Positions 1 to 64,000 of a DNA stretch of 64,000 nt are shown here, one piece after another. Source of the DNA: a virus; IMG/VR virus record IMGVR_UViG_3300022562_001344, positions 18,277 to 82,276 of that record. The stretch is one strand, 5' to 3'. Both the position numbers and the translations under genes were made by a program. Positions within the stretch are counted from its first letter, which is position 1. Every line of letters starts with the position of its first letter. The notes beneath the pieces were generated by a model. The model worked only from the letters and a program-made list of their open reading frames with translations, ran no database searches and had not been told where the DNA came from.

Positions 1-1
1 G

Positions 2-1174
2 AACCTCCACTACGTCCTTCTCTCCCCGACTGGTATTGCGGCGAAGCGCCTGTCCCAGGTCACGAGGAAGTCGGCCTCTACCATTCACCGGGCCCTCGGC
101 TACACCCGGGACGGGGCCTGGGAGTTCGACAAGCACAACAAGTACTCGGTCGACGCCGTGATCGTGGATGAGATGAGCATGGTCGACGCCTCGACCTTCT
201 ACCATCTTGTCACGGCGCTTTCCGACGGGTGCGTTCTCGTCCTTGTCGGGGATGCCGCGCAGCTTCCGTCCGTTGGTGCCGGGTATGTCCTGAACAACCT
301 GATGCAGTGCCCGGATGTTCCGCATGTCTCCCTTACCCGCATCTACAGGCAGGAGAGGCAGTCCGACATCATCAGGACGGCTCACTCCATTCTCGCCGGC
401 GAGGAGATCGATACCTCCTATAGACAGAGCTCCGAGTTCGTCTTCCTCGAGTTCCACAAGGACGACGTGGTCGAGGAGGTCAGGAGGCTCACCGCCTTGA
501 TGAAGGACAAGGGCTCGAACTTCCAGGTCATTGCCCCTATGTACGAGGGGGACCTCGGTGTCAACAACCTCAACCGGAAGCTTCGCGAGGTCCTGAACCC
601 GTTCTTCATTTCTGGGAAGGCCACGAGGCTCAAGCATGGCGCGTGTGACTTGTACGAGGGGGACCGCGTCATGGTCGTCAAGAACGACTATGACCGAATG
701 GTCTTTAACGGCGATGTTGGAAAGGTCCAGCGCATCTCCACCAGGGACGATGAGGTCGAGGTCCGCGTCTTCGACTGGTTCGACCATGAGGCTCCGGTTC
801 CGCGTTACGTCGACAAGGTGTTTACGTTCAAGGTTGAGGAGGCCAGGAACGTCCTCCGGGTCGCCTACGCGTGCACGACCCATAAGGTCCAGGGACAGGA
901 GTTCGACTATGTCATCCTTCCCATGACCATGCAGTACGGCATTATGCTGTACCGAAACCTCGTCTATACGGCCGTGACTCGCGCTAAGAAGAAGGTCTTC
1001 ATCTTCGGTGAGTCCAGGGCGTTCAAGTTTTCCGTCCAGAACGACCGTGAGACCGTTCGGAACTCGTCGCTGGCCGACCTGGTCACGTCAGAGGTCCGCA
1101 ACGGAGATCCTCCGGTGTCCCGCGTATCGGGCGTCGAGGAGGAATCCATTGTCGAAGACGCAGCGAGTAGTTGA
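2..1174 (+). CDS. recD2: RecD2-like SF1B helicase (5' truncated by window)
   Basis: Frame open from base 2: SPTGIAAKRL, ASTIHRAL, IVDEMSM (Walker B), GDAAQLPSVGAG, YRQ, AYACTTHKVQGQEF, YTAVTRAK. Confidence 0.93.
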   Translation, partial: NLHYVLLSPTGIAAKRLSQVTRKSASTIHRALGYTRDGAWEFDKHNKYSVDAVIVDEMSMVDASTFYHLVTALSDGCVLVLVGDAAQLPSVGAGYVLNNLMQCPDVPHVSLTRIYRQERQSDIIRTAHSILAGEEIDTSYRQSSEFVFLEFHKDDVVEEVRRLTALMKDKGSNFQVIAPMYEGDLGVNNLNRKLREVLNPFFISGKATRLKHGACDLYEGDRVMVVKNDYDRMVFNGDVGKVQRISTRDDEVEVRVFDWFDHEAPVPRYVDKVFTFKVEEARNVLRVAYACTTHKVQGQEFDYVILPMTMQYGIMLYRNLVYTAVTRAKKKVFIFGESRAFKFSVQNDRETVRNSSLADLVTSEVRNGDPPVSRVSGVEEESIVEDAASS

Positions 1175-1484
1175 CCTGGTGAAGGAGATTTCCGAGCTCG
1201 AGTCCCTGAGGGAGTCGAAGCTCGCCGAGCTCCAGGCCCTTATCGGGGACAAATCCGGACCGAGGGCGAAAGCAGCGAAGACGGCTAAGGCCGGGACGGA
1301 GTGGCCGGAACGCATCGTCCAGTACCTGGCCCGACGCCGTGGCCAAGCAGTCGGGGCAGGCGAACTCTGTAAGTCTCTGAAGTGCCCGCCGCACGTTCTG
1401 GTCTACCACATGAAGGCTCTCATCGAGGAGAAGCGAGTGAAGCGGGTGAAGCGGGGGTACTACCAGCTTCGTGGCAGGTCTTGA
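1149..1484 (+). CDS. small coiled-coil plus winged-HTH DNA-binding protein
   Basis: TTG start chosen within ORF 1008-1484; C-terminal ELCKSLKCPPHVLVYHMKALIEEKRVKRVKRGYY resembles wHTH with wing. Confidence 0.55.
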   Translation: MSKTQRVVDLVKEISELESLRESKLAELQALIGDKSGPRAKAAKTAKAGTEWPERIVQYLARRRGQAVGAGELCKSLKCPPHVLVYHMKALIEEKRVKRVKRGYYQLRGRS

Positions 1485-1499
1485 GCTGTAATCTCGGTC

Positions 1500-2495
1500 G
1501 TGTCCGAGATTCGCTTTTTGACATCTTCTGACGAGCATCTAGCAGACCTGTCCCCCGGGTTCCGAAAGGACGACTATAAGTCGGCCGTCCTGGGGAAGCT
1601 GGACTGGCAGGGGTCCCTTGCCCGGAAGTTCGAGGCTAACGCCGTGCTTCGCGGCGGGGACCTCTTTCACGTCAAGGCTGCGAACAAGACCACGATGGCC
1701 ACGATGGCCGCCGTGGCTGGGGTCCATCGTCGCTATCCGTGTCCGACCTATTCGGTCGCGGGTAATCATGACATGACCCATAACGACCCAGACACTGTCC
1801 CGAGGCAACCGCTGGGGGTCCTCTTCGAGGCGGGCGTCATCAGGCCTCTGTCCGATGAGCGCTTCACGTCCGGGTCCATGAGCGTCCGCGTTGTCGGGGT
1901 CGAGTATGTTACCGACCTGGACGACGAGGGCCTCAGGGATATGGTCCGGAAGAAGGACGGGGACACATACACGATTGCCGTCGTCCATGCCCTGGCCGCG
2001 TACGCCCCGGAGGAGCGCATCCAGTCATTTTTCGGCGAGCGCATCTTCGACTACCGGGACCTCGTCTTCGAGGGATGCCCGGACGCCTACGTCTTTGCTC
2101 ACTACCACAAGGACCAGGGAATCCGGGAACACCTCGGGGTCCAATTCGTGAACCTCGGTGCTGTTTCCCGCGGCGCCCTGACCTTCGAGAACATGGAGAG
2201 GAGGCCGAAGGTGTCCTCGATCCTGTGTTCCTCTAGCGGAATCTCCATCGAGGAGCACGAAATCCCCTGCGAGGACGCGTCCGCCGTCTTCGACCTCGAG
2301 AAGAAGCAGCAGCTCGAGAAGGAGAGGAGGATGATGGACGACTTCATCAAGCACCTCAGGGAGAACTCGGGTGTCGGTGACGGCGAGATCAAGGACCGCG
2401 TGGCCGCCTTTGAGGCTGGGGACTACCCGGATGACCTGAAGAGGGTTGTCTTGTCCACTATCGAGGCCGCTGAGGCCGGCGTCTTGGAGGAGTGA
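1500..2495 (+). CDS. SbcD/Mre11-like metallophosphoesterase nuclease
   Basis: Motifs SDEH, GGDLFH, GNHD, VH, AHYH, NLG; near SbcC-like gene. Confidence 0.88.
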   Translation: MSEIRFLTSSDEHLADLSPGFRKDDYKSAVLGKLDWQGSLARKFEANAVLRGGDLFHVKAANKTTMATMAAVAGVHRRYPCPTYSVAGNHDMTHNDPDTVPRQPLGVLFEAGVIRPLSDERFTSGSMSVRVVGVEYVTDLDDEGLRDMVRKKDGDTYTIAVVHALAAYAPEERIQSFFGERIFDYRDLVFEGCPDAYVFAHYHKDQGIREHLGVQFVNLGAVSRGALTFENMERRPKVSSILCSSSGISIEEHEIPCEDASAVFDLEKKQQLEKERRMMDDFIKHLRENSGVGDGEIKDRVAAFEAGDYPDDLKRVVLSTIEAAEAGVLEE

Positions 2496-3337
2496 TGGGG
2501 TACGACCAATACCTCAGCTACTCTGGTCGGAAGGCCTATGAGTGCCCGAGCCAGTACCAGCATAGGTATATCCTGAAGACTCAGGTCCCTCGCGACCCTA
2601 GGACCTCGTTTTTCGGCTCCATGATCGGGAAGGTCTTCGAGTGGTTCTACGAAAGGTCCGTCTGGGCTGACCCGGATCCAGAGGCGGTTGCCGTTTCCCT
2701 CATTCCGGAGGCCGTCCGCTTCGTCTTGCAGGACGAGGGGTTCTCTCGTTCTCAAGATCCGACGTATGTGGCCAACGTAGAGGAGGAAGTCCGCGACCTG
2801 GTCCCGAAGGGCGTCGGAGTCATCCGGGACCACAGGCTTCTTTCTCCGAACAGTAGGGCCGAGATCGACTTGACCGTGAATTACACGAGTCAGAAACACG
2901 GGATGACGGTCCGGCTTGGAGGCCGGACGGACTTCGTCCACTATCAGTCACCGGAGGACGTCTGGATCCTGGACGGGAAGGGGTCCAGGCACCGCGAGAA
3001 GTATGTAGACTCGGAGCAGGTGATCTGGTACGCTGTCCAGCACTACTTGAAGTACCGCGTCGCCCCGTCCCGCCTCGGGTTCCTCTATTGGCGCTTCCCG
3101 AAGGACCCCGTTCAATGGATCGAGTACGACGAACAGTCGATGCGGGACAGCCTGGACCGGACCTTCGACGTGGTCAAGAGGATCCGTCTTAAGATGTTCG
3201 ACCCGAAGCCCTCTTCCGCATGCCACAGGTGCGACTATCGCCCCCACTGTTCGGAGGGGACCCGATACCTGGCCGAGAGACGGGTGGAGACGGGTGGCCG
3301 CATCGAGTCGTCTGTCTTCGACCTGGAGCAGGTCTGA
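2492..3337 (+). CDS. PD-(D/E)XK nuclease (RecB/AddB/Cas4-like)
   Basis: LSYS..ECP N-terminus, GRTD..ILDGK, QxxWY, C-terminal CxxCxxxxxC (probable Fe-S ligands). Confidence 0.85.
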   Translation: MMGYDQYLSYSGRKAYECPSQYQHRYILKTQVPRDPRTSFFGSMIGKVFEWFYERSVWADPDPEAVAVSLIPEAVRFVLQDEGFSRSQDPTYVANVEEEVRDLVPKGVGVIRDHRLLSPNSRAEIDLTVNYTSQKHGMTVRLGGRTDFVHYQSPEDVWILDGKGSRHREKYVDSEQVIWYAVQHYLKYRVAPSRLGFLYWRFPKDPVQWIEYDEQSMRDSLDRTFDVVKRIRLKMFDPKPSSACHRCDYRPHCSEGTRYLAERRVETGGRIESSVFDLEQV

Positions 3338-3355
3338 GCTGTACTCTGGTAAGCC

Positions 3356-3655
3356 ATGGCTGACAAAACCGAAAGCACCAAGGATCTCGAGGCAAGGTAC
3401 AAAGGCCTCCAGGGCCGCCTTACGACCCTGAAGGCCGACAAGGGGACGGTCGAGGCCGAGCTCGCCGCCAGGCAGAGGGCCCTGAAGAAGAGTATGGACG
3501 AGTGTCGCGCCGCCGGGTTCGACCCGGATAACCTGCAGGAAGAGATCCGTCGGGCCAAGGAAGTGGTCGGGGTGAAGCTCGACACATTCCAGGCCGATAT
3601 CGAGGCCGGGGAGAAGATCGTCCGCCCGCTCGTCGAGGCGATCCGGCGGGGCTGA
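3356..3655 (+). CDS. small coiled-coil protein
   Basis: 99 aa heptad-rich ORF in operon. Confidence 0.65.
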   Translation: MADKTESTKDLEARYKGLQGRLTTLKADKGTVEAELAARQRALKKSMDECRAAGFDPDNLQEEIRRAKEVVGVKLDTFQADIEAGEKIVRPLVEAIRRG

Positions 3656-3656
3656 T

Positions 3657-4790
3657 ATGCCGAAGTTCTCCTTTCAGCCGGAGGACCTGAAGCGCGCTCT
3701 CGCGCTCGCTAGGACCGTCAAGCCAGAGACGGGGGACTTCTGTTTCAAGTTCGCGTCGGATTCCCTCATCATCTTCTCCTTCGACCGGCGTCGTTACGTC
3801 TGTTCCCGCGTACCCGCCACGCCGGACAAGCCGGTCGAGCCGGACTTCCAGTCCCCGGACTACTACGTGACCCTGGATCGGACTGCCCTTTTCGACTCGG
3901 ACCTGACGTCCGTCACCGTTTCCGTGAACGAGAAGTCGATGTCCGTGAGCGCGACGGATGGGGATCAGACGAGGAACGCGAGCCTGAAGCGCAAGGCTGT
4001 CCGTTCTAAGCGCCCGCCTGTCCCGTCCGCCCCGGACTTGCCATCAGTCAGTGTGCAGACCGCCGCGTTTGAGGCGCTCCTCCATCAGGTGTCGTGCTCT
4101 GCACTCGTCAAGGAGACTAAGACCGAGGAGGAAATGCGCGTCAACCAGGTCCACTTTTACGCGGACGACGGATGCGCTTGTTCCAGCGCCCGTTACTACG
4201 GATCCGCCGTGTATCTCGATGGGCTCGGCCTGGACCTTTCCGTGGTGAGCTCCGACATTCCGGCCCTTAAGTCGTTCTGCTCAAAGTCGGTCTCCGACGT
4301 CGTGAGCGTGAGCCAGGACAAGTCCCGCCTCTACCTGTCTGACCCGGTCTCCGGGTCGTTTCTCGCTCTCAGCAGGGTTGCGACTAAGAAGCCGCCCCTG
4401 TCCGTCCTTGATCCCGACGGCTTTCAGACGGTCATCGTCGCTGACCACTCACAGCTCCTGAAGAACCTCGGATGGGCCCAGTTGGCTATTGAAGGGACTC
4501 AACGCCTTGGCTTTCGGGCCTCGAGGCCCGGCGGTTCGGAGGTCGGGGAGGTCGTGCTTTGGTCCGAGTCGGCTGAACTCTCGAGGTTCCCGGTTCGCTT
4601 CTTGAAGGGAGATGGTCTGTCCGCGGATTTCCCGGTCCGATTCTTCCACTCTCTCGTCAAGCACGTGGACGGGGACGTGTCCCTCGGTTTTTCCCATCCG
4701 GACGCTCCGACGGTCCTTGGCGTATTCCCGACTCAGCCAGACCAGTCCGTTCGTTATGTTCATTATCTGCAGAGTATGAGGGCACGTTGA
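3657..4790 (+). CDS. DNA polymerase III beta / sliding-clamp-like protein
   Basis: 377 aa, alternating beta/alpha pattern in about three domains, same block as DnaX clamp loader; divergent. Confidence 0.6.
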   Translation: MPKFSFQPEDLKRALALARTVKPETGDFCFKFASDSLIIFSFDRRRYVCSRVPATPDKPVEPDFQSPDYYVTLDRTALFDSDLTSVTVSVNEKSMSVSATDGDQTRNASLKRKAVRSKRPPVPSAPDLPSVSVQTAAFEALLHQVSCSALVKETKTEEEMRVNQVHFYADDGCACSSARYYGSAVYLDGLGLDLSVVSSDIPALKSFCSKSVSDVVSVSQDKSRLYLSDPVSGSFLALSRVATKKPPLSVLDPDGFQTVIVADHSQLLKNLGWAQLAIEGTQRLGFRASRPGGSEVGEVVLWSESAELSRFPVRFLKGDGLSADFPVRFFHSLVKHVDGDVSLGFSHPDAPTVLGVFPTQPDQSVRYVHYLQSMRAR

Positions 4791-5443
4791 GTAACCTCCA
4801 GGATCTTAAGGGAAGGCTTCAGATTCTCAAGGAGAACATAGCCCGGGCCGAGGCCCACCGAGACTCTGTTCGTGCCCGTCGTGAGACGGCCGAGCGCGTC
4901 GCCTCTTCTCTCAGGTACGACGCCGAGCTTCAGCAGAAGAGCTCGGAGGTGATCAAGTCATGGCTGGACGACATGCTCAGGAGCAATGTTGACTCGATCG
5001 CGTCCCTGGCCACCAGCGGTCTCCGGCACGTCATTCACGACCAGGACCTGTCCTTCCGGATCAAGCAAGAGCTCAAGTACAACCGCGTCTCCATGAGTTT
5101 CGTCATCGAGGACGGAGGTGTGGAGGGTGACCCGATGTCCTCTTTCGGAGGAGGAGCCGTCCTCGTGGCGAGCCTGATTCTGAGACTTGCCGTCATGTCC
5201 CGCCTCGGCATGGGGAACCTTCTTCTCCTGGACGAGACCATGTTCGCTCTTGCGAACAAGTATGTCCCGTCCGCTGCCGACTTCATGCGGCAGCTCTCCG
5301 AGGAGACCGGGGTGAACATCTTCATGGTCACGCATAACGAGGAGTTCATGTCAAACGCCCACACTGCCTACGAGGGCTTCTCTGCCCCCTCCTCGGACGA
5401 TTCGGTCAACAAGCGAGTATTTCGTCTTCGGCGTCGCGCGTAG
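4787..5443 (+). CDS. SbcC/Rad50-like ATPase, C-terminal half only
   Basis: Coiled coil, signature SFGGG, Walker B LLLLDE, H-loop VTH; no Walker A. Confidence 0.85.
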   Translation: MSNLQDLKGRLQILKENIARAEAHRDSVRARRETAERVASSLRYDAELQQKSSEVIKSWLDDMLRSNVDSIASLATSGLRHVIHDQDLSFRIKQELKYNRVSMSFVIEDGGVEGDPMSSFGGGAVLVASLILRLAVMSRLGMGNLLLLDETMFALANKYVPSAADFMRQLSEETGVNIFMVTHNEEFMSNAHTAYEGFSAPSSDDSVNKRVFRLRRRA

Positions 5444-5454
5444 GGTGATGACCC

Positions 5455-6093
5455 GTGAAGTCAAGGGAGGAAGTGCTCAGGAGGCTGAAGAAGCTCCGGG
5501 CCCGGTATCTTCGCCGGCATCTCCGCCTGTCTCAGGACAGGCGGCCTCGGAATTGTTCCTACAATCACGAGGTTCAGGCATCCCCCGCCAGGAGCCGCTT
5601 CTCGGACCCGGGCGACGACGTCTCCGGCCCCGGGGATGAAAGGCCGGTGCAACCAGCTCGTTCTTCATCTCTGGTCGTCCTACAGGACGATCCGTCCGTT
5701 CGTGTCTGCCTGTATGGATGTGAAGATCCGGCGACCTGGGCCGGCGACCTTTGCTACACGGACGAGAAGGCCGAGTCCTGTGGTTGGTTCAAGCCCGAGA
5801 AGGACCCGGCCGAGGCGGAGCGGGAGTTCGACGCCATGCTTGCCGACGACAAGTACGTCTACGACCACTATCCGGACGTGGCGGCTCTTCAGTGGGTTCT
5901 CGAAGACCGGGTCCACAGGCACCGCCCGGGGTTGCTCGAGAGGCTTTGGCGTCGTCTGTTTCGCCCGAAGTCCGTGTCCAAGCCGAAGCTCCTTCCTCCT
6001 GTCGCTGATCTCGGATCGGACGCCCTTGATGTCGACCAGGATGTCCTGGAGAATCCGGACTTCGACCCGAGCTTGACCGGCCTGTTCCGATGA
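5455..6093 (+). CDS. hypothetical Cys-containing protein
   Basis: 212 aa ORF, NCSYN..VCLYG..LC..SCGWF; overlaps next start ATGA. Confidence 0.65.
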   Translation: MKSREEVLRRLKKLRARYLRRHLRLSQDRRPRNCSYNHEVQASPARSRFSDPGDDVSGPGDERPVQPARSSSLVVLQDDPSVRVCLYGCEDPATWAGDLCYTDEKAESCGWFKPEKDPAEAEREFDAMLADDKYVYDHYPDVAALQWVLEDRVHRHRPGLLERLWRRLFRPKSVSKPKLLPPVADLGSDALDVDQDVLENPDFDPSLTGLFR

Positions 6094-6716
6094 TTCTCCT
6101 GCGAATACTTGAGCACGACTTGCATAGGTCCAGGCAGGGAGACGCGGTGCCCCTGTGCGTCGGGATCCCGGCCAAGAAGGAGTTCCTTCCCGCCATCGTT
6201 TCCAACTCGAAGGGGAAGTTCGTCGCCATAGACCATCTCGGCCCCTCGAACGGGATGAAGGCGCTCATTCCGAATGTCCCGTGGGACTCGGAACGCATCT
6301 ACGGGCTCGTTTTCCCCTGGGACTCGGACCGGCTCGATGACGTTATAGGGGATATGTGTTCTGCGGCTCGAGACCTGTCTGTGGCCAACAACTGGGGGAA
6401 CGTCTTCTCCGGCAATGGCGCAGCAAAGAAGGCGTTCGACTACGTCCACGAGTCCTCCGGTCTGGATGGGCAGCCCCACGTCTGCCTGGTCCCGGAGGGG
6501 TGGAGCCAGTCCAGGATCAAGCGTTTCTTTGGGAAGTCGAACGTCGATGAGCAGCAGCGGAAGTACCGCCGTCACTGCTGGATCGTCTCGTCCAAAGCTG
6601 AGTTCCCGGTCTTCTTGTCTCGTCCTGACTTCGTCGGGATGTACACCCAGTTCATGGGCGGAAACTCGAGCATCGTCCTGCACAACGTTCGTCTCGGAAT
6701 GGGCTTCTGTCTGTGA
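6090..6716 (+). CDS. hypothetical protein, weak resemblance to capsid protein C-terminus
   Basis: 208 aa, coupled ATGA/GTGA junctions. Confidence 0.6.
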   Translation: MILLRILEHDLHRSRQGDAVPLCVGIPAKKEFLPAIVSNSKGKFVAIDHLGPSNGMKALIPNVPWDSERIYGLVFPWDSDRLDDVIGDMCSAARDLSVANNWGNVFSGNGAAKKAFDYVHESSGLDGQPHVCLVPEGWSQSRIKRFFGKSNVDEQQRKYRRHCWIVSSKAEFPVFLSRPDFVGMYTQFMGGNSSIVLHNVRLGMGFCL

Positions 6717-7522
6717 CTCTGGTCGACGGGTTTGTTGAGTGGGCCCACACTGGCCTCCTGGACAGCGACGAGGCGCAGGCGTATCTGCGCGGTCGCGGGG
6801 TCTCAGAGGAGCAGTGGGTTAGGCACCGGCTCGGCTATGTCGCCGGGGACTACTCCGTTGATCCTTCCATCGACCCGGGCCACAACGAGGCTTGTGGTGA
6901 TAGGGACAAGAGGGGCCTATGGTGTGACAGCTGCCGCTACGCTCACTGGTCTGCGGTTTGGGTCAGGGCTGACGACGAGCCGGAAGACGCCCCGAAGCGC
7001 CCGATCATGGGCCGTAGGATACTCGGCGGAGTCGTTTTCCCTCTCACGAACTACGCCGGCGGGACCGTCGGGTTTCAAGTCAGGTCTATCACCGAGAAGT
7101 CTTATGACACCTTCACCGTCCGACATCGTCCGGAGGGGTATTTCTTCGGCATAGCCCAGAGCATTCAGTCCATATGGACGACTCGAGAGGCGTGGATCGT
7201 CGAGGGCGGTTTCGACCATCTCGTGATCGAGCGTCTGGTTGCCAAGAACGTGGTCAGTTTGACCACCAGTGCCCCGGGGAAGGAGCAGACAAGGTTCCTT
7301 CGCCGCTTCGTGGACACGGTGAATTCATGCCTGGACCGTGACGCCGGCGGAAGGAAGGGCTTTCAGTCCATAGTTAAGTGGAACTCCGACCACTTCGGCA
7401 TTCGGGATATCGAGTATCCTCGGGTCAAGCCGAAGGACAAGGATCTCGGTGACTTCTGGAAGTCCGTCGGGGACGAGGCCTTTGCCAGGTATTTCAGGGA
7501 GAGAGTAATCTCCAGATTTTGA
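6713..7522 (+). CDS. dnaG: DnaG-type primase (catalytic core plus Toprim)
   Basis: AQAYLRGRG, LGY, VVFPL..GFQVR, IVEGGFD, LDRDAGG, KDLGD. Confidence 0.88.
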   Translation: MTLVDGFVEWAHTGLLDSDEAQAYLRGRGVSEEQWVRHRLGYVAGDYSVDPSIDPGHNEACGDRDKRGLWCDSCRYAHWSAVWVRADDEPEDAPKRPIMGRRILGGVVFPLTNYAGGTVGFQVRSITEKSYDTFTVRHRPEGYFFGIAQSIQSIWTTREAWIVEGGFDHLVIERLVAKNVVSLTTSAPGKEQTRFLRRFVDTVNSCLDRDAGGRKGFQSIVKWNSDHFGIRDIEYPRVKPKDKDLGDFWKSVGDEAFARYFRERVISRF

Positions 7523-7529
7523 GGTCGAC

Positions 7530-8030
7530 GTGAAAAACAGCAACGGAACAGACTTGATCGAGAACGACGCGGTCCGGGACGAAAGGAAGAAGTCCGAGAA
7601 GATCCCGCTTCTTTTCGACGACTTCGAACAGGCGGAGGGCATCGCCGGCCGTCTGATTCCGGAGTTCCACCCGCATCTCGCGAGCGCGGACATTCGGTAT
7701 ATCTGCCGAAATCGAGCCGCCAAGAGGAGCGGCGTCAGTGTTCCCGGGAATGTCTACAAGATTTCCGGGAAGTACCGGTTCCTCACCGGTTACGACTTCG
7801 TCTTGGAGATTGCTCTCGAAGTCTGGAACGAATTGCAGCCGAATCAGAGGACGGCTCTGGTCGACCATCTCCTGGCTCGTTGCGAGGGCGTCGAGGACGA
7901 GGAGAACGGGAGCTACAAGTGGAAAGTCGTTCCACCTGCCATCCAGGAGTTCCCCGAGGTCGCGGAACGTAATGGTCAGTGGAACGAAGGGCTCGTGGAT
8001 ATGGAGAAGGCTCTCCGCGCCAGGATGTAG
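7530..8030 (+). CDS. phage metallopeptidase-like protein (degenerate HExxH)
   Basis: HPHLASADIRY, YDFVLEI..W..L...QRTALVDHLLARC, IQEFPEVAERNGQW. Confidence 0.7.
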   Translation: MKNSNGTDLIENDAVRDERKKSEKIPLLFDDFEQAEGIAGRLIPEFHPHLASADIRYICRNRAAKRSGVSVPGNVYKISGKYRFLTGYDFVLEIALEVWNELQPNQRTALVDHLLARCEGVEDEENGSYKWKVVPPAIQEFPEVAERNGQWNEGLVDMEKALRARM

Positions 8031-8038
8031 TCTGTTCT

Positions 8039-9421
8039 GTGGCTAAGCTCGACCTGAAGTACCGACCGTCCCGCTTCTCCCAGGTGCTCGGGAATGAGGG
8101 GATCCGGAAGCTGCTTCTGAAGCGGAGTGTTGACGGGACCCTCGGCGACCAATCCATGATGTTCGGGGGTCCGAAGGGCTGTGGCAAGACGTCCATGGCC
8201 CGGATCGTCGCTCGCGCATTGCTGTGCGCGGACCTGGACGGTGGTGAGCCGTGCGGTGAATGCCAGACATGCCGTGCTGTTCTGAATGATGTGTGCGACG
8301 GCGTTGAAGAGCTTGATGCGGCATCTCAGGGGACCGTTGACAGGGTTCGGGCCATGGTCCAAGAGGCTGACTATGGGACGATTGACGGGAAGGACCGGCA
8401 CGTCTATATCATCGACGAGGCCCAAAGGCTCTCGAAGGCTGCGCAGGACGCCCTCCTGAAGGCTGTGGAGAGCCGCCTCTTCACTGTCATTCTTTGTACG
8501 ACTGAGCCCCAGAACATCAAGGGACCCATTAGGGACAGAGTCGAGGAGTACCCGGTATATCCTCCATCCCAGGAGGAGCTCGTCGGTTATCTCGAGAGGG
8601 TCTGTCAGCTCGAGTCTGTGACTGCTGATCGGGACGCTCTTTCTACGATCGTGGAAATGACCGGTCGGACTCCCAGGTCCTGCCTCCTTGCTGTTGACTC
8701 AATCTCCGTTCTCGGAGATGTGACCGTTGACTCTGTCAGTGCTCACTTCCGCTTCAACAGTTATATGGCCGTGGACCGGATCCTCGGGAGTTTGGACTCT
8801 GACCCTGCCTCTGCTTTTGCCTCCCTGGATGAGCTCTCCCGCCGAGAGAGCCCGACCTGGATTCGAGATTCGATTGTTCTTGCTATTTCAAGCGGTCTCA
8901 GGTCTCAGATCGGGGCTAAGTCCACATATCCAGTTAAGACGGGATTCTTTTCGATCCGTGGTCGAGGTTGGCTAGACTTGGCCCGCGACCTGAGTCGAAT
9001 CGATCGTCCGTCCATGGCGGACGTAGAAGCGTCTTTGCTTTCCGGGGTTCCGGCATCCCACTTCCCGATCCAAGACCCGGTCCCTCGGGAAGTTCCCCCG
9101 CCCCCGCCCCCGCCCCCGCCCCTTCCCGAGCCCGTGGATGAGCTTAAGCCAGAGCCTAGACCCGAACCGACTCATCCCGCCCCGCCCGCCCCGCCTCCTC
9201 CGGAGCCGTCTCCGTCAAAGAAAGAGATAACGGTGGATGGTGTGACTTTTTCCAAGGCTGAAAGCCTCACCACCTTGGACGGGAAGATATCCTCTCGTAA
9301 GGAGGATGAGCCTGTCGGGGAGCGCGACGAGATTCCGGTAGGGTTGGACGAGAGCCGTGCCCCACTCACAGAAAAGGAATTCGTCTCCAACTTCCTCGGA
9401 AAGTTCAGAGCAATCCGTTGA
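8039..9421 (+). CDS. dnaX: DNA polymerase III gamma/tau clamp-loader subunit
   Basis: KYRPSRF, GPKGCGKTS, CGECQTC zinc site, ELDAAS, IIDEAQ, LLKAVE; Pro-rich linker. Confidence 0.93.
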   Translation: MAKLDLKYRPSRFSQVLGNEGIRKLLLKRSVDGTLGDQSMMFGGPKGCGKTSMARIVARALLCADLDGGEPCGECQTCRAVLNDVCDGVEELDAASQGTVDRVRAMVQEADYGTIDGKDRHVYIIDEAQRLSKAAQDALLKAVESRLFTVILCTTEPQNIKGPIRDRVEEYPVYPPSQEELVGYLERVCQLESVTADRDALSTIVEMTGRTPRSCLLAVDSISVLGDVTVDSVSAHFRFNSYMAVDRILGSLDSDPASAFASLDELSRRESPTWIRDSIVLAISSGLRSQIGAKSTYPVKTGFFSIRGRGWLDLARDLSRIDRPSMADVEASLLSGVPASHFPIQDPVPREVPPPPPPPPPLPEPVDELKPEPRPEPTHPAPPAPPPPEPSPSKKEITVDGVTFSKAESLTTLDGKISSRKEDEPVGERDEIPVGLDESRAPLTEKEFVSNFLGKFRAIR

Positions 9422-9950
9422 ACCGGCGGGTCTACGCTGGGTCATCGTCGAGCTCTCTCCGACCGGAGAGCGAGAAGGAGACGTGAACACGATCCGAGCG
9501 TCTGTCCGGAAGATTCTCCGGGTTCAAGACCTCCGCGTCTTTGTTCCTGCTGTTTCTCAACAGGTCCGGGACGAGTCCCAGACCTTTTTCTTCATGGACG
9601 GGTACGTCTTCGTTGAGTACCGGCCTGGGATCTCATATCTCTCCTTGAGGGACACTGCGTTCTTTCGGGACGTCCTGTGTAATTCGACCAGAGCACCGAA
9701 CAAGGAGTCGTCTTACTCCCTTCTCACTGACGCGGACCTCGACCCGATGCGGAGCGGGATGAACGAGATGAAGTGTGGCTCGTTCGAGATCGGGAACCGC
9801 GTCCGTGTCGTTGTAGGTTCCTACAAGAATCTCCGCGGCGAGATATCCGTCGTCTACAATGAACAGACTGTCCAGGTTTCCGTGAGCCACCTATCCTCGA
9901 AGCGCGTCCTCATCGACTTTCCGACAACGTATCTGGTATTGGAGGAATGA
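9357..9950 (+). CDS. NusG-like transcription elongation/antitermination factor (start uncertain)
   Basis: NGN-like WVIVEL..VFVPA..FMDGYVFVEY and KOW FEIGNRVRVVVGSYKNLRGEI. Confidence 0.8.
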   Translation: MPHSQKRNSSPTSSESSEQSVEPAGLRWVIVELSPTGEREGDVNTIRASVRKILRVQDLRVFVPAVSQQVRDESQTFFFMDGYVFVEYRPGISYLSLRDTAFFRDVLCNSTRAPNKESSYSLLTDADLDPMRSGMNEMKCGSFEIGNRVRVVVGSYKNLRGEISVVYNEQTVQVSVSHLSSKRVLIDFPTTYLVLEE

Positions 9951-10948
9951 CTGTAGGACGGAACGTCCTTGTGGACGGGAACAACCTGATCCACCGGGCT
10001 CACGCGGTCTTCGTCAAGGACCGTGAGCCACACGACGTTCTCGCTTCGCCGTCTGGTTATCCTACTGGTCTGATCTACGGCGTCTTCTCGATGCTGTCGG
10101 ATTGGGTTTCGGAGATTTCCAATCCGACCCATATGGCTTTCTTTCTGGACGGACGTCCGGCGAAACGCCTCGCTATCGATCCGACGTACAAAACCAAAGA
10201 CAAGCAAGACCGACCTGGTTCCGCGGAGTGCCCTGTAACTCTCTCAGATGGGTTCGTGGCGTCCAACGAGATGGAGGTGGTCGTCCATCTTCTTGGGCTT
10301 CTTGGCGTCGATGTCTATCACCATCCGAATGAAGAGGCCGACGATCTGATCGCCAGCTACGTTGCTTCGAGGCCCGGTGACATGCACGTCATCGTGTCCT
10401 CGGACATCGACTTCTACCAGCTCCTGGATGGGAACGACAGGGTCGTCCTATTTCGTCCCGGCACCGGCTCGAACCGGTTTTTCGACGCAGAGCGTGCTGA
10501 GGAGCACCTACTGAATAGGTTCAAGGTTCGTGTCCCGCCCGGGAACGTCCGCATGTTCAAGGCCCTGACCGGAGATCCGTCGGATGGGATCACCGGAGTC
10601 CCGCGCCTTAGGAAGAAGGTCGCGGCTCCCCTGTGCCATCTTAAGAGCGTCGATGATCTCTTCGAGACTGGGCTCCCGAACTTCTCGAAGGCGGAGCGGG
10701 AAAAGGCCGAGTCCCTGAGGGACCAGATACGCTTGAATTATGAGCTGGTCGGGCTCAACTCGACCCTCGATCTCTCCGAGGCTCTTCTTCCGCCGAGCCC
10801 GGACTTGGCTGCTGCGTCCAGGGTCCTCAGGGATGATCTCGGCATCACGACTGTGTTTCCGCATGTCTTTGAGTTCGGGAAGTCCCGCGTCAGGACGTCT
10901 TCTCCGACGCCCTACGACTTGCTTCCGGACTTTCTGAAAGACATTTGA
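9947..10948 (+). CDS. 5'-3' exonuclease / flap endonuclease (PolA N-terminal type)
   Basis: LVDGNNLIHRA, EADDLIA, SSDIDFYQL, LTGDPSDGITGV. Confidence 0.93.
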   Translation: MTVGRNVLVDGNNLIHRAHAVFVKDREPHDVLASPSGYPTGLIYGVFSMLSDWVSEISNPTHMAFFLDGRPAKRLAIDPTYKTKDKQDRPGSAECPVTLSDGFVASNEMEVVVHLLGLLGVDVYHHPNEEADDLIASYVASRPGDMHVIVSSDIDFYQLLDGNDRVVLFRPGTGSNRFFDAERAEEHLLNRFKVRVPPGNVRMFKALTGDPSDGITGVPRLRKKVAAPLCHLKSVDDLFETGLPNFSKAEREKAESLRDQIRLNYELVGLNSTLDLSEALLPPSPDLAAASRVLRDDLGITTVFPHVFEFGKSRVRTSSPTPYDLLPDFLKDI

Positions 10949-10995
10949 GGTCTGAGTCCGGTAAAGTATTGCGACAGCTTGGTCCCGTCAGGCGA

Positions 10996-11097
10996 CCCAG
11001 TCGGATACCGATACCCGATACGCAGACGCATCTTTGGCCCTTCGGGCCGATACGGATACCGGACACTTCCGCGGTCATACGGCCGTTCTCGACTGGG
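10996..11097 (+). promoter_or_regulatory. structured 5' leader with GATAC repeats
   Basis: CCCAGTCG (10996) pairs CGACTGGG (11090-11097); GGCC-cTTCGg hairpin 11036-11048; GATAC at 11004, 11010, 11017, 11049, 11055. Confidence 0.45.
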
Positions 11098-11107
11098 AGC
11101 CCAACTG

Positions 11108-11884
11108 ATGTCTCATATCCTGATTCAGGACCCTAGTGACCTATCTGCTAGATTCAGCAACAAGGACCGGCTCGGGTACGACGGTGACGGGTCCGACTTC
11201 GAAATCGACGCTCTGATCGAGAAGGAGCTCGCTCCGGAACCGGAGGAGGACCTGATCGCGGATGACCGTCCGGCCTTGGAGTTCGAGGCAATCGAGCGGT
11301 ATCTTCCGAGAATCCCGTCCCGGGAGAAGGACCTCATCTCCCTCTACTACCGCGACCGGATGAAGCAAGAGCAGATAGCCAGGCTTTTTGGTATCACTCA
11401 GGCCGCCGTCTCCTACAGGCTTCACCGGGGTATCCGGCGCATTCAGTTTCTCAGGACGATCCCGGAGCTCGAGCAGGACGTCTTCAGGTTCGAGCTTGGT
11501 CCGAAGTTCTCCGGCCAGGATCTCGAGATTCTGTGGCGCATGTACGAGACGACGTGCCAGTCCGCCATCGCGAAGGAGATGAACCTGACGCAGGGGAGGG
11601 TTCGCCATCGCTTCTTCAGGTCTCTCTCTCGGATCAAGGAGCTCATCGCCGAGGAGGTTCGCGTCCGAGAGGCTCAGATCCGCGAGATGATCAGCCGGGG
11701 CCGTCAGTTCTCCAAGGAGGAGTACCAGGAAGAGCTCGACAGGACGATCGAAGAGTCGAAGTACGGAAAGTACTGGACCGTCTTCTACGCCATCTCGGAC
11801 CGTCACTTCAACATTCTGCACGAGGTCTCCCTCCCTCAGTTCCGGGACCGCGGGGACGCGCAGATTATCTCTTCGGACGCATGA
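11108..11884 (+). CDS. sigma-70 region-4-like HTH protein (two HTH units)
   Basis: REKDLISLYY..MKQEQIARLFGITQAAVSYRLHR and QSAIAKEMNLTQGRVRHR. Confidence 0.75.
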   Translation: MSHILIQDPSDLSARFSNKDRLGYDGDGSDFEIDALIEKELAPEPEEDLIADDRPALEFEAIERYLPRIPSREKDLISLYYRDRMKQEQIARLFGITQAAVSYRLHRGIRRIQFLRTIPELEQDVFRFELGPKFSGQDLEILWRMYETTCQSAIAKEMNLTQGRVRHRFFRSLSRIKELIAEEVRVREAQIREMISRGRQFSKEEYQEELDRTIEESKYGKYWTVFYAISDRHFNILHEVSLPQFRDRGDAQIISSDA

Positions 11885-11916
11885 GGCGTCTGGGCCGTTA
11901 ATCGGAGGTTGGTGCC

Positions 11917-12357
11917 ATGACGCCCGCCTCAGTGGCAGAACGCCTCCGTTTGCTGGCCGGTTCCTTGAGCCATCCAGGTGTCTCGGACGTCTCCCCTGCC
12001 CTGCGTGAGCTGCGTCGTATTGCCGCAGAGGTGGACGGTCCGATTTCTCTCAAGCTGATCAGTTCAGAGCCGTACGAAGGCTCGGATCATGACGAGACGT
12101 CTTACGTCCAAGAGTGGCAGTTCACCCTCTCGGACGGGACGAAGATCAAGACGACGACCACGGTCGGCTGGGGTGAGGAGCCGTTCGATGTCCCTCACGG
12201 GACGACGGAGCTGAACGTTTGCGGACACCCCCTCACGGTCGAGGAGATCCTTGGGATGGTCATCTCTACCGGCGACGGGCCGACCGAGGATGGTGAGTCG
12301 GTCAAGCTGGACGGGGACTGGTGCTCCCGAATGGGAGAGGTAGGTCATCTCCGATGA
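11917..12357 (+). CDS. hypothetical protein
   Basis: GGAGG SD, 146 aa, VAERLRLLA / LRRIAA N-terminal helices. Confidence 0.65.
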   Translation: MTPASVAERLRLLAGSLSHPGVSDVSPALRELRRIAAEVDGPISLKLISSEPYEGSDHDETSYVQEWQFTLSDGTKIKTTTTVGWGEEPFDVPHGTTELNVCGHPLTVEEILGMVISTGDGPTEDGESVKLDGDWCSRMGEVGHLR

Positions 12358-13256
12358 GCGTCACTGTCAAAGGCGGTTGCTACGAGTTCAGCAAGGCCTC
12401 TGTCGGCGGCCAGTGGTCTTGGAGCGTCCGTGCGAACAACACGCAGGGCGTCGGCCAGCTCTATGAGGTCATCGACCTTCTGACTCCCTACGGCCCGCTC
12501 GTCAACACCCAGATCCCGATCCCTGGCGACATCGTTCTGGCCATGTCTGACTCCCTCATGGACGTTCAGGGCCAGCTCGCCCCGTTGCTTGCCTTGGTGC
12601 AGCCCGCGACGACGTCCTACACCGTCACCATCACCGAGGGCGACTCGGACCAGGCGGTCGCGACCGTCGACTTTCAGAACGTCGGCGCGTTCGGTTCGTT
12701 CATGGCCGTCACGGCGACTCCCGGCGCCGCTTGGCTGGGCGCTACCCCGGAGTATACGTCCGGCATTGGGAAGAACGAGGCCGGGTCGGTCGCCATCTCC
12801 GTCCTTACGTCGACCCTTCTCCAGTCTGGGTCCCCGTATTCCTCCGTCGTGAACCTCCAGGACAACCGCGACCCGCCGACGGTCATACCGATCACGGTCA
12901 ACGTCGTTGTCCTTCCGCGGCCCGTCATTCTCACCAGTCCGTCTACGGTGAGCCTCACCTACGTCATCGCCACGGCGACCCCGGGCGCCTCCCAGCTCTT
13001 GACGGTCCAGAACTCCGGCCCTTCCGGATCCTCTCTGGAGTGGACGGCCGCGAAGGTGAACGGGGCCACGTGGTTCGACTTCACCCCGGCGAGCGGAGGG
13101 CCGCTCGCCTCGGGCGCCTCCGAGGATATCACGGTTTCCGTCGTCTCGACGGAGGTCCCCGCCGTCCCCGGCACGTACACGGAGACGCTCCGCATCTCAT
13201 CTTCGAACGCGTCGAACAGCCCGGTCGACGTCACGGTGGTCCTCGTCGTCAGCTGA
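12354..13256 (+). CDS. virion protein with two BACON/Ig-like domains
   Basis: FQNVGA..AAWL..TP and LTVQNSG..LEWTA..ATWFDFTPASG..GTYTETLRI..SPVDVTV. Confidence 0.75.
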   Translation: MSVTVKGGCYEFSKASVGGQWSWSVRANNTQGVGQLYEVIDLLTPYGPLVNTQIPIPGDIVLAMSDSLMDVQGQLAPLLALVQPATTSYTVTITEGDSDQAVATVDFQNVGAFGSFMAVTATPGAAWLGATPEYTSGIGKNEAGSVAISVLTSTLLQSGSPYSSVVNLQDNRDPPTVIPITVNVVVLPRPVILTSPSTVSLTYVIATATPGASQLLTVQNSGPSGSSLEWTAAKVNGATWFDFTPASGGPLASGASEDITVSVVSTEVPAVPGTYTETLRISSSNASNSPVDVTVVLVVS

Positions 13257-13304
13257 ACTGGTCGATAGGCTTGTTGTCAAGTGAGGTTCTGGAGGACCAG
13301 GACT

Positions 13305-13577
13305 ATGAGTAACTTCAAGCTCGAGGACTTCCGGACCTCCTCCAGCTCCATCGACGACTTCCTGAATTCGGACCCGCCCCCGCGGCCCCGTCAGGCGTCC
13401 GGCGGGAAGATCAGGGTCTCCAGCCTGCGACAGATCGTCGGGGCCGGGTTCCAGTTTGTCGCGAGCGACAAACTGGTCCGCATCTCCCAGAAGGACTTCT
13501 GGCGACTCGGCGAGGACGAGAACGGGCCGTTCATCGAGAGGCTCGTCAGCGACGACGAAGGACCTGTGAGGGACTGA
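13305..13577 (+). CDS. hypothetical head-module protein
   Basis: GGAGGA SD; LVRISQKDFWRL..FIERLV. Confidence 0.7.
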   Translation: MSNFKLEDFRTSSSSIDDFLNSDPPPRPRQASGGKIRVSSLRQIVGAGFQFVASDKLVRISQKDFWRLGEDENGPFIERLVSDDEGPVRD

Positions 13578-13580
13578 CGC

Positions 13581-14669
13581 ATGGATCTCGACCTCAGGAA
13601 AGCGGCCATCAGAGTTGCCACCGGTGGCCGGGCTTCGGGGCGCATTCGGACCGCGGGCAGGATCGAGTTCGTCCGGGATCAGGGTCCCGTGCGGCGCGAC
13701 ATCCGCGTCAAAGACTTCGAGTGGAATCCCGAAACCCTCAGGAATCTGACGAAGATCCTCTGGGCCGTGGAGAGGTCGCACGGATACGCCATCTCCGCCC
13801 TCAGGCTCTTCTCCAGGATGCCGTCCTCCCAGTTCAGCCCGGACGGGCTGCTCGGCGGACGCGGGTACATCCAGCAGGTACGGGAGATGCGCTCGAGCCT
13901 CTCTCAGGCCGTAGAGACCCTGTCGGCTTTCACGGACACCATCCACGACGAGATCAACGCCCCTCACTGGGCCGCCGGCGAGGACCCTATCGCGAACGAG
14001 ATGATGGAGGGAGTCGAAGAGGTCAAGGCGAACCCGGAGGGGTTTGTCGAGAAGCAGTTCAAGAAAGAAATTCCGGAGGCTGCCGAGGCCATCGGGAATC
14101 CCTCCCCGGACGACTACAACCCGTTCGTCAACGCGGAGGAAGACGAGGATGGGGAAGACGGATCCGACTGGTGGGGTCAATACGGGGAAGACGACGAAGA
14201 AGGCCCGCGCCTCTCGGCTACGCGCCTCGCTGACTCTTCCGTACCTCCCGAGACCCTTCCCGGGCCGCGCGTCATGCACGTTGGCCCCGGTGAGAGTCCC
14301 GAGCCGTTCGGCTACTTCACGGATCAGGGCGAGGTCCCGTCCGACGACCCGTCCGGCGCCGGTTTCGTCCAGTATGACCGAATCCTGGAGGATGGCTTCG
14401 AGGGCGGGGTGACCGGCGACGGGTCGACCGACGGCGATTCTTCCGTCTTCAAGATGTCCGCGGAGTCCCTCGTAAGGTCTGGGGCCACGTACTCATGGCT
14501 CCCTGGCGCGGACAATCAGAAGATCATGAACTACTACGAGCCCGGGCTCACGGAGGCCGAGGTCGAGTGGATGCGGGCGCACAGCAACCCGGATCCTCCG
14601 CCCGGATCGAACCGCCCGGCGGCCAGGCCGAGGATGGACCCGCTCTGGGAGTCCCGCATGGAGGGGTGA
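13581..14669 (+). CDS. acidic hypothetical head-module protein
   Basis: 362 aa ORF, N-terminal RVA/RTA motifs. Confidence 0.75.
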   Translation: MDLDLRKAAIRVATGGRASGRIRTAGRIEFVRDQGPVRRDIRVKDFEWNPETLRNLTKILWAVERSHGYAISALRLFSRMPSSQFSPDGLLGGRGYIQQVREMRSSLSQAVETLSAFTDTIHDEINAPHWAAGEDPIANEMMEGVEEVKANPEGFVEKQFKKEIPEAAEAIGNPSPDDYNPFVNAEEDEDGEDGSDWWGQYGEDDEEGPRLSATRLADSSVPPETLPGPRVMHVGPGESPEPFGYFTDQGEVPSDDPSGAGFVQYDRILEDGFEGGVTGDGSTDGDSSVFKMSAESLVRSGATYSWLPGADNQKIMNYYEPGLTEAEVEWMRAHSNPDPPPGSNRPAARPRMDPLWESRMEG

Positions 14670-15826
14670 TGCCTTCGGCTCTCCCGACTGATAACGCGTG
14701 GAGCAAGGCCGTCAAGGACTTCGGCCTCGGCCCATACGACGGAGCCTCGGACGACACGTCCCCGAAGGGGGAGGACGATGAGCGCAAGGAGCCGGCCGGG
14801 AAATCCCTCCCCGATGGCGGAGCTCCGGACGACATGCCCATCGAGTACTATCTCGGTTATCCGCAGGAGGAGGCGATGGGGTGGAAGCACTCGTCCGATT
14901 CTCTTCCGGGTGACCTGGATCGCCCACCTCGCGGAAAGAACCCGGGCTACAACACGAAGGACGACGTCGTCCCGACCGTCGGCCCTCCCCCTCATTCCGT
15001 CACCGACGATGACGACGACGGGGACCCTGATCATTCGCAGCTCCCGAACGGAAGCCTGCCGGCGGCCCGTTCGGACTACTACGACCGGACCGTGTACGGT
15101 TTCGCCCTCGGGGCTACGGTCGACCAGATCTGGCCGTCCGAGGACTCCGGGGCCTACGCCGGCGAGGAAAAGGACGCGTCCGACCTCGACGAGGACCGGG
15201 AAGAGGGTTCTGGCCTCCCGACCCCCGCCCGCGACGACCACATGATGGGTGACTTCCTCGAGTCCTTAGGGAACTCGGACCAGGGGTTCGTGTGGGAGGA
15301 CAGGTCCACGCCGAAGGGTTTCCCCGCCGAGGACTTCAAGGAGAACGTGGACTATCCGAAGTCGAATGATGACACGCTCGGACGTCTCATGGCCAGTTTT
15401 GGCGCTTCTATTGCGTCTCGAAATTTGGGTGAACCTATGACTGACCGGACTGCCACGGACCTCAAGCTTGTCACGGACTTGACGAAGGACTTTGTCAAGA
15501 AGTTTGGCAAGAAGAACATCGTCCGCCGGCACGTCCTCGCGTTTCTGCAGGACCGGCAGCTCCCCCAGTACCTTGCGTCGGACATCGTCAGGTGCCTGAA
15601 GCATCAGCACAAGGTCGTCATTCCCGACGTCATGGATACGTTCCCGCTCGGGCACGTCGCGAGCGCCGGTCGGACGAGCCTCGGCTCGGCGTACCGTGAC
15701 ATCGTCCAGCTCCGGATCCGCCACTCTGACGACCCGGAGGTCGACCTGGTCATGCGCCGGTGCGCCTCCCGGATCAGCGACGTCCTCGCTACCCTGGACA
15801 CCCTCGAGGTGGGCGATGCCCAATAA
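14669..15826 (+). CDS. acidic, low-complexity hypothetical protein
   Basis: TGATG coupling; D/P/G-rich N-terminus, basic helical C-terminus. Confidence 0.7.
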   Translation: MPSALPTDNAWSKAVKDFGLGPYDGASDDTSPKGEDDERKEPAGKSLPDGGAPDDMPIEYYLGYPQEEAMGWKHSSDSLPGDLDRPPRGKNPGYNTKDDVVPTVGPPPHSVTDDDDDGDPDHSQLPNGSLPAARSDYYDRTVYGFALGATVDQIWPSEDSGAYAGEEKDASDLDEDREEGSGLPTPARDDHMMGDFLESLGNSDQGFVWEDRSTPKGFPAEDFKENVDYPKSNDDTLGRLMASFGASIASRNLGEPMTDRTATDLKLVTDLTKDFVKKFGKKNIVRRHVLAFLQDRQLPQYLASDIVRCLKHQHKVVIPDVMDTFPLGHVASAGRTSLGSAYRDIVQLRIRHSDDPEVDLVMRRCASRISDVLATLDTLEVGDAQ

Positions 15827-17765
15827 GCTCCCCGAGCTCTCCGGCGCCTCCGGTCTCGGAGAGATCGACGACATTCTGCACGACCAAAGCGTCTCCGACC
15901 TCTCCTGGCTCGACGTCGACACCGACGACTACAGGGCCCACGAGGCCCTGCCGAAGCAGAACCTTGACTGGATCCCGGAGGTCACGAAGGCCCTGATGGA
16001 GGACGAACGCGATCCGCGCGTCCCCATGCGGATCCCCCTTCGACGGAAGACAATCGTCAACTCCAATCCGCTCGAGAGGCCCCAGCTACCCGTCAGGTCC
16101 TCCCGCGCCTCCGTGATCAACCGAACGGCGGCCTACGTCATGGCTGGCCTGAGGCCCTCCCAGGTCCAGGCCAGGCTCTCCTCCGAGTTTGGTCCTGGGG
16201 ACCTGAAGTCCTCGCAACAGGACATTGAGTCCGTCCTTTCCGAGTCTGGCCTCCTTGGGAACGTCTACATCAACTCCTCGCATTTTCCGAGGTGTGCCCA
16301 GACCGGCGCGCATCGGGAGTTCGTGGCGAAGCACGGAAAGCGTGCCCTCTTCGTCTTGTCGAAGCCGGAGTGCGCCGGCTGCGTCCACAACGCAGGCGGC
16401 CGTTGTGCGTCGTTCAAGAAGCTTGTTGTCGACCAGGTCCCGTACGACGAGAGGACTTACGCCCACTACCTGCCCCAGCTCCAGTCGGAGCGGCGCGCTT
16501 CGGCGGACGACGCGCCCCAGGTCTCGATGTCCGACCTGGCCAGGAAGAGGAGGCTTCAAGCCGCGTTCGGTAGGTCTCCGGCCCCTCCTCGTCCCGATCC
16601 GGTGCGGACGATCCAGCACCATGCGAGGCCTGCGAAGCCGTCCATCACGGAGCAGGACGTCCAAGATTTCTGGAGGCGAAGGTCCTCGGGCTCCTCAGAG
16701 CCTATGCCGGGCCCCATCTATCTGATGGCGGCCAAGCGCATCATGCTCGGGACGGCGGACGCCCGCTCTCTCGTCGCTTCCTCAGACTCCGAGGTACGCA
16801 AGCTCGCCTTCGAGCACGGGATCCTCGGGCACACCTACCTGGACGGGGACGCTCTTGGCGGGCCCCGGGCTGCTCTCGACCTCATTTCATCTCGCGGCCT
16901 CTCCCCGGACTTCGTCCTCCTGCGGAAGGCGTACTCCGACCCGGCGTCCTCCGACGCCCTTCCGAAGCTCGCCCAGATGACGCAGGTCGCCTCCGTTCGT
17001 CCGGAGATCGGGCGGGACGCCTTCGTTCGTGCGTGCGAGCGGGCTTGCTCCTCCGGACGCATGTCCTCGGAGCAGGCAGGGTCTGCCATCAAGAACGCGA
17101 AGGACGGGTCCCCGTGGGCCCGCCTCGTCGCCCAGGCGAACCTCTATGCGCCCCCGGTCCCGGAGGCCCTCACGGCCGCGTCCTCCGCCCCGCGCGGGAG
17201 CTTCTTCCACGGGGACACCTCCGGTTCTAGGGACTCCAGGATGGAGCCGGGCGAGGTTCGCAGGACCATCGCTCACATGATGAACACGGGCTTGTACGGG
17301 AAGGCGCTTAGGAGCGCCATCCTCGCCCGCTACACGAGGTCCGACCTCGCTCAGGTCCCGGAGGTCGGACGCGCTTTGGCCGCGGATGACGGCGTCCAGG
17401 GCTTCTACTTCATCGATCCTTCCGTCTACCGTGACTATGGTCGGGGGTGCGCGGACGGGTCGAAGCTCTTCCGAAAGCAGGGCGCGGACCGCGTCCTCGC
17501 CGGTCCCGCCTGCACCGGATGTATGCACCAGACGGCCCCGAGCTGGTGTAACAAATACGCGAAGCAGATCATCCGTCAGATCCCGGAGGCCGAGCGCCGT
17601 CAGGCCGCGGAGCGCCGAAGCCTCCCCCTCGTCCCGGCGAATCAAGCCCCGATCACGAACCCGGTCGAGGAGTACGGCCTGGCTGCCGAGCTCCCGGTTG
17701 ATCTTCCGAGTCCGAAGTCCAAGGACGTCGAGATCGTGATCGCTTCGCCGGAGGTGTCCGGCTAA
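15816..17765 (+). CDS. large protein with repeated Cys-cluster modules
   Basis: GAGGTGG SD; GLLGNVY / GILGHTY / GVQGFYF repeats; PECAGC..RC and PACTGC..WC. Confidence 0.75.
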   Translation: MPNKLPELSGASGLGEIDDILHDQSVSDLSWLDVDTDDYRAHEALPKQNLDWIPEVTKALMEDERDPRVPMRIPLRRKTIVNSNPLERPQLPVRSSRASVINRTAAYVMAGLRPSQVQARLSSEFGPGDLKSSQQDIESVLSESGLLGNVYINSSHFPRCAQTGAHREFVAKHGKRALFVLSKPECAGCVHNAGGRCASFKKLVVDQVPYDERTYAHYLPQLQSERRASADDAPQVSMSDLARKRRLQAAFGRSPAPPRPDPVRTIQHHARPAKPSITEQDVQDFWRRRSSGSSEPMPGPIYLMAAKRIMLGTADARSLVASSDSEVRKLAFEHGILGHTYLDGDALGGPRAALDLISSRGLSPDFVLLRKAYSDPASSDALPKLAQMTQVASVRPEIGRDAFVRACERACSSGRMSSEQAGSAIKNAKDGSPWARLVAQANLYAPPVPEALTAASSAPRGSFFHGDTSGSRDSRMEPGEVRRTIAHMMNTGLYGKALRSAILARYTRSDLAQVPEVGRALAADDGVQGFYFIDPSVYRDYGRGCADGSKLFRKQGADRVLAGPACTGCMHQTAPSWCNKYAKQIIRQIPEAERRQAAERRSLPLVPANQAPITNPVEEYGLAAELPVDLPSPKSKDVEIVIASPEVSG

Positions 17766-17786
17766 GACCGAGTAAGGTTTTACCGG

Positions 17787-18392
17787 ATGAGCGAAGGTCC
17801 CCCCACTGACGAAAACGGCGAAGAAGGGAAGGGCAGGAAGAGCCCGAACCTCATAGTCTTGCCCGGCGGAAAGGAGCTGGATCCCTCCGACGTCGGGGCC
17901 GGATATGTCGTGAGGCAGACCGGGGACGTCCCCACCCCGGACATCATGGACCCCGTCCAGGCGGACGAGGAGGTGCGGCGCCGCGACAGGTTCGTCCAGG
18001 GCGAGAAGCTTGTTAAGGCCGCCCACAACGGTGCGACGACCGGCGAGATGATGGAGCTCCTGGTCAAGGAGATCACCGAGGAGCTCGCTCACCTGAAGTT
18101 CGAGCGCAAGAAGGCGTCCGAGGAGGGAAAAAATACGGCCAACTACAGCGTCGGCCGGATGAACAGCCTCAAGTCTCTGGCGGAACTCCTCCTGAAGTGC
18201 CGTGAAGCCGATCGAGCCGAGGCCCTGGATCTGAAGTCCCCCCGTTTCCAGGCCGTCTTCAAGATATGGATGGAGTTCTTTAACGAGGCCATGGAGAAGG
18301 CGGGGATCCGCCCTCAGGACATTGACCTCGTCTTCCAGCAGATGAAGGCGGACATGGTGGACTGGGAAAAGCGTATGACCGATGTGCGTTAG
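17787..18392 (+). CDS. possible terminase small subunit
   Basis: 201 aa helical protein directly upstream of TerL (position only). Confidence 0.45.
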   Translation: MSEGPPTDENGEEGKGRKSPNLIVLPGGKELDPSDVGAGYVVRQTGDVPTPDIMDPVQADEEVRRRDRFVQGEKLVKAAHNGATTGEMMELLVKEITEELAHLKFERKKASEEGKNTANYSVGRMNSLKSLAELLLKCREADRAEALDLKSPRFQAVFKIWMEFFNEAMEKAGIRPQDIDLVFQQMKADMVDWEKRMTDVR

Positions 18393-18409
18393 CGCTCCTG
18401 GCGAGACCG

Positions 18410-20365
18410 ATGCCGAGTACTGAGAAGCCCGACAAGAGCCGTCTTAGCGGCGTGGTGGACTCGGTCCTGAACGCTCGGCGCAGGGCTCGCGGCGATGATC
18501 AGCCCGAGTTTCTGAACATAATCGAGTTCATCGACAGGTTCAACCTTCTTCCGGACGGGCTCTTCCCGGTCCAGAAGTTTATCCTGAAGCTGTACTACGA
18601 CATCCCGCTCGACGACACCGTTCCGGAGAAGGAAAGCGATAAGATCAAGATCACCGACAGGTACGGGAACTTCAAGGGGTACCTGTCCGAGGTTCAGTAT
18701 CTCCAATACCTGTACGAGCAGGGCCGGTGCAACATCAAAGAGCAAGGCGGTAGGCCTCGCCGCGAGCTTATTCTCGTCCTCGGTCGCCGGTCCGGGAAGA
18801 GCACGCTCAGCTCCATCATCACCGTGTATGAGCTCTACCGGCTCCTGGTCCGCGGCCAGCCTCAGTCCTACTACGGCGTCCCGGACGGGAGCGAGATACG
18901 CATTATGTGCGTTGCCAACGACAAGGACCAGGCGGAGATCGTCTACCAGGTCATATCGAACTACACGACGACGCTCGACTACTTTTCCGACTCCCTCGTC
19001 CATGACACGAAGACCTACCAGAGGTTCCAGACCGCCAGGGACGTCGAGAAATTTGGGAAGGGGGACCTAAAGAACGGCGGGAAGGGGACGCTCACGGTCA
19101 CCTTCAAGAGCTCCGTCGCCAAGGGCCTCCGCGGCCGCGGCAATATCGTCGTGATCCTCGACGAGATTGCGTTCTTCGTGGACGACGGGAAGTCCTCTGC
19201 GAAGCAGATATACAGGGCCATCACCCCGGCCACGAAGCAGTTCTCCCCGAAGGACCCGACGGACAAGCGCGTCCCCATAGGTCCGACGGAGGGCCGCGTC
19301 ATCCTCATCTCGTCCCCGGACGCGAAGGAGGGGTTCTTCTTTCAGCAATACCAGACAAGCAAGTCAGGCGGCAAAGCCGCTCGGGACATGCTCATGATCC
19401 AGGCCCCGACCTGGGAGGTTAACCCGACCCTCAGCCCGGAGGACTACGAGATCGAGTATGCGAAGGCGCCCAGCGATTTCGAGACGGAGTACGGGGCCAA
19501 GTTCTCTGACCGTGTCCGGGGCTGGATCGAGAACGCCAAGGATCTGACTGACTGCATAATTCCCGGCCTCGTCCCTCTGCCGAGGGGGAACCCGAGGGAA
19601 CCTTTCTTTGCCGGCCTGGACTTCGGCATAGCCCAGGACGGGACCTCCGTCAGCCTCACCCACCTGACGGAGGGGCGCATCCAGCTCGGATACCACGAGA
19701 CCTGGTACGCCGGGAAGCGCTGGGAAGAGTCAAACCCACACCTCGTTGGCCCACTCGTCCCCTACGCCAGGACTCTCCAGGACGTGGACCGTCTCGACAT
19801 TGACGAGATCATCGATTGGCTCGTGATCCTGTCGAAGCGCTTCTACATAGAGAAGGGCCTTTTCGACCAGTACGCCGGCCACATCTTCGAGCAGAAGCTC
19901 CATAAGTCCGGCCTCCGGCAGTTCGAGATGCGGAAGTTCACCGCAGCAGAGGCTTCCTCGTGCTACGGGAACGCCCGCTTTCTGATGTACGCGCATCAGC
20001 TCGGCCTGTACGACTATCCGATCCCGGAACAGTCCTCCGGGATTGAGCTTAGCGAGGATCTCCACTCTCCGCACATCGTCGAGCTCCTCGAGCTCCAGGC
20101 CTCCTCCGGAGGGAAGAACATCACGGTTGTCGAAGCTCCGAAAGTCCAGGGGAAGCACGATGACTTCTCCGACAGCCTCGTCAGGAGCTGCATGCTTGCT
20201 GCCGAGTATGTCCGGGAGAACCCGGATGCCCTCGAGTTGAGTCAACATCGGATCGTGGTCCCGACCCAAGCCAGGGCCGTCGGGTACCACCAGTTCCATC
20301 GCGCCAGGGCCCGTATACACGGCCCGCCTCCCCGGGAGCGCCGGGTCTTCCCCCGTCGAAGATAG
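18410..20365 (+). CDS. terL: terminase large subunit
   Basis: Walker A LGRRSGKS, LRG, Walker B VILDEIAF, ISSP coupling motif, EYGAKF, nuclease AGLDFG and HDDFSD. Confidence 0.93.
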   Translation: MPSTEKPDKSRLSGVVDSVLNARRRARGDDQPEFLNIIEFIDRFNLLPDGLFPVQKFILKLYYDIPLDDTVPEKESDKIKITDRYGNFKGYLSEVQYLQYLYEQGRCNIKEQGGRPRRELILVLGRRSGKSTLSSIITVYELYRLLVRGQPQSYYGVPDGSEIRIMCVANDKDQAEIVYQVISNYTTTLDYFSDSLVHDTKTYQRFQTARDVEKFGKGDLKNGGKGTLTVTFKSSVAKGLRGRGNIVVILDEIAFFVDDGKSSAKQIYRAITPATKQFSPKDPTDKRVPIGPTEGRVILISSPDAKEGFFFQQYQTSKSGGKAARDMLMIQAPTWEVNPTLSPEDYEIEYAKAPSDFETEYGAKFSDRVRGWIENAKDLTDCIIPGLVPLPRGNPREPFFAGLDFGIAQDGTSVSLTHLTEGRIQLGYHETWYAGKRWEESNPHLVGPLVPYARTLQDVDRLDIDEIIDWLVILSKRFYIEKGLFDQYAGHIFEQKLHKSGLRQFEMRKFTAAEASSCYGNARFLMYAHQLGLYDYPIPEQSSGIELSEDLHSPHIVELLELQASSGGKNITVVEAPKVQGKHDDFSDSLVRSCMLAAEYVRENPDALELSQHRIVVPTQARAVGYHQFHRARARIHGPPPRERRVFPRRR

Positions 20366-20390
20366 GCCTGTTATCCCTTCTGACAGCCGG

Positions 20391-20660
20391 ATGAAGGACC
20401 TCGACGTAAAGGACACGGCTGCGTACCGGATCATTCGTCAGGTCGTCGACCACACCTGGGGCTCGGACGAGAAGCTCGACGACGACGAGGTCGTGTCCCT
20501 TTGCCGGGACTTTAAGGACCTCGGCGGGACTTGGAGGGGGATAATGGACGGCGACATGGGATGCGTCAAAGCCCTCGAGAACGCTATCGACGCCCACATA
20601 CGCTTCCGAATGTTGTCTAGAGCCGCGTCAAAGCTGGTGAGAGACAGCTCTTACAGGTAG
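20391..20660 (+). CDS. hypothetical protein
   Basis: 89 aa ORF between terL and portal. Confidence 0.6.
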   Translation: MKDLDVKDTAAYRIIRQVVDHTWGSDEKLDDDEVVSLCRDFKDLGGTWRGIMDGDMGCVKALENAIDAHIRFRMLSRAASKLVRDSSYR

Positions 20661-20668
20661 GGTTCGGC

Positions 20669-21289
20669 GTGGCTGACCCATCCGAAACCCGGACGGACCC
20701 TGCCGTCCCCACCCTCACGAAGGAGCGTCGTCCCACGCCGAAAGAGCGTGTGAGGGAGTCCATGGCCGGAGACCTTAGGTCCGCCATGAACGCCTCCGAG
20801 CGCATGTCTTTGAAGCTCGAGGAGGCCACGAAGGAGCTCCGTGCGGCCCTGCAGTCAGCCCTCGCTCTGGAGCAGGAGGCGCCCCGGGGAGGCCGGGACC
20901 AGGCTGACCGGTTCGTCAAGGACCTGTCTCTCGCCGTCCGGACCCTAGATTCTCTCGCCTCCCGCGCCAGGCAGTCCCTTGATGAGGCTTCCTCCCGGAA
21001 GGCGGCTCATTTGGAGGCACACGAGAAGGTCTGTTCGAGGATCGACTCCTCCATGTCTCGCGTCCGTGCGGCCCTCGAGGCCGCCGTCCTCCTGGACCGC
21101 GTCTCCGGTTCCGGCTTCAACGTTGAGGTCCGCCTGAATCGTCGCCTCGGGGTTCGGGACATCGTCCGGACTCTTCACACGGCCCACGTCCAGCTTTCGA
21201 GGTCTGTTCGCCTTTCGAGAGCGAAGGCCAGCTCCCACGATCGGGCTGTCACAGACCTTCTGGACGAGACGGGTTCGACCTTCGAATGA
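20669..21289 (+). CDS. coiled-coil hypothetical protein
   Basis: 206 aa helical ORF; GTAGGGT-N5-GTG start. Confidence 0.6.
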   Translation: MADPSETRTDPAVPTLTKERRPTPKERVRESMAGDLRSAMNASERMSLKLEEATKELRAALQSALALEQEAPRGGRDQADRFVKDLSLAVRTLDSLASRARQSLDEASSRKAAHLEAHEKVCSRIDSSMSRVRAALEAAVLLDRVSGSGFNVEVRLNRRLGVRDIVRTLHTAHVQLSRSVRLSRAKASSHDRAVTDLLDETGSTFE

Positions 21290-21319
21290 TACGCCTTTTG
21301 GACGACCAGGTAACGAGAC

Positions 21320-23119
21320 ATGGCCGCTAGCAAAAAGGGCACCGGGCAGGGACGCACCCGCGTAGGTCAGCCCATCCAGTACGTGGACGACCAGAAGGTC
21401 CCCAGCAACCGCCTCACGAAGCTCGAGAGACAGGCGCGCAGGGAAGCCGCCCAGTCCATCCGGGTCGCGTCGCTCGGGTTCGGAAGCTTTGGGAATAGTG
21501 GGCCCGGTTCCATTCTCAACGCTGACTCCCAGTTCTACAGCCCCCAGCTCTCCACCGACTTCCTCGAGCTACCCCAGTCGGAGCGCGAGAAGCGCGAGCT
21601 CTTCCGGTTCTGGTACACGACACACCCGATCGTCGGCGCGTCTATCGACTTTCACACCGACGTCCCGATGTCGAAGATCCGTCTTTCCCTCCCGAAGGCG
21701 AAGGATAAGACGCGGGCGAAGCAAATTCTGCACTTCTATCAGCAGATGTGCAAGCGGATCAAGCTTTTCCAGGTCCTGTACGACGCGACTCATGAGTACT
21801 GGCTGCACGGGAACGTCTTCATTTTCTGTGAGGACGACGACATGGCGTCGGACATCCCGGAATCGGCCCTCGTTGACGAGAAGGAAGAAGAGGTCGGAGC
21901 CGTCGACTACGCCGGACGACTCGAGCGAAGGAGCATCAAGAAGAAGATCCCGAAGCCCGAGAAGGAGCGCGAGAAGATCATCCACAAGCTCGTGCAGGAC
22001 AAGTACCAGGGATGGCAGCGCCTGCAGATCCTTCCTCCGGAGCAGGTGAGGCTCGAGGTCTTCCAGTACACGGACAAGACGCGCATGGAGCTCATCCCGT
22101 CCGAGAAGGACAGGATGGTCGTCCTGAAGGCGGAGCAGCAGGGGGACTCCGACGCCGCCAGGATCGCGAACGACATGCCCGAGCAGATCCGTGAGAATCT
22201 GCTCAACGGCCAGCCCATACCGCTGAACACGAGCCCGTACGAGGACTTTCTTTGTTCCTCGTTCTGCTACCACCTCTCGCACAAGAAGTCGGCCTACGAC
22301 GATCGGGGTATCTCCATCCTCGAGCGCTGTCTCCGAACTCTCCTATATCAGGATAAGCTTCGTCAGGCCCAGACCCAGATCGCCTCCCGCGCCATGACCC
22401 CGAAGCGGGTCGTTTGGGCGGACAAGATGAGCCAGACCGACGTCGACGACGTCCGGGATCAGATCGATCAGGCGCTCATCGACCCGGACTTCACCGTCGT
22501 CACGAACTTCGAGCTGCACTGGGACGAGATCGGGTCCCGGGACAGGCTCCTCGACCTTTCCGTCGAGTACGAGATCACGAACAAGCTCTTGTTCATAGGC
22601 CTGCGCATCACCGAGTCGATGCTGACCGGCGAGAGCACCTACGCCGGCGAGCGCATCCATCTCGATGTGATGAACACGATGTACCTCCTTTACCGGGAGA
22701 CCATCGCACAGTTTGTCGAGGAGCAGCTCTTCGCCCCGGTGGCAGAAAAGAAGGGGTTCTGGGAGGAGGACGAGGCAGGGAATAAGGTCCTGCTCTATCC
22801 CAAGCTCCAGTTCACGCGGCTCGCTCTGCGCGACAACACCGAGCTCCAGGACTTTATGTTCAACCTGTATCAGAAGGGCTCGATGCCCGTCTCGTACATC
22901 TACGAGCTCCTGAACATCGACGTGGACGACGCGCACGCGGAGCTCCTTAAGGACTTCCTGACTCTCAAGGACTCGACGATGAATGAGCTCATTCGGGAGC
23001 TCCTCTCCACCGTCGGGAGCGCCTTCGCGGACGAGACGAACGCCAAGGAGCTCATCGCGAAGAACCTCGGCCTCATCCTTCAGGATAAGGAAAGCGACCG
23101 CTTCGGCAAGGAGGAGTAG
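21320..23119 (+). CDS. portal protein
   Basis: 599 aa after terL; FWY..HPIVGASIDFH, EYWLHGNVF, RGISILERCLR, EQLFAPVA patterns typical of portals. Confidence 0.85.
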   Translation: MAASKKGTGQGRTRVGQPIQYVDDQKVPSNRLTKLERQARREAAQSIRVASLGFGSFGNSGPGSILNADSQFYSPQLSTDFLELPQSEREKRELFRFWYTTHPIVGASIDFHTDVPMSKIRLSLPKAKDKTRAKQILHFYQQMCKRIKLFQVLYDATHEYWLHGNVFIFCEDDDMASDIPESALVDEKEEEVGAVDYAGRLERRSIKKKIPKPEKEREKIIHKLVQDKYQGWQRLQILPPEQVRLEVFQYTDKTRMELIPSEKDRMVVLKAEQQGDSDAARIANDMPEQIRENLLNGQPIPLNTSPYEDFLCSSFCYHLSHKKSAYDDRGISILERCLRTLLYQDKLRQAQTQIASRAMTPKRVVWADKMSQTDVDDVRDQIDQALIDPDFTVVTNFELHWDEIGSRDRLLDLSVEYEITNKLLFIGLRITESMLTGESTYAGERIHLDVMNTMYLLYRETIAQFVEEQLFAPVAEKKGFWEEDEAGNKVLLYPKLQFTRLALRDNTELQDFMFNLYQKGSMPVSYIYELLNIDVDDAHAELLKDFLTLKDSTMNELIRELLSTVGSAFADETNAKELIAKNLGLILQDKESDRFGKEE

Positions 23120-23165
23120 CTCGCCCTTTCATGTCGGGGCTGGCTGAACGCCTCAGGAATATCTG

Positions 23166-25394
23166 ATGCCTAGCGATCTCTCACCCGTCGAGAAGGAGGA
23201 GCGCGAAGTTGAGCGGCTCGTGCACAAGAGGCCCCCTCCTAGCCGGAAAAACCGACCGAGGCGGGGTCCGAAGCACGACAATCGGCGCCGGCGCATGAAG
23301 ACGGAGGACCCGGACCTGAAGGGCGGGGATCCAGACATGTCCCTGAACCGGAAGACGCAGGGGTCCGTCGCCCTGGCTGCGGCTCGGATCGTCTTGGCTA
23401 AGACTGCGGACGACCTCGACGCTGTCGTCGACAGCTTCACCGACGACCTTCACAGCGTGTCCCCGGCCCTCGCCAAGGACTTCTCCAAGTACGCCGAAAG
23501 CCAGCACGTCGAATGGGTCAAGGAGGGATGGGCGGACGAAGACGCAATCAAGAAGGAGATATCGGACATCACCAAGATGTCCTCGAGCTTCAAGAAGCTC
23601 GGCAGGTCTCTCTCGAGCGTCTTGCGCCGGGCTGACGCCGAGGACATTCCTGAAATCGTTTCTCAGCACTGGCCGTCCGGGCCCAGGGGGTGGGCTGAGC
23701 GGGGGGCCGTCCTCGATGGCCTTCTTTCCGCGATTGATTCTGTACGCCTTCCTCAGGCTTACAAGGTTCCGTTCTTGCGCGGGAACCCGACCGACGCTCT
23801 CCAGGACCGCAAGCTCCTACGTAAGCTCATCGAGTCTTCCGGATCTGCCGCCCAGTCGACCGAGGAGGACATCCTCCGGTTCTCGCAGCTCGCGGCCGCA
23901 TACCAGCTTCTCTCTGCTAACCCGGAGTCAGTGAGCGTAGAGTCCATGCGGTCCGGCATGGACGACTTGGCCAAGGAGCTCGACGAGAGCTCGAAAGAGC
24001 TGTTCGAGCTCGGAGAGATTCTCGACGCCTGGGTCTCAACTTCCAAGGAGTTTAAGCCGTCGAAGTCCAGGAGTCCGACGTTCGAGAGCACTCGGGACTA
24101 CAACCGTGTCCTCAGTAGCCTCGATGATTTCTTCAACAGCAGCGAAATCGTTGACCCGGGCCCGGTCATAGACGAGCTCGAGGAATACGCGAAGGAGAAC
24201 TTCGAGTCCTTGCCCCCGGAGCTCGAGGGGATGTTCGAGGGGTTCAAGCGTGCAGCAGCTTCTAATAAGCCCTGCGGTGAGGCCATGTCCAAGCGTGTAG
24301 CTACGTATCACGGAGTCGTGGATCAGAGGGGCAACCCGGTCCAGACTACGAACACCGGATACAAGTCGTTCCACAGCCGGCACTTCACCGAGGAGAACTA
24401 CAAGGCCATCCTCGCGTACGCCGACGCGCTGTTGGAAGAACCTTGGCTGAAGTACGGGTGGGACGGCGGATCCAAGGACGCCCAGATCAGGGCGGCGCTG
24501 GATCTCGCTATCCACATGGCCGACGAGAGCCTCTATCAGTCGAAGATCGACGTTGACACGTACAACCTTCTTTACGCCCGCTTCGCCAAGACGGGCCAGG
24601 ACACTTTCTCAGAGACCGTCATACCCGAGCAGGGGAAGGTCGGCAAGAAGAGGAGCGCGAAAGAGATGAGGAACCGACAGGCGTACCAGAACATCGTCCG
24701 CGTCGCGAGCGAGCTCAGGACGAAGGATCCTGCCGCTGCCCTCGACATCATCAAGAACCTCAGGAGCCTCGTCTCTTCGGATGTCGATCCTGCGGACTCG
24801 ATCCAGTCCCACGTCGCCCTCGAGGAGACGGACGCCGAGCCCGCTCAGGCCCCGCAGGACCTCGTCGGCGGGTGCGAGGCCGGCGCCGACGAGGAGGAGA
24901 CTGCCCAGACTATGGTCGAGCAGGAGCGCGTCTCCCAGGATCCCGGGGACACGCTCGAGTTCCGCTCCATGGGCGACTCCGACTTCAAGAAGCTCAAGCA
25001 GGACCTGAAGCGGGAAGTCGATCAGCTCTTCAGTGAAGACGACGTCGACGCCTTCCTCTCCGGGTTCGAGAACATCATCGCCGACGTGGAGAAGAAGACT
25101 GCTTCGGCTCTTGGAGACGGTGTCCCCCTCTCCGTCCTCATCAAGCTTGCCGCGGCTTCGCCGGAGGCGAAGTTCCTCCTCGGCCCGGTCATCGTGGCCG
25201 CGAAGAAGAAGAAGGACAAGAAGAAGGCCCCGAAGAAGGGGAAGAAGGCTCCGAAGAAGGATAAGGGCCCCGAGTCCAAGTCCGCTCCCCCGTTCGGCGG
25301 CAAGAAGGCTCCGCCCTTCGGCGGCAAGAAGGCTCCGCCCTTCGGCGGCAAGAAGAAGAAGGCTTCCCTCACCGTCGAGGACGCCAACTGGTGA
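23166..25394 (+). CDS. large head-associated hypothetical protein with Lys-rich tail
   Basis: 742 aa; basic N-terminus, multiple K/R-x-A motifs, APPFGGKK x3. Confidence 0.75.
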   Translation: MPSDLSPVEKEEREVERLVHKRPPPSRKNRPRRGPKHDNRRRRMKTEDPDLKGGDPDMSLNRKTQGSVALAAARIVLAKTADDLDAVVDSFTDDLHSVSPALAKDFSKYAESQHVEWVKEGWADEDAIKKEISDITKMSSSFKKLGRSLSSVLRRADAEDIPEIVSQHWPSGPRGWAERGAVLDGLLSAIDSVRLPQAYKVPFLRGNPTDALQDRKLLRKLIESSGSAAQSTEEDILRFSQLAAAYQLLSANPESVSVESMRSGMDDLAKELDESSKELFELGEILDAWVSTSKEFKPSKSRSPTFESTRDYNRVLSSLDDFFNSSEIVDPGPVIDELEEYAKENFESLPPELEGMFEGFKRAAASNKPCGEAMSKRVATYHGVVDQRGNPVQTTNTGYKSFHSRHFTEENYKAILAYADALLEEPWLKYGWDGGSKDAQIRAALDLAIHMADESLYQSKIDVDTYNLLYARFAKTGQDTFSETVIPEQGKVGKKRSAKEMRNRQAYQNIVRVASELRTKDPAAALDIIKNLRSLVSSDVDPADSIQSHVALEETDAEPAQAPQDLVGGCEAGADEEETAQTMVEQERVSQDPGDTLEFRSMGDSDFKKLKQDLKREVDQLFSEDDVDAFLSGFENIIADVEKKTASALGDGVPLSVLIKLAAASPEAKFLLGPVIVAAKKKKDKKKAPKKGKKAPKKDKGPESKSAPPFGGKKAPPFGGKKAPPFGGKKKKASLTVEDANW
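25284..25355 (+). repeat. 24-bp tandem repeat x3 (APPFGGKK)
   Basis: gctcc(c/g)cc(g/c)ttcggcggcaagaag three times. Confidence 0.9.
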
Positions 25395-25437
25395 GGCTTC
25401 TATGCCTGCCGAAACGTTGACACCTGGGAGATCCACG

Positions 25438-25920
25438 ATGGACAAGAAGATTGCAAGCCAGATGCTGACGAAGTTGGAGGCCACCGCCAACGACGTCGAG
25501 GCCCTCGTCAAGGCGGGGAAGGTCGATCCGCGCGAGGCGTCGAAGCTCGTCCGCAACATCGACAGTTTCTCGGACAAGATCGAGATTGCGGCATACGGCG
25601 AGAAGTCCTTCAACGCCCGTAGGGCGAAGGTCCTCATGAAGGAGCCGGACGAGCCCTACATGGACACCTTCGAGAACCCGAACAAGGTCATCGACGGCGA
25701 CAAGGACGAGCCCTACATGCACGACTCGGGCGCGTCCTTCAACGGGAAGAGCATCCCGACCTACGATCAGGACAACACCCACAGCATGTCCGAGCGCGAC
25801 GAGTTCAACGTCCGCGACTTGAGCGAGTGGGCGGACGGGACGAAGCAGCAGCCGTCCTGGCCCGGCGGCTCGGCCGGTAAGAGCACGAAGCAGGGATCCA
25901 CCAAGACCTGGGCCCCCTGA
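25438..25920 (+). CDS. hypothetical head-module protein
   Basis: GGGAG SD; MDKKIAS; DEPYM twice. Confidence 0.75.
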   Translation: MDKKIASQMLTKLEATANDVEALVKAGKVDPREASKLVRNIDSFSDKIEIAAYGEKSFNARRAKVLMKEPDEPYMDTFENPNKVIDGDKDEPYMHDSGASFNGKSIPTYDQDNTHSMSERDEFNVRDLSEWADGTKQQPSWPGGSAGKSTKQGSTKTWAP

Positions 25921-25972
25921 GCGTCCTTCTCCCGGGTAGCTCCGGCCAGGTGTTTGAGCACTGAGCACTGAG

Positions 25973-26821
25973 ATGAGGACGCGGACCGCTTTCGTAGACG
26001 ACATGCAGGCGGCGAAGGACTTCGCCACCGGCGACATTGTGCGCAGGATGGGCTACAGGGAGATGCTCCCGGGTCCGTTCGCCGGCCGTGTCATCTATTC
26101 GAACCCGCACACTGGGAAGGTCCACGTTCAGTGGCCGTGGGGCGACGAAGAGGAGCCCGCGACCGAGCTGGTCCGCGACCTTTCCGGTGAGGTGGCTGTC
26201 AACGGGGCCCTGGACTCCATGTACTCGACGTGGGAGGGTTCCAGGCTCATCAACGACCCGATCACGGCGAAGTCCGACAAGAAGTGGTTCGAGGGCCTCC
26301 TCAAGAAGGACGAGAAATGGCGTAAGCAGGTCGCCGCCGACCTGTCCATCTCCGGCGACCGCCTCTTGCGCCTCGCCAGAATCGTCCAGGCCTACGAACT
26401 CCGGACGAAGCCGGTCTGGATCGCCGCCTGTAAGGCCTGGTACAAGGGCATCGACGAAATATCCGCCTTCCGCCGCATCGCCAGGATGCACGCGAAGGAC
26501 TTCGGGATCGACGCCGTCAGGCTCACGGTCTCGAACCTGTACGGGCTGGCCTCCAATCCCGACCCACGCCTCGCTCTGTATTGGAAGGACGGCGGGCGGA
26601 AGTACAAGGTTACGAAGAGGGAGAGGGACTCCGGGTCGCTTTCCTGTCCGAGGTGCAGGAATTCCCTGAAGCCGCGGACCTACCGGCACCAGAAGAGGGT
26701 CCTCCAGTGCCGTGGGTGCGGTTTCACGATCTCGCCGAAGGACCTCATCTGGGACGCAGATCCCGAGGTCTCCCCGTCCGCTGTCGTGGACCCCGTGAAC
26801 CCCGTGGAGCCCACGCCGTGA
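25973..26821 (+). CDS. hypothetical protein with C-terminal zinc ribbon
   Basis: SH3-like N-terminus (GRVIYSN..VHVQWPWG); CPRC..CRGC. Confidence 0.75.
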   Translation: MRTRTAFVDDMQAAKDFATGDIVRRMGYREMLPGPFAGRVIYSNPHTGKVHVQWPWGDEEEPATELVRDLSGEVAVNGALDSMYSTWEGSRLINDPITAKSDKKWFEGLLKKDEKWRKQVAADLSISGDRLLRLARIVQAYELRTKPVWIAACKAWYKGIDEISAFRRIARMHAKDFGIDAVRLTVSNLYGLASNPDPRLALYWKDGGRKYKVTKRERDSGSLSCPRCRNSLKPRTYRHQKRVLQCRGCGFTISPKDLIWDADPEVSPSAVVDPVNPVEPTP

Positions 26822-27822
26822 ACGCCGCCAAGAATCTCCTTCGGATCGCGGCCTCCATCGAGGCCTCCGATCCGATCCTCTCCTACGAGCTCTCCTCGAA
26901 TGTCCGCCGGATAGTCGGGGACCACGTTCGCGTCTCTGTCGTCAACCCCGGGGTGAAGACCTTCGAGGAGTACGTCGAGCAGATGGTTGCGGTCCTGAAG
27001 TCCCTCGAGCAGGAGCTCGAGACCGCCCTCACGGACCTCGACGATGCGCGCGAGTTCGCGAAGTTCTTCACCGAGGGCCTTGCCGAGGAGGAAGAGCTCA
27101 AGCAGCTCCTCGAGAAGTCGAGATCTCTCGGAAAGGTCGCGTCGACAGCTGGGTTCGGAGACTGGTTCAAGGGAGTCGTCAACCTCTTCCGTAGCGAGAA
27201 CAAAGAGGATGAAGAGTCCGGCGCCCAGCCGTCTTACACACTCGACGAGGGCACGATCGACGACTTCGTCGAGGGCAGCTCCGAGTGGGCCGACGCGTCC
27301 CACTACATCGAGCAGGAGTTCCGGGAGAACAAGGAGTTCTTCGGAGGGGCGGACGAGGTCCTGGCCGCGCTCGGCGACCTGAAGCAGTCCCCGACCGAAG
27401 ACGGCGTGAAGTCTCTCCTCGAGAAGGTGAAGCAGTACATTCGCTTCGGCGAGCGCATGCTCAACGGAGTGCGGAAGCACCTTTTGGAGCCGGCCGCCAA
27501 GATCACGCTCGAGGAGGACGAGGAGCCGGCCGCCAAGGGCGGGACCGGCCCGGACCTCAAAGTTGACCTGGAGGACACGGTCGGCCACTACATTGACGCC
27601 CTCCGCGGGGCCCTCGGTGATGAGAAGAAGACCGTCAACCTCCTGAAGGAGCTGTTCGGGAAGGTGGAGCCTCTCGTCCAGGAGGAGAGGGGTGAGATCA
27701 GCTTCGCCGCGCGCCTGGAGGCCAGGCGTCGGATCCTTCCGGTGCTCGTCAAGCTCGCGCACTCCAGGCCGAGCACGCGCCCGGTCCTCCTGCCGATCAT
27801 CAGGCAGGCGGTCGGCCGCTAG
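26818..27822 (+). CDS. helical acidic hypothetical protein
   Basis: GTGA coupling; LLRIAA N-terminus, LVKLAHSRPSTRPVLLPII C-terminus. Confidence 0.7.
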   Translation: MNAAKNLLRIAASIEASDPILSYELSSNVRRIVGDHVRVSVVNPGVKTFEEYVEQMVAVLKSLEQELETALTDLDDAREFAKFFTEGLAEEEELKQLLEKSRSLGKVASTAGFGDWFKGVVNLFRSENKEDEESGAQPSYTLDEGTIDDFVEGSSEWADASHYIEQEFRENKEFFGGADEVLAALGDLKQSPTEDGVKSLLEKVKQYIRFGERMLNGVRKHLLEPAAKITLEEDEEPAAKGGTGPDLKVDLEDTVGHYIDALRGALGDEKKTVNLLKELFGKVEPLVQEERGEISFAARLEARRRILPVLVKLAHSRPSTRPVLLPIIRQAVGR

Positions 27823-28271
27823 CTCTCCATGACCGCCTGGACCTCCTCCAGGTCCAGGCCGATGCGTAGCTGTTCGATCAGCCCGAGCCAGAACTTGGTC
27901 GGCCCCCACTCCGTCTTTCCATCACGGGCTGCGAGGAGGACCACCACCCACCTGGGCGGGCTCGACATTCCGGCCAGTGACAAGGCCATCCCGAGCGCCG
28001 ACTCCATGAGCTCCGACGGCTCGTCCCCGGTCCATCTCCTTCTTCCTCCCCCCTTCTTGCTGTCCAGGATCAACCCCCGCTGCTTTTCCTTCTTCGGTAT
28101 GCGGACTTCGTAGACGATCCCGAGCATCCCGTTGTGTCTGCCGACCCGAAGGCACTTTTCCGGATCGAATAGGGTGAGCCTTCTGGATGGGAGCTCCAGC
28201 AAGTATCCGTCCCTCTTCTTTGAGAGCCTCAGCCACGGTTTTTGTCTTCGTCCGTCCCTCGTCGGCCACAT
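27819..28271 (-). CDS. hypothetical protein with VxxVMxx C-terminal tag
   Basis: GTACCCT-N5-ATG start; ends EEVQAVMES. Confidence 0.6.
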   Translation of the reverse strand: MWPTRDGRRQKPWLRLSKKRDGYLLELPSRRLTLFDPEKCLRVGRHNGMLGIVYEVRIPKKEKQRGLILDSKKGGGRRRWTGDEPSELMESALGMALSLAGMSSPPRWVVVLLAARDGKTEWGPTKFWLGLIEQLRIGLDLEEVQAVMES

Positions 28272-28329
28272 GCCGGAGGGTACGCCGCGGACGCTCAGAT
28301 TTTGATGCTCTTCCTTCGGCAGGGCCTCC

Positions 28330-29907
28330 ATGAGTTTCCGCCGTTACGCGAACGCCATCGTCTCCCAGCCGAACATTGAGTTCGAACGTTGGATGGAAGA
28401 GCTCCGCACGGGCCATCAGGCTGCTGCGGAGGAGAAGCAAGTCGTGCGCCTGGCGAAGACGGTGCTGCGCAAGTGCGATCCGAAGCAGTATCTGCTCTCG
28501 CATGCGACCATCGTGGCCTCCGTCGACTGCTACGAGCCAGCCGACGCGAAGGTCGGGAAGTTCCTGAACCGGGACGTTGAGTGCGAGCGCCGCTGGTCGA
28601 ACTTTCGGATCAAGCCCGAATGCCAGGACATCATCAACAACAACGGGGACGCCTGGGAGCGCTCTCTCTTGCTGGCGACCTACCGCACCTTCATCGGCGC
28701 CCCGAACTACCTCGAGCACATCCAGATCCCGGAGCTCAGCAAGGGCTTCATCGTCGACGCCATCGCTCGCGATCTCGGTGAGACCTGCTACATTGACATC
28801 CTGGTCGCGACGGACCGCAAGCACAAGATGCTCGTTTCCGACATTATGGCGGAGAACATCCGCGCGATGTCGATGGGTTGCATCAGCCTCTTCACCATCT
28901 GCAACAAGTGCGGGAACGTCGCGGTCGACGACACCCAGCTCTGCCCCTGCGTCCTCTACGACGGGAAGGGGTCGACATTCAAGGACGAGACGGGGCGCGA
29001 CCACAAGCTCGCGGAGCTCATCGGGCATGTCAGTGTCCCGAATAGCAACCAGTTCATCGAGGCCTCCTGGGTCCGGAATCCGGCTTTCTCCGGTGCGCAG
29101 CGTCGAAACATCTTGAACCCGGAGTCGGCCGCCGTCGCAGCCAAGCTCGGGGATGCGGCTTCCGTTTACGAAATCCGTCGTGAGGAGATACACCTGGACG
29201 GCATGCCGCACGCGGCGTCCATGAGGCGAAGGGCGCAGGACGAGCCTGCCGACGAGGAGCCGGCGGAGTCCCCCTCCGGTGACGAGGAGGGGGCGGACGC
29301 CGGCGCGGATGACACGTCGGTTAAGGATGAGCTCGACGCGCTCGACGCGAAGTCCGACGACGGAGAGAGCGATACCCCGGAGACCGCTCCGGAGGCGCCG
29401 GCCGGGGACCATATTCAGGAGCTCGTGAACAAAGCGCAGGAGCTCCTCGTCGAGACCCTCGTAAAGGGTCTCGCGGAGAAGGTCGCCCCGAAGCCCGAGG
29501 ACGTTGGGACCGTCACCCCCGGCCTTTCTGACGCGAACTACAACGACAGCCTTATCGGGTTCGAGAAGGCTCTTCGCGCCAGGTTCCCGAACAGCCCGAA
29601 GCTTGTCAAGTGGGCGTGCAGGTCCTACCGGACCGTCCACGGCGGCGGCGCTGGGGCGATCCGGAAGGCCGGTATGTCGCCGAGGGACCTGATAGTCCTT
29701 TCATGGATCGAAGACGTCGTCAGAGAACGGCCGTACCCGGCCGCCCTATACAAGCTCGCCATGTCCGTCGGTCCCACGTCCTCATTTCCGAGCGAAGAGT
29801 CCTATCTCGCTGCCTGCGGGATCAGGGCCGGACGAAGGCTGGCTCGAAACGAAAAAGCCTTTCTCCTTTGGAAGGGCCGAATCGGATCACTCTCAGTCAA
29901 CTTTTAG
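28330..29907 (+). CDS. prohead (capsid maturation) protease with zinc-ribbon insert
   Basis: NNNGDAW, YLEH, SMGC (catalytic Ser candidate), CNKC..CPC, FIEASWVRNPAF; between portal and scaffold/MCP. Confidence 0.75.
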   Translation: MSFRRYANAIVSQPNIEFERWMEELRTGHQAAAEEKQVVRLAKTVLRKCDPKQYLLSHATIVASVDCYEPADAKVGKFLNRDVECERRWSNFRIKPECQDIINNNGDAWERSLLLATYRTFIGAPNYLEHIQIPELSKGFIVDAIARDLGETCYIDILVATDRKHKMLVSDIMAENIRAMSMGCISLFTICNKCGNVAVDDTQLCPCVLYDGKGSTFKDETGRDHKLAELIGHVSVPNSNQFIEASWVRNPAFSGAQRRNILNPESAAVAAKLGDAASVYEIRREEIHLDGMPHAASMRRRAQDEPADEEPAESPSGDEEGADAGADDTSVKDELDALDAKSDDGESDTPETAPEAPAGDHIQELVNKAQELLVETLVKGLAEKVAPKPEDVGTVTPGLSDANYNDSLIGFEKALRARFPNSPKLVKWACRSYRTVHGGGAGAIRKAGMSPRDLIVLSWIEDVVRERPYPAALYKLAMSVGPTSSFPSEESYLAACGIRAGRRLARNEKAFLLWKGRIGSLSVNF

Positions 29908-29949
29908 GGCATTGATAAAGGCCAGTCTTTTCAGGAGGCATCTGCTACA

Positions 29950-31203
29950 ATGACCACTCCCCGACAGCGCACCACCTGGTCAAAGCCTGCCGACGGGACC
30001 TCGCGTGAGGCTGCGACGTCGCGGAGGGCGGACCCTTACTCCATGAATCAGGAGCACCCCCAGCCTTCCCCCGTGGACTACGAGTCCGGGAATCCGGACG
30101 AGTGGGCGGAAACTCCGACCAAGAACGAGCTTGTGGAGGCCGGCTACGACGGCGAACACGAGGCCCGCAACGAGGTCAACTTCGCGGAGTTCAAGCCCGA
30201 GACCTTCGACCACAAGGACAACAAGGAGTGGAAGGGTCCGGGCAAGTACGACAACTCGAAGGTCTCCGCCGCGGTCCGTAAGGCCGGCGCCGCGGAGCGC
30301 GTGGCGAGGGCCACCCTTCGCACCGTCGACGAGAAGCTGATCGAGGCCCAAGCCCTCGACTTGATGGCTCTTCCGGACAAGGCCCTGGTCGCCACCCTCA
30401 AGCGTCTCGACGCCGTCTCCCCGGACGCGCTCTCGAGGGAGAGCAAGTACAAGCGTGCCATGGCGTGCTGCAAGTTCGCCGCCGACTTCCTCGGTGACGC
30501 CTCCACTCAGGACGGCGTGGAGCGCATGGGCAGTATTCTGATGAGCATCGACGACCCGACCCTCAAGGCCCTGCTCAAGGTCGCCGCCGAGCTCAGGGCT
30601 GCTCACGTCGCCGCCGAAGAGGAAGAGGAAGAGGAGTCGGACGACAAGACCTCCTCCACCCAGCAGCAGGCCCAGGCTCCGGTCTCCCAGCAGGCCCCTA
30701 CCGCCGGAGAGTCCGAGGAAGAGTCCGAGGAAGATGAGCACACCGCCGGCGGCGACGCCGGATGCCTGAGCCCCCAGGACATGGCCATGCTGGACAACAT
30801 GCTGGGCCAAGAGATGGCGGCTCCGCCCGTCGCTCCTGCTCCCACCGGCGAGCTGACGGAGCTGTTCGAGGCCCCGGCCGCGGCGCCGGTTCCCACGGCG
30901 ATGCCCGCCATGGCGAGCGACGGCCCGGACATCTCCTTCGGCGATGACGACGAGGAGCCCCGGACCGCGTCCGGCGGCGACGACGATCAGCTCGCCTCGC
31001 TGTTCAACGACAATCCCGAGGTCGTCGCCCAGCGCGAGATCGCCGCGGCAGAGGCCGAGCAGCGCGCCCGCGAGGGCGGCTATGGCCCCGTCGCCTCTGC
31101 CAGGACCGCCTCCACGGGCGCCAAGAAGCTCGGCAACGTCAGCGGCGGGAAGCCCCGCTCCGTGGACGACGAGCTCGGCAACCTCTGGGAAGGCCCCGGC
31201 TGA
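29950..31203 (+). CDS. probable capsid scaffolding protein
   Basis: AGGAGG SD; acidic, Ala/Pro-rich, between protease and capsid genes. Confidence 0.6.
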   Translation: MTTPRQRTTWSKPADGTSREAATSRRADPYSMNQEHPQPSPVDYESGNPDEWAETPTKNELVEAGYDGEHEARNEVNFAEFKPETFDHKDNKEWKGPGKYDNSKVSAAVRKAGAAERVARATLRTVDEKLIEAQALDLMALPDKALVATLKRLDAVSPDALSRESKYKRAMACCKFAADFLGDASTQDGVERMGSILMSIDDPTLKALLKVAAELRAAHVAAEEEEEEESDDKTSSTQQQAQAPVSQQAPTAGESEEESEEDEHTAGGDAGCLSPQDMAMLDNMLGQEMAAPPVAPAPTGELTELFEAPAAAPVPTAMPAMASDGPDISFGDDDEEPRTASGGDDDQLASLFNDNPEVVAQREIAAAEAEQRAREGGYGPVASARTASTGAKKLGNVSGGKPRSVDDELGNLWEGPG

Positions 31204-31207
31204 CAGA

Positions 31208-31420
31208 CTCTATCCGGTCCGGCCACCACCTAGCGGGGTGGCCGCCCGGACAGGATACCGATAGAGGATACTAAGAGACAGGTTTTTTCAGAGCGGAGGT
31301 CGAGGCACCGGAAGAAGGATCGCAAAGTCGGACCAGGACACGGGGTCGCGGGGAAACCCGGACTGAACCCATCCAGGCGAGACGAACGACCCGGACGAAC
31401 GGACCTAGGCTGACGGAACT
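31208..31420 (+). ncRNA. structured intergenic RNA / leader of capsid genes
   Basis: CTCTAT..ATAGAG closing stem, GGCCACC/GGTGGCC inner stem, CGGG-GAAA-CCCG GNRA hairpin at 31349-31360. Confidence 0.4.
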
Positions 31421-31432
31421 GAAGGAGTAAAC

Positions 31433-32098
31433 ATGGGATCGATTGGCGGACAGGCATCGGGTGACTTCACCCTGAGCCAGGGTGCCCTGCGGATCCTGTA
31501 TTCGCTCATCAAGGACAGCATCCCTGCCCTTGCGAGCGATGCATTCACGCAGGACAACCCGAACGTCGTCACCACCACTGCGGCTGTCTCTACCACGCTC
31601 CCCGCGAACGTGAAGAAGGGCGTCCTCGGAGGTTCGGTGGCGTTCACCAGGCCGGACATCGGGCAGAACACCGTCGGAGGCGCCGTGCTCGTTGCGGCCG
31701 CGTTCGTGGTGAACACCCGTCCGCTCGGCCTCTTCATCAACGACGCGCTCGGGAACTCCTACGAGAACACGCCTGCCGTGGCCTCGGGCAAGGGTCCCTA
31801 CCTGCGCGGCGGCGCGGTTGGCCTCAAGGTCTATGAGACCCAGGCGCAAACCACCAACAGCGGCGCGGCCGTTGGCGACCCCCTGACCTACGCGGTGGGC
31901 GACAAGCTCTACGCCTCGGTCAACGGGTACATCACCAACCTCTGGCAGGACTCCTACGAGTTCGGCTGGATCGACGGTGTCTCCGGTTCCGGAGCTGCCA
32001 GCGCCTGCATCGAGCCGGACGTCACCCGCCTCGGGACGCTCCTTTCACCCCCGGATTCCTCCAGCGCGGAGATGTTCTTCGAGGCCGCCTTCATCTGA
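31433..32098 (+). CDS. head decoration / cement protein
   Basis: AAGGAG SD; beta-rich 221 aa directly before MCP; RPLGLF, YAVGDKLYASVNGYIT. Confidence 0.65.
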   Translation: MGSIGGQASGDFTLSQGALRILYSLIKDSIPALASDAFTQDNPNVVTTTAAVSTTLPANVKKGVLGGSVAFTRPDIGQNTVGGAVLVAAAFVVNTRPLGLFINDALGNSYENTPAVASGKGPYLRGGAVGLKVYETQAQTTNSGAAVGDPLTYAVGDKLYASVNGYITNLWQDSYEFGWIDGVSGSGAASACIEPDVTRLGTLLSPPDSSSAEMFFEAAFI

Positions 32099-32132
32099 GG
32101 GCTGAGACGAAGAACCGAAAGGAGAACCAGAG

Positions 32133-33029
32133 ATGGTGGCAGGAAACTTCGGAGTTCAGGTCGTCGACAACTCCATCAAGGAGCAGATCGTCGACCGCTT
32201 CATCGGGTCACCCGCGGGCCGTCGCCGGCTCGCCGCCTCGATGATTCAGCCGCTCCGTGAGCGGCGAGACTACTCGTCCGTCGGCCGCAAGACCTTCTTG
32301 GTCGAGCAGCTCCCGGACGGTGCGCTTCCGATCTACGACAAGGACCCGGACGTCATCGCGTACGTGATCGGCGAAGAGGGCGAGAGCATCACCGCGGTCA
32401 TGAAGCCGCGGCGCGTGATCTTCCCGCTCTTCGAGATCGCAGCGTTGCCCAAGGCTCCGCTGACGCAGATCAAGGAGCGCCGGTACGACCTCCTCAAGCG
32501 TATGCAGGACCTCGGCAAGGCGCAGATCCAGGCTGCCGAAGACGACCGCGTCTTCAGCATCATGGACGCCATTGCGGTGAACGGCTTCGACTCGCTCCCG
32601 GGCGGGACGAACCCGGACATCCCGGTGGTGGCGCCGATCTCGCCGGCCGTCCTCGCGGACGCCTTCGCGGAGATCGAGTTCCACGACCTCAGGGTCGCTC
32701 GCGTTTACATGAACGCGAGGGACTACGCCGACATCCGCAAGTTCGGCCGCGACGTTCTCGACATCGAGAGCCAGGCCACCTTGTGGAAGACCGGCATGAT
32801 GAGCACGGGCTGGAACGCCCAGTTCATCGTGTCGCGTCTCGTCCCGGCCGGCGTGGTCTACTGCTGCTGCGAGCCCGAGATGTTCGGTCGGATCCCGGTC
32901 CGCACCGAGCTCACGGTCCTCAGCGCGGACAACCCGGAGGAGCGCACCATCGGATTCAGCATGTTCGAGAACTTGGGCATCGGCGCCTACAACCCCCGTG
33001 GGTTGGTGCGTCTGATCGTCACTCGCTGA
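32133..33029 (+). CDS. major capsid protein (HK97 fold)
   Basis: Strong SD and codon bias; LAASMIQPLR..DY..VGRK, GEEGE E-loop, QIQAAEDDRVF, ENLGIGAYNPRG; synteny. Confidence 0.88.
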   Translation: MVAGNFGVQVVDNSIKEQIVDRFIGSPAGRRRLAASMIQPLRERRDYSSVGRKTFLVEQLPDGALPIYDKDPDVIAYVIGEEGESITAVMKPRRVIFPLFEIAALPKAPLTQIKERRYDLLKRMQDLGKAQIQAAEDDRVFSIMDAIAVNGFDSLPGGTNPDIPVVAPISPAVLADAFAEIEFHDLRVARVYMNARDYADIRKFGRDVLDIESQATLWKTGMMSTGWNAQFIVSRLVPAGVVYCCCEPEMFGRIPVRTELTVLSADNPEERTIGFSMFENLGIGAYNPRGLVRLIVTR

Positions 33030-33050
33030 TCGAGCATCTGACTGAAGGTC

Positions 33051-33090
33051 CGTTTGAGCCCTGCTGGCGTAAGTCGGTGGGGCTCAAACG
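33051..33090. terminator. long hairpin between convergent MCP and HNH genes
   Basis: CGTTTGAGCCC-TGCTGGC-GTAA-GTCGGTG-GGGCTCAAACG; no clear U-tract. Confidence 0.65.
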
Positions 33091-33098
33091 TATCCGGG

Positions 33099-33668
33099 TC
33101 AGAACTTCCCCTTGAACCCCTTCGGACCGCGGACTCCGATGATCCCGGGGAGCCCCTTCCCCTTCGGAGGCCTCGTCCCTGCCTTCGGAGCCGCGTAGGA
33201 GGCCTGCCCTCGCGTCTTTCTCTTGTGGCACTTGACGCATAGCGTCTGTATGCCCTCGAGCCCGCACAGCCCGCCCCCTTCGGCCACGGGCTTGATGTGG
33301 TCCGCCTGCCACAGGGACTTCTTCGCCTCAGACGCCGTCAGGTCCAGGGACTTCAGGAGGGCGGCGTAGGCGGGGTTCCTGGCGTCCCCCGCGGACCTGA
33401 GCGCGTCCTCCAGCGCTATCCGCTGGAGGCGCGTGTCCACCCCGCACGACGCGCACTTCCCGAGGTCCCTCTCGTACACCTTCTCTCGCAGGTACCTGAC
33501 GCTCGACCGGAGTTTCCACTCGTGGACGTGGGCGTCCGAGCAGAACGTCCGGCGCGGCGGGCGCACTTCTTCCCCGCACCAGCGGCACAGCCTGAACCCG
33601 TTCGGCCCCCGCAGCCCCCGGATCTTGCGTTCGTTGTCCTTCAAGCTGTTCCGCCGCTTGAGGCCCAT
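33099..33668 (-). CDS. HNH endonuclease
   Basis: CRWC..FCS, VYERDLGKCASCG, WQADHIKPVAEGGG..IQTLCVKCHKRKT. Confidence 0.9.
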   Translation of the reverse strand: MGLKRRNSLKDNERKIRGLRGPNGFRLCRWCGEEVRPPRRTFCSDAHVHEWKLRSSVRYLREKVYERDLGKCASCGVDTRLQRIALEDALRSAGDARNPAYAALLKSLDLTASEAKKSLWQADHIKPVAEGGGLCGLEGIQTLCVKCHKRKTRGQASYAAPKAGTRPPKGKGLPGIIGVRGPKGFKGKF

Positions 33669-33739
33669 GACGTACCCTACGGAATCGCGAGTTTTGTTTG
33701 ACCTCCGGACGTCTGCCCCTCTTATGCTCCATAGCAGGC

Positions 33740-36505
33740 ATGGGGATCTCCCTAGATAGAGCCGCCCGGGCTCTCATGGATGCACCTGATGTCGCCAAGG
33801 CTGCCCGGGCCCTCATAGATGGGTTTGACGTCGTCAAGGCTGCCCGAGTGCGTGCCGCCTGGTCTCCGGTCTCCGTCCGCGTCGCCGTCCGTTTCTTGGA
33901 GGCCGCTAAGGTTGATGACCTGATAGCCGCCAATCCGGACCTGGAGTATGAGATTAGGGAGCTCTCCGAGGAGGATCCGTCCAAGAAGGGTAAGTACCTC
34001 GAGTGGAGCGTCAAGCAGTTGAAGATGAAAGCCAAAATGGAGGACTTGGTTCCGACCATTCGGGCGTTTCACGAAAACCAGCCGAGGTTCGAGAAGAAAG
34101 ACATCAATCAGTACAAGACACTGAAGGAGCTCGAGGACGCGGTCAAGGCCCTCCCGGAGTCGAAAACCAAGGAGAAAGCCCGGGTGAAGTCCGAAGGGTC
34201 CAAAAAACTATGGGAGAACGACACCCACGCTCTGTTCAGGATCGAGACCCGCGACGCCTGCATCCAATATGGGAAGGGCACCAAGTGGTGCATAACCATG
34301 AGGGCGCACAACTACTGGGAGTCGTACAAGAGCGGCAATAACGTCTTTTACTTCTTGATCGACAAGAGGCAGTCCGAGCCCGAGAAGGAGAGCGATAACT
34401 TCTCTGACGTCAAGAGCCCTAACCAGTATTCGAAGATCGCGTGGGCCGTCCGCAGAAATATGGAGGACAACAGCGTTGAAAGCGTCACGATCTTCGATGC
34501 CAGAGACAAGGTGATCAATAAGCGGACCATCCCGGGTATACCGGAGTTCGCCCAGATCAATCAGATGGTCATTGATGACGCACCGAACGCTCCGGACGGA
34601 CCTATCGTCTCCATGCGGAAGGGTACCATCACACCCAAGGAGCTCTACGATTACCTGTCAGTCCTGGACTCTCAGACCTTGATCGCCAACATTCAGTATG
34701 TGCAGTCCAGTGAACAAAACGACCCGGTTCTGTTCAAGATCCTGGATCTGAAGAAGGACGGCCTGTCGGAGCGCGGCATCTTGGCGATTTTGGATCGTGT
34801 CAAAGGAGGGACGTCGGAGGCGGACGAATTCTTCTTGAAGCTCGCCAGGGAGGGCGTGAAGATCAACCTTGATCGTGTGCAACAGGGACCCGAGTTTGAT
34901 GAGATTTTGAAAATTCGCATGGAGGGCGAGCCTGACTTTCTTGGCGTCCACACCAATGCCAAATATATCGCCAAGATCTCGGACGATGGGCTTCGCGAGA
35001 AGCTCGCCGATAAGTATAAGGGCCGGATGGCGGAGCTTGGAATCATCAAAGATAAGGACGCCCTGGAGAAGTTTCTTCACGACGAGGATCCGAAAGTTCG
35101 TGAGTCCACGATCAGAGGTTTGCAGACTTTCCAAGTCGACATGCTCGGCAACATCCTCAAAATGGTGGACGACCCGGACCCGTTGGTTCGGAAGGCGTTG
35201 GCCGACGTCCCGGCTTGGGCCTGGAAGAAATCTGATGTGCCCCCGGAGCAGCTCCATGAGGTCCTCGTGAAGCTCCTACACGACGAGGATCACGGTGTTG
35301 TGGAGAGCGCTGTCAACGGCGACCTCTCAAAGGTCGACCACGAAATCCTCAGGAAGATTTCGAAGCATCCGAGCGAGAAGGTTCGGGCGAAGTTCCACTC
35401 CAACCCGCAAGTCGACGAGGGCCTGAAGCCCATGAACGACGAGTCAGACGTCGTCAGGCGGTCGATCATCAATCACCGGAAGCTGAGTCAAGACCAGCTC
35501 GACCGGATGGCGAAGAGCGAGGACGTGAACGACAGGAAGCTCGCCCTCAACTATGTCCAGGAGAAGGGGTATGGCCCGAGCGGCAACTGGACATCTTCTG
35601 GGGCAAAGAATGTTCGTGAGTTCGCGAGCAGGCTCTTGAAGGACGCCGATCCCGGGGTTCGGATGTTGGCCAACGAGGTCATGTTCATATATGGTGGTCG
35701 ATACGACACGACGGGCTTCGAAAACTCAACTAACCCGACTGTGGTTCAGGAGTGGATTGGAATAGACCCCGAGCGGGCGAAGTCCGCGTTGGAAAAGCCG
35801 CCCTCGCAGCTCAACGAGGGAGGAGTCGACAGAATTCAGTCTTATGCCAAGACTGTGCTCGCTGTCAACGAGCTCATGGGTTATCTGTCGGGGAAGAGGG
35901 ACGACCTGCCGGAGATGCCGAACAGGAGTTTGTCGACGGTGACGACCTTGCTTCCGAAGGAGTATTTGCCAAAGCTGCTTGAGAAACTCCCGTTCCCTAA
36001 TATGGAGCAGTGGTCATATTATGGGGTCTTTGAGGACCTTGCCAAGAGAATGGACAGCAAGTACGCGATGGAGATTTTGACGAAGATTCCAAACCCGTAC
36101 TATGCTCCTACGGCCGTCACCGCGCTGTTCAAGAAGCTTAGTCAGGACGACATCCGGAAATTCATCGACTCCGACAGCACTATAATCCGGCTGACCGTGG
36201 CCCGTCGCATTGACAAAGCGCACCTCCCGGAGTTGATGGACGACACGGATAACGAGATCCGCAGAGTCGTGGCCGAGAGGATAGACCCGGAGCACTTGCC
36301 GAAGATGATGAAGGACACCGATCCGAAGGTCCGGAGGCGGGTGGCCGAGAGGATCGCCCCGGAATACCTCGAGCAAATGCGGAAGGACAAGAGCATCAAG
36401 GTCCGGGGCATTGTCAAGGAGCGCCTCGGACTGGCGAGCCTCAGCACGCGCGAGCTATTGGCGACCGTGTACCTGGTGGCCGAGGGCTTCTGTTCGCCTT
36501 ACTAA
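33740..36505 (+). CDS. large protein: jumbo-phage 'TKWC' domain plus HEAT/LRV repeats
   Basis: DPSKKGKYLEW, KDINQYK, YGKGTKWCIT; repeated DxDxxVR units; 24-aa repeats at C-terminus. Confidence 0.8.
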   Translation: MGISLDRAARALMDAPDVAKAARALIDGFDVVKAARVRAAWSPVSVRVAVRFLEAAKVDDLIAANPDLEYEIRELSEEDPSKKGKYLEWSVKQLKMKAKMEDLVPTIRAFHENQPRFEKKDINQYKTLKELEDAVKALPESKTKEKARVKSEGSKKLWENDTHALFRIETRDACIQYGKGTKWCITMRAHNYWESYKSGNNVFYFLIDKRQSEPEKESDNFSDVKSPNQYSKIAWAVRRNMEDNSVESVTIFDARDKVINKRTIPGIPEFAQINQMVIDDAPNAPDGPIVSMRKGTITPKELYDYLSVLDSQTLIANIQYVQSSEQNDPVLFKILDLKKDGLSERGILAILDRVKGGTSEADEFFLKLAREGVKINLDRVQQGPEFDEILKIRMEGEPDFLGVHTNAKYIAKISDDGLREKLADKYKGRMAELGIIKDKDALEKFLHDEDPKVRESTIRGLQTFQVDMLGNILKMVDDPDPLVRKALADVPAWAWKKSDVPPEQLHEVLVKLLHDEDHGVVESAVNGDLSKVDHEILRKISKHPSEKVRAKFHSNPQVDEGLKPMNDESDVVRRSIINHRKLSQDQLDRMAKSEDVNDRKLALNYVQEKGYGPSGNWTSSGAKNVREFASRLLKDADPGVRMLANEVMFIYGGRYDTTGFENSTNPTVVQEWIGIDPERAKSALEKPPSQLNEGGVDRIQSYAKTVLAVNELMGYLSGKRDDLPEMPNRSLSTVTTLLPKEYLPKLLEKLPFPNMEQWSYYGVFEDLAKRMDSKYAMEILTKIPNPYYAPTAVTALFKKLSQDDIRKFIDSDSTIIRLTVARRIDKAHLPELMDDTDNEIRRVVAERIDPEHLPKMMKDTDPKVRRRVAERIAPEYLEQMRKDKSIKVRGIVKERLGLASLSTRELLATVYLVAEGFCSPY

Positions 36506-36529
36506 CCTGACTTCGGTGTAGGTTCTGCC

Positions 36530-36811
36530 ATGGCAACGTCACGTCGTAGCGGCCAGCGGAATCCTGCCATTGGCCAGGAACCTGGGATTTCCCTCATCAA
36601 TCTCACGAAGGACCTCAAGAAGTTCGTCCGCATGGACTTCGGGGGCCGGGACCAAGACCGGGTCATCGCCAATCGGCTTCGGGAGGACGGGATCCCGGTG
36701 AACCCGGACACCGTCGCAGCCTACCGCTCCGGCGCCCTGCGTACCAGGGACACGATCAAAAGGTACTTCGGCCCCCGTTTCGACCAGATCCGGGCCACGA
36801 TCGGCTTCTGA
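36530..36811 (+). CDS. hypothetical protein
   Basis: GTAGGTT-N5-ATG; 93 aa. Confidence 0.65.
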   Translation: MATSRRSGQRNPAIGQEPGISLINLTKDLKKFVRMDFGGRDQDRVIANRLREDGIPVNPDTVAAYRSGALRTRDTIKRYFGPRFDQIRATIGF

Positions 36812-36816
36812 CTCGT

Positions 36817-37113
36817 TTGGAGACCAGGGACGTACAGAAGAAAGGCTTCCACGAGAGGTTCCACATCGACTCTCGCAAGCGGAAGTGGCTCTTCCTGCAG
36901 AGGGGGAAGCTCACGGACGAGGCCGGTCCGAACAGCGCCGGCCGCGCGTGGAACGAGGGGAAGCTTGTCTGGATCTGCACCTCGTGCGGTGGCGTCGAGC
37001 CCGTTAGGTACGACTACCTCGTCCACGACGAGGCCACGGTCCCGGACCCTACAGAGCAGCTCGACGCCCACGACTGCGACCTCGAGAGGATCCGTCAGGT
37101 GATGGATGCCTGA
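36817..37113 (+). CDS. small Zn-binding-like protein with IxxVMxx tag
   Basis: CTSC; ends CDLERIRQVMDA. Confidence 0.65.
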   Translation: METRDVQKKGFHERFHIDSRKRKWLFLQRGKLTDEAGPNSAGRAWNEGKLVWICTSCGGVEPVRYDYLVHDEATVPDPTEQLDAHDCDLERIRQVMDA

Positions 37114-37357
37114 TTTCCCGGACCCGGGCGTCCCGCGTCTGTCCCGGGAACAGGTGGACCTCGTCCTCCAAGCCGGCCTCCAGAAGAAGACCCGGAGGAA
37201 CTCGGCCCGCGGATACCTCGTCGGGACCGTTTTTAGGGAGTCCGAGGGCCTGTTCGTTGTCTACGAGAAGCACCTGAGCATCGGGACCAGCTCCACTTAC
37301 TATTTGTGCCGGCTTCCGCCGGACCTCGAGGCTCTGGTCGAGGTGATGGGGTCCTGA
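37106..37357 (+). CDS. small protein with LxxVMxx tag
   Basis: ends DLEALVEVMGS. Confidence 0.6.
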   Translation: MPDFPDPGVPRLSREQVDLVLQAGLQKKTRRNSARGYLVGTVFRESEGLFVVYEKHLSIGTSSTYYLCRLPPDLEALVEVMGS

Positions 37358-37372
37358 TCTGTACGGTGCTGC

Positions 37373-37852
37373 ATGCAGCACCCGCTTCACGTCGGCCAGG
37401 TCTTCCGTTGTCCGAAGTTCCGTTCCCTCGTCCACGAGATCGACCGGGACGCGAGCCCTCCGAAGCTCGATAAGACGCGCCTGCATTTCGACTCTCCTGC
37501 GACCGTCCGCATCCCGTGGACCGAGAAGGGTCCGGACGGATGGGAGCGCAAGCATGAACACCGCGTGGAGGTCCTTGTCGAGGACCCCGAAAGTCTCGCA
37601 TGGGAGAGCTTCACGGTCACTGAGGTGGACCTGACCGGCGGGGGCAACGGGCATGGCCCGAATGACGTCTACCCTGACGGACATCGGGTCACCGCTCGCG
37701 GCACCTCCGGACGGACAGTCCGCTTTTACCAGACTGGGTGTTTCACCGGGATCGTCAAGCCGGAGGACGTGGAGCTCCTCGATGGGCCTCCGGACGTCCC
37801 CGGCCGGTGGAGGAAGGTCTTCACCGCCGAGTACGAGACCCAAGCGCCGTAG
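37373..37852 (+). CDS. hypothetical phage protein
   Basis: GTACGGT-N5-ATG; GGGNGHGPNDVYPDGHRVTAR, FYQTGCF. Confidence 0.75.
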   Translation: MQHPLHVGQVFRCPKFRSLVHEIDRDASPPKLDKTRLHFDSPATVRIPWTEKGPDGWERKHEHRVEVLVEDPESLAWESFTVTEVDLTGGGNGHGPNDVYPDGHRVTARGTSGRTVRFYQTGCFTGIVKPEDVELLDGPPDVPGRWRKVFTAEYETQAP

Positions 37853-37889
37853 GTCTCGGTATGGCTCCTTTATCGTAGCCGGAGGCGAG

Positions 37890-38174
37890 ATGTCCCAGAT
37901 AGCGAAGCGAGTCGCGGCCAGGTTCCTCGAGGGAGAGGACGTCCAGAAACCGAGCCCCGGCGAGGTCCTTTCCGCCGTTACGGAGGTGCAGAGAGTGCTG
38001 CACCAGGTCGTGAGGAAGCACGTCGTCCCGGATGACGCGACCCCGGACGAGAAGCGAAGGCTTGGCGCGATCCTCGCCAGCGTCAAGGCCATGTACGACA
38101 GGTCCGAGGAAGTACGCCTCGATCTGGACGAGTGGCTTATCGACTACGGGGAGGCCAGGAAGGCTCGTCCGTAG
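37890..38174 (+). CDS. small protein with RVAARFLE N-terminal tag
   Basis: GGAGG SD; MSQIAKRVAARFLEG. Confidence 0.7.
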   Translation: MSQIAKRVAARFLEGEDVQKPSPGEVLSAVTEVQRVLHQVVRKHVVPDDATPDEKRRLGAILASVKAMYDRSEEVRLDLDEWLIDYGEARKARP

Positions 38175-38182
38175 GTCTCGTC

Positions 38183-38482
38183 ATGTACGGGATTCAGGGG
38201 AGCGTTAGGGTAATCGGCTGCAACTTCAACCTGCGGAGCGGCGGTTCCATGGGTCTATACGACATCGTTGTGCCGGACGGCCTGGATGTTCTGATCAAGG
38301 ATGAGCGCTTCACTGGTCCCCTCCGTGTCGGTTCTTCGCTTGCCGCGGCCTTACTTAAGATGCGCGGGTCAGTCCGTCTCGGCCCCTGCCCGAAATGTGA
38401 GTTCCTCTGTCTTTACAGGGACGGCCTCGTCGTCCCGCACCCGGAGGAGGAGTGTATCGTGGCCCAGATCATGGAGTGCTGA
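38183..38482 (+). CDS. small protein with VxxIMxx tag (start uncertain)
   Basis: CPKC..H..C; ends EECIVAQIMEC. Confidence 0.6.
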   Translation: MYGIQGSVRVIGCNFNLRSGGSMGLYDIVVPDGLDVLIKDERFTGPLRVGSSLAAALLKMRGSVRLGPCPKCEFLCLYRDGLVVPHPEEECIVAQIMEC

Positions 38483-38483
38483 C

Positions 38484-38660
38484 GTGGCTATCTTCAAGTC
38501 CGTGGATTACGAGGAGGTCGTCTTCACCTGCCCGAGGTGTGAGGCCGAGGTCTTCGCCACTATCCCGAACGACATCGAGTCTGCGATCACCTGCAAGGGG
38601 TGCGGAGTGACCCTCCACATAGACCTGGACGCCGCCGAGGAGATCGAGAAGCCGAACTGA
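38484..38660 (+). CDS. small zinc-ribbon protein
   Basis: CPRC..CKGC. Confidence 0.65.
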   Translation: MAIFKSVDYEEVVFTCPRCEAEVFATIPNDIESAITCKGCGVTLHIDLDAAEEIEKPN

Positions 38661-38887
38661 TGGCCTACGCAGTCATCTGCCCGGACGACGTGGATAGGCT
38701 CCACACCCAGTGGTACGACGTCAACCAGGCCGCCTTTGACGCGGCCTACTTCTCCCGGCGGACTCCGTGCGATGACTGGTCCGGCATCAAGGGATGCCCT
38801 GGCGGGATCCACACGTTCAGGGATCCGATGGCCCTCACGGACGACCCGGAACTTCCGCTGGCTTGGGCCGTCGACGTCCCGACGTAA
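38660..38887 (+). CDS. hypothetical protein
   Basis: TGATG coupling; C..H..C..CPGGIH. Confidence 0.55.
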   Translation: MAYAVICPDDVDRLHTQWYDVNQAAFDAAYFSRRTPCDDWSGIKGCPGGIHTFRDPMALTDDPELPLAWAVDVPT

Positions 38888-38895
38888 GGTGGAGT

Positions 38896-39438
38896 GTGGA
38901 CCTCGAGACTGCCTCTGCGGGATATCTGGAAGCCTTTAGGAGGAAGAGTAGGCTCGGAGGCACTCTAGCCCGGCTCAGGCGGGAGCTTGAGGAATTCGAG
39001 ATACATTTTTCGAATGCTGAGAAGGATGTCGAGCGCTTCGACAAGGCTCGCAAAGCCGCCGGATGGCGGCCTCCGACGCCCCATCAGTGGGTGATGCGCA
39101 AGACTCGGAGGAAGGGGAAGGAAGGCTTCTTGGTCAGCTGCGGCCGGTGCGGGACCAAGATCTTCATGCCAAAGATACCGGACGCCAAGACCGAATTCAG
39201 TGAATTCCAGCGAGACATCCGGATCGTGATGCACTTCGTGGACAAGACGCTCAAGATGCCGGAGGCGTTCTACAAGTCCATGTCCATTCCGTCCGACAGT
39301 GAGCACTTTCCGGACGGGGATATCGGCCTGCACGGGCGTCTCTCCAAGGAGTGCGACCTCGTCATTAGGCTCCCGGAGCTCCTGAAGGACTTCCACCTCC
39401 ACGGGCCTAAGAGGCCGGCCGATGAGGAGTTCCAGTAG
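38896..39438 (+). CDS. hypothetical protein
   Basis: GTAAGGT-N5-GTG; coiled coil then HQW..CGRCG. Confidence 0.6.
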   Translation: MDLETASAGYLEAFRRKSRLGGTLARLRRELEEFEIHFSNAEKDVERFDKARKAAGWRPPTPHQWVMRKTRRKGKEGFLVSCGRCGTKIFMPKIPDAKTEFSEFQRDIRIVMHFVDKTLKMPEAFYKSMSIPSDSEHFPDGDIGLHGRLSKECDLVIRLPELLKDFHLHGPKRPADEEFQ

Positions 39439-39460
39439 TAACCCGGAAGGGAGCTGCTGG

Positions 39461-39670
39461 ATGAGGGAGACGAGAAAGTACGGGCGCCCGTACGAGGCGC
39501 CCGCCATGGAAGCGTTCCGCTACCGCGCGATCGAGCTTGGCCACGACCTGCGCCTGTGCTGCCGGTGCCTTCAGGGACGCCGGCGCTGCATGGACTCCAG
39601 GAGGAACGTCCACGCCGACAGGTCCTGGAAGGCGCACCGCCGGACCAGGTGGCGTACTGTCCCCCGGTGA
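39461..39670 (+). CDS. small basic protein
   Basis: CCRC, RSWKAHRRTRWR. Confidence 0.5.
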   Translation: MRETRKYGRPYEAPAMEAFRYRAIELGHDLRLCCRCLQGRRRCMDSRRNVHADRSWKAHRRTRWRTVPR

Positions 39671-39963
39671 GGGAGCATCGTTGGAGCGCGGATCCAGATA
39701 GGGATGGGATCCTTGTTTGCTCCGAATGCGGGGAGTGGTGCTGGCCCGGGATGGGCGTTAAGGGGTACTACCACATGCACGGCCGAGACAGCGAGACGGG
39801 CTTCGGCTACTCATGGTTCATCTATGGACCGAAGCCGGATTTCGAGGGTGTCCGATGGCCTGGCAAATCCAAGCCCGTCGGCATATCGGTAATCGAGAAG
39901 CGCACCACTCCCGTGTCAACTTCGTGCGACGAGTACCTGGTTAGTGGGATCATGGCTGAATAG
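39667..39963 (+). CDS. small protein with VxxIMxx tag
   Basis: GTACTGT-N6-GTG; HRW..CSECG; ends SCDEYLVSGIMAE. Confidence 0.65.
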   Translation: MREHRWSADPDRDGILVCSECGEWCWPGMGVKGYYHMHGRDSETGFGYSWFIYGPKPDFEGVRWPGKSKPVGISVIEKRTTPVSTSCDEYLVSGIMAE

Positions 39964-39992
39964 ATCCTCCCTTCGCGCTGTATTCTGCGTCC

Positions 39993-40499
39993 ATGGCTGA
40001 AATGACGATCTCCCAGGCCCTCCGCAGGATCAAGAAGTTGAAGGGCCAGCTCGCCGAAAACCTGATCCGGTCGCAGGCCGGCGTATCCTACCGGGTGGGC
40101 GCCCCTCCTGCTTTCGCGTTTACAGCGTCTGTTCAGAAAGCGGACGCAATTCGCCAGGAGCTCGTCCAGCTCGAGTCCCGTCTCGCTGTTACGAACGCGA
40201 CGGCTCGGATCGATTTCCACGGAGACTGTCCTACCATCGCGTTTGCTATTCGTCAGCTTCAGGAGCTGAAGAGCCAGATTGCTTGGTACAGGGCCTTGCC
40301 CGTCCGGGCACACGAGGAGACGTCCGAGGAGACCTGGGACTACGACGAGGGAGGGAAGCACGTCCGGACGCAGGTTCCGTGGAAGTGCGACCTTCCTGAG
40401 GAGAAGCGGGCCACCGTTGTGGACGACCTTCAGGACCAATTCGACCGCCTCAACGACGCGGTCGAGAGGGCAAACCACGCCACGGTTCTCATGGCGTGA
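39993..40499 (+). CDS. DIP1984/DUF6847-like helical-hairpin protein
   Basis: MTISQALRRIKKLK N-terminus, LAVTNAT, second TIAFAIRQLQELK unit, C-terminal LNDAVERANHAT; family call from pattern recall. Confidence 0.6.
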   Translation: MAEMTISQALRRIKKLKGQLAENLIRSQAGVSYRVGAPPAFAFTASVQKADAIRQELVQLESRLAVTNATARIDFHGDCPTIAFAIRQLQELKSQIAWYRALPVRAHEETSEETWDYDEGGKHVRTQVPWKCDLPEEKRATVVDDLQDQFDRLNDAVERANHATVLMA

Positions 40500-40505
40500 A
40501 AGGAC

Positions 40506-40718
40506 GTGGGGCAGGAGGGCGAGCGCAGGAAGACCGGCGCGCCGCCAATGGCTTCGGCCTGAGGCAGCACCTCCTTTCTAAGGAGCTACAACGAACGCCA
40601 CCGATACCCTAGCGGTTAGCGGTCAGACCATCCTTCAGCATTCAGCAATAAGCGATGAGGTCTGAGGCGTCAGCACTCACTAAAGCCGGTCCGCCCGTGC
40701 GGACCCTCCTGTCCCCAC
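40506..40718 (+). ncRNA. structured RNA with 7-nt-periodic NAG array
   Basis: GTGGGGCAGGAGGG pairs CCCTCCTG(T)CCCCAC; GACCGGC/GCCGGTC; cUUCGg hairpin; AG at 40611/18/25 and 40637/44/51/58/65/72. Confidence 0.7.
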
Positions 40719-40719
40719 T

Positions 40720-40938
40720 TTAATCCCCCGGGTCAGCAAGTCCGAGGTTGGCCGTGAAGCAACGGAGGTGATATGCCGCCCTCCCGCGTCCCTCCGGGTC
40801 CCCCGCGTACGGAAGTATGACTCCCCGGTCCCCGGGTCCGAACTCCGTCCCGCATTCCGTGCACGGCCAATCCGGCGTCTTTCCTCGCTCGCAGCTTTCA
40901 TTTACCGGTGCCCCCCATGGCTGTCCGAACCATTGCAT
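40720..40938 (-). CDS. small Zn-finger-like protein
   Basis: GTAAGAT-N6-ATG; CTEC..HLRC. Confidence 0.65.
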   Translation of the reverse strand: MQWFGQPWGAPVNESCERGKTPDWPCTECGTEFGPGDRGVILPYAGDPEGRGRAAYHLRCFTANLGLADPGD

Positions 40939-40969
40939 GCCGGGATCTTACTCTGATGTATCCTCGATC

Positions 40970-41245
40970 ATGTCGGACTCGATCAAAGCCCTGAAAAGCG
41001 TCCTGCACTGGGCCGAGTTCGGGGAGCACGTCTCTGCGCGCCTCTCGAGCGTCCGCTTCATTCATGAAAGGGACGAGCAGACCCTCGACCGGGTCGTGAA
41101 GCAGGCCATGAAGATCATCTGCCCCCAGTGTCGTGGTGACGGACAGTCCTTTTTCTCCGATAACTCATGTAGCGAGTGTCATGGGACCGGCGAGAGGGCT
41201 TATGATCCGAACCTGAAGCCTGTCGGGGAGATCATGGAGTCTTGA
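40970..41245 (+). CDS. small protein with DnaJ-type CxxCxGxG finger and VxxIMxx tag
   Basis: CPQCRGDG..CSECHGTG; ends PVGEIMES. Confidence 0.7.
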   Translation: MSDSIKALKSVLHWAEFGEHVSARLSSVRFIHERDEQTLDRVVKQAMKIICPQCRGDGQSFFSDNSCSECHGTGERAYDPNLKPVGEIMES

Positions 41246-41562
41246 GCGTGAGCTCGAAAGAACTTACCCGGTGGCTCCGTTCCTGGGTCAAGGGGTACGG
41301 GCACACCTTCTGTCCCGCGAACTTCGGCATCTCCGCGGCCGTATGTCCTCGGTGTGGCCTCGTCGTCACCGCGCGCGGTAGGATCTTTTCCGATTCTAAC
41401 GTTTGGCTTGTCAGGACCTGGGGGAGTCGTCTGGACCGCCTGATGGAGCGGGATCTCCCGGTCCCTCCCGGGTATCCGCCTCCCCATCTTCTCAGGCTGG
41501 CTGTCCTCAGCGTTTTACCGAAATGCGGAATTCCGATAGTTCTCTCCGTGATGGGTGCGTAG
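41242..41562 (+). CDS. small protein with VxxVMxx tag
   Basis: GHTF..CPRCG; ends CGIPIVLSVMGA. Confidence 0.6.
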   Translation: MSVSSKELTRWLRSWVKGYGHTFCPANFGISAAVCPRCGLVVTARGRIFSDSNVWLVRTWGSRLDRLMERDLPVPPGYPPPHLLRLAVLSVLPKCGIPIVLSVMGA

Positions 41563-41570
41563 AGTCGGTC

Positions 41571-41969
41571 ATGAGCAAGGACACCAAGAAAATCCCGGAC
41601 CTTCTTCCGCCCGCCGAGCTCCTGCGTGACAGCCCGTCCTCGGAGTACCTGGATCTTCTTTTCGCTCAGATCGAGCACCTCGAGCGCAAGTCAAAGGGTC
41701 TTTTGTCTGGACGTGTCCGGACTTTCGGGAGGGAGGGGTTCGTTCGTTACCAGTTTCGGGCCACGATTCCGAAGATCAACGGGTTGGAGGTCATTCTGTT
41801 CGACCTCGATCGTGATCCGTCGCTCGCCTCCTGCAAAGAGGACTTGGATGAGATCAGGGCTCGCTTCCTGGACGCGGACGTCGTTCGTGCCCTGAGGAAC
41901 ATGTACTCGATCGCTCTCTCCACCCCGGACCCGTTCGACGAATACCCATCGAAGGCCTCGGAGGCCTAG
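41571..41969 (+). CDS. hypothetical protein
   Basis: GTAGAGT-N5-ATG. Confidence 0.65.
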   Translation: MSKDTKKIPDLLPPAELLRDSPSSEYLDLLFAQIEHLERKSKGLLSGRVRTFGREGFVRYQFRATIPKINGLEVILFDLDRDPSLASCKEDLDEIRARFLDADVVRALRNMYSIALSTPDPFDEYPSKASEA

Positions 41970-42232
41970 AATCGGACCTTCAGGGTCGCTATTGCTCCTC
42001 CGTCTGTCTTTTTGACCTCCAGGGACTTGTCCCCGTCCCATCTCAGGACGAGCTTCGGGTCCGGGTGTCCGCTCACCGCCGTGTGCAGGTCCGCGACCCC
42101 CACGAACAGTGGGGACTTCAGCCCGAGTAGCCCTGATATATCCACTTCCGGGTGGTCAACCTTCTTCGCGATGGCTCCGGCTGCGTCGAGCGTCCTCTTG
42201 AGGTCTGTCTTCTTTAGTTCCTTCTCGGTCAT
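41966..42232 (-). CDS. hypothetical protein
   Basis: 88 aa, AGGA SD, convergent overlap. Confidence 0.55.
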   Translation of the reverse strand: MTEKELKKTDLKRTLDAAGAIAKKVDHPEVDISGLLGLKSPLFVGVADLHTAVSGHPDPKLVLRWDGDKSLEVKKTDGGAIATLKVRF

Positions 42233-42355
42233 GTCCTGGCTTCTGACAAACGTCCCAGCCTAGCCCTGGACCCGTTACGCTCTCTATCGCGATGGCTCCC
42301 CGACAGCCTCCGGAGGCTTCCGGATGCTCCTTGCTGCCCGGAGACGGTCCACGAC

Positions 42356-43303
42356 ATGCGGATCCTTATAGTAGAGGATAACCACCAGACCCGGCAGCTC
42401 CTGGTATACCTGCTGCAGGAAAGGTTCATGGAGGAGGCCAAGTTCCGTGAGGCCTCCGATCTAAAGACAGCCTTCCATTACCTGCGCATGTGGAAAGACG
42501 CCGACAGGAGAAGCCGCATCGAGGGAAAGGACGTGGACCCGATCTGCATCGTCCTTGACTTGTCCCTTCCGGATTCCGTCGGGCGAGAGACTTTCCTGAA
42601 GCTGTTCAAGGCTTTCCCCGATATACCTATCGTCGTCATGACGAACACGAACGACCGGTCCCTCGCCGAGGAGATGGTGGACATCGGTGCCCAGGATTAC
42701 ATCCTGAAGAATTTCACCGACGAGGAGGAGGTGTTCAGGCGCATATCCTTCGCCATAAGGCGACATCGCCGGTCCGTGTCCCTCCCCCCTCCCGACGCGG
42801 CCAGTATTCACAGGCTCGACTCGACGAAGGCTGAGCTCCTTAGCGCGCATGAGAGCGGTGAGCACAGGGTTCTGGAGGCCAAGAGCACGGAGCTCCTCAG
42901 CGGCATCACCGAGCTCGTCAAGAAGACCTTCGTGAGCGTCCAGGAGGTCAACATAAAGCAGGAGAAGCTCTCTCTCTCCCAAGAGCACATGGGGAAGGAG
43001 ATACAGACCTTGACGGACGAGGTCACCGGGTCCGGGACCCGGCGCTCCATGCGGTCCGAGATAGAGATCACCAACAACGAAGTCAAGAACATTAAGTCGG
43101 ACTTCGGTGAGTTGAAGGAGAGGATCGACAGGGTCGAGGACAGAAGGGAAGAAGAGGTGAAACGCAAGGACTCGGCCTCGGTTCAGATCAAGACGCATCA
43201 CATGGACAACCGGACGAAGATCATCCTTGCGGCCCTAAGTCTCTTCGGTGCACTCGTCACGGCCTGGCTCGCTGCGAAATACGGGATTAGCGTGAAGCCA
43301 TGA
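42356..43303 (+). CDS. response regulator: REC plus coiled coil plus C-terminal TM helix
   Basis: ILIVEDN, IVLDLSLPD, GAQDYILK; TM IILAALSLFGALVTAWLAA. Confidence 0.88.
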   Translation: MRILIVEDNHQTRQLLVYLLQERFMEEAKFREASDLKTAFHYLRMWKDADRRSRIEGKDVDPICIVLDLSLPDSVGRETFLKLFKAFPDIPIVVMTNTNDRSLAEEMVDIGAQDYILKNFTDEEEVFRRISFAIRRHRRSVSLPPPDAASIHRLDSTKAELLSAHESGEHRVLEAKSTELLSGITELVKKTFVSVQEVNIKQEKLSLSQEHMGKEIQTLTDEVTGSGTRRSMRSEIEITNNEVKNIKSDFGELKERIDRVEDRREEEVKRKDSASVQIKTHHMDNRTKIILAALSLFGALVTAWLAAKYGISVKP

Positions 43304-44460
43304 CCTTCGTCGATATTCTTCTGGCCGTTTTCGCGGTTTTGCTGCTCGCGGCTTTCCTCTCTTGTTTGAAGCGTCCGAGGACCGTAGAGATTCCGTTCTT
43401 CGACGACAAGTTCTTCGGTAAATCCCCAGATCCGTTGTGCGTGATCAGGCGGGACGGGAGGCTTCTCCGGGTGAACCGGACCCTCTCTGAAGCCCTGGGG
43501 TATGACGCGGCCGAGCTTCTCTCGACCTCGCTCTTCGACCTGGTTCATCCGGACGACCGGGAGCGCACGATTTCCGAGCTCAGGGAGCTGCGGGGCGAGT
43601 CTTCAATTGTCTCTTTCGAGAATCGGCTCGCCTGCAAGGACGGGTCCGTTCGCTATCTGTCTTGGCGGCTTTTCCTGTCCCTGGACGGGGATATCTACGG
43701 TGTGGCTCAAGACAAAACAGACCAGGTCCTTAGGGAGGAGAGCCTCCGTGAGCTCAATGATGACCTCGAGCAGCTTCTGTACATAGCGTCCCACGATCTC
43801 CGCGAGCCCCTCGTCGGGGCCGCCGGCTTCATCTCCCTCGTCACGACGAAATACTCTGATTCCCTCAAGCCGGAGGCCTCGGACTTCCTGAAAGAGGCCC
43901 TCGACGGTATCCGCCTCATGGAGAAGAAGATCGACGACCTCCTCCTGCTCTCAAGGGCCGGACGCATCGACACAGACGAGCACTTCCATATGGCCGGTGC
44001 CATCAGGGACGCGATGGCGTCCCTGAATGGCCGGCTTACGGACGTGGAGGTGGTCCTGGAGATGAACGAGGACGAGGACCAGGTCGTGGGAAGCCGGGTC
44101 ATGGTCGGTCAGGTTATACAGAATATCCTCGGGAACGCCCTGAAGTATCGCTCGTCGGACAGATCCCTGAGGGTGGCTCTCAGGGTTGCTAGGGACGGAC
44201 GGTTCGTGAAGGTGTCCATATCCGACAATGGGATAGGGTTTGATCCGCACCAGGCAGAGCGTGTTTTTCAGGCCTTCCAGCGTCTTCATTCCTCGGACTC
44301 TCCGTACTCCGGGACGGGCATAGGTTTGGCTCTTTGCCGTAAGATAGTGACGAGGCACGGAGGGTCCATCTGGGCCGAGTCCGTGGAAGGCAGAGGTTCG
44401 ACCTTCCATTTCACGCTTCCGGCAAGGAAAGATGGCGAAGACGGACATCCTGCTGATTGA
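43300..44460 (+). CDS. PAS-domain sensor histidine kinase
   Basis: N-terminal TM, PAS (VHPDD, CKDGS), ASHDLREPL, GNALKY, DNGIG, FQRL, GTGIGL. Confidence 0.95.
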   Translation: MTFVDILLAVFAVLLLAAFLSCLKRPRTVEIPFFDDKFFGKSPDPLCVIRRDGRLLRVNRTLSEALGYDAAELLSTSLFDLVHPDDRERTISELRELRGESSIVSFENRLACKDGSVRYLSWRLFLSLDGDIYGVAQDKTDQVLREESLRELNDDLEQLLYIASHDLREPLVGAAGFISLVTTKYSDSLKPEASDFLKEALDGIRLMEKKIDDLLLLSRAGRIDTDEHFHMAGAIRDAMASLNGRLTDVEVVLEMNEDEDQVVGSRVMVGQVIQNILGNALKYRSSDRSLRVALRVARDGRFVKVSISDNGIGFDPHQAERVFQAFQRLHSSDSPYSGTGIGLALCRKIVTRHGGSIWAESVEGRGSTFHFTLPARKDGEDGHPAD

Positions 44461-44842
44461 GGACGTCGCGGCCGACGTGAAGCTCATCTCCATAGCCCTT
44501 CGGACCTCCGTCCCGGACTTGAACCTGCGCGTCGCCCGTGACGGCGAGGCTGGGATGGCGGAGCTTCTCAAGAGGCGTCCCGGCCTTCTTCTGCTCGACC
44601 TGAACATTCCGAAGAGGAGCGGGCTCGAGGTTCTCGAGGACCTCAGGGCGGACTCGGTCCTCCATACCCTCCCGGTCATCATCCTTACGAACTCCACGTC
44701 TCCGAGGGACGTCGAGTCCGCCTATCGTGCCCGCTGCAACGCGTATGTCCGGAAGCCGGTCGGGTTCGACAAGCTCATGGAGGCCGTAGAGTCTATCAAG
44801 CGGTTCTGGCTCGACCTTGCTGTCATACCGGGGATTTCGTGA
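44432..44842 (+). CDS. single-domain response regulator (Rcp1-like)
   Basis: ILLIED, LLDLNIPKRSG, PVIILTNS, AYVRKP, FWL. Confidence 0.93.
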   Translation: MAKTDILLIEDVAADVKLISIALRTSVPDLNLRVARDGEAGMAELLKRRPGLLLLDLNIPKRSGLEVLEDLRADSVLHTLPVIILTNSTSPRDVESAYRARCNAYVRKPVGFDKLMEAVESIKRFWLDLAVIPGIS

Positions 44843-45261
44843 AGCGTATCCGTGATCTAGTTCATCCCAGGGCCCTCCCTGGCTCGGATTACGAGGATAT
44901 TCGAGACCTCATGCACTCCAGCCCCCCTGTGGACCCCGGCCGGACCTTGGCTGAGGATCGCGCCGGCGTCGCCTTGCCCGGGGACCCCGTTGAGGCGATC
45001 GACAACCCCTACGTCGGGAAGAACCCGCAGGTCGTCCTTCGTTTGCTTCAGTCCGGCACGCTCTCCCCGGACCAGGAGGGCCTGGCCCGCGAGGCTATCT
45101 CCGTCTTCGAGAGCGTCTCTGGGGAGAACCTGACCGGCGGTATCGGGCGCGCTGTCCCGATACTGAAGAAGAGCGGAGACCAAGCTTCTGTCCGGGAGGT
45201 CGACGAGGACGTAACTCGAAACCCGGACTACGACCCGGAGCTGGCCGACCTTTTCCGCTAG
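44839..45261 (+). CDS. hypothetical protein
   Basis: GTGA coupling; 140 aa. Confidence 0.55.
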   Translation: MKRIRDLVHPRALPGSDYEDIRDLMHSSPPVDPGRTLAEDRAGVALPGDPVEAIDNPYVGKNPQVVLRLLQSGTLSPDQEGLAREAISVFESVSGENLTGGIGRAVPILKKSGDQASVREVDEDVTRNPDYDPELADLFR

Positions 45262-45297
45262 GCGTAGGTTCTCGGACCCGGGACGTACCGAGCCCCG

Positions 45298-45522
45298 ATG
45301 AAGGCTCTCGTTCTTTTCCTGTCCCTCGCCGTGCAGCTTCACGGCGATAGCCGTGCGGCCGTCTTCCGTCGCTGCGTTTCTTGCACGAACCAGTGCTCTG
45401 TGGAGTATCGGCACGGACCGGACAGGGATGAGTGTCTGCGCCAGTGTTTCCGGGCAAAGGCCTCTGACTGCCGACAGAACGGGCATGGGCCCGGCCCCCA
45501 TAAGACCTGTAGTTGTACCTGA
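45298..45522 (+). CDS. small Cys-rich protein with signal-peptide-like N-terminus
   Basis: MKALVLFLSLAV; 8 Cys in CxxCxxxC..CxxxC pattern. Confidence 0.5.
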   Translation: MKALVLFLSLAVQLHGDSRAAVFRRCVSCTNQCSVEYRHGPDRDECLRQCFRAKASDCRQNGHGPGPHKTCSCT

Positions 45523-45534
45523 AAGGACCGCCGT

Positions 45535-46275
45535 ATGGAAATGCTCCCTCACCGTCGAATCATCCTCCCGCTCGACGTCTCGACCCCGGTTGAGGCCATC
45601 GACCTCGCCTCTGACTTGCACGAGCACGTCGGGATGGTCAAGGTCGGCCTTCAGCTCTTCACCACGGCCGGTCCGTCCCTTCTCGAGCTCAGGGACGAGC
45701 TCGGTCTCAAAATGTTCCTGGACTTGAAGCTGCACGACATCCCGAACACCGTAGCCGGGGCTGTCAAGGCGGCTGTGCGCCACAACGTCGACTACCTGAC
45801 GGTCCATGCGTCCGGCGGAGCGAACATGCTCAAGGCTGCCGTGGACGCTGCGTCCAGTGACGTCGTTCTTCTCGCTGTTACCCTCCTTACCTCCATTGAT
45901 GGGCTCGCTCTCCGGAACGAGCTTCGCGTTCGTGGCCCGAACCCAACCGATCCGAAGAGCTACGACGGTGACGAGGTTCGTTACCACGTCCTCCACATGG
46001 CCAGGATGGCGTGGGAATGCGGGGTCCGCGGTTTCGTTTGCTCCCCCCTCGAGGTGAAGGCTCTCCGAGACGAGTTCGGGCCGGACGCGGTCCTGGTTGT
46101 TCCCGGGATCCGTCCCGAGGGATCCGACGCCGGGGATCAGGCGCGTGTTGCTACCCCGGCAGCCGCGATGAAGGATGGGGCGAGCTATCTCGTCATCGGG
46201 AGGCCCATCACTCAGGCGGAGGACCGGGTGAAGGCCGCGCGTACGATTGCGGAAGAGATTCGTCCGTACACATGA
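45535..46275 (+). CDS. pyrF: orotidine-5'-phosphate decarboxylase
   Basis: KVG, FLDLKLHDIPNTV, TVHASGG, VTLLTS, VPGIRP, DQARVATP, VIGRPIT. Confidence 0.97.
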   Translation: MEMLPHRRIILPLDVSTPVEAIDLASDLHEHVGMVKVGLQLFTTAGPSLLELRDELGLKMFLDLKLHDIPNTVAGAVKAAVRHNVDYLTVHASGGANMLKAAVDAASSDVVLLAVTLLTSIDGLALRNELRVRGPNPTDPKSYDGDEVRYHVLHMARMAWECGVRGFVCSPLEVKALRDEFGPDAVLVVPGIRPEGSDAGDQARVATPAAAMKDGASYLVIGRPITQAEDRVKAARTIAEEIRPYT

Positions 46276-46595
46276 TTCTGACGCTCCCGATCCTGGCGTT
46301 CCCGAAGGATCTGCATGACTTGCTCATGCCGATAATCACCCATCACCTCTCCGAGTGGATGCAAGAGGGTGTGAACACGGGTTTGTGCGACTTTTACCTT
46401 CATTCCCGGGATCCCGCGTTCAGGAAGCAGGGTGTAAAAGAGAAAATGTCAGAGGCCTGCATCTCCACCGGCAAGAGGGTCTACGAGTTCGTCTATCAGA
46501 CCCCGAGCACGGTAACTTACCATTTCTTTTTCCTCGCGTCCTCTGAGGACGAGCTCCGGGATCGCCTGTCCGTCGTCCATGTCATGACGCTCTAA
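46272..46595 (+). CDS. small protein with VxxVMxx tag
   Basis: ATGA coupling to pyrF; ends RLSVVHVMTL. Confidence 0.6.
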   Translation: MILTLPILAFPKDLHDLLMPIITHHLSEWMQEGVNTGLCDFYLHSRDPAFRKQGVKEKMSEACISTGKRVYEFVYQTPSTVTYHFFFLASSEDELRDRLSVVHVMTL

Positions 46596-46611
46596 TCCGT
46601 AGCGTCCTCCG

Positions 46612-47166
46612 ATGGCCTTCATAGGGCTCAAGGTGCCCGACGACGCCTCGAGGCTTCTTGCTGGGGTCGAGGTCCCTGGTGAGCGCCACTCGGCCTCCGA
46701 CATGCACGTAACCATTCTGTTCCTCGGACAGGATCTGCCTATCACCGAGGTCGCTAAGGCCATGTGCGCGGCCTTCCAGGTCACCTCGAGGACTCGTCCC
46801 TTCGTCTGTGGGGTCAAGGATGTCTCTTCCTTCCCGCGCGGCGCCGACGGCCTTCCAGTCATCTGCCCCGTCGTGTCCCCGGGCCTCATGGTTCTCAATG
46901 CCGCCCTGAGGGCGGAGTTTGACCGGCTTGGTCTCGGATATTCGAAGAAGTACCCCGAATACAAGCCGCACGTGACCTTGTCCTACGACAGGGTCCCAGG
47001 AGGCCCGGACTCTTACTCCGCCCCTCTCCCCGGCCCCCTGACGTGGACGGCCTCCGACATGGTCATCTGGGGCGGGAACGAGGCCGACGAGATCCTTTCG
47101 GTCAACCTTCCGTTCGTCCTCGGCCCGATTGAGCGTGCCGCGCGCCGGATAGCCAGAGTTGGCTGA
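46612..47166 (+). CDS. 2H phosphoesterase (2'-5' RNA ligase / Acb1-like)
   Basis: Two HxT motifs: MHVTILF and YKPHVTLSY. Confidence 0.88.
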   Translation: MAFIGLKVPDDASRLLAGVEVPGERHSASDMHVTILFLGQDLPITEVAKAMCAAFQVTSRTRPFVCGVKDVSSFPRGADGLPVICPVVSPGLMVLNAALRAEFDRLGLGYSKKYPEYKPHVTLSYDRVPGGPDSYSAPLPGPLTWTASDMVIWGGNEADEILSVNLPFVLGPIERAARRIARVG

Positions 47167-47270
47167 CATCTTTTCCAAGCGACCTGAAGCCGGAACTCGC
47201 GCCCAGGCTCCGCCGCCGCTTCCGTCGCCTCGGAGGGCCGACCTAGACCTGTTATCCGCACCGCTGTTCG

Positions 47271-47729
47271 ATGGCCTGTGAAAACCAGAACTGTCAATGC
47301 GGTTCCGAGTGCAAGTGCGGCGGTGAGTGCTCGTGCGGACGTCCGAGCCTCGCCTCCAGGGTCGCCGCGAAGTTCCTGGAGGCTCAGGAGCCGGCCTTCC
47401 CCGACTTCTGGGTTACCCGGGAGGACATCGCGGAGGTTTGCCCACCCTGCGCGGAGCGCATGGCCTCGCTTCGGATTTCGCGCGTCCGCGCGTCCGCGAT
47501 CTTCGGCCAGGACATGCTTCGCATGGCCGGCGAGGAGACCGCGGACAAGTGGAAGGGCATGCCGCATGGATGGACCAACGAGTCCCGTAAGAAGTTCTGG
47601 GACTCTGTCGGCGGGTCCGTCGACAAGTGCATCGACAAGATGGGCGGGAAGGTCGACGATCCCGGCGCTTTCTGCGCCTCCCTGAAGGACCGGGTCGAGA
47701 AGTCGACTCATTGGCGCGGCGAGGATTAG
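47271..47729 (+). CDS. small protein with Cys-rich N-terminus and RVAAKFLE tag
   Basis: CENQNCQCGSECKCGGECSC, CPPCA, KCIDKM..DDPGAFCASL. Confidence 0.75.
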   Translation: MACENQNCQCGSECKCGGECSCGRPSLASRVAAKFLEAQEPAFPDFWVTREDIAEVCPPCAERMASLRISRVRASAIFGQDMLRMAGEETADKWKGMPHGWTNESRKKFWDSVGGSVDKCIDKMGGKVDDPGAFCASLKDRVEKSTHWRGED

Positions 47730-49732
47730 TCCGTCTGCCACGACCCTGGGTCTAGGCCCTCCGGGTCCGCCTCTATCTTGTCCGACGGCCCGACCGCTGT
47801 CTCCGGGGTCCCCTCCCGTGGCGACTCGCGAAGGCCTTCCCTATATTCGTCCTCCGAGATGCGCTGCGTATCCAGCATGGCCTTCATGATCCTGTGGAGC
47901 AGCGCCATCCTTCCCGGAGTTACCGCCCCGTTTGGCCCGAAGTACGCTCCGTTCGGACGGGGGAGCACCGACGCGAGGAGCAGGGACTGTGAGAGGGACA
48001 GCTGCATTGGCTCGGCATTGAAATACTTCTTGGCGGCAGCCTTGATCCCGTACACGCCCGGCCCGAACTCGACCACGTTCATGTAGAGCTCAAGGATCTT
48101 CTCCTTTGACAGCTCTTGCTCCAAGTACGTGGTGAGGACAGCCTCTTGGAGCTTCCGCGAGAGGGTCTTCTCCCTCCCGAGCCACAGGTTCTTTGCGAGC
48201 TGCATCGTTATGGTGCTGCCGCCGCGCGCGAACCTCCCCTCATGTATGTCGGCTTTTAGGGCGTTCTCAAAGGCCTCCACCAGAAACCCATGGTGTCCGT
48301 TGAACCCCGGGTCCTCCATCGTCTTCAGGGACATTGGGACGAACCTGGAGACGAGTTGGATCGGGACCCACTCCGGTGATCCTGGCCCTGTCCTGACTTC
48401 GCGCTCTTTCTTGTCGTAGCCGAGCGCTTTCCTGACGAAAGGTCTTCGAAGGGACTTGACGCTGATCCCGTCCGGAAGGTTTTCCACGGAGCATCCGTTC
48501 TTGAGTTTGATCCTGACGTCCGGCTTCTTTCTGTCCGGTAGGTCCACGTCCACCTGGATCTTCCAGGACAGTTTGCCAGACAATCTCGCTCCCGGCGTTA
48601 TCGTCCTCACGAGAGCTCTTGGCACGGAGTCCAGGACGTCCTGGCAGTCTGACTCGTCCATTTCCGACCGAAGCTGGACTTCTGCCCGCCCGACCTCTGC
48701 TTCCGCATGGACCGTGGCTTTTCCGATGTGGATGTCTGCTACCGCCTGTGTCCCGGAGTCCATCAGTCTGGCGTCTCCAGATATTTCCACCCTCCCCGTT
48801 TCGATCTCCGAGTTCGTCAGTGCTCTGTGAGACGTCCCTATTGACCCAAACCATGCTTTTCCGCTTAGTCCGTCTGTCCGGATCTTTGCCTCCGCCCCAA
48901 ACTTTATGAGCCGTATCCTGCCCGGAATCTCCAGGTGTTTAGCGGACACTGACGCTGCGATCCCTCCGGGCATCCCGCTCATTGAGGCGATCAGATCCTC
49001 CGCCTCCGCCTTCCGTTTTCCGATCTCTGCTATCGCCCTCTTTGCTCGTACCCTGACGGGCGACTTCATTGCGGGGACTGCTGGCATCCTGAACCCGGCA
49101 CCTTCCGTTTCTCTGCGCTCTTCCCTTCTTTCCGGGATCTTGACTTCAGCGTCTTTCACGGTTATCTCGTACCCGTCCTTTTCTTTCCATAGGTCCAGGC
49201 CGGAAAGTCTTACCTCTCTCTTCCCGGATTTCGTTGTGACGAGCTCCGCGTGAGCCTTCCCGTTCTCCCACGAGACCCCGGCCGCAGCTACCTCAGAGTT
49301 TCCCCCGTCCGGGCCTTTCCACACGACTTTGATGCCGTGCACGCTCTTCTTGATTCCCGGGCCTCCGTTTCCTCTCCCGTTCCCTCGTCCGGGCCACCCT
49401 TGGTACATCCGTTCTAGGTCCTTCGCCCTCCCATTCAGGGAGATGGACCCGCCCTCCGCTTGAACAACCTTGACCTTCATCCCGCTCAGCTCGACCTCTA
49501 TCGAGTTGAGGCTCACCTCTTGGCCAGGGAAGAACGGGGAGGTTATCTGCACTTCCTTTAGCCGGACGGACCCCGGATGGATGGACACGTCTCCTGCTTT
49601 CAGGACTAGCCCGCGCCCACGTGCCCACTCTTCTGCTTTGTACCTCGCGTAGTGCGGGGCTGCGGCCGCAGATCCACCCAATGCCGCGACGACGACCACC
49701 GCGTACACGACTGCTTTGTGTCGTTTCTTCAT
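47726..49732 (-). CDS. membrane-anchored peptidoglycan transglycosylase (GT51, no transpeptidase)
   Basis: N-terminal TM; EDPGFNGHHG, GGSTITMQLAKNL, RKLQE, KEKILELYMNVVEFG, LPRP. Confidence 0.9.
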   Translation of the reverse strand: MKKRHKAVVYAVVVVAALGGSAAAAPHYARYKAEEWARGRGLVLKAGDVSIHPGSVRLKEVQITSPFFPGQEVSLNSIEVELSGMKVKVVQAEGGSISLNGRAKDLERMYQGWPGRGNGRGNGGPGIKKSVHGIKVVWKGPDGGNSEVAAAGVSWENGKAHAELVTTKSGKREVRLSGLDLWKEKDGYEITVKDAEVKIPERREERRETEGAGFRMPAVPAMKSPVRVRAKRAIAEIGKRKAEAEDLIASMSGMPGGIAASVSAKHLEIPGRIRLIKFGAEAKIRTDGLSGKAWFGSIGTSHRALTNSEIETGRVEISGDARLMDSGTQAVADIHIGKATVHAEAEVGRAEVQLRSEMDESDCQDVLDSVPRALVRTITPGARLSGKLSWKIQVDVDLPDRKKPDVRIKLKNGCSVENLPDGISVKSLRRPFVRKALGYDKKEREVRTGPGSPEWVPIQLVSRFVPMSLKTMEDPGFNGHHGFLVEAFENALKADIHEGRFARGGSTITMQLAKNLWLGREKTLSRKLQEAVLTTYLEQELSKEKILELYMNVVEFGPGVYGIKAAAKKYFNAEPMQLSLSQSLLLASVLPRPNGAYFGPNGAVTPGRMALLHRIMKAMLDTQRISEDEYREGLRESPREGTPETAVGPSDKIEADPEGLDPGSWQTD

Positions 49733-49841
49733 CTGGGTCTGTCTTACACTTGCCGGGTGTTTCCCGGATCTCGTTGATCTTTTAATAATGGAAAGCGCCG
49801 CTGCTTCGTAGCGTGACTTCGACTGAAAGGAGTCACGATCA

Positions 49842-51011
49842 ATGCCGCAGACCCAGCCCATGCAATGGAAGAGGGGCGACTTCCACACCTTCTACGCCCA
49901 GATGAAGATCCGCGTCGGCGGCGTGAACGGGAACCAATCCATCGACATCCTCGCCGGGGACGAGTTCGAGTACGATGGGAGCATCGTCAAGTACGCCGGT
50001 GCTGAGTTCCCGCAGCCCGGCCTCCGTGGTGCCGTCAGGGACGGATGGGCGACCCTGGATCCGGACGGGCAGATTCCTGCGGCTTTCTCCGCCGTTAGGA
50101 GCGTTGCTAAGTCCCAGACGATCAACAAGGACTTGAGCCGCGTCCAGCGCACGGCCCCGGTCCCCATGGAGTCCGACAGCCTGGACGAGGAAACCGTTCT
50201 GGAGATTGGCGATCGTTCGGCCGCCATGGACCCGGTTACCGGGAAGGGACACCTCACCAAGGATCACAATCGCCGGAAGGCCTCCATGACCGGCCACAGG
50301 GCGACGCTGCAGAGTATGCAGGTCACTCAGAGTGACCTCGACCAGCAGGACCACACCCCGATCGCCAAGGTCAAGTCCAGGGCCAATCTCGGGGCCGTCG
50401 ACATCACCAAGGGGAACAACTCCGGACTCGCTCGCGAGATCGAGACGCGGAGCCACGAGACCGGATATGGGGCTTATGACGGACCCCGGAGGGGGAAGAA
50501 TGTCGTCGAGCGCGAGGGCGTCACCATCGTCACGAACGTCGGGGACATGGACCGTTCCGTCCAGGTCGGGGACGAGGAGGGTGGCGTCGTTGTCGGAAAG
50601 GTTCGCCACACTGACACCAAGCGCACCCGGGAGGGCGTGGAGGTTCAGGACACGAGCGGCCGCCCCGGAAAGCCCAGGACAGCCGCGAAGGCCAAGGCCG
50701 CTGCCAAGCCCAAGGCCGCTGCCAAGCCCAAGGCCGTCGCCAAGGCCGTGAAGGTCGTGACGAAGCCTGCCAAGAAGGCTGTTTCTCCGGCCCCTACTCC
50801 TGCTTCCGGATCCGCAGCCAAGCTCCGCATCGCGAAGAAGATCTGTTCGGACTTCCCGGAAGATTGGAACTTTTTCGGGAAGACGGAGGACAAACTGGCC
50901 CGGCTCAAGGAGCTCGGGTCCGACCCCGACTTGATCGATGCTCTCTTCGCCTCGGAGAGTTCTTCCGTGAAGTCTGCCCTCCAGAAGGCTTTCCCCGGCC
51001 ATTTCTCCTGA
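49842..51011 (+). CDS. hypothetical protein with histone-H1-like AAKPK repeats
   Basis: AAGGAG SD; AAKAKAAAKPKAAAKPKAVAK. Confidence 0.8.
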   Translation: MPQTQPMQWKRGDFHTFYAQMKIRVGGVNGNQSIDILAGDEFEYDGSIVKYAGAEFPQPGLRGAVRDGWATLDPDGQIPAAFSAVRSVAKSQTINKDLSRVQRTAPVPMESDSLDEETVLEIGDRSAAMDPVTGKGHLTKDHNRRKASMTGHRATLQSMQVTQSDLDQQDHTPIAKVKSRANLGAVDITKGNNSGLAREIETRSHETGYGAYDGPRRGKNVVEREGVTIVTNVGDMDRSVQVGDEEGGVVVGKVRHTDTKRTREGVEVQDTSGRPGKPRTAAKAKAAAKPKAAAKPKAVAKAVKVVTKPAKKAVSPAPTPASGSAAKLRIAKKICSDFPEDWNFFGKTEDKLARLKELGSDPDLIDALFASESSSVKSALQKAFPGHFS

Positions 51012-51044
51012 TTCATCAGGGCTTTGATGCGGCTGTCCTGGCGT

Positions 51045-51389
51045 ATGAGCGTGCCCAGGACAGCCGGCGGGGCCACCGTCTTCATTCAGGAGGAGCTCTC
51101 CAACGCCCGCCGTCAGTGTGAGGCCTTGAAGCGTTCCATGGTGAAGGCCCTGGACCTGATCCATGCCAGCAAGAAGGCCGACCACTTCTATGAGGTGGCC
51201 GGGGACGTCATTCACGCGGCACCTCAGGCCCTGATGGAGCTCGAGCGGTCCTTGAACGCGACGGCCCTTGCCGTGAACAAACTGGACTACGAGGAGCTCC
51301 GCCAGGTGCTTCGTCCGGACAAGGTTGACGAGCTCGAGCGCGTCCTGGAAGATGTTCGGATCAGGATTCCGCGAAGGACCGGAGGCTGA
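51045..51389 (+). CDS. helical hypothetical protein
   Basis: MSVPRTAG N-terminus. Confidence 0.7.
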   Translation: MSVPRTAGGATVFIQEELSNARRQCEALKRSMVKALDLIHASKKADHFYEVAGDVIHAAPQALMELERSLNATALAVNKLDYEELRQVLRPDKVDELERVLEDVRIRIPRRTGG

Positions 51390-51390
51390 C

Positions 51391-52644
<1,254 letters not shown>

Positions 52645-52664
52645 AGTCCGGTAGGAGGCTCCCG

Positions 52665-53108
52665 ATTCCTACGTACGACTATCGCTGCACCAACGATGAC
52701 TGTGTCAACGTCCAGGAAGAGGACGCCAAGATCAGTGAATTCAAGGGTCTTAGGCCTATCTGCATCGTTTGCGGTTCCGAGTGCGAGTATGTCTTCACTC
52801 CTACCATCGTCCAGTTCGCCTTGAAGGACGGTCCGAGTGGTTCCTGGCCGTCCAAGGGAAACCGCTTCAAGAAGTACCGGGCCGACCAGAGCGAGAAGAT
52901 GAAGCGGAAGCAGACGGACCGGTACGGGCATTTGAACCGGGACTGTGTCCCGAACTACCAGGGACAGCTCACGGAGGACTGGAGCGAAGCGCAGTCTCTG
53001 GCGATGAAGGACAAGGATAGGAATCCCGATTCCTTGGCCACGGCCGCCACCTTCAATGGCCAGATCAACAAGGAAAAGAAGAAAAAGGGAAGCCCCGTTT
53101 CTGGCTGA
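52665..53108 (+). CDS. FmdB-family zinc-ribbon protein with probable ATT start
   Basis: AGGAGG-N6-ATT CCT ACG TAC GAC TAT CGC TGC = (M)PTYDYRC..C..CIVCG, in frame with ORF 52821-53108. Confidence 0.75.
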   Translation: MPTYDYRCTNDDCVNVQEEDAKISEFKGLRPICIVCGSECEYVFTPTIVQFALKDGPSGSWPSKGNRFKKYRADQSEKMKRKQTDRYGHLNRDCVPNYQGQLTEDWSEAQSLAMKDKDRNPDSLATAATFNGQINKEKKKKGSPVSG

Positions 53109-53142
53109 CCGGGTCGGCCTTTAATCCCTCGGCCACGCCGGA

Positions 53143-53805
53143 ATGTCGAGGTCGATCTCCGTATACAGGCGCAAGGACAACCTGGTTGACCTCCTCGTCC
53201 GGCATAGGGCTGGAAAGACCGGGTTCCGCTTCGGGGCTGCGTCCAACTTCGACGCAGCCTTCACGACTTTCGCGACCGTCCCGAATTACGGACTTAGGTC
53301 ACCGTCCGTGCCCGAGGCATACGCCGGGAGCGTTGGCGGCCAATTCCGGGACCAGGCCAGGTTTATCTTCGATCCGGCCGACTACGTTGCCACTGCCGCG
53401 GCTCTCATCGATACCGCCCCCTTCTTCCTGCGCATCGAAGCTAGGAACCCCGACGGGAGCTTCGATACGCCGGAGGCGATGCACCTCATCCTGCCGCCTC
53501 CGATCGAGCCGAGGCGTGCCATCAACCTGCGTGGGACCATTCCGATCGGGGCATCCCTGGCGACGGCGCTCGAGATCCAACTCCCGGGTCAGTGCAACGA
53601 CTTCAGCATCATGAACGACGGCGGAGCGAACATGTTCGTTGCCTTCCATCCGACTGGCGGTGAGTACCAGATCTTCCCGGTCACGGGCGAGTTTTGGACC
53701 ATGGAGCAGTACCTGACGTCCATCTCACAAATCTTCGTCCGCGGCAACGGTGGCACAACCACCGCTTCGATGAATTTCACTCTCAAGAACGACCCCACTG
53801 TTTAG
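53143..53805 (+). CDS. probable virion structural protein
   Basis: beta-rich 220 aa at start of structural cluster. Confidence 0.6.
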   Translation: MSRSISVYRRKDNLVDLLVRHRAGKTGFRFGAASNFDAAFTTFATVPNYGLRSPSVPEAYAGSVGGQFRDQARFIFDPADYVATAAALIDTAPFFLRIEARNPDGSFDTPEAMHLILPPPIEPRRAINLRGTIPIGASLATALEIQLPGQCNDFSIMNDGGANMFVAFHPTGGEYQIFPVTGEFWTMEQYLTSISQIFVRGNGGTTTASMNFTLKNDPTV

Positions 53806-53843
53806 TGGCCTCTTTATTGGGCCGACCGTCCTAGGAGATCCAG

Positions 53844-54434
53844 ATGACAATCACTCTTGCCAGGGTCGTGAACGAGCAGACGCTCCCTCAGGGCATCTCC
53901 AGGGACGGCTCAATCCTTCTCGACAAGATCGACAAGAGCCAGGGGAACTCGGAGCAGCCTCCGTACGCCCAGGTGCCGAAGCAGAAGCTGTACGTCCCGT
54001 ATGCGAACCCGATCGACACGGCCGTCAAGGGGTACGTGGACCTGGTCATGACCGACGAGGTCATGCTTCAGCTCGCCGCGGACGGGAGCATCGGTGGCCT
54101 GGCTGCCAAGACCCCGCCTGACGTCAGCGTCGCCCTCGTCGCCTCCAACCTGATCGCGACTCCGGTCGTGACGGGAGCCGCGGCCGACGCCCCGGGCGCC
54201 GGCGACATCACGATCGACGGGACTACCTTCCTCTCTGTCTCTCCCGACAGGACCAGGGTCTACCTCACGAATGCTGGCGGCGACATCCAGATCATCGAGG
54301 AGGCCGACTTCGACACTCACACCGCGACCCAGATCATCATTCTGGCAGCGAAGATTACCGGCTCCGTCGCCGCAGGCTGGAAGGCCCAGGTCTTCGCGAA
54401 CTCGAAGTACAGCAACCTCTTCACCGTGACCTGA
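53844..54434 (+). CDS. probable virion protein, C-terminal IPT/Ig-like
   Basis: AGGAG SD; PVVTG..ITIDGTTF..YSNLFTVT. Confidence 0.6.
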   Translation: MTITLARVVNEQTLPQGISRDGSILLDKIDKSQGNSEQPPYAQVPKQKLYVPYANPIDTAVKGYVDLVMTDEVMLQLAADGSIGGLAAKTPPDVSVALVASNLIATPVVTGAAADAPGAGDITIDGTTFLSVSPDRTRVYLTNAGGDIQIIEEADFDTHTATQIIILAAKITGSVAAGWKAQVFANSKYSNLFTVT

Positions 54435-54454
54435 TCAAGAACGGAGCAGCCCAG

Positions 54455-55288
54455 ATGCGCATTGGAGTCGTACGTGATGACATGGGTCGGGGCCTCCACC
54501 TGGACGACCTCATGCCCAGGAACCAGTACCCCTACGCCAGCCAGGTCGCCGGCCAGTCCCGCGTGATCCGGAAGCCGTCGGACGATGAGCTCGCAGCCGC
54601 CGTCGCAGCTTACCCGGCCCCCGTCTTCCTGCTTGGTTCGGATACGAACGCTGCGGTCGACACATCGGTCAACGACACGCTCAAGATCCGTGCGTCTCTT
54701 CAGGACGCGTACACGTCCATCGCTGTCACGGCCGGGGCGGCCACGGCCAAGACTACGATTCGTGACGATCTGAACACTGCGTTCACTTCCAACGCCCTTC
54801 CCTTCATCGCCTCCGTCGTCGGGACGAACCAGATTCAGATCACGTCGGTCGCTCCGAACGTGGGCCCGGGTGCACTCCTGGACATCGACACGGTCGCGAA
54901 TGGCTCGATCCTCAACACTCCGCTCGGGCTCGCCGACGGCGCGACGGTCACTGGATCGTCCACCGCGGGCCTCGTGTCGGACATCAAGACGGCGGTTTAC
55001 CCGACCGCCGTCACGATCGATGTCTCACAGGCGACGGTCGTCGGTGCGAATGCGGACTTCACGAATCTCTCCGCCGGTGACAAGACTGCTCTCACCGCTG
55101 CCATCGCGGAGCTCGTCGCCCCGTACTTCGTCGAGACGGGTGACGTCCTGAATTCGTTCGCGAACGGGAAGCTTTCCGTGGCGCGGGTCGCCACCTTCCG
55201 TCCGGACGGAGACAGGGCCGGATACCCGACCGGCATCGCGGTCGCCGCCGTCGCGGACGACGGGTCGACTCCCTTCACCTACCCCTGA
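54455..55288 (+). CDS. virion structural protein (paralog A)
   Basis: Ala/Thr-rich; alignable end to end with 55302-56117. Confidence 0.7.
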   Translation: MRIGVVRDDMGRGLHLDDLMPRNQYPYASQVAGQSRVIRKPSDDELAAAVAAYPAPVFLLGSDTNAAVDTSVNDTLKIRASLQDAYTSIAVTAGAATAKTTIRDDLNTAFTSNALPFIASVVGTNQIQITSVAPNVGPGALLDIDTVANGSILNTPLGLADGATVTGSSTAGLVSDIKTAVYPTAVTIDVSQATVVGANADFTNLSAGDKTALTAAIAELVAPYFVETGDVLNSFANGKLSVARVATFRPDGDRAGYPTGIAVAAVADDGSTPFTYP

Positions 55289-55301
55289 TCAGGAGCATGA
55301 A

Positions 55302-56117
55302 ATGAGAGCCGGATTCGTCAACAGGACCGACCTCCCCAAGGGCCTCTACATCGACGACATCGAGAACACTTCCCAGAGGAATTTCTCGAGCCAGCCGAAG
55401 GGCCAGAGCCGCGTCCTGCGCCGCCCCACGGACGACGAAGTTCTGGCCGTCATGGCGGCGCACGCGATCGTCACGATCCGCGGCACCGACACGAACGCCA
55501 CGGTCGACACGACCGGCGCGAACGGGACGAAGCTCAACATCAGGACCTCCGCCTCGGCCGCGTACACCCAGGTGACGGTCACCTCGAACGCCGCCCTCGC
55601 GAAGACCCAAATCGCGGCCGAGCTCAACACCGCGTTCATCAACGCCGGCCTCGGCCTCACCGCCAGGGTCGACGGGTCGAACCGTCTCATCATCGAGACG
55701 ACGGCCGGAGGCCCGGACGCGTACGTCGCGATCTCCGCCGCCAGTCCGTCGACCGCCGCCTTGCACACGGTCCTCGGCCTCGCGGCCGCGGCCACGACGG
55801 GCCTCAGCCTCGCGGCTTTGAGGACCGCGGTCTACCCGACGGCTGCCACGATCGACGTCTCGAGCGCCACCATCCTCGCGCTCTCCACGTTCTCTTTGCT
55901 TGCCACAGCGGCTCAGACCGCGCTCGTCGCCGCCGTCGCGGACGCCGTCGCGCCGAGCTTCACTGAGACCTCCCTGGTTCTCCTGTCGTTCGTGAACGGC
56001 GTGCTCGGGAAGGCAGCGGACGCCGCGTTCCAGCCCGGCGGGACTCGCATCGGCCTCACCGCTGGACCGGCCATCGCTTGCGTCGAGGACGACGGGTCCA
56101 CTCCGTTCACCGTCTGA
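55302..56117 (+). CDS. virion structural protein (paralog B)
   Basis: GQSRVLRRPTDDE, DTNATVDT, AVYPTA, DDGSTPFT shared with paralog A. Confidence 0.7.
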   Translation: MRAGFVNRTDLPKGLYIDDIENTSQRNFSSQPKGQSRVLRRPTDDEVLAVMAAHAIVTIRGTDTNATVDTTGANGTKLNIRTSASAAYTQVTVTSNAALAKTQIAAELNTAFINAGLGLTARVDGSNRLIIETTAGGPDAYVAISAASPSTAALHTVLGLAAAATTGLSLAALRTAVYPTAATIDVSSATILALSTFSLLATAAQTALVAAVADAVAPSFTETSLVLLSFVNGVLGKAADAAFQPGGTRIGLTAGPAIACVEDDGSTPFTV

Positions 56118-56162
56118 TTTGCGCGTCAGTTCAGTAAGGTAACGGTCTGAAGAGACGGACCG

Positions 56163-56420
56163 GTGCCAGAGCTGATGAACACTCACACGGATTCGGAAGA
56201 GTACGAGACCCACGACATATACCTCGCGGCCTATTTCAAGACCGCCGGGTGCGTCATGGACCGCCGCTACAAGAACGGCCGACGCTGGTACTTCGTTTTC
56301 TCGAACCCGGGAGGAACGGTCCGCGAGCTTCGCGAAGCCTACTTCTCCGGGAAGGCGCAGGTCGTGGCCAAGGACTACGCAAAGGAAGTCCAGGCCATGA
56401 AGGAATTGTGCTTCGAATAA
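56163..56420 (+). CDS. DUF5659-like small protein
   Basis: YETHDIYLAAYF..G..WYFVF..YF pattern. Confidence 0.65.
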   Translation: MPELMNTHTDSEEYETHDIYLAAYFKTAGCVMDRRYKNGRRWYFVFSNPGGTVRELREAYFSGKAQVVAKDYAKEVQAMKELCFE

Positions 56421-56447
56421 CGCAACGCGTTATCGATAGAGTCCAGG

Positions 56448-56866
56448 ATGGTCTGGACGATCTACTGTCACATCCACCGTGAGTCAGGGCGCCGTTACGT
56501 CGGGCTGACCAAGCGGACCTGGCAGGAGAGGTGGCGCGGCCATCTTCACGAGCTCTCAGGAAGGCGTGGCGGGACCCGGAGTACCGGAGGCGCCTTTCTG
56601 AGAGCTCGAGAGAGGTGAACGCGCGCCCCGAAGTGAAGGCGGCCATCTCCGCCTCTGCTGTTTCCCGTCCCGGCAAGAGCAGCCGCTTCCGCGGGGTCTG
56701 TTGGAATAAAGCGCTTGAGAGATGGAGGGTCTCCCTCTGGCTCAATGGGAAGACCCTAAATCTCGGGCACTTCGCGGACGAGGAAGAGGCTGCCCGCGCT
56801 TATGATCAGGCAGCCTTGGTCCGGCTCGGCAAATCGGCTGTCTTCAACTTCTCGATAGGGCGCTAA
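56448..56866 (+). pseudogene. disrupted GIY-YIG homing endonuclease with AP2 domain
   Basis: 56448-56618 MVWTIY..GRRYVGLT..ERWRGH (GIY-YIG start) out of frame with 56531-56866 WRDPEYR..SRFRGVCW..LGHFADEEEAARAYD (AP2). Confidence 0.7.
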
Positions 56867-56881
56867 TCCCTCAACCGTGAC

Positions 56882-57271
56882 ATGAGCCGACTCGTGTCCG
56901 CCGGGACGATCGCCTACGCTCAGGCAGATTTCTTTCAGCCGAAGGGTAGCATCAACAGGCTGCCTGGGATTGTTGCCGCTAGCCTCGGCATGACGGTCTT
57001 TGCGAACTCGTCGGTCATGTCCTGGGACCTGGTGGACGGGGGAGGGACCTCGAACGCCAACGTGTCTGCCGGGTCCGTTTACTTCGAGGAGATCTCCGGA
57101 GCCTCCGGTTTCTACTTGGTTCGCTTCTTCCCTGACAGGGTCGGTTTCTGGAGGATAGTCTTTTCCTACCCGGCCCTCCAGCAGGAGGTTCTCCTCGAGT
57201 TCGACGTGGTCCCCGCAAACGTGTTCAAGGCCGTCGCGAAGGGCGGCCTCACAGCTTCGTTCGATCCGTGA
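56882..57271 (+). CDS. probable virion protein, Ig-like
   Basis: EISGASGFYLVRFFPDRVGFW. Confidence 0.6.
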   Translation: MSRLVSAGTIAYAQADFFQPKGSINRLPGIVAASLGMTVFANSSVMSWDLVDGGGTSNANVSAGSVYFEEISGASGFYLVRFFPDRVGFWRIVFSYPALQQEVLLEFDVVPANVFKAVAKGGLTASFDP

Positions 57272-57275
57272 TGAC

Positions 57276-58595
57276 ATGCCCGCCTTCCTCGCTCGCTCAG
57301 ACCTCTCCAGCGGAGACCTGAGGCTGAACCTGATCAATGATGAGGGATTTGCTCAGGACGCCTTCAAGGTCACGTGGACGATTTATTCGTCCGACGGGGT
57401 CCCCGTTTCCGGGCGGGGCCTCCCGGCCCTGAAGTGCGGGGTTGGCCGGTATTACGCCCCATGGTGTGCGAAGGCCGTCAATGGGAACTACAGGATCGTT
57501 TGGTCCGTGGAGGAGGACCCGGGGGACGACGTCCTCACCTACGAGGAGAAGTTCTTCGTAGTCGAGCCTTCCGCCTACCAGTGCTGCCCGAACTTCGTGT
57601 GCGACAATGGGCAACCGGATCCGGGGGGCCTTGCATATCTGACCGGAAGTACACTCGGGAGGGGAGACCTCCCTATTTTCTTCAAGGACTCGTCCGGCGT
57701 TCCGACTGATCCGTTTGTGGTCCTCTGGACCGTTTACAACGTTGTCGGATACCCGATGACTTCACGGATGGAGGCCACCAGAGCTGCGATCGGGGAGTAC
57801 TATGCGGACTGGTTCGTGAACGCCATCGGGGGCGACTACTACGTCCAGTGGGAGTGGGTCGAGGAATCCGGAGACCCCGCCGAGTCGAAGAAGCTCTACT
57901 TCTCCGTCATCAGTCCGCCGGCGCTTGTTTTCACCAGCCGCGGTAATTGCAATACCGGGGGCGCGACGTCGTGCGCTCCCTCCGGCACCGACTGTTGCTC
58001 CTCCTCTTGTGTCGTCCCGCTCTTTCAGACCCAAGTCGTCAACAAGCAGGTTTACAGCGGCGGTGGCGGATCTTGTGGGGCGTTCGTTGGCTCTGTCCTG
58101 TGCGTGCCCCCGATCTCGTTCCCTCCATCCTCCCCATCCATTCCGGCTTCTGTTCCGTCGGCGGCTTGCTGTCCGTTCGAGGTCTCTCGGGTCCCGCATT
58201 TCTCTGGCGCCCTCATGGCCGGAGGTGCTTTCTCGGATCAGGCTCCCTTCAGCATTCCGTCCGGGGTCCGGCGCGTCGCCTTCTACATCACGTATACGCG
58301 CGGGGCCCAGAATGGGTACGGGCTGTTTCGCCTGATGTGGGGGAATGGGACCGACGAGACTCAGTCAACCCTCATTGACTCTGACTTCACATCTCTGTCC
58401 TCCGTGGCCTCATCCCAAGACATGTACCTGAACGACCTGAAGGGGCCCGTCCCGACTAACGGGAATCCGGTCAAGTTCACCCTCGAGACCGGGGTCCCGG
58501 GAGGAGCGACGACTGTCAGGCTTTTGGCTGCGGAGGGAGGGGCTACCGGGGCACCTGGGACGGTTAGTATCAGCTTGACAGCCGCGAGTCGATAA
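57276..58595 (+). CDS. virion protein with duplicated Ig-like domain and Cys-rich linker
   Basis: GDL..D.F.V.WT.Y..G.YYA.W..G.Y...W present twice; CC clusters. Confidence 0.7.
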
Positions 58596-61500
58596 TGTCT
58601 ATCGAGAACCCCCGCGGCAAGAAGCCCGGCGCGACCGGAGCCACCGGCCCTCAGGGGGCTACCGGGCCGCAGGGGGCTACCGGGGTTGTCGGCCCTACTG
58701 GTCCGACTGGGCCGCCCGGAGCTACTGGACCTCAGGGAGTGACCGGACCGCAAGGCGTCACCGGTCTACCCGGGCCAATTGGTGCCACCGGTCTGCAGGG
58801 GGTTACTGGTCTGCAGGGGGTTACTGGTCCGCAGGGGATTCAGGGATCGCCCGGAGTGACAGGGGCGCAAGGAGTCACTGGACCGCTCGGCGCCACTGGA
58901 CCGCAGGGGGTGACGGGCCCACAGGGCGCGACGGGTGTCATAGGCCCCCAGGGGATCCAGGGATCTCCCGGCTCAACCGGTGCAACTGGCTCTGTTGGTC
59001 CGACTGGCCCTCAGGGAGCTACCGGAATTCAGGGAGCTACCGGAATTCAGGGGATCACCGGTCCGCAGGGTCCGACCGGTCCTCAGGGCGCGACGGGTGT
59101 CATTGGTCCCCAGGGTTCCCCGGGTGTCACAGGACCAACAGGTCTCCAGGGTGCTACGGGTCCGCAGGGCGCTACGGGAGTTCAAGGACCGACCGGAGCT
59201 ACGGGACCACAAGGAGCTACGGGACCACAAGGAGCCACCGGCCCTCGAGGTGCTACTGGTGTGCAGGGGCCAACCGGAGCCACTGGCCCAACGGGATCCC
59301 AGGGCGCGACGGGACCCCAGGGCATCCAAGGGACGCCCGGACCGCGTGGGGCAACAGGTCTTCCAGGACCTCAAGGTCCACAAGGTTCGCCGGGCGCGAC
59401 CGGTCCACAGGGCGCGACCGGAGTTCAAGGACCAACCGGAGCCACGGGCCCGCAGGGTTCTCCCGGGACTACTGGTCCACAAGGTTCGCCGGGCGTAACT
59501 GGGCCCCAAGGCCCTACCGGGGCGACAGGACCGACAGGCCCTCAGGGTGTCACGGGCCCGCAGGGCGCCACAGGTCCGCAGGGCGCCACAGGCCCTCAGG
59601 GGGTGACTGGTACGACAGGACCGACAGGCCCGCAAGGCGCCACAGGCCAACAGGGAGCCACTGGCCCGCAGGGAGCCACGGGCGCCACCGGCCCGATCGG
59701 CCCACAGGGTCAAACCGGACCCGCTGGCCCAACAGGCCCGCAGGGCCAGACCGGAACCATAGGTCCGACGGGCCCGCAGGGGCAGACCGGAGCCACTGGA
59801 CCCGCCGGCGCTACTGGCCCCCAGGGGGCTACCGGTTCGATAGGGCCGCAAGGGATTACCGGATCGACAGGCCCGCAGGGCGCCACAGGCCCGCAGGGAA
59901 TCCAAGGATCACCGGGTGTCACCGGCGCGACCGGGCCGACCGGACCCCAGGGTGAGACCGGTCCGACCGGCCCGCAGGGCGCTACAGGCCCGCAGGGGAT
60001 CCAGGGATCACCGGGTGTCACCGGTGCGACTGGGCCCACGGGTCCCCAGGGATCGCCTGGCGTAACCGGACCGACCGGCTCGCAGGGGGCCACCGGGGTA
60101 CAAGGTCCGACCGGAGCCACGGGTCCGGCCGGAGCCACGGGTCCGGTCGGACCCATCGGCCCTCAGGGGACCCAAGGATCCCCCGGTGTAACTGGTGCAA
60201 CTGGACCGACCGGGCCACAAGGCCCGACGGGCCCGCAGGGGGAGCAAGGGACGATCGGGCCTCGCGGGTTCACCGGGTTGCCCGGACCGGCAGGGGCAAC
60301 CGGACCGACTGGGCCCCAGGGCCCTACTGGTGCAACTGGTCCCACTGGACCCGCCGGCGCTACTGGCCCTCAGGGTCCCCCCGGCCCTCAGGGTCCCCCC
60401 GGCCCCACAGGTCCGCAGGGTGACACCGGCCCGACGGGTCCTCAAGGTGCGACGGGTCCACAGGGTGGCCAGGGCTCCCCCGGAGTAACAGGGGCGACCG
60501 GTCCCACAGGCTCTCAGGGAGAGACCGGCCCCACTGGTCCTCAGGGCAATCAGGGGTCTCCGGGAGTAACAGGTGCGACTGGACCGACTGGTCCTCAAGG
60601 CAACCAGGGATCTCCTGGCGTTACAGGCCCTCAAGGTGATCAAGGGTCACCTGGTGCGACCGGCATAACTGGTCCCCAGGGCGAGCAGGGTTCACCCGGA
60701 GTCACGGGAGCAACCGGACCGCAGGGGGACCAAGGTTCACCCGGAGTTACGGGGTCTATTGGACCTGACGGAGCTACAGGTGCGACTGGTCCTCAGGGTG
60801 ATCAAGGCTCGCCTGGAGTCACAGGAGTCACGGGTCCCGATGGAGCCACCGGTGCAACTGGACCAACGGGCCCTCAGGGAGATCAGGGCTCTCCAGGTGT
60901 CACTGGGGCTACCGGGCCTACTGGTCCTCAAGGAAATCAGGGCTCACCGGGTGTCACAGGAGCGACAGGTCCTGATGGAGCCACAGGGGCGACAGGTCCG
61001 ACTGGACCTCAAGGTGATCAAGGTTCACCAGGAGTCACAGGTCCCCAGGGAAACCAGGGATCTCCTGGAGTCACTGGCGCCACAGGTCCACAAGGAACGA
61101 CTGGGCCTGACGGAGTCACCGGTGCAACTGGCCCCACGGGCCCCCAGGGAGATCAGGGATCCCCGGGTGTCACTGGTGCGACTGGACCTGACGGCGCGAC
61201 GGGAGCGATAGGACCGACTGGTTCGCAAGGTGACCAGGGAAGTCCCGGAGTTACAGGCGTGACTGGTCCTGACGGAGCCACAGGTCCGACGGGTCCGATG
61301 GGCGATCAGGGCTCCCCAGGTGTCACGGGTGCGACCGGCCCGGCGGGCCCAACGGGCCCGCAGGGAGAGCAGGGTTCTCCAGGAGTCACCGGAGCGACGG
61401 GTCCGACTGGGCCTCAGGGGGCTACTGGACCTGACGGTGCAACTGGACCCACGGGCCCCCAGGGAGATCAGGGCTCACCCGGAGTCACGGGAGCAACCGG

Positions 61501-64000
61501 ACCCACGGGTCCGCAGGGAGACCAGGGTTCGCCCGGAGTCACGGGAGCCACGGGACCGACTGGGGCTCAGGGTGATCAAGGGTCACCTGGTGTCACGGGG
61601 GCTACCGGTCCTGACGGGGCTACGGGTGCAACTGGGCCCGATGGAGCTACGGGTGCTACGGGCCCGACGGGTCCCCAGGGAGACCAGGGCTCGCCAGGTG
61701 TCACTGGTGCGACCGGATCGACGGGCCCACAGGGAGACCAGGGATCCCCGGGTGTCACGGGTGCTACTGGTCCGACAGGTCCTCAGGGAGATCAAGGCTC
61801 TCCTGGTGTTACCGGACCGACAGGGCCGCAGGGCGATCAGGGGTCCCCTGGAGTCACGGGTGCCACAGGACCCACTGGACCCCAGGGTGACCAAGGATCG
61901 CCAGGCGTCACTGGTGCCACAGGACCCCAAGGCGAGACCGGACCGACAGGACCTCAGGGCGATCAGGGTAGTCCCGGAGTAACCGGTGCCACTGGTCCTC
62001 AAGGAGATCAGGGGTCCCCCGGGGTCACGGGCGCTACCGGTCCGCAGGGTGAGCAGGGATCCCCGGGCGTCACTGGAGTGACAGGACCTCAGGGTAGTCC
62101 AGGAGTAACGGGAGCCACTGGGTCGAAGGGTGATACGGGTCCGACAGGGCCTCAAGGTGACCAGGGATCTCCTGGTGTCACTGGCGCAACCGGACCGCAG
62201 GGGGGCCAAGGTTCACCCGGAGTCACGGGAGCCACTGGACCAACTGGTCCCCAAGGAGATCAGGGATCTCCGGGCGTAACTGGTGCAACTGGGTCTGATG
62301 GAGTCACGGGAGCGACCGGTCCGACGGGTCCGCAGGGTGATCAAGGATCCCCAGGCGTCACTGGTGCAACTGGACCAACTGGCCCCCAAGGGGAGCAGGG
62401 CTCTCCGGGTGTCACAGGCGCAACTGGACCCGATGGAACAACCGGTGCTACTGGGCCTACAGGTCCGCAGGGCGATCAGGGTTCCCCCGGTGTCACCGGG
62501 GCTACTGGACCTGACGGAGCCACCGGACCGACCGGCCCCCAGGGGGAGCAAGGGTCACCGGGCGTCACTGGTGCAACAGGCCCGACAGGACCTCAAGGCG
62601 ACCAAGGATCTCCCGGGGTAACCGGTGCGACTGGACCTGACGGTGTCACGGGCGCCACTGGCCCGACTGGACCTCAAGGTGATCAGGGCTCACCTGGTGT
62701 CACTGGAGCAACTGGCCCCACAGGTCCGCAGGGAGACCAAGGAAGTCCGGGAGTAACTGGTGCGACAGGGCCAGATGGCGCCACAGGTGCGACCGGACCG
62801 CAGGGAGTACAGGGCTCTCCGGGTGTAACTGGAACAACGGGACCGACTGGTCCGCAGGGCAACCAAGGTTCGCCCGGAGTCACTGGTGCAACTGGTCCAA
62901 CAGGGCCCCAAGGGGATCAGGGCTCACCGGGGATCACCGGTGCGACAGGTCCGCAAGGTGAAACCGGCCCCACTGGACCCCAGGGTGATCAAGGCAGCCC
63001 AGGTGTTACCGGCGCGACAGGGCCGACCGGTCCCCAGGGCTCACCCGGGGTCACTGGGTCCACGGGCCCGCAAGGTGAGACCGGACCCACGGGGCCCCAG
63101 GGTGACCAGGGTTCGCCCGGAGTCACCGGTGCGACTGGTCCTGACGGAGTCACCGGAGCCACAGGTCCCATTGGGCCTACCGGTCCCCAGGGTGATCAAG
63201 GATCTCCGGGAGTCACCGGCGCCACAGGTCCACAGGGATCTCCAGGAACCACTGGGGCTACGGGGCCAACAGGCCCCCAAGGTGACCAAGGTTCACCGGG
63301 TGTCACGGGTGCGACAGGGCCTGACGGAGCCACGGGTCCGACCGGTCCCCAGGGTGATCAGGGATCTCCTGGGGTTACAGGTGCCACGGGCCCGACGGGC
63401 CCCCAGGGAGATCAGGGATCTCCTGGTGTCACGGGAGCAACTGGTCCCCAAGGCGAGCAAGGGTCCCCTGGTGCAACCGGTATAACTGGTCCTCAGGGCG
63501 AGCAGGGTTCGCCTGGTGTCACTGGTGCGACCGGTCCCCAGGGTAACCAAGGCAGTCCGGGTATCACTGGTGCTACGGGACCTCAGGGCGAAACAGGTCC
63601 TACAGGCCCGCAGGGTGAGCAGGGATCCCCGGGTGTCACCGGCGCCAAGGGTGAGCAGGGATCCCCGGGTGTCACCGGCGCCATCGGACCCACTGGTTCA
63701 CAAGGGGAACAAGGAAGTCCGGGAGTTACGGGTGCTACTGGTCCTCAAGGAGCGACTGGTCCAACCGGACCTCAGGGCGACCAGGGATCTCCGGGTGTCA
63801 CTGGAGCGATCGGTCCTACGGGTCCGCAAGGCCAACAAGGATCGCCCGGAGTCACTGGCGCCACCGGGCCAACCGGTCCACAGGGTGATCAGGGCTCCCC
63901 AGGTGTCACGGGTGCGACCGGCCCCACTGGGCCCCAGGGTGATCAGGGTTCTCCCGGAGTAACGGGCGCCACAGGACCACAGGGTGAGACAGGCCCCACT
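58595..64000 (+). CDS. very long collagen-like fibre protein (3' truncated by window; missing from ORF track)
   Basis: TAATG coupling; [11 protein letters not shown] then Gly-X-Y ([18 protein letters not shown]) from 58628 to window end in the same frame and register. Confidence 0.93.

What the first reader, a model, noticed from the sequence alone, without database searches (positions are those of the whole stretch)
39993..40718. DIP1984-like protein gene followed by a closed RNA structure displaying a 7-nt-periodic NAG array: candidate RNA-protein system
Seen: 6 nt after the stop of ORF 39993-40499 a ~213-nt non-coding element begins whose ends pair (GTGGGGCAGGAGGG 40506-19 with CCCTCCTG-T-CCCCAC 40704-18, 14 bp with one bulge; inner GACCGGC 40532-38 with GCCGGTC 40685-91). 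Inside are a cUUCGg hairpin (40550-59), a CTCCTT/AAGGAG hairpin (40571-85) and an apparently unpaired array CTAG, TTAG, TCAG (AG at 40611, 18, 25) and TCAG, TCAG, TAAG, TGAG, TGAG, TCAG (AG at 40637, 44, 51, 58, 65, 72): exact 7-nt spacing, degenerate spacers. Established: the TRAP ring binds (G/U)AG triplets at fixed 5-nt period. Inference: the adjacent helical protein (pattern like DIP1984/DUF6847) oligomerises and binds one heptad per subunit, forming a ribonucleoprotein, autoregulatory switch or type-III-like toxin/RNA-antitoxin pair. I know of no described system with this layout.
Basis: partly seen in the sequence, partly recalled or inferred. Interest (0 to 1): 0.88.

Follow-up and report, generated by a model that had tools for sequence, protein, structure and literature searches.

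The report
Phage protein with ten-heptad partner RNA
Right behind a small helical protein gene of unknown function, this large marine-sediment phage encodes a conserved, stem-closed RNA of about 213 bases that displays about ten evenly spaced 7-base units; the pair recurs in every relative examined and is probably an undescribed protein-RNA particle, possibly tied to RNA repair and tRNA processing.

Summary
Observation confirmed. It is conserved. Of 80 unique homologous loci with at least 300 nt downstream, 74 pass a crude heptad test (controls 3 of 76 and 4 of 80), and the other 6 carry the element on reading. A covariance model built from the window alone finds 31 of 81 other loci at E<=0.01, all co-oriented with the gene. 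The helices covary strongly (90.1% paired against 56.2% shuffled; 38 of 41 pairs with double changes). New here: the array fits a bounded ten-unit template with one register slip after unit 3 or 4. In relatives the module abuts RNase P RNA (15 unique loci), an RNA ligase, RtcB or tRNAs. No Rfam, PDB or literature match. Best reading: a cognate RNP with about ten protein sites, possibly serving RNA repair or tRNA metabolism. Toxin-antitoxin and autoregulation readings are unlikely. The scan had already noted this module on other DNA (35 findings, at least 34 genomes).

The parts
39993..40499 (+). 168-aa helical protein, divergent DUF6847/DIP1984 family member
   Evidence: ORF. Pfam PF20935 E 3.8e-5, 24.1 bits, below the 27-bit cut-off. 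NCBIfam NF038048 28.9 bits, below the cut-off of 70. 33 of 52 aligned homologues hit PF20935 at E<=1e-3. ESM Atlas model pLDDT 0.84, nearest clusters DUF6847-bearing and viral.
40506..40718 (+). Whole heptad RNA element (213 nt), begins 6 nt after the stop codon
   Evidence: Fold. Model R1 built from it matches 31 of 81 other loci at E<=0.01, all on the gene's strand. No Rfam match.
40506..40519 (+). P1 5' arm, pairs with 40704-40718
   Evidence: Helix 1: 14 pairs, all 14 with changes on both sides, 93.6% of cells paired.
40704..40718 (+). P1 3' arm with one bulged T, followed by a T-rich tail at 40719-40724
   Evidence: In 26 model-defined elements the 12-nt tails hold a mean of 5.1 T against 2.5 in control windows. 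11 of 26 tails have at least 6 T, against 24 of 520 controls.
40523..40529 (+). Intermediate helix 5' strand (pairs with 40694-40700)
   Evidence: structure. Helices 2-3: 6 pairs, all with double changes, 73.8% and 89.1% paired.
40532..40538 (+). P2 5' arm, pairs with 40685-40691
   Evidence: Helix 4: 7 pairs, all with double changes, 90.7% paired.
40685..40691 (+). P2 3' arm
40541..40568 (+). P3 hairpin with UUCG loop
   Evidence: Relatives have hairpins here, but of variable sequence and length, so most are gapped in the model alignment (helices 5-6).
40571..40585 (+). P4 hairpin
   Evidence: Variable in relatives.
40588..40606 (+). Semi-conserved single-stranded linker ahead of the array (ends ...ACCGAUA)
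   Evidence: Alignments.
40609..40629 (+). Array block A: units 1-3 (U-N-A-G-C), AG at 40611, 40618, 40625
   Evidence: At all ten unit sites A is 97-100% conserved. For units 1-9, G is 85-100% at the eight sites that reach the 85% listing threshold; unit 8's G falls below it. Slot logo.
40630..40634 (+). Register slip between blocks (5 extra nt here; 1-2 nt in most relatives)
   Evidence: slip of 1 nt in 21 and 2 nt in 25 of the 56 well-fitting elements.
40635..40683 (+). Array block B: units 4-9, AG at 40637-40672 every 7 nt, plus a degenerate tenth unit (AC at 40679)

Best explanation
The gene and the element form one co-transcribed module. The mRNA of the DUF6847-like protein continues into a stable RNA whose two ends pair (P1, P2). 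That RNA holds a loop of ten U-N-A-G-C heptads, in two in-register blocks of 3+7 or 4+6.

The most likely mechanism is that copies of the adjacent protein bind the heptads, one unit per protomer or two per dimer. This would give a ribonucleoprotein of fixed stoichiometry.

Shown here:
- The RNA is real, structured and on the plus strand.
- It is strictly linked to the gene and single-copy.
- The number of units is bounded.

Inferred:
- Protein-RNA binding and oligomerisation.
- Function. From the company the module keeps in relatives (RNase P RNA, RNA ligase, RtcB, tRNA islands), I place its job in stable-RNA or tRNA processing, repair or protection during infection. It would work like a Ro/Y-RNA-type accessory particle rather than a gene regulator.
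For: 1. Linkage.
- 74 of 80 unique homologous loci pass the lag-7 test, against 3 of 76 upstream and 4 of 80 coding controls. The 6 failures carry the element on reading.
- Clustering ORFs from 37 loci plus the window gave the protein itself as the only widely shared neighbour, in 34 of them.
- Four of 5 whole records have exactly one R1 match, beside the gene.

2. RNA and strand.
- Covariation on 25 homologues, window excluded: 90.1% paired against 56.2% shuffled, covariation score 0.571 against 0.153, 0 of 500 shuffles as high, slid controls at most 0.10.
- G-U/U-G cells number 60 against 17 A-C/C-A.
- All 44 locus matches at E<=1 lie on the gene's strand.
- The median gap from stop codon to P1 is 9.5 nt, and the tails are T-rich.
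- No promoter-like site between gene and RNA.

3. Array.
- The logo is U 64%, N, A, G, C 67%, N, N.
- A ten-slot template with one slip fits at least 8 of 10 in 56 of 82 elements, with 20 at 10 of 10. Shuffles reach at most 7.
- The slots just outside the template hold AG in only 0 and 2 of those 56.

4. Unit differs by protein subfamily. On reading, canonical DIP1984 loci show other 7-nt units (YAC-like), while all loci of this clade show UNAGC. A cognate reader would give this pattern.

5. Context.
- RNase P RNA starts a few to about 20 nt after the heptad RNA in most of 15 unique loci, and up to roughly 400 nt after it in three.
- An RNA ligase (PF09414) lies downstream in a cluster of 8 loci.
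- RtcB (372.6 bits) lies two genes upstream in L011, whose protein is 54% identical to the window's.
- tRNAs or tmRNA lie nearby.
Against: - No direct evidence of binding or of oligomers. The structure and complex predictors were closed.
- The window's own 82-kb record, estimated 19% complete, has no RtcB, RNase P RNA or tRNA.
- One complete 74-kb phage with the module has neither RtcB nor RNase P RNA, and the complete 436-kb relative keeps RtcB about 270 kb away. The RNA-repair link is therefore clade-specific and not obligatory.
- The tRNA neighbours are weak evidence, because those records are tRNA-dense throughout: 20, 22 and 15 tRNAs in 80, 46 and 25 kb.
- The covariation alignment was fitted to the model's structure, which leans towards it (caveat).
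- 26 of 82 elements fit the ten-slot template at 7 of 10 or fewer. I tested only a ten-slot template.
- The unit-by-subfamily contrast rests on reading four or five canonical loci, not on a count.
Confidence: 0.55

Rival explanations
1. The RNA is a stable non-coding RNA that acts without the adjacent protein. It could be a sponge or decoy whose ten units titrate a host RNA-binding protein or nuclease, or an RNA that pairs with other RNAs. The gene would merely share its transcript.
For: Arrays of short motifs in otherwise structured RNAs are how known sponge RNAs work (recalled: CsrB/RsmZ). No binding evidence ties the units to the DUF6847 protein. The unit contains frequent nuclease-like target motifs and stop triplets in all frames (reading).
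Against: Linkage to the protein gene was complete in 80 unique loci across many phage lineages and several bacterial MAGs, with one copy per record. A host-directed sponge would be expected to occur sometimes without the gene. On reading, the unit changes with the protein subfamily.
Confidence: 0.2
2. The element is a cis-acting 3' UTR device for the upstream gene: an mRNA stabiliser, a terminator, or an autoregulatory site bound by its own product. It would have no separate life as an RNA.
For: It begins 6 nt after the stop codon (median 9.5 nt in relatives), and P1 is followed by T-rich tails, like a terminator. No internal promoter was found.
Against: A structure of 200-440 nt with two covarying long-range helices, extra hairpins and a ten-unit array conserved down to 34-45% protein identity is far more than a terminator needs. 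In one clade it sits in a row of stable RNA genes, directly ahead of RNase P RNA.
Confidence: 0.12
3. A type-III-like toxin-antitoxin pair in which the repeat RNA neutralises a toxic protein.
For: A protein gene sits next to a repeat-bearing RNA. The family is common on small Acinetobacter plasmids (341 of 370 plasmid records with a match), a typical home of addiction modules.
Against: The units are 7 nt rather than the roughly 34-40-nt pseudoknot repeats recalled for ToxI-type antitoxins. The RNA follows the gene instead of preceding it. The protein has no nuclease or toxin family match in Pfam, NCBIfam or PHROGs. PADLOC was not searched.
Confidence: 0.04
4. A DNA-level element (origin, packaging or recombination site with 7-bp iterons), or a chance feature.
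For: Both strands fold about equally well.
Against: Compensatory changes keep the helices while their sequences differ completely. G-U pairs outnumber A-C by 60 to 17. Orientation relative to the gene is constant.
Confidence: 0.02

Closest known systems
HutP and its sites in the Bacillus subtilis hut leader RNA (recalled, not from a call; an earlier scan note also cites it)
   Same: NAG triplets separated by four arbitrary bases, which gives a 7-nt period, are read by an oligomeric protein. Here the AG period is exactly 7, and the first block has three units like one HutP site.
   Different: No HutP gene in the record. The partner here is an all-helical DUF6847 protein. There are ten units rather than 3+3. 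The array lies in a closed stand-alone RNA 3' of the gene, not in a 5' leader that controls a terminator.
TRAP and the trp leader (recalled)
   Same: A ring protein reads a row of (G/U)AG triplets, one per subunit, with a fixed number of sites.
   Different: TRAP's period is about 5 nt against 7 here. TRAP has eleven sites against ten here. The protein fold and the genomic role differ.
Ro60 (Rsr) with Y RNAs, as in rsr-yrlBA-rtcBA operons (recalled; lead from earlier scan notes)
   Same: A small protein has a dedicated non-coding RNA whose ends pair in a long stem, encoded next to RNA-repair genes. Here RtcB, an RNA ligase, RNase P RNA and tRNAs are neighbours in relatives.
   Different: No TROVE protein in the record. 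No Rfam Y-RNA-type match. Y RNAs have no heptad array.
DIP1984 / DUF6847 protein family (PF20935, NF038048), often annotated septicolysin
   Same: The window's protein matches both profiles end to end. 33 of 52 homologues reach E<=1e-3. Canonical members also have an unannotated gap of 300-500 nt behind the gene, with a shared GGCGAG motif near its start.
   Different: The window's protein scores below both curated cut-offs. Canonical members end in ...NW and carry other heptad units. This clade ends in ...ANH with UNAGC units. No function is known for the family.
ToxIN-type type III toxin-antitoxin systems (recalled)
   Same: A protein gene adjacent to an RNA made of tandem repeats.
   Different: Repeat length (7 nt against about 36), gene order, and the lack of a nuclease fold hit.
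RAGATH-27 motif (RF03100), said by an earlier scan note to cover the 5' part of a related RNA subfamily
   Same: Possibly the same superfamily of RNAs behind DUF6847 genes. This is a lead only.
   Different: No match at Rfam gathering thresholds in the window or in the 38 loci of this clade scanned, nor at E<=10 on 40300-40950.

Membership tests
DUF6847 / DIP1984 (protein) | Score at or above the curated cut-off of PF20935 (27 bits) or NF038048 (70 bits) | tested here: not met
   24.1 bits and 28.9 bits for the window's protein. The match spans the whole profile (8-140 of 141).
DUF6847 / DIP1984 (protein) | Homologues of the protein belong to the family | tested here: met
   33 of 52 aligned homologues match PF20935 at E<=1e-3, best 1.3e-11. 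The nearest ESM Atlas clusters carry PF20935 on 15-16% of members.
DUF6847 / DIP1984 (protein) | Same fold as the solved family member (3KDQ, named only in earlier scan notes) | not testable with these tools
A profile search of PDB sequences at E<=10 lists only unrelated coiled-coil proteins.
HutP-type RNA site | NAG triplets with 4-nt spacers | tested here: met
   The lag-7 excess and the logo.
HutP-type RNA site | HutP protein (PF09021) encoded | tested here: not met
   No match in the 82-kb record, which is a fragment.
HutP-type RNA site | Site lies in a 5' leader and competes with a terminator | tested here: not met
   The array lies 3' of the gene inside two closing helices.
TRAP-type RNA site | Eleven (G/U)AG triplets with 2-3-nt spacers | tested here: not met
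   The period is 7 and there are ten units. Lag 5 gives 42 pairs against 209 at lag 7.
Type III toxin-antitoxin (ToxIN-like) | Tandem repeats of about 34-40 nt upstream of an endoribonuclease toxin gene | tested here: not met
   7-nt units downstream of a helical protein with no nuclease family hit. PADLOC was not searched.
Ro60/Y RNA | TROVE-domain protein and a Y-RNA-type Rfam match | tested here: not met
   No TROVE in the record. No Rfam match at gathering thresholds.
Any Rfam 15 family, including RAGATH-27 | Covariance-model match at the gathering score | tested here: not met
   0 matches in the window. Only a chance mir-423 match at E 5.6 on 40300-40950. In 40 related loci only RNase P RNA, tRNA and tmRNA match, and none of those hits overlaps the element.

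The most novel reading that the evidence does not exclude
The module is a new class of ribonucleoprotein with fixed stoichiometry. Ten copies (or five dimers) of a DUF6847 protein would be laid on a ten-heptad rail, which is held in a loop by a long closing stem.

This particle would work with RNA-repair and processing enzymes (RtcB, Rnl-type ligase, RNase P) to keep tRNAs and other stable RNAs intact. In phages it would serve as a counter-measure to host nucleases that cut tRNAs.

The paired ends of P1 would also be an ideal substrate for end-joining, so the RNA might even be circularised.
Probability: 0.2. Interest if true: 0.9.

Novelty: categorically new. Interest (0 to 1): 0.8.

Why it matters
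If the reading holds, a widespread protein family of unknown function (DUF6847/DIP1984, 'septicolysin') gains a partner and a testable job. A new family of structured RNAs is defined, found in large phages, bacterial MAGs and plasmids. The bounded ten-unit 7-nt array makes sharp predictions that are easy to test: stoichiometry, loss of binding on AG mutation, and sensitivity to spacing. The tight synteny with a phage-borne RNase P RNA, an RNA ligase and RtcB suggests that large phages carry an RNA-maintenance toolkit larger than the tRNAs and tmRNAs reported so far.

Tried and rejected
Structural alignment
- MAFFT plus RNAalifold on 15 elements gave no usable consensus: 4 pairs, -0.32 kcal/mol. 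MAFFT on 9 trimmed elements did not keep the ends flush.
- I therefore built a single-sequence covariance model from the window.
The clade followed by RNase P RNA is therefore aligned only in part.
- A crude test of contiguous closing stems gave 34 of 76 elements with 0 of 100 shuffles as good, 49 of 76 with at most 5, and a median z of 3.15. Bulged stems fail this test.

Searches that found nothing
- Expression: no RNA holder listed. The 3 runs listed are DNA runs from one marine-sediment study, and one may be the source sample.
- tblastn of the protein against GenBank phages: no match.
- The first viral scan with the single protein: none.
- PDB sequence profile search: nothing related.
- Literature, from search listings and the starts of abstracts only:
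  - 'DIP1984' and 'DUF6847' have 0 occurrences in every one of the 20 of 35 papers listed.
  - Heptad/jumbo-phage/noncoding terms returned 1 unrelated paper.
  - 'RAGATH-27' and 'RF03100' returned 0 papers.
  - No listed paper joins RNase P RNA with huge or jumbo phages.
  - Supplements were closed and may hold relevant tables.

False leads
- The arrays upstream of the gene in L061 and L015, and the first 'array' in L050, are coding or GA-rich repeats, not RNA elements.
- L133 and L134 are false DUF6847 hits.
- The P4 hairpin of the window resembles an anti-Shine-Dalgarno/Shine-Dalgarno pair, but it is not conserved. I dropped it.
- A short pairing between the linker (ACCG) and unit 1 (CGGU) covaries only in part by eye. 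It is left open.
- The weak anti-TRAP/DnaJ zinc-finger hit of the next ORF (40817-41245) is not conserved beside the module. I dropped it.
- A viral scan with canonical DIP1984 proteins gave only 1 locus, so I could not count whether the unit co-varies with the protein clade.

Full report
**Setting.** The window is part of an 82,276-base IMG/VR virus record, linear, estimated 19% complete. That estimate implies a very large phage. PHROGs finds a major head protein at 32133-33029 and a head-protease-like gene at 28330-29907. Public runs that hold the stretch are marine-sediment metagenomes. The record has no tRNA, and the window has no Rfam match at gathering scores.

**The observation.**
- The minimum-free-energy fold of 40500-40725 contains the outer helix (40506-19 with 40704-18, one bulged T), an intermediate helix, the inner helix (40532-38 with 40685-91) and the two hairpins. 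The energy is z = -4.35 against shuffles.
- The opposite strand folds about as well, so the strand had to be settled otherwise.

**The protein.**
- The 168-aa ORF matches DUF6847 (PF20935) and the DIP1984 family (NF038048) along its whole length, but below both curated cut-offs.
- A search of the large protein collection gave 53 proteins at E<=0.001 among 126 candidates, itself included, at 42-75% identity.
- 33 of the 52 aligned proteins hit PF20935 at E<=1e-3.
- Invariant positions cluster in a basic N-terminal helix (R11, K15, K17, G18) and a C-terminal motif (F150, L153, N154, E158, N161, with H162 nearly invariant).
- The ESM Atlas holds a confident model (pLDDT 0.84). Its structural neighbours are DUF6847-bearing viral clusters and a cluster automatically named 'Siphovirus Gp157' (TM 0.79).
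- I could not fold it myself.

**Conservation of the element.**
- Scans with the protein alignment fetched 8 loci from genome MAGs, 29 from viral contigs (several of 180-436 kb) and 80 from metagenomes.
- Of 117 loci with a tblastn match, 100 have at least 300 nt downstream, and 80 of those are unique.
- 74 of the 80 have at least four AG pairs at lag 7 within 130 nt. Controls gave 3 of 76 upstream stretches and 4 of 80 coding stretches.
- Some of the control hits that I looked at are coding repeats.
- I read the six failures. All six carry the element, with a degenerate, interrupted or displaced array.
- Pooled lag counts peak only at multiples of 7. The unit logo is U(64%)-N-A-G-C(67%)-N-N.

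**Structure and strand.**
- Exact-stem searches showed closing stems of 9-23 bp whose sequences differ completely between clades.
- A covariance model made from the window's sequence and fold alone (R1) found 44 matches in the 81 other loci at E<=1. 31 of them were at E<=0.01, and all lie on the strand of the protein gene.
- The window's minus strand scored 33.8 bits against 286.2 for the plus strand.
- On the model alignment of 25 homologues, window excluded, 90.1% of cells pair against 56.2% after shuffling. 38 of 41 pairs show changes on both sides. The covariation score is 0.571 against 0.153, with 0 of 500 shuffles as high. Sliding the partners by 1-3 columns drops the score to 0.10 or less.
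- P1 (14 pairs) and P2 (7 pairs) carry the signal. The two inner hairpins are too variable to be aligned.
- This alignment is fitted to the model, which favours the structure, but the margin is large.
- G-U pairs outnumber A-C by 60 to 17.
- P1 starts a median of 9.5 nt after the stop codon, and the 12 nt after P1 are T-rich: mean 5.1 T against 2.5.
- No promoter-like site lies between gene and RNA.
- I conclude that the element is an RNA made on the plus strand, most likely as the 3' continuation of the protein's mRNA.

**The array has a fixed size.**
- Chains of in-register AG recur as 3+7, 4+6 or, in the window, 3+6.
- A ten-slot template with one register slip fits at least 8 of 10 slots in 56 of 82 unique elements: 20 at 10 of 10 and 20 at 9 of 10. 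Shuffled elements reach at most 7.
- The slip follows unit 3 in 28 and unit 4 in 14 of the 56. It is 1-2 nt in 46 of them.
- The slots just outside the template hold AG in 0 and 2 of 56.
- The window's tenth unit is degenerate, with AC at 40679.
- A bounded, conserved number of sites is what a particle of fixed composition predicts. It is not what a simple sponge or a filament nucleation site predicts.
- Only a ten-slot template was tried. The 26 poorer fits include arrays interrupted by inserted hairpins.

**Genomic company.**
- ORF clustering over 37 loci plus the window gave the protein itself, in 34 of them, as the only widely shared neighbour.
- Rfam scans of 40 related loci showed a complete class-A bacterial RNase P RNA gene on the same strand downstream of the heptad RNA in 13 loci, at 252-308 bits.
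- A local nhmmer profile adds two more, making 15 unique loci.
- Taken against the element ends, the RNase P RNA begins a few to about 20 nt after the heptad RNA in most of them. In L014, for example, the element ends at 3794 and RNase P RNA starts at 3804. In three loci (L022, L023, L037) the gap is larger, up to roughly 400 nt.
- In that clade a protein matching RNA_ligase (PF09414, 32.1 bits) follows in a cluster of 8 loci, and an HNH protein precedes.
- In L011, a 183-kb phage record whose protein is 54% identical to the window's, RtcB (372.6 bits) and a methyltransferase lie directly upstream.
- tRNAs or a tmRNA lie within 3 kb in several loci. Those records are tRNA-dense throughout, so this adds little.
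- The link is not universal. The window's record has no RtcB. The complete 436-kb relative has RtcB about 270 kb from the module. A complete 74-kb phage with the module has neither RtcB nor RNase P RNA.

**Wider family.**
- Canonical DIP1984 genes were fetched from unnamed bacterial genomes (3 of 401 and 5 of 401 genomes sampled in two phyla) and from plasmids (370 records, 341 of them Acinetobacter).
- In the two annotated plasmid loci with downstream features, the gene is followed by an unannotated gap of 300-500 nt.
- On reading, these gaps share a GGCGAG motif near the start with the window's clade.
- Their 7-nt units are different (YAC-like), and one has a tRNA T-arm-like stretch.
- This was read, not counted. 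It fits a cognate reader whose specificity changes with the protein.

**Reading.**
- The best-supported explanation is a dedicated protein-RNA particle in which the DUF6847 protein occupies the ten heptads.
- I place its role in RNA repair or tRNA processing on synteny alone, and with lower confidence.
- The sponge, 3'-UTR, toxin-antitoxin and DNA-element rivals are weighed in their own sections.

**Comparison with the known.**
- The nearest working analogy for the array is the HutP site (7-nt NAG period), not TRAP.
- The nearest analogy for the module as a whole is Ro60 with Y RNA beside RtcB.
- Defining features of each were tested and not met.
- Five literature searches found no description. 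I saw only search listings and the starts of abstracts.

**Earlier notes of this scan.**
- The same kind of module has been noted before on other DNA: 35 findings in at least 34 genomes.
- Those notes gave me the leads on RtcB, tRNA neighbourhoods, unit variation, HutP, Y RNA, RAGATH-27 and 3KDQ.
- I confirmed the RtcB lead and the unit motif here.
- I found no RAGATH-27 match in this clade.
- I could not test 3KDQ.

**Limits.**
- There is no expression data, no binding or oligomer prediction, and no full-length model for the longer clades.
- The counts come from metagenomic loci fetched through conserved peptide patterns, so relatives that lack those patterns were not sampled.

Noticed in passing
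L014 3804-4294, L019 3814-4153, L022 3917-4278, L023 4225-4568, L015 3812-4141, L025 3983-4346, L037 3976-4476, L038 1852-2334, L065, L067, L074, L079, L081 (Rfam); L075, L087 (nhmmer only): Large phage contigs carry a full-length class-A bacterial RNase P RNA gene (252-308 bits). It lies on the same strand downstream of the heptad RNA, mostly a few to about 20 nt after it, and an RNA ligase gene follows. No paper listed in my searches mentions a phage RNase P RNA; I saw listings only.
   Followed up: partly
L011 998-2206 and 2215-2895: A 183-kb phage record encodes RtcB (372.6 bits) and an FkbM-type methyltransferase directly upstream of the DUF6847 gene and its RNA.
   Followed up: partly
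window 40817-41245 (+): The next ORF has a DnaJ-type CXXCXGXG zinc-finger at its C-terminus, with weak sub-threshold hits that include the anti-TRAP model. It is not conserved beside the module in relatives.
   Followed up: partly
window 42356-44460 (+): ORFs of 315 and 386 aa follow. An earlier scan note reads them as a receiver-domain protein and a histidine kinase, that is, a two-component system inside a phage record. No family search was run on them here.
   Followed up: no
window 58595-64000 (+): A very long ORF (at least 1802 aa) is still open at the window's end. An earlier scan note calls it collagen-like. It was not examined here.
   Followed up: no
G000:C1:14586-15776 (-), outside the window: A roughly 400-aa ORF has a sub-threshold RNA_ligase (PF09414) match (22.4 bits, E 6.1e-6). 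It lies about 43 kb from the module.
   Followed up: no
L122 1187-1396 and its 3' gap; L136 1363-1857; L137 1351-1667: Canonical bacterial and plasmid DIP1984 genes are followed by unannotated gaps with a shared GGCGAG motif and 7-nt units of another sequence. L122 also has two tRNA genes just upstream and a T-arm-like stretch in the gap.
   Followed up: partly
L002 5155-5496: A tmRNA gene (137 bits) lies 1.3 kb downstream of the module in a roughly 1.1-Mb MAG.
   Followed up: no
L024 / G409: The module also occurs in a complete 74-kb phage with terminal repeats, so it is not confined to huge phages.
   Followed up: partly
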